Positions 1 through 64,000 of a DNA stretch of 64,000 nt are shown one piece after another. Made by a program: the position numbers and the translations under genes. The stretch is taken from contig NIVC01000146.1 in NCBI GenBank assembly GCA_002269645.1, positions 248,001 to 312,000 on the forward strand. Reading direction: 5' to 3'. The notes under the pieces are model-generated. The model ran no database searches. It saw nothing but the letters and a program-made list of their open reading frames with translations, and was not told the origin of the DNA. Source of the DNA: Macrostomum lignano (taxonomy: Eukaryota). How positions within the stretch are numbered: the first letter of the stretch is position 1; the number at the start of each line of letters is the position of its first letter.

Positions 1-470
1 GGCGCCACTTCCCCTCCTCCAGATCCTTCAGGGGGCGCCGCTTCCCCCACCAGATCCTTCAGGGGGCGCCGCTTCCCCCACCAGATCCTTCAGGGGGCGC
101 CGCTTCCCCCACCAGATCCTTCAGGGGGTGCCGCTTCCCCCACCAGATCCTTCAGGGGGCGCCGCCTCCCTTTCACCAGATCCTTCAGTGGAGGCGCCGC
201 TCCCCCCCCACCAGATCCTTCAGTGGGCGCCACTTCCCCTCCAAGCAGATCCTTCAGTGGGCGCCACTTCCCCTCCAAGCAGATCCTTCAGGGGGCGCCA
301 CTTCCCCTCCCAGCAGATCCTACAGGGGGCGCCACTTCCCCTCCCAGCAGATCCTTCAGGGGGCGCCACTTCCCCTCCCAGTAGATCCTTCAGGGGGCGC
401 CACTTCCCCTCCCAGCAGATCCTTCAGGGGGCGCCGCTTCCCCTCCACAAGATCCTTCAGTGGGCACGGC
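1..470. repeat. Minisatellite, ~30-31-bp unit (cagatccttcagggggcgccRcttcccc...), truncated by window edge
   Basis: Unit recurs visibly (e.g. at 51 and 82); ORFs 90..278 and 128..481 are just its translations. Confidence 0.9.
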
Positions 471-520
471 GCATCCTTTAATCTGAACCCCTTCATCTAG
501 AGTCTAGTTCTTAGCAGCAT

Positions 521-1053
521 CAGTGGCGCAACCAGGAGGGGGGGGCGGGCGGTCGGAGACCTGAAAAAAGTCAATGGGGGGACCAAGCGCATTGTCGCCA
601 AAATACAGAGCCACCCCCCGCTCCCCCTCGGGTCTTTACCCTCCAGAATCCGCCCCCCTCGGGTCTTAACCCTCCAGAATCCGCCCCCGGGTCTTTACCC
701 CCCAGAATTCGCCCCCCCTTGGGTCTTTACCCTCCAGAATCCACCCCTTGGGTCTTAACCCTCCAGAATCCGCCCCCTCGGGTCTTTACCCTCCAGAATC
801 CGCCCCCCTCGGGTCTTAACACTCCAGAATCCGCCCCCTTGGATCTTTACCCTCCAGAATCCGCCCCCTTGGATCTTTACCCTCCAGAATCCGCCCCCCT
901 CTGGTCTTTACCCTCCAGAATCCGCCCCCTGGGGTCTTTACCCTCCAGAATTCGCCCCCCTCTGGTCTTTACCCTCCAGAATCCGCCCCCATTTGGGTCT
1001 TTACCCTCCAGAATCCGCCCTCTCCCCTCAACAAATTTCCGGCTGCGCCACTG
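521..1053. mobile_element. hAT-like MITE with internal ~30-bp minisatellite
   Basis: Left end CAGTGGCGCAACCAGGA, right end reverse complement CAGTGGCGCAGCCGGA. Flanking 8-mers AGCAGCAT (513-520) and ATAAGCAT (1054-1061) match 6/8, a decayed 8-bp TSD. The interior (~610-1020) is a gggtctttaccctccagaatccgcccc tandem array. Confidence 0.65.
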
Positions 1054-2354
1054 ATAAGCATCCCAAAAATGAGCCTCACAAAGCAGATTTTCAAAGCCTC
1101 GCCATGTTGAAAAATTGGATAGAGACAGCTGTAGCCTCTGTAGTCTATGCAGAGAATGCCGATAAAAATGAGACAAGTTTTCTTCTATCAACCCGGGGCT
1201 ATCAAGTGATGCGGCAGGGGCCCTGGGTTCCGCCCCTAATTATCCGGCACAGATCATGCAGTCACAGGGGGATGGGCGGATTGCATTACCGTCCTTACAA
1301 GGTAAAAAATCAAGAAGGCTTCGCTTTTATGGCCCAATTTGCAAGCCCCTGACGCTAAACGACTCAGGAAGACGATTTTGTCGGGTCAAATGTAAGGGAG
1401 GGCCGTCCGTTTGTGTCTGGCGAGTTTGACATGACCTGCTTGGGGAATTTGAGTCGGGAGCTCAGACCTAGGCTGGAATGTAGATGGAGCACCTGCTATA
1501 CACTGAGGTAGGGGGGACTGTGCTATGCTTGTTCGAGAAAGTGTGTCTATTTTAGACAGTTTGATGTGCTTAACAGCACGACAAGAATGGCTTGCAGAGA
1601 TGCTCATTCACTTGACATGAGACCATGAGACGCTGCTCTGACAGAGCAGACTACTTCTTCTGCGAGAGCGAATCGCCCTCGAGTCTTTGATGCCGCTATA
1701 GGTGAGGGCTGAGCCTAAGAGATCAAAACTTCGGGTCTGGCTCGTTCTCACGATTCAACCGCTGCATTCGGTGCTTTACTTTCCATATATCAATGCAGCA
1801 AGCTGGGCATACAACAGGAGCAGCCACTAGATGAAGTGACTGACCAGACACCCCAGCTGGCACGGCCTTGGCTTGTCAAAGTCTTGGCAGTCAGCTAGGC
1901 GCCACATATAAATTAGTATTATCATTAGCTATTTTAACCCCCCCCCAATTTTTTTTGAGTTCCTCGGGGCGCAAAGAAGAGATATTGAGTCAAGATAATG
2001 CGGTCCTTTTTTGGTGCCCGGACCTTCAACTGGACACTACAGTATATACATCAGTATACATATGAATATAGTAGCACCTAAAAGTGTCGAAGTTACTCCT
2101 ATTTCTCAGTGAGTCCCCAACCCCCCCCCCCTCCGAGCAAGAACTCCCGCCATCAGTCTTTTTCCTTACAAATTGAATTTCTGTGGCGGATCCAGGACTT
2201 GACGGTCCACTTGGATGGATCTGACCAAACAACTACTTATTGACAAAATCAATAGCCCCGTGTGCAATGCAGTGTTCTCCGAGCAATCATTAGGCTAATA
2301 ATGTCTTACTCATAACTGTTGTAAACATTATTCGTGATCCAGCTTGGTCCCTAC

Positions 2355-2815
2355 TTTCTGCTGCTCAACTGTCACTCTGTCTGCTGCTCAACTGTCACTC
2401 TTTCCGCTGCTCAACTGTCACTCTTTCTGCTGCTCAACTGTCACTCTTTCTTCTGCTCAACTGTCACTCTTTCTGCTGCTCAACTGTCACTCTTTCTGCT
2501 GCTCAACTGTCACTCTTTCTTCTGCTCAACTGTCACTCTTTCTGCTGCTCAACTGTCACTCTTTCTGCTGCTCAACTGTCACTCTTTCTGCTGCTCAACT
2601 GTCACTCTTTCTGCTGCTCAACTGTCACTCTTTCTTCTGCTCAACTGTCACTCTTTCTGCTGCTCAACTGTCACTCTTTCTTCTGCTCAACTGTCACTCT
2701 TTCTGCTGCTCAACAGTCACTCTTTCTGCTGCTCAACAGTCACTCTTTCTGCTGCTCAACTGTCACTCTTTCTGCTGCTCAACTGTCACTCTTTCTGCTG
2801 CTCAACTGTCACTCT
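2355..2815. repeat. 23-bp tandem repeat (ctgctgctcaactgtcactcttt)
   Basis: Direct periodicity; explains ORFs 2334..2876 and 2344..2847. Confidence 0.92.
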
Positions 2816-3377
2816 TTCACTTGTCACTCCACCACTCTTCACTCTAGTCTTGTCACTCCACCACTCTTCACTCTAGTCTTGTCACTCCCTATAAGCCTGC
2901 AGACGAACCGGCACTTCTCCATGCAGTTCTTTCAGCCGCTTGTCGAGTTTGCTCAGAGAGCCAGAGACTCAGAGCTCTCCTGTCTGCTTAGATATTGCAG
3001 GGCCCCTGCGGCCATCAGTCATTTTCTAACAAAAAAACCGCGTCAACCCAGGGCCGCCCCGCCACCCTCGAGAACCGTTACTCAGATTCAGTAGGCCCTG
3101 TATATAGCGATATATATATACGAAATTCTGGCCTTTTGCTGAATAATGACCCAGGCCAGGGAGGGATCAGATTGATACCAGTTCAGCAGTTGGTTCTAGA
3201 GTCGAATCTGAAATCCCAAGGCAAAAATTGCGACTCCTAAAGAGGTTTTGGTCGCGGGGTTACAAGATACAGTCACTGCGAGTCGTGATGGATGGCCTGA
3301 GGGGGGCGTGGAGCAGGCAGACGGCATCTTCTTTTCGTTCCTCGTAAAGTGCTAACTCAGTGCTATGAGGCCGAAGC

Positions 3378-3420
3378 AACCCTAACGCTAACCCTAACCC
3401 TAACCCTAACCCTAAACCCT
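3378..3420. repeat. Interstitial telomere-type repeat (AACCCT)x7, i.e. TTAGGG on the minus strand
   Basis: aaccct aacgct aaccct aaccct aaccct aaccct a aaccct, directly before the Pax6 acceptor gacag at 3421-3425. Confidence 0.85.
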
Positions 3421-3425
3421 GACAG

Positions 3426-6400
3426 GTCACTCCGGAGTGAACCAGCTGGGCGGGGTGTTTGTGAACGGCCGTCCGCTGCCGGACACCACCAGGCAGCGCA
3501 TCGTTGAGCTGGCCAGCAGCGGCGCCAGGCCCTGCGACATCTCCCGGATCCTGCAAGTCTCCAACGGCTGCGTGTCGAAGATCCTCTGTCGATACTACGA
3601 CACTGGCTCCATCCGGCCCAAGGCCATCGGCGGCTCCAAGCCTCGCGTGGCCACCTCCTCAGTGGTGAACAGGATCGCCCAGTACAAGCGCGAATGCCCG
3701 AGCATCTTCGCCTGGGAGATCCGCGACAGACTGCTGCAAGACGGCGTGTGCAACCAGGACACCATTCCCAGCGTGAGTGCGGGCGGCGGGAGTGAGTCCA
3801 TGAGTTCATGAGTTCATGAGTTCATGAGTTCATGAGGGAGTCCATGAGTTCATGAGGGAGTCCATGAGTTCATGAGGGAGTCCATGAGTTCATGAGGGAG
3901 TCCATGAGTTCATGAGGGAGTCCATGAGTTCACGAGGGAGTCCATGAGTTCATGAGGGAGTCCATGAGTTCATGAGGGAGTCCATGAGTTCATGAGGGAG
4001 TCCATGAGTTCATGAGTTCATGAGTTCATGAGGGAGTTCATGAGTTCATGAGGGAGTCCATGAGTTCATGAGGGAGTCCATGAGTTCATGAGGGAGTCGA
4101 TGAGTTCATGAGGGAGTCCATGAGTTCATGAGGGAGTCCATGAGTTCATGAGTTCATGAGTTCATGAGGGAGTCCATGAGTTCATGAGTTCATGAGTTCA
4201 TGAGGGAGTTCATGAGTTCATGAGGGAGTCCATGAGTTCATGAGTTCATGAGTTCATGAGGGAGTCCATGAGTTCATGAGTTCATGAGGGAGTCCATGAG
4301 TTCATGAGTTCATGAGTTCATGAGGGAGTCCATGAGTTCATGAGTTCATGAGTTCATGAGGGAGTCCATGAGTTCATGAGTTCATGAGTTCATGAGGGAG
4401 TTCATGAGTTCATGAGGGAGTTTATGAGTTCATGAGGGAGTCCATGAGTTCATGAGTTCATGAGTTCATGAGGGAGTCCATGAGTTCATGAGTTCATGAG
4501 TTCATGAGGGAGTCCATGAGTTCATGAGTTCATGAGTTCATGAGGGAGTTCATGAGTTCATGAGGGAGTCCATGAGTTCATGAGCGAGTCCATGAGTTCA
4601 TGAGGGAGTCCATGAGTTCATGAGGGAGTCCATGAGTTCATGAGGGAGTCCATGAGTTCATGAGGGAGTCCATGAGTTCATGAGGGAGTCCATGAGTTCA
4701 TGAGTTCATGAGTTCATGAGGGAGTCCATGAGTTCATGAGTTCATGAGTTTATAGATGAGTTCATGAGCGAGTTCATGAGTTTATGAGCGAGTCCATGAG
4801 TTTATGAGCGAGTCCATGAGTTCATGAGTTCATGAGCGAGTCCATGAGTTCATGAGCGAGTCCATGAGTTCATGAGGGAGTCCATGAGTTCTTGAGTTCA
4901 TGAGTTTATAAATGAGTTCATGAGCGAGTCCATGAGTTTATGAGCGAGTCCATGAGTTTATGAGCGAGTCCATGAGTCCATGTGTTCATGAGCGAGTCCA
5001 TGAGTTCATGAGTTTATAAGTGAGTTCATGAGTGACAAGCCAAACGCAGTGCCTAAGTGGCTGGGTCCCCATTGACAAGGCCACTATTAGCAAACAAAGG
5101 CAGGCCGCGGCACCCCGCAGTGTCTCTGTGCGAGCCTGGCCAAATTAGAGACAAGCAGAGGAAACCGAAGCTGCTCAAAGGCGGGCAGCGGCGATGACCA
5201 GCGTGCGGCGCCAAATCGCTCAGGGCCCTTTGCCGCCCCCTCGGGGTTCTGCCGGTAGACCAGCGCGAGACGCCGCGGACTCTCCAGGCTCCGCTGATGC
5301 GGAAAATCCGGCGATAGGGTCCCTGAGCCACCGTCTCCTTCGCATGCAGGCCCCCCTTGCATTCCTGAAGTGTTTTATCTCGCAGGTGGCGGCGGTGCCA
5401 AACCCCCCACTGCCCGGAGCTCAGAATGGACCCCCAGTTGGTCTTCTTCCAGTCGGCTGAGCTTCACCCCGGGGTCTGAGCTGGGCTGAGGGGGGGAGGG
5501 GAACGAGAGCATGGGATCTGGGAATTCCTCCGCGCCGATCTGCCTGCAGGGGGGCTGCCGACGGTTTGGTCTGAGTTAATCTTGCGTTGATAAGTGGCGC
5601 TTTTTGCGCGGGTTTCATAACAGATTGAGAGATAGGCTAAGGGGCCAAGGCTCCGCGGTTTTCAAATCCGCGTCTGGGACGATGGCTTAATGACAACCGC
5701 ACCCACAATGGCCATAGACTATGGCTTAATGGCAACCGCACCCACAATGGCCATAGACTATGGCTTAATGGCAACCGCACCCACAATGGCCATAGACTAT
5801 GGCTAACTGACAACCGCACTCACAATGGCCATAGACTATGGCTAACTGACAACCGCACTCACAATGGCCATAGACTATGGCTAACTGACAACCGCACCCA
5901 CAATGGCCATAGACTATTGCTTAATGGCAACCGCAACCGATCCAAATCCAGGTGTCCTCAATCAACCGCGTGCTGCGCAACCTGTCGAACGAGTCGCAGC
6001 GACATCTTCTGCCTGGCGGCGGCAGCAGCGTCGGCGCTGGGGGCGGCGGCGGTGTCTACGACAAGCTGCACCTGCTTGGCCAGCACTGGGGCAACCCGCA
6101 CGCCTGGTACGGCTCTCAGGCCGCCTCGGCCGCCGCTTATCCCGGCTTCCCGGCCGCTGCGGCAGGCATGGCCGCCTGCGGCTATGGGCCGCTGAACGGC
6201 TTCCACCACGCCGCGGCGGCCGGCATCGGCGGAGTTATCGGCGGCGGCATCGCCGCATCAACATCGTCTGAGGCTCTGAAAGCAGGTGAGAAAATAACAG
6301 CTGGGATGTAGTTAAAGAAGTAAAGCGATCGAGATTTATGGAAAGGAGGTGTCCAGACCAGACCGACGCAGGTTTGATTCCGTGCGGGGCCGCATTCATT

Positions 6401-6766
6401 TGTGTCTTGTGTAGGACATTGTCGTGCAATTCACACCCGTGAGAGCCAACCCCCAAGGCACATGCCTGACGATTAGAAAGCCAGGACCGCTGTACACCCT
6501 GTATGAGCCGTGTGTATCCTTCCCGCGGATCTTGGACGTTGCAAACCAATCTGCTCAGAATTGAATCCAAATCTCACCGGATACTACTGAGCACATGCGA
6601 GCGGATAGTAGTAGGAAAGCGCAAACAGTGGCAGTTTGGCGGCCAGCCTGCTCAGAAGCCGCCCCCTCATTTGAACCCCCGCCAGCAGAGCCGAACCCCG
6701 AGCTCGGCAGTCCGGCGGACTCCGACAGCAGCCTCGCCGACGCAGGCGCGGCCGGCAACAGCGGGT

Positions 6767-6798
<32 letters not shown>

Positions 6799-7836
6799 CC
6801 TGGATCGATCGACGACTACGGCGACAGCGTCGGAGCCGGAGGAGGCGGCGGCGGCGGCGGCGTGGACTCATCTGACGATATGCGGATGAAGCTGAAACGG
6901 AAGCTGCAGCGCAACCGGACCTCGTTCACCCAGGAGCAGCTGGACGCGCTGGAGAAGGAGTTCGAGAGGACCCACTACCCGGACGTGTTCGCCAGGGAGA
7001 CCCTGTCCAAGCGCATCGGCCTGGCCGAGGCTCGCATCCAGGTCTGGTTCTCCAACAGGCGCGCCAAGTGGCGCCGCGAGGAGAAGCTGCGCAGTCAGCG
7101 GGGCGGCGGTGGCGGCGGCGCTAGCGGGGGACGTCCAGACTCAGTGGACGAGGCGCTCCAGCTGGCTCAGCAGCAGCAGCAGCAGCAGCAGCCGCCGCCG
7201 CCGCACATGTCGCAGCTGCCACCGATGGCTCCCATGCACTCCCCGCTGGGGCAGCTGGCGCCACAGCAGCAGCCGCACCTGCAGCACCACTTGCAACACC
7301 AACACCAACAGCATCAGCTGCAGCAGGAACAGCAGGAGCAACTGTTGCACCAGCAGCATCCGCATCACCAACAGCATCACCAGCAGCACCTGCAGCAGCC
7401 CCAGCATCATCACCATCATCTGCAGCCGCACGCGACTTCGGCGGCTGCGGCAGCTGCGGCAGCGGCCGCGGCGGCGGATTATTCGGCAGCCGGGACGGCG
7501 GCCGCGGCGGCAGCGGCCGCAGCAGCTGGAGTCTACCAGAGCGCCGCCTGGAACGCCGCCGCCGCCGCCGGCCTGCAGAGCCCGGGCGCCGCTCCGTCGG
7601 TCCATGGCAGCAGCTCCGCTATGTACGGCGGCGGCGGCGGCAGCAGCGGAGGCGGCAGCGGGCCCAGCGGCTACCACCACGACTCGTACGGGCGGCCCGC
7701 CGCTCTGCCGCACTACCACCCCCAGTCGGCTGCGGCGGCGGCCGCTGCGGCGTCTGCCACCCCGCTGTCCGGCCTGCCGATGCCGCTGCAGTCGCCGTAC
7801 GACATCCACGGCCAGTACTGGACTCGCGTAGCCTAA
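3426..7836 (+). CDS. Pax6: Paired box protein Pax6 (paired domain + S50 homeodomain), 5'-partial; exons 3426-3772, 5952-6285, 6686-7836
   Basis: Paired domain (G)[29 protein letters not shown]...[14 protein letters not shown] (Pax6-diagnostic I-Q-N)...TIPS|[11 protein letters not shown]. Linker motif VYDKLHLL. Homeodomain [32 protein letters not shown]...[16 protein letters not shown]-terminus YWTRVA*. Donors gtgagt 3773 and gtgaga 6286, acceptors cag; phases 1/0/1 are consistent. AATAAA at 8419-8424. Confidence 0.96.
3798..5035. repeat. Composite 8-bp (atgagttc) / 12-bp (atgagggagtcc) intronic repeat in Pax6
   Basis: Direct inspection; begins ~25 nt after the donor. Confidence 0.93.
5680..5930. 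repeat. 39-bp tandem repeat abutting Pax6 acceptor 5951
   Basis: atggcttaatggcaaccgcacccacaatggccatagact units; variants contain ctaactgac. Confidence 0.88.
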
Positions 7837-8634
7837 TATTCATCCCAGCAGCTGACCTGTTGCCCAAGAGTGAATTTGAATTCGCGCCAAAACTCGCGGA
7901 ATTTTTCGTTAGCAGTTTCCGGTTTGTTTTTTACCTGAACAAACCCTGTGATCCAGGAGCTCTTATAGTTGGCTGAGTAACCGAGTTGCTTGAAAACAGT
8001 TTTAAAAACGTTTAAATTTAAACTTTAAAGATGCCTGCAGCACTGAGCTACTGCTATCAGTAGCATACAATGCAAATATTCGAACAGTTTCTGCAGCATG
8101 CCATGTATCAGTAGATGAAGAACCCAGCCACTTAAATTACTTTTTCCTGCTCTCAAGTTGCAATGCTCTGCTTTTTCGAACATTCTAATATTGTACAAAA
8201 TTGGCGCTTGCATGCACCGAATCATCCCAAAATATAGACTGAAACCAGTTCTGCCATAGAAACCCGCGTAGCGACCGACCAGGCGCACTCCACCCGATTT
8301 TGCACCCACCTGCTCTGTACATTGGCGCACTGAATCTGCACAGGCGATGAATGGCCCGTCAGTTACATCTCTATTGTTACTTATAATTATATTACCTGCG
8401 ATATTAATGACTGCCATAAATAAATGCTTGCAACTACGAGTATAAGCAATCTGATTCGCACCGCCAGCTAATCCTTAGGAATATGTGAATACAAACACCA
8501 TTAACGGCCGCGACAGCTACATTTCTTCTTTTAAAGTCGTGACATAATGCAGTGTATAATGAAGATTACCTAACAGATTTTAAAAAGAAAAATGCACAGA
8601 AAACTTAAGCAACATAGTTAAGTGTGCAGAAACC

Positions 8635-9090
8635 GCCGGACACCCAATTCGAACCTCGGACACGCAGCTTCAAAAATCCGGACGCCAAACCTCGAACCCG
8701 GACACCCAGCCCGAACCCTGGACACCCAACTCCGAAATCCGGGACACAAAATCTTGAACCACGGACACCCAACCACAACCCAAACCCTGGACACCAGTCT
8801 TAGAAACCCTCGGACACAAAAACTTGAATCCTGATGGACACCCAACTTCGAAACATCGAGCCCCGGACATCAAACCTCGAAATCCCGGCCACTAAACCTT
8901 GAATCCCCGGACACCCAACCTCCAAAACCCGGACACCAAACCTTGAATCTCGGACACCCAACCTCAAAATCCTGGCCACGACAGCCAACCTCGAAAGCCC
9001 GGACACCAAACCTTGAATCTCGGACACCCAACCTCGAAAGCCCGGACACCAAACCTTGAATCTCGGACACCCAACCTCGAAAGCCTGGAC
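8635..9090. repeat. Degenerate ~21/42-bp repeat (ccggacaccaaaccttgaatctcggacacccaacctcgaaag)
   Basis: Recurring ggacacc motif. Confidence 0.75.
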
Positions 9091-9591
9091 ACCATAACCT
9101 TTAAGTGCCCGTGTCATCCGGCACGCAGGGCACAGTCAGCTCTTCTGCGTGCTGACCAACAGGCCTCATGTACCAGTCTGTCCAGTTGTTATTGGGCCTA
9201 CATGTACCAGTCTGTCCAGTTGTCATTGGGCAACCTAGACAGTCGAGAACAGTGTAGCAACGGAGATCTTTGGCAAATAGCAATGTTACTGGCTTAAGTC
9301 AGCGGTTTCATACATTTGTGATGTGTGCAACAAGATTGCATTCGCAGGGTCGCACTCGTACGAGCTACTCGATAATCGAAGACAGATTTGCACGCAAAAT
9401 TAAATTTATAATTTGGGCACTGAAGCAGTACTCAGAGATAATTGTAAATTAAGCGAAAAGTGCAAAATATATTGCGCAAACAGTGAAAAATTTATTTTAG
9501 CACATGATACTGTTATGATTAAAAATGCATAGCATATAATTCGCAGCATTGCAACAATGAAGGTATTCATGCTAATTATAGGATGTTATGA

Positions 9592-11000
9592 GATATGACC
9601 CTCCCTAAATGACTGATAAAGGGGGTCACATGACCCTCCCTAAATTGACTGATAAAGGGGGTCATATGACCCTCCCTAAATTGACTGATAAAGGGGGTCA
9701 CATGACCCTCCCTAAATTGACTGATAAAGGGGGTCACATGACCCTCCCTAAATTGACTGATAAAGGGGGTCACATGACCCTCCCTAAATTGACTGATAAA
9801 GGGGGTCACATGACCCTCCCTAAATTGACTGATAAAGGGGGTCACATGACCCTCCCTAAATTGACTGATAAAGGGGGTCATATGACCCTCCCTAAATTGA
9901 CTGATAAAGGGGGTCATATGACCCTCCCTAAATTGACTGATAAAGGGGGTCACATGACCCTCCCTAAATTGACTGATAAAGGGGGTCACATGACCCTCCC
10001 TAAATTGACTGATAAAGGGGGTCACATGACCCTCCCTAAATTGACTGATAAAGGGGGTCACATGACCCTCCCTAAATTGACTGATAAAGGGGGTCATATG
10101 ACCCTCCCTAAATTGACTGATAAAGGGGGTCACATGACCCTCCCTAAATTGACTGATAAATGGGGTCATATGACCCTCCCTAAATTGACTGATAAAGGAG
10201 TCACATGACCCTCCCTAAATTGACTGATAAAGGGGGTCATATGACCCTCCCTAAATTGACTGATAAAGGAGTCACATGACCCTCCCTAAATTGACTGATA
10301 AATGGGGTCTTATGACCCTCCCTAAATTGACTGATAAATGGGGTCATCTGATCTTCCCTAAATTGACTAATACGCTCGTAAAGGGGGTCATATGATCCTC
10401 CCTAAATTGACTGATAAAGGGGGTCATATGATCCTCCCTAAATTGACTGATAAAGGGGGTCATATGATCCTCCCTAAATTGACTGATAAAGGGGGTCATA
10501 TGATCCTCCCTAAGTTGACTGATAAATGGGGTCATATGACCCTCTCTAAGTTGACTGATAAATGGGGTCATATGACCCTCTCTAAGTTGACTGATAAATG
10601 GGGTCTTATGACCCTCCCTAAATTGACTGATAAATGGGGTCATATGACCCCCTGAAATGACTGATAAAGGGGGTCATATGACCCTCCCTAAACTGACTGA
10701 TAAATGGGGTCATATGACCCTCTCTAAGTTGACTGATAAAGGGGGTCATATGATCCTCTCTAAATTGACTGATGAAGGGGGTCATATGATCCTCTCTAAA
10801 TTGACTGATAAATGGGGTCATCTGACCCTCCCTACATTGACTGATAAATGGGGTCATATGACCCTCCCTAAATTGACTGATAAATGGGGTCATCTGACCC
10901 TCCCTACATTGACTGATAAATGGGGTCATATGACCCTCCCTAAATTGACTGATAAATGGGGTCATCTGACCCTCCCTACATTGACTGATAAAGGGGTTCC
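9592..11000. repeat. 36-bp minisatellite with 14-bp palindromic core GGGTCA(TA/CA)TGACCC
   Basis: Unit atgaccctccctaaattgactgataaagggggtcac; about 39 copies by length/period; source of the MTLPKLTDKGGH repeat ORFs. Confidence 0.95.
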
Positions 11001-11087
11001 AAAGCACCACAGCAACAACCTATAGATAGGGCGACTTCCTAGCTCCAAAGCACCAAAAAGTACATGAAAATCCCGGTGGCCGCGGTG

Positions 11088-12321
11088 TCACAGAGTGGCC
11101 AGCAGCTCCTCCAGCGCGGCGCGGCGCACAGCCGGCCAGGGCACGGCCTCATGGAGCCGCCAGAAGCGGCGCACGCGGCCCCAGACCACGGCTGGGAAGT
11201 TGGGCGTCCCGATGCCGTGCATCACGCAGGCGATGTTCCGCGCCGTCAGCCGGTGCTCGCCGCCGTACAGCCCGATGAAGGCGCGAACGCCGGCCCGGAC
11301 GCAGGCCAGCGTCGACTCGTCGACAGCGTCGTCGTCGTCCTCGGCGTCGTCCTCGCCGGCGCCGCCCTCGAACCGGTCATCGCCTTCGACACTATTGGCG
11401 AAGTAGGCGAAGACGCCAGCGGCGATGGCGCGGCTGGCGGCGTCGTGCAGACTGTCGCCGGAGGATTCGCCCGGCTCTTGGTTGCTAGGGACGCTATCGT
11501 TGTTGCCATGGTCGGCAGCGACGGAGGCGGACCGGGCCAGCAGGCGGTGCAAGCGGCGCATGTCGGACAGGGCGCAGCGCTCCACTCGGCGCAGGCGGGC
11601 GATCACGTGATTGGCCAGCCGGTCGGCGACCTCGTGGCCCTGGCAGCAGCGAGCCAGCAGCATCCAGGCCGGGCGCTCCGGCTTGGCAACGACGCCGGAG
11701 CGCCTGCCGCTGTCGTTCCATTCGATGCCGGCGAGGTCGCGACCGACGGCGCTGGGGTCCCAGCCGAATCGGTCGCAGAGGGCGGCCAAGTCGATGGTCG
11801 GATTGGCGCCGTCGTCGGCTTCAGCGGCGGCACCAGCTGCGGCGGCGGCGGCCCGGTCGGCCAGGGCGGCGGCCACGCAGAGGCAGCGGCTGGCGGCCCA
11901 GGCGAGGCCGGCCGGGCCGGAGTAGCTGGACAGGCGGTAGCGGGAGTTGGCCCGGCCGAGGAGGCGGCAGCGGCCGGGGAAGCGGAGCTGCAGGTAGCAC
12001 AGGAGGGTCTCGATGGTCTCCTCGGTGGCGTCCAGCTCCGCCACCGTCTCGGCGATGTCCAGGGCGCGCAGGTGGCCGCCGGGTGGCCAGGACTGGCCGC
12101 CGACTGCGGGTGGGGCAGTACAGGGAGGAGAGGAGAATGCGAAGGGATAAATAACAAATTGGAGTTTCTACACGTGTGCTTCCTAAACTAAGATTCGAAC
12201 TCGCGAATGCTAAGATTAAGCTTTATGTTTCATTAGGTATGAGATGTGCGAAAGACAAAGATACCATCCATAGACCCGTACGGTGGAGCACTATCACTGA
12301 CAAGCAGACAGACAGACAGAC

Positions 12322-12384
<63 letters not shown>

Positions 12385-15300
12385 CACACACAGAAAGACA
12401 GACAGATAGACAGAGATTCAGAAAGACAAGCTTAAACAAGTCATTTAAAATAATTAAAATTCCGAGCAAAAAGCAGGACAGCATTTTCGCTGGGAGGGGG
12501 GGGGTTAACAAGTATTTGTAGGTGCAACAGCCAAATTTAGTTGCAAGGCATTGCCCCAGACCAGGCAGTCACATGATAGCTGAGTTCTGACAAGCGGCAA
12601 GTACGTTACCGGAAGGCAGTGTAATATTTAGCTCGTACAAAAACTGCTGAATAGAACCAATTTAGGGTACGAACACAGCTGTGTACAATTCTGTATAAAT
12701 TTAGCACTGATGCGCATGCTGACATCTCAGTAATATTCACTGCAAAACTGATCACATTTTGGAGTCAACAGCCCGTCTGGATGACAAAGTTCTCATAGCC
12801 ATCGTTGGCACTGTACTGAGTCTGAATATAGACCTTGTATAGAGTTCTAAGCTTTGATGGCTTCGGCAAGTGACCCTCCCGAAATCCACGAGCTCGTGAA
12901 TCCTGGCCTGCAGCATCTCAGCCAGCTGCCTGACACTGAAAGCTCCATGACTGCTCACAACATCAAGCAGCGCCTTCGGCATGAAGCTGCCGCTCTCAGC
13001 GTGCCTATAGGCTTTGTACCCAGCCATGCTGGCAAAGATGGCGGCCGATCGAGGAAGCTGCAGCGGCAGCACGCAGCCAGAGGTGCCCGGGCTGACGAAT
13101 CCGAGACTGCAGGCGAAGGCTGGCGGCCGGTAATTTCCGCCCGCCTCAGCGGCATGAAAACGGCAGCCGCGACACGACTGGCCGAAGTACAGCAAGGCAG
13201 CAGGAGCTCCTCCATTCTGGCCGTCAGATGCGTGAATCCCGGACTGGCCGCCGTGTGCGGAGACGGCCACAAATACGCGGGAAGGCAAAGTCGACTTGTC
13301 GCAACAATCCTTGACGACATCGCCGATGAAGCGGCGGATTTCAGCGGCTGTCACGAAGCCGTCAGCCGGACACAGCGAGCGCACGTTTCCGCTTGAGCAG
13401 CCGAGATGTTGAGAAATTTTTCCACGTCCTTGAAGCCAAGCCTGATACTTGATTTGTACTTGCCGACAGCGACAATCAGGAAGAGATCTGCCGTGCCCTG
13501 CTGGCTGCACTCAGCGGATAGTTTGGTGCTCAGCAGCTGAAGCCGCGTCAGCGGATTGTCTGGCACACTGGCTGACACGATATCGGCGTTCGACATGCCC
13601 GACATCCAACGGGAGCTGAGCCCGGTGCAGTGCTTGACAACCTCACTGACCAAATTATCGACCGTTGCTGTCCGGCTGCCGGCCTCCAGACTCTCGAATG
13701 CCTGCAGCACTTCACGCCAGTTAACGCCATTTTTGCCAAAGTTGAAACTGTGAACCTCAGTGTTGCAGAGCGAGGCGTGTTTCGGAGTCTGAGCTGGCCC
13801 GCTGCCAGACTGGCCAGTGCTGCATCTGCTTCTGCTGTTGCTTCTGCTGCTGTTGATGCTGCTGTTGCTTCTGCTGCCGTTGCTTCTGCTGTTGTTGCTT
13901 CTGCTGTTGTTGCTTCTGCTGCTGTTGATGCTGCTGGTGCTTCTGCTGCTGGTGCTTCTGCTGCTGTTGCTTCTGCTGCTGTTGATGCTGCTGGTGCTTC
14001 TGCTGCTGTTGCTTCTGCTGTTGTTGTTTCTGCTGCTGTTGATGCTGCTGTTGCTTCTGCTGCTGTTGATGCTGCTGTTGCTTCTGCTGCTGTTGATGCT
14101 GCTGTTGCTTCTGCTGCTGTTGCTTCTGCTGTTGTTGCTTCTGCTGCTGTTGATGCTGCTGTGTGTGTGTGTGTGTGTGCCTCGGACCGGAGCTCTCAGG
14201 TGATCCACTGCGGGTGGGCCACCCTCAAGAACCTTATCACCATGTTCTCCTCGCGCAGATCCTTCAGTTCACGCAGACCAGTGTGCTGCCGAAGCCCGTC
14301 CCAACGCGCGCACGACCACCAGTGGTCTTTATCTTCTATGTCACCGCAGTCCTCGCAAACGCCTTCTGCTTCCAGACCAATCTTCTGCCTCCAGTACTGC
14401 TTCTGCTGCTGTTGCTTTTGCTGCTGTTGCTTCTGCTGCTGTTGCTACTTCTGCGGCTGCTGCTATAAGAAGGTTCTGCAGAGTTAGTGTGACACACCAT
14501 TAAGTGAAACAGAGCCAGCCTGATGGGCTGGGAGTCGCGCAGGCCACATACAGGCTCGTACAGCTCGCTGTCCATCACGATTTGGCCACCGATCAACGCC
14601 TGCTGGCAGTCCGCGGTGACGCCAACCTCGTGGACAATCCAAGCCTCTCTATCGCCGCGCAACTTAGCAATGGACAAGAATCTAACAGCGCTGCCATGGT
14701 AACTCTCTAGCGAGTCGGCCACCTGACAGTGAACTTTGCACTGGTTGTTAAACAGCGAATCAAACTTGGCTCTGCAGGCGTCAGCAGCGGAGTCTGAGGA
14801 GCGGGTCAGCAGCAGGACAGGCACTGATGGGCGTTCAGTACTGGCAACTCCTGCTGGCATTGAGGCTACTGATGCTGGCGACGGCTTGGACATTGCGATC
14901 CGATCAGGCGAATGGCTTATTGAGTAAAATACCTTTCTTAAAATCAGCTTTTATATCCATTTAAGGTGTGCGTCAGGATGTCAGTGTTAAATATAGATAG
15001 AAGTTAGCATGTGATTGATACAGTGAATCAGGTATGCCAAGACAAGGAAAAACAAGTCAGGGCCGGCTCAATCTCTCACTTGAATGTTTATTTACTAATA
15101 TATTTTTGCTATGCACATGCACTAGGGGTGAATCTCATAGGCGAATCCGAACACATTCGTTACATGAAACCGCAGTGTGCCACTAACTGCCGCAGGCGAG
15201 ATTATTTCCAGGAAACAGCACAGCTGACCCCAATTGACCTCAGCTTTCCCAGGTGCAAAATTAACACTCTAAACGTTGCCACTCACCGGCGCCGCCCTCG

Positions 15301-18300
15301 CACTCAACTTCGTCAGCCTCGGCGGCTTCAGCGGCCCCAGCGGCGCACAGCCGGCAGTCGGGCTTGACGGGGAACAGCCGCCTGATTAGCGCCTTGACTC
15401 CGGTCGGCTCAACGCAGTTGGCGAACACGTGGCGCTGCAGGCGGAGCAGGTCGGCGCCTGGCGGATGCGCCAGCAGGGTGTGGCAGTAGGCCGGGTCTCC
15501 GTCACGACCGGCCCTGCCCACCTCCTGGGGTGGCGGCGTGGGGCGGTGGGTCATCTCAGGCGGTGCGGGTCAGTGCGGGTGGTGAGTCAGTGCGGGTGGT
15601 GGGTCAGTGCGGGTGGTGGGTCAGTGCGGGTGGTCGGTCAGTGCGGGCGGTGGGTCAGTGCGGGCGGTGGGTCAGTGCAGGCGGTGGGTCAGTGCGGGCG
15701 GTGGGTCAGTGCGGGCAGTGAGTCAGTGTGGGTGGTGGGTCAGTGCGGGTGGTGGGTCAGTGCGGGTGGTGGGTCAGTACAGGCGATTTGCTAGCGACTC
15801 AATGAGCATGGTGGGCGGACTCACCTGAACATAGTCCCTATACGAGGCGGGCGGTGAAAAGTGCAACACGCAGCGCACGTCGGGCTTGTCGAGCCCCATG
15901 CCGAGAGCCACCGTGGCCGCCAGAATGCGGCACCGGCCGCTAGTGAAGGCGCGCTGAGCCCGACGCCGCTCAGCGGCCGACATGCCGGCGTGGTAGGCGC
16001 GGGCGGCAGCGGCGCCGCCAAGGGAGGTTCTGAGAAGGCCGGCAACCGCCTCTGCTTCGGCCCGGGAGCCGCAGTAGATAAGGATGGAGCCGCAGGATTT
16101 GTAGGGCTCGGAGTAAAACAGCTGGAGCAGGGCTTCGGTTTTGTTAAAGCCAGCTGAAGAGGCCGACAGGCGCAGGTTGGACGGCAGCGGGGGGCCCGGG
16201 TTCAGCAGCGGGTCCGCGTCCAGCAGGCGAGCAACGGAGCGGGCGGTCAGCGGCCCGGCAGTGGCTGTCAGGCCAAGAAAGCAGCGGACGGAGTAGACAG
16301 ACCGGAGGACGGACAGCACGCGGAGGTAGGCGGGGCGGAAGTGGTGCGACCAGTCGGCCTGGACTCGGTTGGATGGGGGAGGCGAGGTCACGGGGTCATT
16401 TGAGGTCATTTGGGGAATACGTACAGAATTCTCTTAGTCATTAAGTTAAACAAGTCCTTAGGTATTCAGGAATTCATTCATTAGGAATTATTAGGAATTC
16501 ATTAGGAGTTCAGTCATTTACTTCGAGGGGAATTCAGTCATTTTCTACGAGGGGAATTCAGTCTTCTTCGAGAGGAATTCAGTCATTTTCTTCGAGGTGA
16601 ATTCAGTCATTTACTTCGAGGGGAATTCAGTCATTTTCTACGAGGGGAATTCAGTCATTTTCTTTGAGGGGAATTCAGTCATCTTCGAGAGGGAGTTCAG
16701 TCATTTACTTCGAGGGAAATTCAGTCATTTACTTCGAGGGGAATTCATTCATTTACTTCGAGGGGAATTCAGTCATTTTCAACGAGGGAATTCAGTCCTT
16801 TTCTTCGAAGGGAATTCAGTCATTTACTTCGAGGGGAATTCAGTCATTTTCTACGAGGGGAATTCAGTCATTTTCTTTGAGGGGAATTCAGTCATTTTCT
16901 TCGAGGGGAATTCAATAATTTCTTTCTTTCAGACGTAAGAAACTAATTATAAAGATTTAATAAAATTTTAACGAGCTCACAAAATATTTCTAGGAAAAAA
17001 TGCACAGCATGCTACTGATATCCTGATTCAGTAGACTAAGGAGAAAATTAACTACCAAAAATAAATAGCGCTGATTGTTCTAGGTAAAAAAGTCGCTGCC
17101 GGAGGCCCAGAGCTCACCAGACAGTGCGCCTCGTCGATGCAAGCGAAGCTGACGCCCGCTGGCAGGCGGAGGGCGACCGCGCCGTCGACGAGCATCTCCG
17201 GCGACACCAGCAAGCAGGCGAGGCGGCCGGCGGCGGCGTCGGCACGGATTCGGTCGCGCAGTTCGGCCGACTGGCCGGAGTGGAGACAGGCGGCGGGCAG
17301 GCAGGCTGGCAGGCGGGAGAGCTGGTCCTCCATCAGCGCCTGGAGTAGGTTTTGTCGGGATGTTCTATTGACTAATGCGATGCTGAGGAGGAATAACACA
17401 GACAGCACAGATCCCCACACACAGACAGCACAGATCCCCACACACAGACAGCACAGATCCCCACACACACAGAAAGCACAGATCCCCACACATACAGACA
17501 GCACAGATCCCCACACACAGACAGCACAGATCCCCACACATACAGACAGCACAGATCCCCACACACAGACAGCACAGATCCCCACACATACAGACAGCAC
17601 AGATCCCCACACACAGACAGCACAGATCCCCACACACAGACAGCACAGATCCCCACACATACAGACAGCACAGATCCCCACACATACAGACAGCACAGAT
17701 CCCCACACACAGACAGCACAGATCCCCACACATACAGACAGCACAGATCCCCACACACAGACAGCACAGATCCCCACACACACAGACAGCACAGATCCCC
17801 ACACACAGACAGCACAGATCCCCACACACAGACAGCACAGATCCCCACACACAGACAGCACAGATCCCCACACACAGACAGATGGCAAGCTCTATGCAGA
17901 AGAGGGCCATGAAATCAGAAATATTCTTACCTGCAGCGGGGAGATCACAAGGGCCACTGCTCCAGCTCTCTTGCTATGATACAGCAGTGCCGGCAGCTGG
18001 TAGCACAGCGACTTCCCCGCCCCCGTTGTCATGACAACCAGAGCCGACCGGCCGGCCAGCACGCGGCCGATCGCGTCAGCTTGGCCTGGCCGAAAATCTG
18101 CGTGGCCAAATCGGCGGAGGAGGGCTCGAACCTCAGACGTTGGAACTTCGTCGGCCAGCGGCTCGATGTGCGGCGGCGGCCCGCCGCCTTCGCCGGCAGC
18201 CGAGTGCGGCCGCTGCACAGTGCGAAGGTCGCCGGGAAAGTCGGGCGGCCGGGCGGCCTCCAGGGCGGCCAGATCTACCGATGGCGCAGCGGCCGGAGTG

Positions 18301-20463
18301 GCCACTAGGCTGTCTGAGAACTCCTCCTCCCCGATGCCGTCGTCCTCAGCCGGAGCACCGACTGGGGCTGGTGCACCGTCCGTTGCCTCGCGACGTCCAG
18401 CCCTAGGGCGGGGGCACTTGTCCGCCCAGTGGCCTTCCTCGCCGCAGGCGAAACAGCGATTTGCGTTAGCGCCGTTCAGGCGAGACTTGCGCTTCCACTC
18501 GGCCCGCTTGAAGTTGCGGAATTTCGCCCGGCCCTGGTTGGAGATGCGGGTGAGGGTGAGAGATGCGGGTTTAGGGTGAGAGATGCGGGTGTGGGTGAGA
18601 GATGCGGGTTGAGGGTGAGAGATGCGGGTTGAGGGTGAGAGATGCGGGTGTGTGGGTGAGAGATGCGGGTTTAGGGTGAGAGATGCGGGTGTGGGTGAGA
18701 GATGCGGTGTGGGTGAGAGATGCGGGTGTGTGGGTGAGAGATGCGGGTTGAGGGTGAGAGATGCGGGTGTCTGGGTGAGACATGCGGGTGAGGGTGAGAG
18801 ATGTGGGTATGTGTGAGTGAGAGATGCGGGTGTGTGGGTGAGAGATGCGGGTGAGGGTAAGAGATGCGGGTGTGGGTGAGACATGCGGGTGAGGGCGAGA
18901 GATGCGGGTATTTGGGTGAGAGATGCGGGTGAGGGTGAGAGATGTAGGTGTGGGTGAGAGATGCGGGTGTGTGGGTGAGAGATGCGGGTGAGGGCGAGAG
19001 ATGCGGGTATGTGGGTGAGAGATGCGGGTGAGGGCGAGAGATGCGGCCATGCGGGTGAGGGTGAGAGATGCATGTGTGGGTGAGAGATGCGGGTGTGTGG
19101 GTGAGAGATGCGGGTGAGGGCGAGAGATGCGGCCATGCGGGTGAGGGTGAGAGATGCGGGTGAGGGTGAGAGATGCGGCCATGCGGGTGAGGGTGAAAGA
19201 TGCGGGTGTGGGTGAGAGATGCGGGTGTGTGGGTGAGAGATGCGGGTGAGGGCAAGAGATGCGGCCATGCGGGTGAGGGTGAGAGATGCGGGTGTGGGTG
19301 AGAGATGCGGGTGTGTGGGTGAGAGATGCAGCGGGTGCCTAACTGAAGACCCCAGACTCCGGGGGAAACCCGGGCCTCACCTTGCCGGCGCCGCCCCTGC
19401 TGAACCGTTTGACCCTCAGGTTGACCTTCACGTAGTTCGCCGACGAAGATGCCGAGGAAGCGAAGCCGGAGCCTCCGCCAGACGGTGCAGCGGCAAAAGA
19501 AGACACCGGAGCGGCGGAAGAAGCAACCGGAGGGACGGCAGAGCGCGGCCGTTTTGCTGCTTTTGCTTTCGGCTTTGCTTTTGTTGTGGGCGCCGCGCCG
19601 TTCTCTTCCTCGTCGGAAACAACGGCAGGGCGCTTCGCTGACTTCCGCTTGCCCGCCGACGCGCCGCCAGAGTTCTCCTTCCCGGCGGCGGGGCTCGAGT
19701 CTTCGTGTGGCGGAGTCGCCGAGGGAGCGGCGGCAGGCTTTACTAGAAAGTCAAAAGTCGCTGGCTTAACAACTGGCAAGTGTTCCTTAGCAACGCTAAT
19801 CTCTTGTTGCTTAGCAACCGTAAGAGATGCCAAATCGACAGATTCGAAAGGCGCCGCAGGTTCAGGGCCAGACGAGTAGGTCGACCGGAACTCGAGCTGC
19901 TGCTGATCGCTGGCAGGTGTCAAAGGCGGCTCGCTGTCCAGCTGGCAGTTCGACTTGGACAGGTAGGAAAATCGACAAGCGGACTTGGACAGTCTGGCAG
20001 GTTTTATAGCGGCGGCTTTGGCAACACCGGCTGCGACTGGCGCTGAAGGGCTGGGACTGGTTTTCTCGTCGGAGTTGCGCGGAGACGAGGGCGGAGGGAG
20101 GGGGGAGGGAGGAGCGGCGGCGGGTGACGCGGGGGCCCTGGCCACAGGGGACATCTCGGAGTCGCGACAGCTCTCAACTGCCCTGGAGAGTCGGCGCTGC
20201 TGCAGGTTGTTCAACAGCTTGGCTCCCAGCTCACTGGTGAGGCTGGAGGCCGTCGAGGCGGCTGGAATGGAAGTCGATGATGGAGCTGGAGCAGCCTGCC
20301 AGGAGAGGCTCCGAAGCTCGCTGTAGCGCCGGTAGAGTCGGCGAATCTCTGGGTCGCGGTCCACATCTTTAGCGGAGGGCCTGTGGCCAGCTTCGGCTTG
20401 GAATTCGCGTTCCCACTGTTTCAGACGGCACTTCAGCTCGTTAAGGCCCAGCTCTTGCAGCAT
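11088..20463 (-). CDS. RECQL4: ATP-dependent DNA helicase Q4 (RecQ4), ~1231 aa; exons 20463-19381, 18533-17931, 17339-17118, 16358-15825, 15524-15287, 12103-11088
   Basis: N-terminal Sld2-like ELKCRLKQWEREFQAEAGHRPSAKDV. Zn knuckle CFACGEEGHWADKC. Helicase motifs FRPGQ, TGAGKSLCYQLP, VISPLQ|ALMEDQ, IDEAHCL|ADWSHHFRPAY, LGMGLDKPDVR, YVQ|EVGRAGRDG. C-terminal EETIETLLCYL and ARNIACVMHGIGTPNFPA..WGR.RRFWR. All junctions are GT-AG; exon sum 3696 nt is divisible by 3. Confidence 0.95.
12300..12415. repeat. (GACA)n microsatellite
   Basis: Direct inspection. Confidence 0.9.
13825..14160. repeat. CTG/TTG-rich simple repeat (gctgttgcttct / gctgttgatgct)
   Basis: Direct inspection; yields the poly-L/S/A artefact ORFs. 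Confidence 0.9.
14161..14400 (-). mobile_element. 5'-truncated non-LTR retrotransposon (LINE) 3' end with (CA)n tail
   Basis: Minus-strand translation YWRQKIGLEAEGVCEDCGDIEDKDHWWSCARWDGLR...LKDL...VIRFLR resembles the terminal CCHC zinc knuckle of LINE ORF2 (H..RIG....C..CG..E...H....C), followed by (CA)9. Confidence 0.6.
14921..14955 (-). promoter_or_regulatory. Candidate TATA box/initiator of the nested caspase gene
   Basis: TATAAAAG at 14955-14948 (minus), Inr-like TTACTCAAT 30-34 nt downstream, ATG at 14893. Confidence 0.4.
15550..15780. repeat. 17-bp repeat (gggtcagtgcgggtggt) in a RECQL4 intron
   Basis: Direct periodicity. Confidence 0.88.
16505..16912. repeat. ~24-bp repeat (gaattcagtcattttcttcgaggg) in a RECQL4 intron
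   Basis: Direct periodicity. Confidence 0.88.
17395..17882. repeat. 23-25-bp repeat (acagacagcacagatccccacac) in a RECQL4 intron
   Basis: Direct periodicity. Confidence 0.9.
18540..19330. repeat. ~13-21-bp degenerate repeat (gggtgagagatgc...) filling RECQL4 intron 1
   Basis: Direct periodicity. Confidence 0.9.
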
Positions 20464-22222
20464 TGATGAGGCAGACAGCAAGCGCTGGGGAGTCTGAAGG
20501 CTGGAAAACAGTGGTTGCCATTTGTGTGGGACTTCTCCATATTTCTTGAGGGATTTGGGAAGTTGAGTTAGTTATAGTATGTAAAAGAAGATTGATTTTA
20601 ATGACAATGGCATATAGTGCATAGGTAGGCATGCAATACATCAGGGTGCACCTAAGGGGGGTTGTCCTTCATTGCTACATCATGTTATACCATACCATGC
20701 TGCAATGCCACTAGGCTTATTAGCCTCTATGATGCAACTTTTAGATATCTTAGTTTAGGATAACACTTATTAAGGTGTAATGCTTTAGTTTTATAAAAAT
20801 TTTTGCTTTAATCTAAAATAATTTTTTATTATATTTTTATATAACTATGGATAAATAGTATAAGCTAAAATATATTATAAAAAATTAACAAGAAAAGTAA
20901 TGTTACAAATATTGATTTGGCTCAACTATTTATATTATATTTTCATACAGTTTTTAAACCACTTAAAATACTTAAATGTAAAAAATAATACATGTAGGCC
21001 TAATTATACAATAGAAAATTTTAATATATTGATAATGTCTGATTACTATAACAATCTATAGGAATAGTTAATATAACTATTAAAAATATATTTAATATCA
21101 AAGCAAGGGCATTAAGACATGTAGGAATGCTTCAAAAAGTAATAGGGCCAAAAGGCTTAGCAGAAGAAGTCTTAGAGACAATAAAACATTGGATTTCTTA
21201 GCTAAAGTGGAGGACATGCCTCTATAATATCGAGTAAGCTGAGAATCTACTTGACTTTGACTAATCATAAATATTTACATACAATACTGTGGTATAATCA
21301 AATTTGAAGGCAAAGGTCGGAAGACAAATCGAAATAATACAATAATTAGAAATAAAAAAATGTGTCCATAAAACAGAATGTATAGGAGAAAGAAAACTAG
21401 AGTTTCACTTGTGGAGGCTGAGGCAGAGGCCCGAAAACAAGTGAAAAATAATGACACTTGACAGTAACTACCTTAACAGCATTCACATTAGTATGATTAG
21501 ATGTGGGTGGCTAGTTAGTTGCTTCTTTAGATAAAATAAGATTACCACATCATATGATTCGATGCGGTAAACCCATTTAACCTAGCATGCAACAGATAAA
21601 CCCCTCACGGTATGCAAAAACCTGAAGAGTTAAGTCACGCTTTAGTTTTGCTATTGCATTTGAATTTACGCTTATAAATGTTTTAAACGATTCTAACTGC
21701 ACAAAAATTATTTATCCGTTTTAAGCTACTTTACAGTAATTAGTTCTAGTCCCGTTGGGTCATTGTATTGGGTTTTTTCTCGACTAGCTGTCCCAGTTAC
21801 CACATAAAAGCGTCTGGGAATTGAGATTTATCAATTATTGTAAGGATTTCCTATATGGATATACTGCAGTAGACATACGTTACAGTAGCTAGCTAACCCC
21901 CATTGACTATAAAGCTAAATGGATATATCTTAGTGCTATATTTATGTCTAAAATTTACTGCCCACATCAGGCCACCTGCCGTGTGTGTGCCTTTTCAAAA
22001 TCTTCTGCAACTCCAAGCTGTAATGACTAGATTCACTGGTTTAACAGATGTACCTTAGTGATTTAGTTAATCTATCGCGTACAATATTTCTGGAAGTCTT
22101 TGTCTATGGCTCCAAATTAAAGAGAACTCGGGCAAAGCATACATAAATGGCCTACGCATTGATTATTGCTCGTGTTGCCTCCTATTAGCAACATTAGAAC
22201 GGGCGAAAGCTCCACGTGTTAC

Positions 22223-25200
22223 ATGCGGTCCTCCAGTAACCGATCCAGTCGCAGTCGGCCGATTATGCTAGGCTTCAGTGACAGCCAACAGCAACCACCA
22301 AGTAGCCGAGGCGACAGTGTCACTGCTGGAAGCCGTGACAGTTTTTCCCAGCACCAACAGCACTTGCGGACTGATGACAATTATTCTGGCCCTGGCAGCG
22401 GCAACGGTTCGCGCACAGATGAGCTGAGTCGGCTGGAGCTGCGACTGGCCGCAATGGAATCGCGCCTTTCGGACTTTGAAGCCATGCTGCAGCGCTCATG
22501 CGGCCGATCAATTTCCGGTGACTGTGCCAGCAACTGGCCAGATTATTCGGCGACGCCTGGAGGTGAACTAATGCAAATGGGATCTGGAATGGGCATTGGG
22601 GGAAATAATGGTTCCGCGATGGCTTCAGCGAGTGTTGGAACAACAGAGGAAGCGCAGATAAGCAGTAAGCAGTCGGTTTCGCAATGCGACGGCTCTCCGC
22701 TTAACCTGGTATTTAGCTCAGAGAATGACGACAAAGAGACGAGCAGTTCATCAACAACATGGACTGATTTGGATTCCAAAGCCGCTGAATTCAATGGCAA
22801 ACTTATTCAGAGCCTGAATGAGGCCTGCGCTGAGAAGCCACAGCAGCAGAAGCAGCCAGATAAGACGAAGCTAATAGAATCAGCCAATACCGAGTCGTTT
22901 GAGATAAGTCGCTACTCCACCCAGGATAGTGTGGTGTACCAAGAGCGCTACGAGTTGGCCACGCAAGCTGGAAGCCTGAAAGGAATGGATTGTACAGACA
23001 AGGCCGCTGCCGAAGCCCTCCTTGCCACCGGGGGCGGTGGTGTCTTGCGCATACAGCAGGAACAACAGCAGCAGCATCGGAAGCTAATGATGTTGCAGGC
23101 CAGCAACTGCCAGCTGCTGACAACAACTCCAGCTGAACGTGCGGAACCAATGCCGACGCAGCCATCTGGTAGACGTCGAGTCATCCTTGAGGCGGGCCCC
23201 CTCCGATCGCTGGCCGAGCCGGCAGCTAGCGCTGAAAAATGCGGCGGTGGCAGCGGAAACGGCGGATGCTGCGGCATCGAATGCAGCGATAGGAGCAGCA
23301 GCTGGCAGATGCAGCTGGTGCCGCCAACTGTCTGCCATCAGCAGACGTCGCCAAGCGCGCATTCGGCGACGAGCTCCGAGACGGCCACCTCCAGCTGCCC
23401 GGCCGAGCCGATCGCCTGGTCAAGGGTGTCGCGAGTCACTCACGAAAGCGCATCGGCTGCTGCGAACAGAGCTGGCTCTTCCGGTGATGGCAACGACGCG
23501 TTGGTCGTCAAGGTCAACCGGTGCGCTCCGCCACCTGTGTCCATTCGCCAGGACCGGCGCAACCTCGGCGAAGTCAACAACAACGACGAAAGAGGAGCAA
23601 GCGCCGAGCAGTCGTGGCTGCTGGGCGGCGGCCAGGACGACGCGTTCACGGTGAGCACTGTGTCCAGCACGGCCACCGTCTCCATACTGACCGAGACTTC
23701 CGCCTCACGCGGTCGAACCAGAGAGCAGCAGAGTGCGGGTGAGTCGCAGTCTTTGGATCCATGGATCTTTTTACTGAGACATGATTGCCTCCGAGTCGGG
23801 CTCCCGCACCCTACCATACCCTTCTGTATCTGCATGCTCGGCTCCCGCACCCTACCAGACCCTCCTGTATCTGCATGCTCGGCTACCGCACCCTACCAGA
23901 CCCTCCTGTATCTGCATGCTCGGCTACCGCACCCTTACCATACCCTTCTGTATCTGCATGCTCGGCTCCCGCACCCTACCAGACCCTCCTGTATCTGCAT
24001 GCTCGGCTCCCGCACCCTATCCAGACCCTCCTGTATCTGCATGCTCGGCTTCCGCACCCTACCAGACCCTCCTGTATCTGCATGCTCGGCTCCCGCACCC
24101 TAACAGACCCTCCTGTATCTGCATGCTCGGCTCCCACACCCTAACAGACCCTCTTGGATCTTCATGCTCGGCTACCGCACCCTACCACCCTACCAGACCC
24201 TCCTGGATTTATGCTTGGCTACCGCACCTTACAACCCTACCAGACCCTCCTGTATCTGCATGCTCGGCTACCGCACCCTACCAGACCCTCATGGATTTAC
24301 ATGCTCGGCTACCGCACCCTACCACCCTACCAGACCCTCCTGTATCTGCATGCTCGGCTCCTGCACCCTACCAGACCCTCCTGGATCCCACACAGGACCT
24401 ATTGAGGCTCTTTCTGGCATCAAAACCTTTTGCAACCCCAGAGTGCCGCCTGTGCGCAGACTTTTCTCCCTACGCCCGGTCTCGCCTGACGGAACTGAAA
24501 CGGAGCGGCCTGAACCTGCAATGCGCCGCCGGTCGAAACGGCGATACCCGCAGCGGCGGTCGGGCGGCGGTCCGGGTGCAGCGGTCCGGCTTCACCCAGC
24601 AGAATACGGCTTTCATCGCTAGCCTGGTGTCGCAGGCTGTCAGCAAGTTCGAATCGGACGCCGAACAGGCCAGCAACGTGAGACTGGAGCTGAGGCGACT
24701 GGGCTTCGAGTGCGCCGTGGTGATTGGCCGGCACTTCACCGGGTAAGGGGAGTGTGCTCAAATGAGATGCACGAGTACAGGGGATGGCTTAGAAAACTTG
24801 AAGAAGACAAAACGTCAATTAATTTGCTGGGTAAGCAGCAAATCAGGTTGGGCATTCTGCATACCGGCCAAGTTTGAGGTTAGGTATCAGGTGGAGCATT
24901 GGGTAGAGTATTGGGTGGAGCATTGGGTGGAGCATTGGGTGGAGCATTGGGTAGAGTATTGGGTGGAGCATTGGGTGGAGCATTGGGTGGAGCATTGGGT
25001 GGAGCATTGGGTGGAGCATTAGGTGGAGCATTGGGTGGAGCATTGGGTGGAACATTGGGTGGAGCATTGGGTGAAGCATTGGGTGGAGCATTGGGTGGAG
25101 CATTGGGTGAAGCATTGGGTGGAGCATTGTGTGGAGCATTGGGTGGAGCATTGGGTGGAGCATTGGGTAGAGTATTGGGTGGAGCATTGGGTGGAGCATT

Positions 25201-26408
25201 GGGTGGAGCATTGGGTGGAGCATTGGGTGGAGCATTGGGTGGAGCATTAGGTGGAGCATTGGGTGGAGCATTGGGTGGAGCATTGGGTGGAGCATTGGGT
25301 GGAGCAATCGGTGGAGCATTGGGTGGAGCATTAGGTGGAGCATTGTGGAGCATTGGGTAGAGCATTGGGTGGAGCATTAGGTGGAGCATTAGGGGGAGCA
25401 TTGGGTGGAGCATTGGGTGGAGCATTGGGTGGAGCATTGGGTGGAGCATTAGGGGGAGCATTGGGTGGAGCATTGGGTAGAGTATTGGGTGGAGCATTGG
25501 GTGGAGCATTGGGTGGAGCATTAGGGGGAGCATTGGGTGGAGCATTGGGTAGAGTATTGGGTGGAGCATTGGGTGGAGCATTAGGTGGAGCATTGGGTGG
25601 AGCATTAGGGGGAGCATTGGGTGGAGCATTGGGTGGAGCATTGGGTGGAGCATTGGGTGGAGCATTGGGTGGAGCATTAGGTGGAGCATTGGGTGGAGCA
25701 TTAGGTGGAGCATTAGGTGGAGCATTGGGTGGAGCATTGGGTGGAGCATTAGGTGGAGCATTGGGTGGAGCATTGGGTGGAGCATTAGGTGGAGCATTGG
25801 GTGGAGCATTGGGTGGAGCATTGGGTGGAGCATTGGGTGGAGCATTGGGTGGAACATTAGGTGGAGCATTGGGTGGAGCATTGGGTGGAGCATTGGGTGG
25901 AGCATTAGGTGGAGCATTGGGTGGAGCATTGGGTGGAGCATTGGGTGGAGCATTGGGTGGAGCATTAGGTGGAGCATTGGGTGGAGTATTGGGTGGAGCA
26001 TTGGGTGGAGCATTGGGTGGAGCAATCGGTGGAGCATTGGGTGGAGCATTAGGTGGAGCATTGTGGAGCATTGGGTAGAGTATTGGGTAGAGCATTGGGT
26101 AGAGCATTGGGTAGAGCATTGGGTAGAGTATTGTGTAGAGCATTGGGTAGAGCATTGGGTAGAGCATTGGGTAGAGCATTGGGTAGAGCATTGGGTAGAG
26201 CATTGGGTAGAGCATTGGGTAGAGTATTGGGTGGAGCATTGAGTAGAGTGCAGTCTAGTGAAGTTACAACTCCGCGCACTGCAGCTGCATCTGCGGCCAG
26301 GAGTCCAGCCGCCTGCTGATGGACATTGGCGGGCAGAGCTGCCTCATCTTCAGCTTCTTTCAGCTCAGCGGCGAGCTATCGAATCGAGTACCGCTGCCCA
26401 ATAAGTGA
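22223..26408 (+). CDS. 646-aa protein: long low-complexity N-terminus, C-terminal dynein light chain (LC8)-like domain; exons 22223-23738, 24442-24742, 26285-26408
   Basis: The first exon is open for >500 codons. Donor G|gtgagt 23739; acceptor ccttttgcaaccccag|; donor GG|gtaagg 24743; acceptor cactgcag|. Sum 1941 nt. C-terminus [84 protein letters not shown] aligns by eye to LC8 [28 protein letters not shown]...WHCIVGRNFGSYVTHE...LGQVAILLF. Confidence 0.75.
23800..24385. repeat. ~41-bp intronic repeat (ccctaccagaccctcctgtatctgcatgctcggctcccgca)
   Basis: Direct periodicity. Confidence 0.9.
24890..26240. repeat. 12-bp intronic repeat (gggtggagcatt)
   Basis: About 110 copies by length; a rare variant (gagcaatcggt...cattgtggag) recurs near 25305 and 26022, implying a higher-order duplication. 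Confidence 0.95.
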
Positions 26409-26692
26409 ATTAGGTTTGTTTAACCATCGCCCAATCCAACCAAAATACTGGTAACCGACTATGCAGCCTGCACTTCCATGCACAAAAATAATGTTTGTAC
26501 GGCAAACTACAAAAATACAACGAAATACTCATTAAACCAAGTAAATTATGATTTTATACTCAGTTTAGCTTTTGTTCTCGTGCGAAGCAGCCTACTTGTA
26601 GTAGCACGATGTTCAATCATTGATATGGAAGTATTTTTGCACTCAGTCGCCTTCATTTTATTGCATTTGCTTCTTTAGTTTTATACTTGCTA

Positions 26693-26965
26693 CTTGGGGG
26701 ATGCTTGCTATTTGGGGGATGCTTGCTATTTGGGGGATGCTTGCTATTTGGGGGATGCTTGCTATTTGGGGGATGCTTGCTATTTGGGGGATGCTTGCTA
26801 TTTGGGGGATGCTTGCTATTTGGGGGATGCTTGCTATTTGGGGGATGCTTGCTATTTGGGGGATGCTTGCTATTTGGGGGATGCTTGCTATTTGGGGGAT
26901 GCTTGCTATCGGGGATGCTTGCTATCTGGGGGATGCTTGCATGCTGTCTGGGGATGCTTGCTGTC
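26693..26965. repeat. 18-bp repeat (atgcttgctatttggggg)
   Basis: Direct periodicity. Confidence 0.92.
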
Positions 26966-27154
26966 TTGGAATGTTTTCTTTTTAGAGGGAATGTCTGCTG
27001 TTTTTTATGAAGGCTTTTTTCGCTGTCTATTTGTTCTTGTAAAGAACAAAGATTCTATCCAGATGTCCCCCATCGGGGGGCGAAGATTGCTAGTTATGCG
27101 ATCTAAAGTTAAAAAAGATGTTTTATCAGATACACTGGTAAAATATAATTCTCT

Positions 27155-28495
27155 CCGTATTTATCTCCCCTCTCCCTATCTTCCATCTCCTTATCTCTCC
27201 TCTCCTTATCTCCCCTCTCCTTATATTCCCTCTCCGTATCTCTCCTCTCCTGATCTCTCCTCTCCTCATCTCTCCTCTCCTGATCTCTCCTCTCCTCATC
27301 TCTCCTCTCATCATCTCTCCTCTCCTCCTCTCCCCTCTCATTATCTTCCCTCTCCTCCTCTCCCGTCTCCTCCTCTCCCCTCTTCTTCTCTATCTCCTCT
27401 CCTTCTCTCTCTCCTCTCCTTCTCTCTCTCCTCTCCTTCTCTCTCTCCTCTCCTTCTCTCTCTCCTCTCCTTCTCTCTCTCCTCTCCTTCTCTCTCTCCT
27501 CTCCTTCTCTCTCCCCTCTCCTTCCTCTCCCCTTTCTTTCTCTCTCCCCTTTCTTTCTCTCTCCCCTCTCCTCTCTCTCCTCTCCTTCTCTCTCTCCTCT
27601 CCTTCTCTCTCCCCTCTCCTTCTCTCTCCCCTCTCCTTCTCTCTCTCCTCTCCTTCTCTCTCCCCTCTCCTTCCTCTCCCCTTTCTTTCTCTCTCCCCTT
27701 TCTTTCTCTCTCCCCTCTCCTCTCTCTCTTCTCCTTCTCTCTCCCCTCTCCTTCCTCTCCCCTTTCTTTCTCTCTCCCCTTTCTTTCTCTCTCCCCTCTC
27801 CTTTCTCTCCTCTCCTTCTCTCTCCCCTCTCCTTCCTCTCCCCTTTCTTTCTCTCTCCCCTTTCTTTCTCTCTCCCCTCTCCTTCTCTCTCCCCTCTCCT
27901 TCTCTCTCTCCTCTCCTTCTCTCTCTCCTCTCCTTCTCTCTCCCCTCTCCTTCCTCTCCCTCTCTCTCTCTCCTCCCTTCTCTCTCTCCCCTCTCCTTCT
28001 CTCTCCTCTCCTTCTCTCTCCCCTCTCCTTCCTCTCCCCTTTCTTTCTCTCTCCTTCTTCTCTCTCCCCTCTCCTTCTCTCTCCTCTCCTTCTCTCTCTC
28101 CTCTCCTTCTCTCTCCCCTCTCCTTCTCTCTCCCTCTCCTTCTCTCTCCCTCTCCTTCTCTCTCTCCTCTCCTTCTCTCTCTCCTCTCCTTCTCTCTCCC
28201 CTCTCCTTCTCTCTCCCCTCTCCTTCTCTCTCCCTCCTTCTCTCTCCCCTCTCCTCTCTCTCCTCTCTTCTCTCTCTCCTCTCCTTCTCTCTCCCCTCTC
28301 CTTCTCTCTCCTCTCCTTCTCTCTCTCCTCTCCTTCTCTCTCTCCTCTCCTTCTCTCTCTCCTCTCCTTCTCTCTCTCCTCTCCTTCTCTCTCCCCTCTC
28401 CTCTCTCCCCTCTCCTTCTCTCTCTCTCTCCCCTCTCCTTCTCTCTCTCCTCTCCTGTCGCCTCTCTTTCTTACCTTCCCTCTTCTCTCCGCTCT
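27155..28495. repeat. Polypyrimidine (CT-rich) low-complexity tract
   Basis: Almost only C/T. Confidence 0.92.
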
Positions 28496-29149
28496 CCAAC
28501 AGCAGACTTGAAACAACCGAGAATCAGATGGGAGAGTATAAACAGACGGAGACTGGCAAGCCACGCTGCGCAGGCTCGAGTGTGAGCTCAATCACCAGCT
28601 CAAAGGATCGGATGGCAGCATAGAGCTCTGTGTTGGGCGCTCCAGAGCCTCAGGAGACGCGGCCAGAGTCGGTTTAATTAGCTGGCCAAAAGTTCTGAGA
28701 GAGCCCGCCTTGCCCGCCTGTCCGACAGAAGTTTCAGCCTCATCAGTCAAAAATCCCCCCCAGGGGAAAAATTGCACTCGGTAGCTGAGACCGCCGAGCG
28801 GAGAGTGAGGGAGGGAGAGAGTGGGGAGAAAAAAGTTAATTTGCGAGGACAGATGACTTGAAAAACGAGACGGTCTGACCGATCGAGTGACAGGTCGAGT
28901 GACAGGTCCGAGTGACCGACTGAGTGCCCCTGACGGATGATGGATGCCGCAGAAGCTGGTGGATGGGAGAAGCAAGTCATTTAGTCAATGAAAAGTGCCT
29001 CTGGAAGACTCTGGGTAGAAGCGTAATTGGGGAATCGAATTTGCCCCCCCTCCTAATCGCCTTGCACTTCAAAGGAAGAGGCCGACAGACGGCAGGCTGG
29101 CATCTGTTGATTGACCGACCATGGCGGATTGAAACAAAAATGAGAGAGA

Positions 29150-29950
29150 ACATAGGTGAGAAGAAATATAGGGGAGAGGTGAGAGGGAGATAGGGGAGAG
29201 ATGATAGGGAGATAGGGAAAGGTGAGAGGGAGATAGGGGAGAGATGATAGGGAGAGAAGGGAGAGGTGAGAGGGAGATAGGGGAGAGGTGAGAGGGAGAT
29301 AGGGAGGAGATGATATTGAGAGAAGGGAGAGGAGAGGTGAGGGGGTGCTAGAGGAGAGGTGAAAGGGAGAGAAGGGAGAGGTGAGAGGGAGAGAAGGGAG
29401 AGGTGAGAGGGAGAGAAGGGAGAGGTGAGAGGGAGAGAAGGGAGAGGTGAGAGGGAGAGAAGGGAGAGGTGAGAGGGAGATAGGGGAGAGATGATATTGA
29501 GAGAAGGGAGAGGTGAGAGGGAGAGAAGGGAGAGGTGAGAGGGAGAGAAGGGAGAGGTGAGAGGGAGAGAAGGGAGAGGTGAGAGGGAGAGAAGGGAGAG
29601 GTGAGAGGGAGATAGGGGAGAGATGATATTGAGAGAAGGGAGAGGTGAGAGGGAGATAGGGTAAGGTGAGAGGGAGATAGGGGAGAGATGATAGGGAGAT
29701 AGGGAAAGGTGAGAGGGAGATAGGGGAGAGATGGTAGGGAGATAGGGAAAGGTGAGAGGGAGATAGGGGAGAGATGATAGGGAGAGAAAGGAGAGGTGAG
29801 AGGGAGAGAAGGGAGAGGTGAGAGGGAGAGAAGGGAGAGGTGAGAGGGAGATAGGGGAGAGATGATATTGAGAGAAGGGAGAGGTTATAGGGAAATAGGG
29901 GAGAGGTGAGAGGGAGATAGGGTAAGGGGTGAGAGGGAGAGAAGGGAGAG
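29150..29950. repeat. Polypurine (GA-rich) repeat (gagagaagggagaggtgagagg)
   Basis: Direct inspection. Confidence 0.9.
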
Positions 29951-30779
29951 CCGGAGCAGGAGTCCCTCTGCTTGGTCAAAGCGATGGAATCCGGTCGCGG
30001 CCACATTAAAATTGCAGCTTGTGCACTCCTGGCGACTGCTGTACACCCTGTGTGCCCAGGGGTCAGCGGGATGTGCTGCCGCCCTTGCGATTTGCCACAG
30101 GCCTTTTGGCCTGGTCCACAGAGTTTTTTGCTAGCTTCTTTTTCCCAATGCCATCCCGCCTCGCCAGGGAGACAAACGGGATTGGGAAGAAGTTTCCCAA
30201 ACTTTGGCATCGCAACGGCCCTAATTCTCGCTTATGCTCGCCCCCGCCCGGCCCCTACTTTCCCAGACTTTCCCTCTCTTGTCGGAGGCCTCGCGGTGCG
30301 CAGCAACGGCCCGCCCTCCCAATTAAGTCTCTGGGATATTATCCTGTCAGCGGGCAGGGCGCCGCGCCGCTGACAGAGGGGAAATGAAGAAAAAGCGAGG
30401 GGGGGGGGAGATTGCGCGAGAGAGACTTGGGAGAGAGGGTGGGACGAGAAAAGAGCTAAGATGGGGCTTCTTCTGCGCGAGGCATGGAGGACCGGACCGG
30501 GGGAATGCAGATGGTTTGTTCTGAGCCAGGAGAAGCAGAAGATTTGCCTGCTTCTGGCTGTGATCTATTGCTTCTGCCTTAAAGCAGGATGCGTAAGCAA
30601 AAAGAAGGGGGCAATTCGTTGCGGGAATCGCCGAGCTGGAGTGCCCACAAAAAAAACTTCAGGAAAATCACAGCTGATGAAGAAAACGGCGAAGCGCAGC
30701 TGCCGCCCCAATTAGTGCGACGTTGCGCTACCGGCTCGATTCAAAGTTCTCCAAGTTTTTCTTTTTTATACAGGCCAGT

Positions 30780-31320
30780 CTCTCCCCTCTCCCCTTGACT
30801 CTCTCCCCTATCTCCCTTGACTCTCTCCCCTCTCCCCTTGACTCTCTCCCCTATCTCCCTTGACTCTCTCCCCTGTCTCCCTTGACTCTCTCCCCTATCT
30901 CCCTTGACTCTCTCCCCTGTCTCCCTTGACTCTCTCCCCTATCTCCCTTGACTCTCTCCCCTCTCCCCTTGACTCTCTCCCCTATCTCCCTTGACTCTCT
31001 CCCCTGTCTCCGTTGACTCTCTCCCCTGTCTCCCTTGACTCTCTCCTGTCTCCCTTGACTCTCTCCCCTATCTCCCTTGACTCTCTCCCCTATCTCCCCT
31101 GACTCTCTCCTGTCTCCCTTGACTCTCTCCCCTGTCTCCCTTGACTCTCTCCCCTGTCTCCCTTGACTCTCTCCCCTATCTCCCTTGACTCTCTCCCCTA
31201 TCTCCCCTGACTCTCTCCTGTCTCCCTTGACTCTCTCCCCTGACTCTCTCCCCTGTCTCCCTTGACTCTCTCCCCTGTCTCCCTTGACTCTCTCCTTATC
31301 TCCCTTGACTCTCTCCCCTA
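30780..31320. repeat. ~22-bp CT-rich repeat (ctctctcccctRtctcccttga)
   Basis: Direct periodicity. Confidence 0.9.
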
Positions 31321-32219
31321 TATCAATTGCGTCTCCCCGATTGCTCTCTCCCTCTCACCTATCATAACTTCTCATTTCTACCCTAATACCCCTGTTTCCC
31401 TCACATGTTCCCCTTGTTCTACTAGTTGTAAAATTTTTCTGTAAGATTCTTCGCCCAAAATCCGACCCAATGGACAAACAGAAGCGCCCCTTTGATCAAG
31501 TACGCATCGAATTTTCCTGCAGCACTTCATCGAAGCGGTTTATCGAACTTAATTTTGCGGACTGATATAAACAAAGCCCAAAAGCCAGTTATTAATTAAA
31601 CTGGTCCCGATGGCAACAAGCTGGCTTTGCTGTATTTGAGTTTTCTGGCGCACAAATTTTTCCCAACGCGTCTGCGGCAAAACCGTGCGGCTGGTTTTGC
31701 AGACAGGGGAACAGAAGGGCGGGGAGCGACGGGAGGGGGAGCACGGACGGCCTCGGATCGCCGCCAGTCAGATAAGGAGGGATTCTAAAGAAGGGCTGGC
31801 GGCAGACGGATTGCGATAAGGCGGATGCGGAACCGCAGCGCAGCACCGGTTCAGCGATGCCGTTGCCTAGGAAACCGCAGGCAGACCGGGCCTCGGTCCG
31901 GCCTCTGTTATTGTTGCCAGCAGAAATTTCGCACTAAGAATGTTCCCCACTCCTCTGGCTGTAGGATTTCTCTGCTTTTTGTTCGGGCAGAACTGGACGG
32001 CTGTCAGTCGAAGCTTAGCTCGTAACTCGCACTATCAAGATTCCGCATTGATCAAATGGCCGAACAGCGAGCATAGAGCGCTCTGTTATCTATTAGTCAC
32101 ATTATGGATGATGCCCGCGCATTGCAGTGCTGTGTTCGCCCCAGCTGTGACTTGCGACTGCTGTCTGCACTGGCCGCACATTTTTCATGGGCATGCGGAA
32201 GCAGAGAAATTCTTGTCTT

Positions 32220-33025
32220 CCCTGTCTTTCCCTCTCCCTCCTTCTCTGCCTCCCTTCATCCTTATCTGCCTTCTTCTCTCCTTCTCTGCCTCCCTCCATC
32301 CTTCTCTGCCTCCCTCCATCCTTCTCTGCCTCCCTCTCTCCCACTCTGCCTCCCTCTCTCCTTCTCTGCCTCCCTCTCTCCCTCTCTGCCTCCCTCTCTG
32401 CCTCCCTCCATCCTTCCCTGCCTCCCTCTCTGCTTCCTTCTCTGCTTCTCTGCCTCCCTCTCTGCCTCCCTCCATCCTTCCCTGCCTCCCTCTCTGCTTC
32501 CTTCTCTGCTTCTCTGCCTCCTTCTCTGCCTCCCTTCATCATTCTCTGCCTTCCTTCATCATTCTCTGCCTCCCTCTCTCCTTCCCTGCCTCCCTCTCTC
32601 CTTCTCTGCCTCCCTCTCTCCTTCCCTGCCTCCCTCTCTCCTTCCCTGCCTCCCTCTCTCCTTCCCTGCCTCCCTCTCTCCTTCTCTCCTTCCCTGCCTC
32701 CCTCTCTCCTTCTCTCCTTCCCTGCCTCCCTCTCTCCTTCTCTCCTTCCCTGCCTCCCTCTCTCCTTCCCTGCCTCCCTCTCTCCTTCCCTGCCTCCCTC
32801 TCTCCTTCCCTGCCTCCCTCTCTCCTTATCTGCTTCCCTCTCTCCTTCCCTGCCTCCCTCTCTTCTTATCTGCTTCCCACTCTCCTTTATTTCCTCTATG
32901 TCTCCTCTACCTCTTTCTCTCTTTCTTAATTTTCCCACTTCTTCCTCCCTCGCTCTCCCTTCTAGCTCTGCCCTCTCTTCTCTCTCCCCTTTTCTCTCTT
33001 TTCTCTCTCTTTTTTCTTTTCTCCT
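32220..33025. repeat. CT-rich repeat (tccctctctccttccctgcc)
   Basis: Direct inspection. Confidence 0.88.
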
Positions 33026-33501
33026 TCCTCAACTTCGAATTTCAACTTTAATGCAGCTTTTACGAGCTTAGTCTCTTGTTATTCCTGGAAAAACCTATAA
33101 AATTGTTACGAAGCGCCACCCATGAGTACTACAGATTTTTTTCTTCTTTCATTCCTTAATCTCTGTCCATACATCTATTTCAACTGTTCAACTGGATGGA
33201 TTATAAATCAATGGGAGACGCCCTAACCCCCCCCCCCTCTTACACCTCGCTGCTCAGAGATTGATTAAACACGAGCAGCCGAGCTCAAGACAAGAGGAAC
33301 TAACAGCACTGCGAACTGATGGTCCAAGCAGAAATCCAAGTAGCAAAATGAACGCGCCCGACAGGACTGCATGCACTTTGGCTGTCCCCGATTGGCTGTC
33401 CCCGCATCCACCATACACCGGCAAGCCTCTGGCCAGCTGGCAGAGCACATATGACTGAAGACTGAGCTGGAGGGCTGGGCATTGTACACCAGCAGTCGGC
33501 A

Positions 33502-36500
33502 ATGATTTTCACGCCTGTGCCGTACCAGGCCGATCCCGCCGATTACCAGTTGGATGCGGACGCGCTGCCGCCGCAGCATCAGCAGCAGCTGCCGCAGTAC
33601 ACGGCTGGCAGCCAGTACACCCGGTACAGATCTCCCACCGTCTTCGGCACCGTGGCGGCAGTCGGCTTCTTCGGCATGTCGGTGGGGTTCACGCTAATCA
33701 TCTGCTCCTTCATTGTCTACAGCTCATCGTGAGGCTGCTGGGGCTGCTGATTCATGGGACCCGCGGGGCCTTAATTGATAGGGGGTCCCACTCTCTCCCT
33801 CTCGCTGTCGTCCTCTCACTGCCTCCCACTCACTGTCTCCCTCTTCACTGTCTCCCTCTTCACTGTCTCCCTCTCACTGTCTCCCTCTCACTGTCTCCCC
33901 TCGCTGTCTCCCTCTCACTGTCTCCCTCTCACTGTCTCCCTCTCACTGTCTCCCTCTCACTGTCTCCCTCTCACTGTCTCCCTCTCACTGTCTCCCTCTC
34001 ACTGACTCCCTCTCACTGTCTCCCTCTCACTGTCTCCCTCTCACTGTCTCCCTCTCACTGTCTCCCTCTCAGTGTCTCCCTCTCACTGTCTCCCTCTCAC
34101 TGTCTCCCTCTCACTGTCTCCCTCTCACTGTCTCCCTCTTCACTGTCTCCCGCTCAGTGTCTCCCTCTAAGTGTCTCCCTCTCAGTCTCTCCCTCTCAGT
34201 CTCTCCCTCTCAGTCTCTCCCTCTCAGTCTCTCCCTCTCAGTCTCTCCCTTTAAGTTTCTCCCTCTCACTGTCTCCCTCTCACTATATCTCCCTCTCACT
34301 GTCTCTCTCTCGCTGTCTTTCTCTCACTATCTTCCTCTCACTGTCTCCCTCTCACTGTCTCCCTCTCACTGTCTCTCTCTCACTGTCTCCCTCTCATTAT
34401 ATCTCCCTCTCACTGTCTCCCTCTCACTGTCTCCCTCTCATTATATCTCCCTCTTACTGTCTCTCTCTCACTGTCTCTCTCTCTCATTGTCTCCCCTCAC
34501 TGTCTCCATCTCACTGTCTCCCTCTCACTGTCTTCCTCTCACTGTCTCCCTCTCACTGTCTCCCTCTCACTGTCTCCCTCTCACTGTCTCCCTCTCACTA
34601 TCTCTCTCTCTCACTGTCTCTCTCTCTCACTGTCTCCCTCTCACTATCTCCCTCTCACTGTCTCCCTCTCACTATATCTCCCTCTCACTGTCTCTCTCTC
34701 ACTGTCTCCCTCTCACTGTCTCCCTCTCACTATCTCTCTCTCTCACTGTCTCTCTCTCTCACTGTCTCCCTCTCACTATCTCCCTCTCACTGTCTCTCTC
34801 TCTCACTGTCTCCCTCTCACCATCTATTGGAGCCTACTGAGAAAAGCGACAGCAGGGCCCCAGAGCCCAATTTAATCCTGAAACGGGCGGCGCTGTCCCG
34901 CGGTCCCCAGCCGTGGCTCGCATTGCGTGACGGCGTCAATTGAGTGCAGAGGCGCAAATCGCGCGAACAGAAAAATCTGCAGCGGAAGCAGCGGATCCGC
35001 GGGTTTCCTGTGGCGCGAATTTAAATCGACGCGCGTATGATGAGGGAGGAACTCGCTGCAGCCTGGGGCCTGGGAGGCTGGGGGACTTGCTGGAGAACAA
35101 AATCCGCAATTTGCTAGCCCGCCGTGCCAGGAAAAAGCTCGATTAAAAGCAAGCAAAATCGAGCTCTTCAGCTGACGACACTCAACTGCCTGCTGACGCA
35201 CCTGGGCGCATGACTTCCTTGCCGTGCGCTCCACACCCTGCTTGCTTTCCGCTCATTTGTCTGGCCTCCCCATCCCACACCTGCGTGTTGTCACGCTCCC
35301 ACACTGCGGAGACTTAGTCATGGGAGAAAATGGAAACCAATTTAATTGCTGCAGAGTCAGAATCCAAATCTAGTGTATGATATTTTACGAGTACGAGCGT
35401 TTATACATATTTTATATTCATATTTCATATTCATGTTTCATATTTCATATTCATGTTTCATATTTCATATTCATGTTTCATATTTCATATTCATGTTTCA
35501 TATTTCATATTCATGTTTCATATTTCATATTCATGTTTCATATTTCATATTCATGTTTCATATTTCATATTCATGTTTCATATTTCATATTCATGTTTCA
35601 TATTTCATATTCATGTTTCATATTTCATATTCATGTTTCATATTTCATATTCATGTTTCATATTTCATATTCATGTTTCATATTTCATATTCATGTTTCA
35701 TATTTCATATTCATGTTTCATATTTCATATTCATGTTTCATATTTCATATTCATGTTTCATATTTCATATTCATGTTTCATATTTCATATTCATTTTTCA
35801 TATTTCATATTTCATTATTTTATATTCATGTGCAAAGTGAAAGTCCTACAGGACCAACCCCACCCCACTCCATGCACAAGCAACACAGGACCAACCCCAC
35901 CCCACTCCATGCACAAACACAACAGGACCAACCCCCACTCCATGCACAAACACAACAGGACCAACCCCACCCCACTCCATGCACAAACACAACAGGACCA
36001 ACCCCCACTCCATGCACAAGCAACACAGGACCAACCCCACCCCACTCCATGCACAGCCTTACAGGACCAACCCCACCCCACTCCATGCACAGCCTTACAG
36101 GACCAACCCCACCCCGCCTACTGAAAAGAAATTATCAATGTATAAACAGTAATTATATATATATTCATATTCTATCGAATTCCAAAAGCTTTATAGACCA
36201 GGAAAATTTTGTTTATTTTCCTCGAGAATCCCTGACAAAAACGGGGCTGGTCACTGGGCAAATCCTGGCTGGACGAAGTCAGTCAGAATTCTGCCCAGCA
36301 AATTGAGAGCGCACTGGAGCAGTCTATACACAGAGAAATTCAATTTCATCTCAAGATGTACTGCGCGGCTTGGATGGACGAAATTTGTCTTGGTCGGAGA
36401 GGAGGGCGAATATGCAAATTTGAGTCCAGTCCCACAGCTAGCCTCTCCACAGCATAAAATGCTTAGTAAATGATCAGAAAAAGGGTTTGAGGGCAGCTGC

Positions 36501-37412
36501 ATTCCATAGTCTGACAGCATTTTAACATATACGTGTATGAAGATAGAAAACTGATGCAGGCCGGAGAAGGAAAAGAGATTTAGAGACATCGTGAGCCATT
36601 TAGGGGATGGAAAGTAGAGAGAGGGGATGGGAGGCAGACAGGGAGAGGATGGGAGGCAGACAGGGAGGGGATGGGAGGCAGACAGGGAGTGGATGGGAGG
36701 CAGACAGGGAGGGGATGGGAGGCAGACAGGGAGTGGATGGGAGGCAGACAGGGAGGGGATAGAAAATATGAATAAGAGAGAAAGGGCTGAAAGGGAAAGA
36801 GGGTTAAGCTGAGAGAAGAGGTGAGATTAGGTAGAGGGATTAAGAGAGATGTGAGTAGCGGGTGTGAGCAGCATTCTCTGTTTTTCGTCTTTTCTAAAAC
36901 CCTCCGTCACCCAAAGCTACTCAACGCTAGAAAAAAGATGTTAGAAATGAAAAACCCAACATTTCCCATTATACAGTCGAGTCTGGGGCAGCACCCTGGG
37001 CCGCGGCGGTCTGCTGCTGCTGATTGCCGGGAGCGGACTGCTCACAGCTGCCGCTCTGCATCACTTCTGCAAGGAACCGGCTAGAAGGCAGGTGAGGAGA
37101 GCATAGCTCAGTACTATAACTAATCATAATCATATTCAAAACCCCGGATGATCAGATCGAGCCTTCTCAATCCTACAGCTCCTTGACCGTCTTGTACGCA
37201 TCGGCTCCTCCATCAAGCTGTGCTGCCGGGGCCTCAGGGGCAGCTGCTGCCCTGCCGGCATCGCTCATCTCGTCGCCTCGAATGGCAGCGCCAGCAGCGG
37301 CGGCGGAAAATCGGCCACGGGCGCGGCAGCTGCAGCCGCCCTTCGCCTGCGCACCCGGGCAGAGAGCACCGAGCTGCTCATGGAGTGCCGGAACCCGCCC
37401 ACGCCTGTCTGA
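33502..37412 (+). CDS. 191-aa two-pass membrane protein of unknown family; exons 33502-33728, 36977-37091, 37179-37412
   Basis: GC3-rich codons. Donor TC|gtgagg 33729 matches phase-2 acceptor ttcccattatacag|T; donor CAG|gtgagg 37092 to acceptor tcctacag|; sum 576 nt. TM1 VFGTVAAVGFFGMSVGFTLIICSFIVY, TM2 GGLLLLIAGSGLLTAAAL, tail with CC pairs. AATAAA motifs near 38030. Confidence 0.65.
33820..34820. repeat. 14-bp repeat (ctcactgtctccct), intron 1 of the 2-TM gene
   Basis: Direct periodicity. Confidence 0.92.
35415..35830. repeat. 20-bp AT-rich repeat (tatttcatattcatgtttca)
   Basis: Near-perfect 20-bp period. Confidence 0.95.
35847..36115. repeat. ~32-37-bp repeat (acaggaccaaccccaccccactccatgcaca...)
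   Basis: Direct periodicity. Confidence 0.88.
36622..36760. repeat. 23-bp repeat (gatgggaggcagacagggagggg)
   Basis: Direct periodicity. Confidence 0.85.
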
Positions 37413-37897
37413 CCCCAATTGACCTCACCAGAGAGCACCGAGCTGCTCATGGAGTGCCGGAACCCGCCCACGCCTGTCTGACCCCAATTGACCTCACCAG
37501 AGAGCACCGAGCTGCTCATGGAGTGCCGGAACCCGCCCACGCCTGTCTGACCCCAACTGACCTCACCAGAGAGCACCGAGCTGCTCATGGAGTGCCGGAA
37601 CCCGCCCACGCCTGTCTGACCCCAACTGACCTCACCAGAGAGCACCGAGCTGCTCATGGAGTGCCGGAACCCGCCCACGCCTGTCTGACCCCAACTGACC
37701 TCACCAGAGAGCACCGAGCTGCTCATGGAGTGCCGGAACCCGCCCACGCCTGTCTGACCCCAACTGACCTCACCAGAGAGCACCGAGCTGCTCATGGAGT
37801 GCCGGAACCCGCCCACGCCTGTCTGACCCCAACTGACCTCACCAGAGAGCACCGAGCTGCTCATGGAGTGCCGGAACCCGCCCACGCCTGTCTGACC
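37361..37897 (+). repeat. 69-bp tandem repeat x8 duplicating the last codons and stop of the 2-TM gene
   Basis: Units start at 37361, 37430, 37499...37844; each encodes ESTELLMECRNPPTPV* in the gene frame. Confidence 0.92.
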
Positions 37898-38714
37898 CAA
37901 CTTTCCAGTAAGCATGTAATGAGTCGACCTTGCCATAATCGTAGACGCATTGATACAGACTTAAACCGCGCTTTAAAGTATGAATTCTGAGAGCACTGAG
38001 CGAACTGATCAGTACTATTGGTAGTATGAAATAAATAAAAAAGAGAAAAACTGACGCAATAATTTTGTTATTATCTGAATGAGTAAATTCTCAGTTAACA
38101 AATTTGCAATAAATATTAGCGAAAACGAATTTAACGATTTATTAATTTAAAGAAACGCGCCTATATATAACAAAATAACAAAAATACCAAAAATGGGGAC
38201 AGAAGGGACAGCTGGACTCATATTGCACATTGCATTGGGAAATATAATAATACCAAGCTAATTAAATTCACTGAATTAGCGAGATTAGACTGAGACTCGG
38301 GGGGAGATTAGATCAATAAAGTACAATCAATCAATCACTTATCACCAAACAGGCAGTCTCCGGGATCGAAGGGTGCCAATAGCGGAGTCTCTCAATAATT
38401 CGAAACAGATAAACAATTATGACAGTCGGAGATAAATAGTTTTGTAACACAAGGTAAACCAGAGAGTTCTCAGTTATAGGATTATAAATGTGACTACAAT
38501 ATGAAGCCTCTGGCGACAGAGGAACATCTCTATGCGTGTAGGCAGTAGGAAAAGAAACATTGATAACAGTCAGGAAAATACAACAAAAACTTTAATAATA
38601 ATGCGATAGCAACTAGAATAGATTTATTGCCGCTTATCTGATGACTTAGTAAAGCGATAACGGGCAGTGATTGCGCAATGGGCAGCTTGAAAACATATGA
38701 AGGAATGAGTAGGG

Positions 38715-39015
38715 GTCAAGTAGGGCTTGAGTAGGGGTTAAGTAGGGGCTGAGTAAGGGCTGAGTAGGGGCTGAGTAGGGGCTGAGTAGGGGCTGAGTAG
38801 AGGTTGAGTCGGGGTTGAGTAACTAGGGTTGAGTAGCTAGGGTTTGAGTAGGGGCTGAGTAGGGGCTGAGTAGGGCTGAGTAGGGGCTGAGTAGGGGCTG
38901 AGTAGAGGTTGAGTCGGGGTTGAGTAACTAGGGTTGAGTAGCTAGGGTTTGAGTAGGGGCTGAGTAGGGGCTGAGTAGGGGCTGAGTAGGGGCTGAGTAG
39001 GGGCTGAGTAGGGGC
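38715..39015. repeat. 11-bp repeat (gagtaggggct)
   Basis: Direct periodicity. Confidence 0.88.
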
Positions 39016-39571
39016 AGAGCAGGAGGCCCATATTCGTGACTAGCACAGTTCAAAAGCAGAGTTTCTAGAATTCTTTGAATAATAGCAGATAAAGTTGAAA
39101 AGCCAAAAAAGGTAAATAAAAAACTAAACAAAAAAAGAAAAGGTGTGAGATGCGCCGGGAAAGCTTAGCAGTGCGAGGACAATAATGTGTGATAGCGTCA
39201 TGCAAAATCAATGATCAAAAAGCCTCTCTGATAAATATTTAAAACCCCAACCAGACAGAGCAGATGTGAGACAGACAGGCTGAGGCTGAGAAACAGTAGA
39301 GTCTCAATAACTGTGAGACATTAGTTACAACTTACAACCTGGTTTATACATTGAAAAAAGCCTATTGAATTTTATTGCGAGCCTGTGCCGCGATTAACTC
39401 ACAGCAGTCAGTCAGAACAGTAAGAGATTTGGAAAATCAGGTAGCCAGAGACTTACATGGGGGAGGAGGGTTCAGATCAATTCGGCCAGGTGTCCGAGCA
39501 TAGCCAATATCAGATGAATTCGGCCAGGTGTCCGAGCATAGCCAATACTGCAGATCCAAGACAGCTCAGCT

Positions 39572-54174
<14,603 letters not shown>

Positions 54175-54349
54175 CTGTGGGGAGAGATTGAATTCTGTTA
54201 ATAATGATGAATGATTCCTATTAATTTGCTGATGCACAGGAAACGGCTTGTTTCAAAGAGGCGGGATTCCGGTCTAGAAATCAGTTAATACAAATTAGGA
54301 TTTGAAATTAATGCACCAGTACGATGCGCTGGGATTGGATTGCAGAAAT

Positions 54350-54940
54350 TGAGGGATCAGTGATTGATGGGGATCAGTGACTGGGATCAGTGATTGATGG
54401 GGATCAGTGACTGGGATCAGTGATAGATGGGAATCAGTGACTGCGATCGGTGATAGATGAGGATGAGGACTTGGGATCAGTGATAGATGGGGATCAGTGA
54501 CTGGGATCAGTGATAGATGGGGATCAGTGACTGGGATCAGTGATAGATGGGGATCAGTGACTGCGATCAGTGGTAGATGGGGATGAGTGACTTGAGATCA
54601 GTGACTAGGATCAGTAATAGATGGGGATCAGTATAGATCGGGGATCAGTATAGATCGGGGATCAGTATAGATCGGGGATTAGTAACAAGGATCAGTGATG
54701 GGATCAGTGATGAGATCAGTGATAGATAGGGATCAGTGACTGGGATCAGTGATGGGATGAGTGATGGATGGGGATCAGTGACTGGGATGAGTGATAGATT
54801 AGGATCAGTGACTGGGATGAGTGATAGATGGGGATCAGTGATGGGATCAGTGATAGATGGAGAAGATCAGTAATGGGGATGGGAATCGGTAAGTGACTGG
54901 GATCAGTAATGGATGGAGATCACTCAGATCAGTGACTGGG
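54350..54940. repeat. Degenerate ~15/30-bp repeat (gggatcagtgactgggatcagtgatagatg)
   Basis: Direct periodicity. Confidence 0.85.
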
Positions 54941-55379
54941 TTTAGGTCACAGTGAATCACTACAAGAAACCCAAAGTGAAAAAAAGTAGTACAATTGAGC
55001 AGGCCAGTCTAGAGGCCACAGTGTGAGCTAATCAAACCAAACGCAATGTTTTTCACTAATAAGTTCGTGAGGCCAATCTAAAGGTAGTCGGCAAAAGGTT
55101 AACTTTGAGAGCCGAATCTCACCCAGCATACAGCTGCAGGTGCGCTGGAAAAGCGCGGCCACCTAGAGCACAGCCGTGGATTGCGCACATACATGTACAT
55201 GAATGTATTATTGTAACAGTCTATAGCTTAACACAATAGCTAGTTGAAAAGGGTAAGGTCAGAATTCAATTGGATACATATTCAAATGGTTCCCTACTAA
55301 AAAAAATGCAAACCTTTCTACTCTGTTCTGTAGGAATCATACAATTCCAAAAACTCTGTCTCTTTATTCACCCTTTACG

Positions 55380-55900
55380 CTCTATATTCCTTCACACTCT
55401 ATTCACTCTCAACATATCCCCATTCACCCTCATGCCCTCTCTATTCACTCCCAACCCTCTCTATTCACTCTCACACCTTTATTCACTCTCACACCCTCTT
55501 TATTCACTCTCACCCCCTCTATATTCACTCTCACACCCTCTCTATTCACTCTCACACCATTTTCATTCACTCTCATACCCTCTATTCACTCTTAACCCTC
55601 TGTATTCACTCTCAGTATGTCTTCATTCACTCTTACCTTTTCTATTTACTCTCAACATATCTCCATTCACTCTCACCCTCTCTATTCACTCTCACACCCT
55701 CTTTATTCACTCTCACACTCTCTATATCCTCTCACGCCTTCTCTTTTTACTCTCAACATATTCCGATTCACTCTCGCCCCTCTACTCATAGTCAGTCTTC
55801 TCACTCTCTAAATCCACTATCCTTCACCCTCTATTCCCTATTACTCGACATTCCTATTCACTTTCATCCACTCCCATTCACCCTTTATCACTCTCATTTT
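55380..55900. repeat. Degenerate repeat (ctattcactctcacaccct)
   Basis: Recurring attcactctc motif. Confidence 0.75.
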
Positions 55901-57534
55901 CGCTAAATCCCACCTTCTCTATTAACTCTCAGAATCTTGTATAACTCGTTTGTTCCTTCTCTAATAGCGTATATTCTCTCTTATAGCCAAGCGTGCTCTT
56001 TATGGACTCTCATTCCCCCTCCTTTAAACTTACTACAGTTGGCACTCTGCTTAGCTACACCCCCCATTTTCCTCTCGTTCTCGTTGAGTGCAAAATAAAG
56101 CCTATACATGGGCTATGCAGAAATAAATAGAACACTGTTGCTAAGGACCAAACTGGCCTGGACTAGGACGGCACAGGAAAGTGAAATAGATATGCGACGA
56201 TTAAAGTACATCCACCCGAAGCCCGTGTTATTGCACTCGCAAAGCTTGCAAGTGTTCCTAAGCAAATGAGCCATTACTGGCTTGCATTTCAGTCATCATA
56301 TTTATCCAATCCAGCAATTGTTGTCACGTGACGCGCAATTTTCTCTCCCTTTCAGTCCTTCTAGACCCTCTCCTCCGCTCAAGATGAAAATAAGCCATGT
56401 GGGAGGGTTATTCCTAAGCCCTGTGCCTCTCCGGCATGCGGAGGAATCAGTCGCTGATTACCATTACCAAAAATGTGTTCATTTCTGCTACAGGCACAGC
56501 GCGCTACGTATCCGAAATTAAGGCCAAATAGCAATCAAGAACACGGCGGGAGGGAAAGATGGCGATGAGAGGCTGGGAGAGAGAATTGAGGGAGCAGTCG
56601 GGGAAGAGGAGGAGGGGGAAGCCAAGATAAGATAGGAGGTGTTTCATATCGATCCGGCCAAACAGGCCAATCGTGTTTTAAGAGTGGCATTGTCAAAAGC
56701 AGAACTACATGGCTTCTATCTATCATAGCCCTGTCTCTCTGCCGGTAATTCAATGCAATTAGACAAGATTAGCAGGGGGGACTACTGAAGTGCTGAGGAG
56801 CAGCTAGGGGCAAGGTGGATAATTTATCAAGTGCAACAAGTACACTCAGAATTCCCATCCCTGCACAAGCCGAATCCAATCATGATCGGTTCTCAAAATT
56901 TCTAATACCTAAGAAAACTAGAGTCGACTCAGTCAAGTAGTCTCAAGCTGGGCTGCGTACTAATATATATTTTTGAATTCCTAAGTATGAACTCAGTCTA
57001 GGGCTGTTTGATAGATTGAAGAAATGTGTTAGACAGAGGAATGGAGCGGGCTGGGCGATATTCGCTTTCTTATGCGGAGAGAGACACCAAGCCCGCAGCA
57101 GGCGGCGTCGGGCGAGAAATAAGAAATTGAGCCGCGTCCTCCCCAAGGGAAACGGGAGGAGGAGGCGGTGAACTGCGGCGCGATGCGGGCGAGAGAGAGG
57201 GAAAGGAGATTCAGGAAACAGAGCCGGAGCAATAACTGGGCAAAGGATTTTTGAAATGGGAGAAGCGGAGGGGAAAAACTCCCCCCCCCCACCGAGTGCT
57301 GTTGAGCTGGCCTGGTGTTAAAGACGCCGGCATCGCCTGCCCACCTACTGAGCTTCTCAGCTGAGCAGCAGCTGGCGCACTCATCAATTGGGCACCAGCC
57401 ATTGCAGCTATTTATCGACTGCTAGCCAAGTTCTCTTCCACTTGACCAGCTCGGGAAAGGCGGTGGTTGGGGAGGAGTACCAGCGAATATTTGTACTTGA
57501 GTGGCTTGAGACACTTGTCACTTAAAAACTGATC

Positions 57535-57920
57535 CATCCTCAATTGCCACCATCCACAGCAACCAGTAGATATAGCATCAGCTCCATCCTCAATTGCTAC
57601 CATCCACAGCAACCAGTAGATACAGCATCAGCTCCATCCTCAATTGCTACCATCCACAGCAACCAGTAGATACAGCATCAGCTCCATCCTCAATTGCTAC
57701 CATCCACAGCAACCAGTAGATACAGCATCAGCTCCATCAATTGCTACCATCCACAGCAACCAGTAGATATAGCATCAGCTCCATCCTCAATTGCTACCAT
57801 CCACAGCAACCAATAGATACAGCATCAGCTCCATCCTCAATTGCTACCATCCACAGCAACCAATAGATACAGCATCAGCTCTATCAATTGCTACCATCCA
57901 CAGCAACCAGTAGATACATT
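57535..57920. repeat. 50-bp tandem repeat (catccacagcaaccagtagatacagcatcagctccatcctcaattgctac)
   Basis: Period 50 (57601 and 57651); about 8 copies. Confidence 0.9.
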
Positions 57921-58683
57921 ATTAGCTCTATGTATAAAAATAACTGAGATGACACATAAAATTTAAAACTATGCCATATATTAAAATGGCTATGCAAAGT
58001 TGGCAACCATGCGACAGATTAGCCATATGCCAAATGGCCATAAATCTAAAGTGTCTACACATTTTTCATTTTCTAGGTTTTTTTCTAAGTATATTAAATT
58101 ATGATTTTCAAGTGGCTTTAAATAGAAAAAAAGAACTATTAACCAATAAAATAGAAGTAAAAAACCTGTTTTTTAAGCAAATTAAAATCATTCTTTTAAC
58201 TTTTTGTGAACTTTTTACTTTAAGGCCCAAATAGAGAATCTAGAATATTGATTACAGTTATTTCAATGACAAGAAAATTTGGTGACAATTGTTTTGGTAA
58301 CTAGCAAAAGTCATTTTGGTAATAAGACAAGATGCTTTGATGATTGTTGTTTTAATTAAAAATATATATTAAGTGAAAAGCTTGGAAGTGAATAGTTTTT
58401 ATTTAGAGATTTGCTAAAATATTTAAATAACACTACATTTTATTTTGTTTATTTTCTAGAATGAAAGTGTTGCAATCTTTCACAATGTATATTTGCTAGC
58501 TCCAATGAATATTTCTTATGCTTTTCTTGATATGCATTTCATTATAAGAACCTTCTAAGTATGATATGTACAAAAGTAAAGAAACATATCAGTTAAATTA
58601 ATTTATTTAATAACAATTCTATTAATAGCAATTGTCAAACAGTTTTATTCAATAAGTCCTTTAATTTTAACAAAGGACTAATT

Positions 58684-58873
58684 CAGGGGTGTAAGGAGGA
58701 GGGGGATAAGGGGATGTATCTTCCCAAAGAGCCTGACCAAAACTTTTTTGTTGCCCTTTGTTTCTATACACGCTACCATGTGACTCTGTCATAGCACTTT
58801 TACCTTGGTGTATCCCCCCATAGAAAATTCACCTTGGTGTATCCCCCATAGGAAATTCCTGGCTACACCCCTA
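58684..58873. mobile_element. 190-bp hAT-superfamily MITE
   Basis: Ends CAGGGGTGTA...TACACCCCTA; perfect 8-bp TSD GACTAATT at 58676-58683 and 58874-58881; internal direct duplication accttggtgtatcccccatag. Confidence 0.85.
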
Positions 58874-59094
58874 GACTAATTGATCTTTTAATAGAATTTT
58901 GAAAATAAAAAAATATAAACTTTACCAAAGTAGCTAAAAACTGATATATATGAAATGCCTATCACTAAAATGGCCACTAACTAAATATTCCTTTATTAAA
59001 GACAAAGTGTGTTTGTCAAAAAGCAACCTGTAGCCAAAATGTCTATTACCAATAAGGACCAACCCTGGATCTTATAATAAGTGCAAGCCAAGTA

Positions 59095-59285
59095 AGAGAA
59101 AAGAGATAGAATAGAGGAGAAAAGAAGAAAGAAAAAAATAGAGCAAGAGTAGAAAAGGGAAAGAAGAGAAAGGAGAGAAAAGAAAAGAGAAAAAAGAAAG
59201 GAAAAGGAGAAAGAAAAGAGAAAAGAAAAGAGAGAAGAAAAAAATGGAAAGAAAAAAGAGATTAAAGAAAAGAGGCTAAAAGACA
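59095..59285. repeat. GA-rich low-complexity tract
   Basis: Direct inspection. Confidence 0.8.
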
Positions 59286-60925
59286 AACTTTGAGTAGATA
59301 AGATTGTTAATAAGTTTCAAAGCATTAAAAAGCTAGATAGAAATGCTTAGCACGCCATATATATATAGCTTTTAGACTAATGTTTATCTTTCCCTAAACA
59401 ATTTATTTTGCTTTATAGGTTTTTTATACTCTATCTTTTGTTTTCTAGGTATTTTAGCCATTTTTGAGCTTTTTATTTGTAAGTCTTTCTAGGTTGTAAA
59501 CACCTAGCATATCAAACTTTCAAAGAATCTAGTTTTTATTATTACAATTAGTTAGGAATTTAAGTTTTAAAAAGATTTTTATAAAAAGTTCTATATTAAT
59601 TGCTATAGGCCTAAGTTTTATTGTCTAAACAATGATAGAAAAACAAAAAATATAATGGTACTAAAATATATTTCATTACATAAATAATATGAATAATAAA
59701 TATTTTAAGATTAAAAAATAGGTAAAATTAAACATTTTGTGGTCCTATTGATTTATATATTTAATACAATAGACAATAGTTACTTGATATATATGGCTAT
59801 TCTATAAATATTTTAAATTTATCAACTTTAGATAGCCTTTATTTTATATAGCATTGCTACTTTGATATGGCCATCTTGACATTTAACCTACAAATAAAAT
59901 ATACTGCTGGCATTTGGTATTCTTTTATTTAAGCTTGATGCAAAATTGAAAGCTAGGATACCAATTAGCATTAGTAAAAAATTAATTAAAAAATTTAACT
60001 TTTTACATAACATGATAGATTTAATGTATTTTAAAACTAAAAACCACAACCACATCAAAATACATACGCTATGTTAAAAATGCATTTAAACTTTATTACT
60101 TACTTTGAACAACCCTTTCCATTGGCATTGGTGCTTGTTCCTTAGTAGAGGATGACATGACTAGACTAGGCTTTGATGCTCAGAAAATAGCTAATATTAA
60201 TAGGTACTAAGTAGACTTAGAAGTAATGTTGTAATGTCAAAAGGGGTCTATGTATACTCCAAACTTATATATATATGATTCGAATCAGGATAAAACTGAT
60301 ACTAAAATTAAATTAAATTAATAATAATAAACAAACTGGAAATGATGTCTTGGATGAATGAAGGAATTATAATTTCAACCTCCTTGTTAGGTTGTATACA
60401 TAATAATAATAAAAATTATATCAAAAAGAATACTGAATTGAAAAACCAGATAGATAATTAAAATTATATATTTTAGCTGGCTGTTGTTGGAGTTGATGCG
60501 CGAGCGAGGGACCAGGCACTCAAATTTAAAAAGTACAAAATAGTATTCCTAACAAAGTATAAACCTAATTATCAGTTTTTACTGTATTTTACAGAGCAAA
60601 CTGTAATAAATATTAAGCATTACTTTAAAAATGTGAGCTTTGCTCTTTAACTTAGCAGTCAAAAAATATTTAACGACTTTTTTTCAGATACCGCAAGATA
60701 CAGCAGTATAGTGCACAGTGATAACAACTGCTATTACCACCAACGTTACTAAGCTCGATTCAATTATCAATTACTAATGTGTTGTTTTGTTAAGATTTTT
60801 TTGTTACAAACAAATCATTAGTACAATAAGTTTATTTTATTTGATGAAATTTTCAGGAACTGCATCATTACCCCATTGGCTTTTAGGGCATAGGCCTACT
60901 GCATGTTAACTGTATTGTAGCAATT

Positions 60926-61215
60926 TATGTATCCCCCTTTTGCCCCGGGCGAGTGTCTATGTGACGCATGTTTTCATTTATTTCCCTAGGCCTAGGTGAA
61001 TAAATCATTTATTTCCCGCTGCCCCGCGGGCTGATAAATTCGAGACAACAACCATAGACAACGAACGGGGGGATACATATCATATTCCCCACTCATCTAG
61101 CTGTCTAGGGCCAAAAGCACTCGGTGTCTCGATCATTGACCTCGGCTTCGCCTCGGTCAATAAACGAGACACCTCTTGCTTTTGCCTGCTAGACAACAAA
61201 ATAAATGGGGAATAT
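60926..61215. mobile_element. Double-hairpin palindromic non-autonomous element (unclassified DNA transposon)
   Basis: Hairpin 1: TATGTATCCCCC/GGGGGATACATA (60926-61079) with centre CCTAGGCCTAGG. Hairpin 2: ATATTCCCCA/TGGGGAATAT (61082-61215) with centre ATTGACCTCGGCTTCGCCTCGGTCAAT. Confidence 0.6.
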
Positions 61216-62839
61216 ATACCATTTATTTATGATCGTATAGTCTGGATTACATGCATCTATTCAATGATAGTATGGATGAAATGTGCATGTTAAAGTGAGC
61301 TAGTCCTAAAACACTGAAGTAAAGAGTGACAGAGTACCCAAAAATAGTAATGTTTCAATCTTTCACTTCAGATTTTCATTTAAGTGGCCAAGTTCAATTC
61401 TAATTCCAATAGGCCTAATTTTACATTAAATTCATTTATTCATTTATCTTCAAAAAGCAATTAAATGGTTTTGTCTGTCATTTTCTCTAGGTTTTTAACC
61501 AAAGTTACTGTATCATTACCAAGGCCAAGTAATAGCTTATTATATAATATACCCAGGCTAGATAATATACTTATATCTCTGCATTTGTTTGATTGGTCTT
61601 AATAAAAAATTATAGAAATATAGGCCATTATATCATGAATTTAGTGTTTAAGTTTTAGCTTAATTAAGTTGAAAAAGCAAAAGCAATTGATCATTTATTG
61701 AAGAACCTACAAAATTAGCAATAAAATTTTAAACTCAACAAAATGTAAAAGTTATCAAGCAAATAGTTCTAACTGGGAAGTTCTAAAACTTCATGAAACA
61801 GATCACCAATTGTGAAAATCTTTAAAATAATTGCCTTTCTATCTAATGAACTTGTCATATTATATTGGCTTATAATGAATAAATCCATGCCAACCACTTG
61901 TCTTTAGCTATTGCTCTGATCAGCCCCTCAGTAGCTGCTTGCAGCTTGGGGAAGCTTGTAAACTGCTGGCCTCATGGACGCATCTTGCGTGATAAATCTG
62001 CTCTTGAACTAATTTCCCAGAGCTAAAATTTCTGCTCTTTGTTGTTGAAACAGACTTTATATTAGCAATTCTTTTGCTCAAGAATGTGCTAGCCATTCCT
62101 AAACTAACTGAAGTTGGTTTCATATCTATTAGCATATATAGCTAACATTGGTTCTATATCTATCCTATGCTACTTACTGCTTTATTCTTTTTTTACTATT
62201 TATCTATGGCTAAACCTTCATAGCTTATAAATAATGATTCATCAATACTTAGCAAAAGTAACAATGTGGTTTCTGATCCATTTTTTCTAAAAATTATCTG
62301 CAATTTCTCTATTAGGGTTTTGATTCAATTTTCTTCAAAAATTATAAGGGGAGGGGCAGTTGCTTATAGGAGGGAGTGGGTTTTAAAAAGAAAAGACCTA
62401 AAGAAAGTAAAAAAAGCAAAAATGTGCTTGCCCCCCCTTTGTTTTTTTAGATCTGCCTAAAAGGGGAAGCAACTGCCTCTCCCCCTGCCCCCTAGTTATA
62501 CAACTACTACTAAATAGTTATTGTTCTATTATGTTTTTATGATATTTTTATATACTTTTTTACAATCTTCATAAGACTATAATTTGTATATAGGGTAATG
62601 ACATGTTTAGAAATTTTTATTGGAATATATAAACCATAAAGCTAAGTCTATAAAGGCACTATATAGACAAATTCAAAGCTTCATAGCAATTAGATAGTAA
62701 ATATTATTAATATCTATACAAAACTTTAAAAAAATTTCTTTTACTTGATTCTCTATTTTAAAAGCAAAAGAATCATTAAAATTTAAGAGGTTATATAAAA
62801 AAGATACATTATTCGGTCTGATCTCTGTATGTGCAAGGA

Positions 62840-64000
62840 GCCTATGACTGTCATGCCCCTCTGTGTGCCATGAGCCTATGACTCATCCTACTGATTCTGC
62901 CTGTCTTCTCTGTGTGCCATGAGCCTATGACTGTCATCCTACTGATTCTGCCTGGCCCCTCTGTGTGCCATGAGCCTATGACTGTCATCCTACTGATTCT
63001 GCCTGTCTTCTCTGTGTGCCATGAGCCTATGACTGTCATCCTACTGATTCTGCCTGGCCCCTCTGTGTGCCATGAGCCTATGACTGTCATCCTACTGATT
63101 CTGCCTGGCCCCTCTGTGTGCCATGAGCCTATGACTGTCATCCTACTGATTCTGCCTGTCTTCTCTGTGTGCCATGAGCCTATGACTGTCATCCTACTGA
63201 TTCTGCCTGTCTTCTCTGTGTGCCATGAGCCTATGACTGTCATCCTACTGATTCTGCCTGGCCCCTCTGTGTGCCATAAGCCTATGACTGTCATCCTACT
63301 AATTCTGCCTGGCCCCTCTGTGTGCCATGAGCCTATGACTATCATCCTACTGATTCTGCCTGTCTTCTCTATGTGCCATGAGCCTATGACTGTCATCCTA
63401 CTGATTATTCCTGTCTTCTCTGTGTGCCATGAGCCTATGACTGTCATCCTACTGATTCTGCCTGTCTTCTCTGTGTGCCATGAGCCTATGACTGTCATCC
63501 TACTGATTCTGCCTGTCTTCTCTGTGTGCCATGAGCCTATGACTGTCATCCTACTGATTCTGTCTGTCTTCTCTGTGTGCCATGAGCCTATGACTGTCAT
63601 CCTACTGATTCTGCCTGGCCCCTCTGTGTGCCATAAGCCTATGACTGTCATCCTACTGATTCTGCCTGGCCCCTCTGTGTGCCATGAGCCTATGACTGTC
63701 ATCCTACTGATTCTGCCTGTCTTCTCTGTGTGCCATGAGCCTATGACTGTCATCCTACTGATTCTGCCTGGCCCCTCTGTGTGCCATGAGCCTATGACTG
63801 TCATCCTACTGATTCTGTCTGTCTTCTTTGTGTGCCATAAGCCTATGACTGTCATCCTACTGATTCTGCCTGGCCCCTCTGTGTGCCATGAGCCTATGAC
63901 TGTCATCCTACTGATTCTGCCTGTCTTCTCTGTGTGCCATGAGCCTATGACTGTCATCCTACTGGTTCTGCCTGTCTTCTCTGTGTGCCATGAGCCTATG
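62840..64000. repeat. 51-bp minisatellite (ccatgagcctatgactgtcatcctactgattctgcctggcccctctgtgtg), runs off the window
   Basis: The 17-aa periodic ORF 62851..63957 is its translation. Confidence 0.95.

Follow-up and report, generated by a model that had tools for sequence, protein, structure and literature searches.

Within a 64-kb stretch of the Macrostomum lignano genome (contig NIVC01000146.1; hereafter the window), a sequence resembling a caspase lies in an intron of a helicase gene. Is this a working protease gene nested in its host, or the remains of one? The host is RECQ4, identified by its Pfam domains and by best protein matches to RECQ4 helicases. It is read from the minus strand, the same strand as the caspase copy, and provides the following landmarks:

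19339-20481, minus strand: RECQ4 open reading frame with the Sld2/Drc1 domain (Pfam)
17892-19268, minus strand: RECQ4 open reading frame with a zinc knuckle (zf-CCHC) and the beginning of the DEAD helicase domain (Pfam)
15774-16409, minus strand: RECQ4 open reading frame with Helicase_C (Pfam)
12105..15287, minus strand: last RECQ4 intron (donor and acceptor read directly)

In translation the RECQ4 exons preserve every helicase motif, and their roughly 1,370 codons contain no disruption of frame. The last intron begins with a phase-1 donor, GGTGAGT, cut after its first G between 15288 and 15287, and ends with the acceptor ...CCCACCCGCAG (CAG), cut before a T between 12105 and 12104. These limits agree to within 1 nt with those drawn in a first-pass annotation of the same DNA (12104-15286). 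The last coding exon extends to 11088. Exons have a GC content of about 70-75%, introns of about 42-44%. A neighbouring homeobox gene in the window is of the Pax6 type.

The caspase homologue occupies 14893-12765 of the minus strand, inside this intron. After correction of its reading frame, the encoded protein matched the Pfam model PF00656 (Peptidase_C14) with 28.4 bits (E=1.7e-6), above the gathering cut-off of 21.4 bits, and the longest uncorrected open reading frame (12752-13510) also passed that cut-off with 25.6 bits. The best phmmer match was an M. lignano caspase-domain protein (E=3.9e-60). When the single window sequence was compared with the PDB by phmmer, no caspase was matched; a profile of the whole family was required, and it retrieved caspase-3 chains at E=4e-5. 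In the profile alignment, the family columns R-x-G, SAHG, QACRG and AYR correspond to Arg64, His121, Cys163 and Arg207 of caspase-3, and through it the SAHG and QSCRG motifs of the window copy fall on His121 and Cys163. The columns of the S1 pocket for Asp (Arg179, Gln283 and Arg341 in caspase-1 numbering) are likewise occupied, by Arg of IRLG, Gln of QSCRG and Arg of AYRH. Direct reading places these residues as follows:

13443-13441, minus strand: S1 Arg in IRLG
13255-13253, minus strand: catalytic His in SAHG
13174-13172, minus strand: catalytic Cys in QSCRG
13006-13004, minus strand: S1 Arg in AYRH

For one paralogue, P0062, structure prediction points the same way. Foldseek searches with its AlphaFold2 (AF2) model returned exclusively animal caspases (E ~1e-6; TM 0.5-0.59 on the target). 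The multiple alignment behind the models held 7 sequences only, which makes low pLDDT weak evidence, and the values must be read in that light: 51 overall and 60-78 in the protease core for P0062, and 23-50 in the protease domain of the repaired window protein. The first-pass annotation had proposed a caspase fold from the motifs SAHG, QSCRG, IRLG and AYRH; membership of the family is borne out by the Pfam score and the fold is modelled for P0062, the motif reading was correct, and the HMMER check proposed there for the frame-corrected protein places Peptidase_C14 above its cut-off. Judged by its sequence, the window copy is a member of the caspase family (C14A-like).

Among 1.8 billion representative proteins and 5.8e9 clusters, relatives were found in M. 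lignano alone. They came from HMMER, run exhaustively against 1.84 billion representatives, which returned three proteins (identity 48% for one, 30% for the other two), and from a profile search, which contributed a fourth, likewise from M. lignano. Each of them matches PF00656 with 43-57 bits. Searched for homologues by word seeding, the corrected protein gave zero matches, and the rest of the 64-kb window held no further paralogue or repeat of the caspase region. Two relatives are the following:

BOX15_Mlig001330g1 (PAA52298.1, A0A267DSM2): hypothetical protein
BOX15_Mlig012038g1 (PAA74145.1, A0A267FK42): hypothetical protein, "Caspase family p20 domain-containing protein"

These two share 44-50% identity with the window copy, are collinear with it from the N-terminal α/β region across linker and caspase domain to the tail, and have the identical conserved His, Cys and Arg residues. 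The tail motif QxQ[YF]SAN...FVI[EQ]TG is common to the family. In the paralogues P0062 and P0065 the whole core, from the N-terminal region through linker and caspase domain to the tail, is a single exon. The intronless catalytic part first described for the window copy is confirmed and recurs in its relatives. P0062 is an intronless open reading frame on the opposite strand from an ITPR-like gene model, within whose span it falls; P0065 adjoins a homeobox gene, beyond which lies a third, more distant paralogue. The suspicion of a lineage-specific family is supported: its members are all from M. lignano and occupy unrelated loci, one of them inside another gene. Synteny through the homeobox neighbour was considered and rejected, the Pax6-type gene of the window being unrelated to the homeobox gene beside P0065.

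The members of this family are true animal-type caspases (C14A), with a His/Cys dyad and an Arg/Gln/Arg S1 pocket; this pocket implies, as a prediction from sequence, cleavage after Asp. Where a CARD or DED would stand they are predicted to carry an α/β region of some 200 residues, in which no Pfam domain was found, and the earlier statement that a recognisable CARD/DED is absent is upheld. The window copy has not one Asp between QSCRG and AAIFAS. That much of the claim for an unusual Asp-free linker stands, but the feature is not peculiar to this copy, since P0065 shares it, whereas P0062 and the third clade have a linker Asp. The subclade of the window copy would thus be marked by a short, Asp-free inter-subunit linker. 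Given such a linker, and an N-terminal region in place of CARD or DED, activation in the family is probably not achieved by linker autocleavage, and the N-terminal region may be required for it.

Is the window copy itself still capable of encoding such an enzyme? A combination of tblastn and frameshift-aware protein-to-DNA alignment showed a collinear match to the family in four pieces and three frames. The tblastn pieces are:

14833-14498, frame -1: piece 1
13815-13402, frame -2: piece 2
13420-12863, frame -1: piece 3
12845-12771, frame -3: piece 4

In the direction of transcription, the copy resolves into these segments, the two frameshifts being placed by the frameshift-aware alignment:

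14470..14893, minus strand: first half of the N-terminal α/β domain, frame A, ATG at 14893, 36-38% identical to P0062 and P0065 in collinear order
13816..14469, minus strand: expanded loop of about 650 nt between the halves of the N-terminal region
13422..13815, minus strand: second N-terminal half (SLCNTEVHSF...NWREVL...), inter-domain linker and start of the caspase domain, including β1 LFLIVAVGKY, frame B
13417..13421, minus strand: frameshift 1, loss of 1 nt in a T5 run (A5 on the coding strand)
12831..13416, minus strand: caspase core with SAHG, QSCRG, the Asp-free linker, AAIFASMAGYKAYRH (with the Arg of AYRH) and GSF, frame A
12826..12830, minus strand: frameshift 2, gain of 2 nt in ATATA
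12765..12825, minus strand: conserved C-terminal tail QTQYSANDGYENFVIQTGC, frame C, with the homologous stop at 12767-12765

Insertion of one A at frameshift 1 restores ...GFKDVEKISQHLGCSS..., or ...VEKISQHLGC..., which matches KIAKQLGC of the paralogues, and removal of AT at frameshift 2 restores ...LYTRSIQTQYSANDGYENFVIQTGC with its stop, or ...YTRSIQTQYSAN..., as in the paralogue C-termini. These two minimal repairs yield a single open reading frame of 480 codons from 14208 to 12765. The end previously placed at 12752 is the stop of a shifted frame; the homologous stop lies in the third frame. Both frameshifts sit inside the protease domain, with no room for an intron at 13417-13421 or 12826-12830, and even when splicing is allowed for, the window copy has no uninterrupted reading frame across the domain.

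Further damage is seen in the core. Helix α1 lacks 4 residues that are present in every paralogue, even after frameshift 1 has been repaired, and about 10 residues forming helix α3 (...VSVEELMKxxExL...), again present in every paralogue, are deleted between the catalytic His and Cys. Being in-frame, these two deletions cannot be assembly errors. The loss of α3 is also the reason why only 27 residues separate His from Cys, a spacing that the first-pass annotation had treated as an unusual feature of the enzyme; the paralogues have 37, near the 42 of caspase-3. The window copy thus serves as a warning that copy-specific deletions can be misread as enzymatic innovations. It further differs from its paralogues in having QSCRG for QACRG and GSF for GSW.

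The expanded loop is a further departure from the paralogues, in which the same position is filled by 25-35 residues. It is rich in repeats, with minisatellite units of 15, 27 and 57 nt and a (CA)n run, and we note these elements in and near it:

14948..14955, minus strand: TATAAAAG, TATA box, a candidate core promoter by consensus match alone, 62 nt upstream of the ATG at 14893
14397-14464, minus strand: minisatellite array reading SSRSN... in the local gene frame
14199-14396, minus strand: unique segment of about 200 nt between the minisatellites, with stops in the gene frames
14207..14218, minus strand: CCCACCCGCAGT, an exact copy of the 12-mer at the RECQ4 last-exon acceptor
13832-14162, minus strand: minisatellite array reading SSRSN... 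in the local gene frame

In the unique segment, frame A meets a stop at 14336 and frame B opens at 14208. No Pfam domain was detected in 14199-14405, and an impression of a zf-RVT domain there was not borne out. Many GT-AG pairs would restore the frame across the loop, none of them with a strong donor, and the paralogues have no intron at this position. The acceptor 12-mer has two matches in 64 kb, one at the host acceptor and one in the caspase copy, where 0.18 would be expected. Downstream of the copy, AATAAA is absent for about 330 nt. Scans with Rfam and for tRNA genes gave no matches, and no Pfam domain was found in plus-strand open reading frames.

How old is the damage? The four homologous pieces, some 490 codons together, are free of in-frame stops. 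At 50% amino-acid identity dN/dS is unusable. We asked how many of the positions invariant in the other three lineages each sequence had kept (leave-one-out). The window copy retained 42 of 52, as against 42 of 51 for P0062 and 42 of 49 for P0065. Such retention fits either recent inactivation or continuing constraint. Since the copy equals the intact paralogues in its retention of conserved sites, the damage is recent or partly a matter of assembly error: the gene was constrained until recently, or its frameshifts are in part artefacts. Third-position composition is coding-like, with GC3 of 0.63-0.69 in the copy against an overall intron GC of 0.42-0.44; the claim that the copy is less GC3-biased than its host is partly true, as these values lie at the low end of the range for RECQ4 exons (0.65 to 0.90).

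Taken together, the window copy is probably a recently disabled paralogue, a young pseudogene, of a caspase family that is specific to macrostomid flatworms and has a single-exon core. Lying in sense orientation in the last RECQ4 intron, it would be removed together with that intron. It would be unable to make an active caspase, and its maximum product would be an N-terminal fragment of 185 residues from the ATG at 14893. The contrary reading, a live and expressed nested caspase, supposes that the frameshifts are assembly errors or belong to a null haplotype, that 14397-14208 is a new intron and that the shortened α1 and α3 are tolerated. We regard it as unlikely. In its favour, two tiny repairs suffice for the 480-codon frame, conserved sites are retained at the level of intact paralogues, nonsense codons are missing from the homologous frames, frame-preserving GT-AG pairs and the TATAAAAG TATA box are in place, GC3 is coding-like, and one frameshift falls in a homopolymer, where assembly errors typically occur. 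The other, however, changes 2 nt at a site that is not a homopolymer, and the frame-clean RECQ4 exons of the same window argue against a generally error-ridden assembly. In addition, the candidate donors of the putative intron are weak and the paralogues intronless at that point, no AATAAA follows, and one deletion takes a core helix from between the catalytic residues. It is the clean RECQ4 exons, the 2-nt lesion outside a homopolymer and the two core deletions that favour a young pseudogene over a live gene. Weak evidence in the same direction is that the protease domain of the repaired window protein is modelled with lower pLDDT than that of P0062. With two frameshifts within the protease domain, a disabled copy is more likely than a novel working enzyme.

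Two further proposals concern the relation of the copy to its surroundings. The host might exonise the 3' part of the caspase by splicing from the phase-1 donor of the penultimate RECQ4 exon to the acceptor copy between 14208 and 14207, giving RECQ4 an alternative C-terminus made of SSRSN repeats and the second N-terminal half and ending at a stop at 13351. The recurrence of the host acceptor 12-mer here alone in 64 kb and a junction in frame with caspase frame B speak for this, but one junction in three would be in frame by chance, a long pyrimidine tract marks the true acceptor and not the internal site, and the 12-mer match was noticed post hoc; we consider such exonisation very improbable. 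Transport inside a transposable element, or origin as a processed retrocopy, bears on the mode of insertion and is compatible with a young pseudogene. Family members do occur at unrelated loci, including one inside the span of another gene, their core is a single exon, and a weak 21-nt direct repeat (18/21; 12423-12443 and 15039-15059) flanks the copy. Yet a repeat of this kind is near chance level in 3 kb of A-rich sequence, and no convincing target-site duplication was found at the window locus; nor is intronlessness diagnostic in a family whose core is a single exon anyway. The locus has no poly(A), LTRs, TIRs or transposable-element protein domains. Comparison of the window with 44 kb of M. 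lignano DNA revealed no common repeats or flanks; synteny with the two paralogue loci is absent, and these loci share no flanks with each other either. Arrival by either of these routes is thus very doubtful.

The N-terminal region of the family offers a separate lead. In the model of the repaired window protein, residues 24-217 are the best predicted part (pLDDT 60-86), with the order β-α-β-α-β-hairpin-α-β-[disordered loop]-β-α-α-β. As modelled, this order of elements is that of the caspase topology, and the minisatellite insertion maps to the loop equivalent to the inter-subunit linker. Foldseek searches with the window model again returned caspases, over about 200-230 columns but at 5-12% identity, compared with 12-19% for the P0062 matches; aligned ranges were not reported, and the difference in identity suggests that the N-terminal region was the matching part. 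Two residues in this region are invariant in all four lineages: a His (IVHE / LLHV) with which the third strand ends, and a Cys (LQC / LLC / MVC / QLC) that follows closely on the fourth long strand. In the window copy, the family alignment places them as follows:

within 14641-14621, minus strand: N-terminal His (IVHE)
within 14506-14486, minus strand: N-terminal Cys (LMVC)

By HHalign, the N-terminal region showed no significant match to the C-terminal caspase domain, and its profile found only noise in the PDB, including FADD death-domain matches at E ~0.5. Going by the models, the N-terminal 200 or so residues of the family may form a second caspase-like fold. A bolder combination takes the family to be an independent, flatworm-specific, single-chain protease with tandem caspase folds and, at the same time, the window copy to be alive or partly exonised into RECQ4. 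In such a protein the N-terminal domain, still with a conserved His following β3 and a conserved Cys following β4, would be a built-in dimer partner and would make cleavage at a linker Asp needless, and the indels of the window copy would have to be assembly errors or one null allele. The combination as a whole appears quite improbable to us.

Comparison with known systems sets the family, and with it the probable young pseudogene in RECQ4, in context. With animal caspases (MEROPS C14A; caspase-3, -7, -8, -9 and CED-3) the family shares the fold as modelled for P0062, the SHG-type His, the QACRG Cys and the equivalents of caspase-3 Arg64, Gln161 and Arg207. The flatworm family differs from them in its low identity (about 15%) and modest Pfam score, in having an α/β N-terminal region of about 200 residues instead of CARD or DED, and, in one subclade, in its short Asp-free linker. 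Outside the present family, a caspase-like prodomain joined to a catalytic caspase domain has been described only for mammalian caspase-16, whose prodomain, caspase-like by prediction, has been described as unique among the known caspases (PMC12198278). Should the N-terminal lead prove right, caspase-16 (CASP16; CASP16P in human and mouse) would have the same prodomain architecture. Some of its copies have been pseudogenised by small frameshifts (PMC12198278), as the window copy probably has. The two have no detectable sequence relationship, and independent origin would apply. Moreover, the N-terminal domain of caspase-16 has lost its catalytic site; in the flatworm family a His and a Cys persist at topologically equivalent positions, in a fold likened to that of caspase-16 on the basis of a low-confidence model. 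Non-canonical pro-domains have also been reported for lophotrochozoan caspases, among them ANK caspases of parasitic flatworms and a kinase-prodomain caspase of M. lignano (PMC11463336). To judge from the available part of that survey, these show the lineage-specific diversification in flatworms and the unusual N-terminal regions seen in the present family, and neither this family nor its N-terminal region is described there (PMC11463336).

What is new to description here is a damaged member of a lineage-specific caspase family, not a new type of caspase. Taken alone, the window copy most likely represents ordinary gene-family turnover, a decaying duplicate in the intron of a host gene. The family is of greater interest, as a caspase lineage so far confined to Macrostomum and devoid of CARD or DED. 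Macrostomum is a model organism for research on regeneration and stem cells, and non-canonical cell-death proteases in this animal therefore merit a direct test.

The 3' splice site of the last exon of RECQ4, the helicase gene whose last intron hosts the frame-disrupted caspase copy, is matched exactly inside the nested gene. The elements in and around this copy are:

12103-12114, minus strand: 12-mer CCCACCCGCAGT at the 3' splice site of the RECQ4 last exon
14207-14218, minus strand: second, exact copy of CCCACCCGCAGT, within the nested caspase gene
14948-14955, minus strand: TATAAAAG, 62 nt 5' of the ATG at 14893
14470-14893 and 13600-13815: N-terminal region of the caspase family
13832-14162 and 14397-14464: minisatellite (repeat periods 15, 27 and 57 nt), flanking a unique 200-nt segment
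12423-12443 and 15039-15059: 21-nt direct repeat (18/21 identical) on both sides of the caspase copy
12305-12414: (CAGA)28 microsatellite, intronic, downstream of the caspase copy

Besides the host acceptor, the 64-kb window holds just one further exact match to the 12-mer, where 0.18 matches would be expected, and a putative splice from the RECQ4 donor to this inner copy would join the host exon in phase to the caspase reading frame. Among putative expression signals of the nested gene, TATAAAAG lies upstream of the ATG, and no AATAAA was found within about 330 nt 3' of the stop.

All three minisatellite periods are divisible by 3, and the array translates as SSRSN... in the local gene frame on either side of the unique segment. 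A (CA)n run encoding THTHTH comes after the array. The 21-nt direct repeat was considered as a target-site duplication and is unconvincing, such a match being at about chance level in A-rich sequence.

In the N-terminal region of the family (residues 36-204 of the intact paralogue P0062), the predicted order of strands and helices is caspase-like, and one His and one Cys, both invariant in the family, occupy dyad-equivalent positions. The region may therefore represent a second caspase-like domain, as is described for mammalian caspase-16.

Elsewhere in the window, long tandem repeats lie within and around the RECQ4 5' region (17400-17890 and 18500-19268, minus strand). On this strand, the ORF that precedes the DEAH exon carries a Cys/Val-rich repeat (VCVWGSVLSVCVGICA...), and a His/Pro/Ser-rich repeat (SLALTRISHPHTRISHPH...) shares its ORF with the zinc knuckle. 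About 3 kb beyond the RECQ4 3' end, and convergent with it, is a plus-strand ORF (6595-7836) containing a paired-class, Pax6-type homeodomain whose flanks carry poly-Gly, poly-Gln/His and poly-Ala tracts. Another long plus-strand ORF (26694-28511) may be an eIF2B-epsilon-like gene; its weak hexapeptide-repeat and eIF2B-epsilon LbH matches both score under the Pfam cut-offs.

A third family paralogue was located in M. lignano (14327-17328 of locus L002, from NIVC01003266.1), more distant at 26-28% identity across the caspase domain. Because it stands in tandem with the intact paralogue P0065, immediately downstream, it indicates that the caspase family underwent local duplication.
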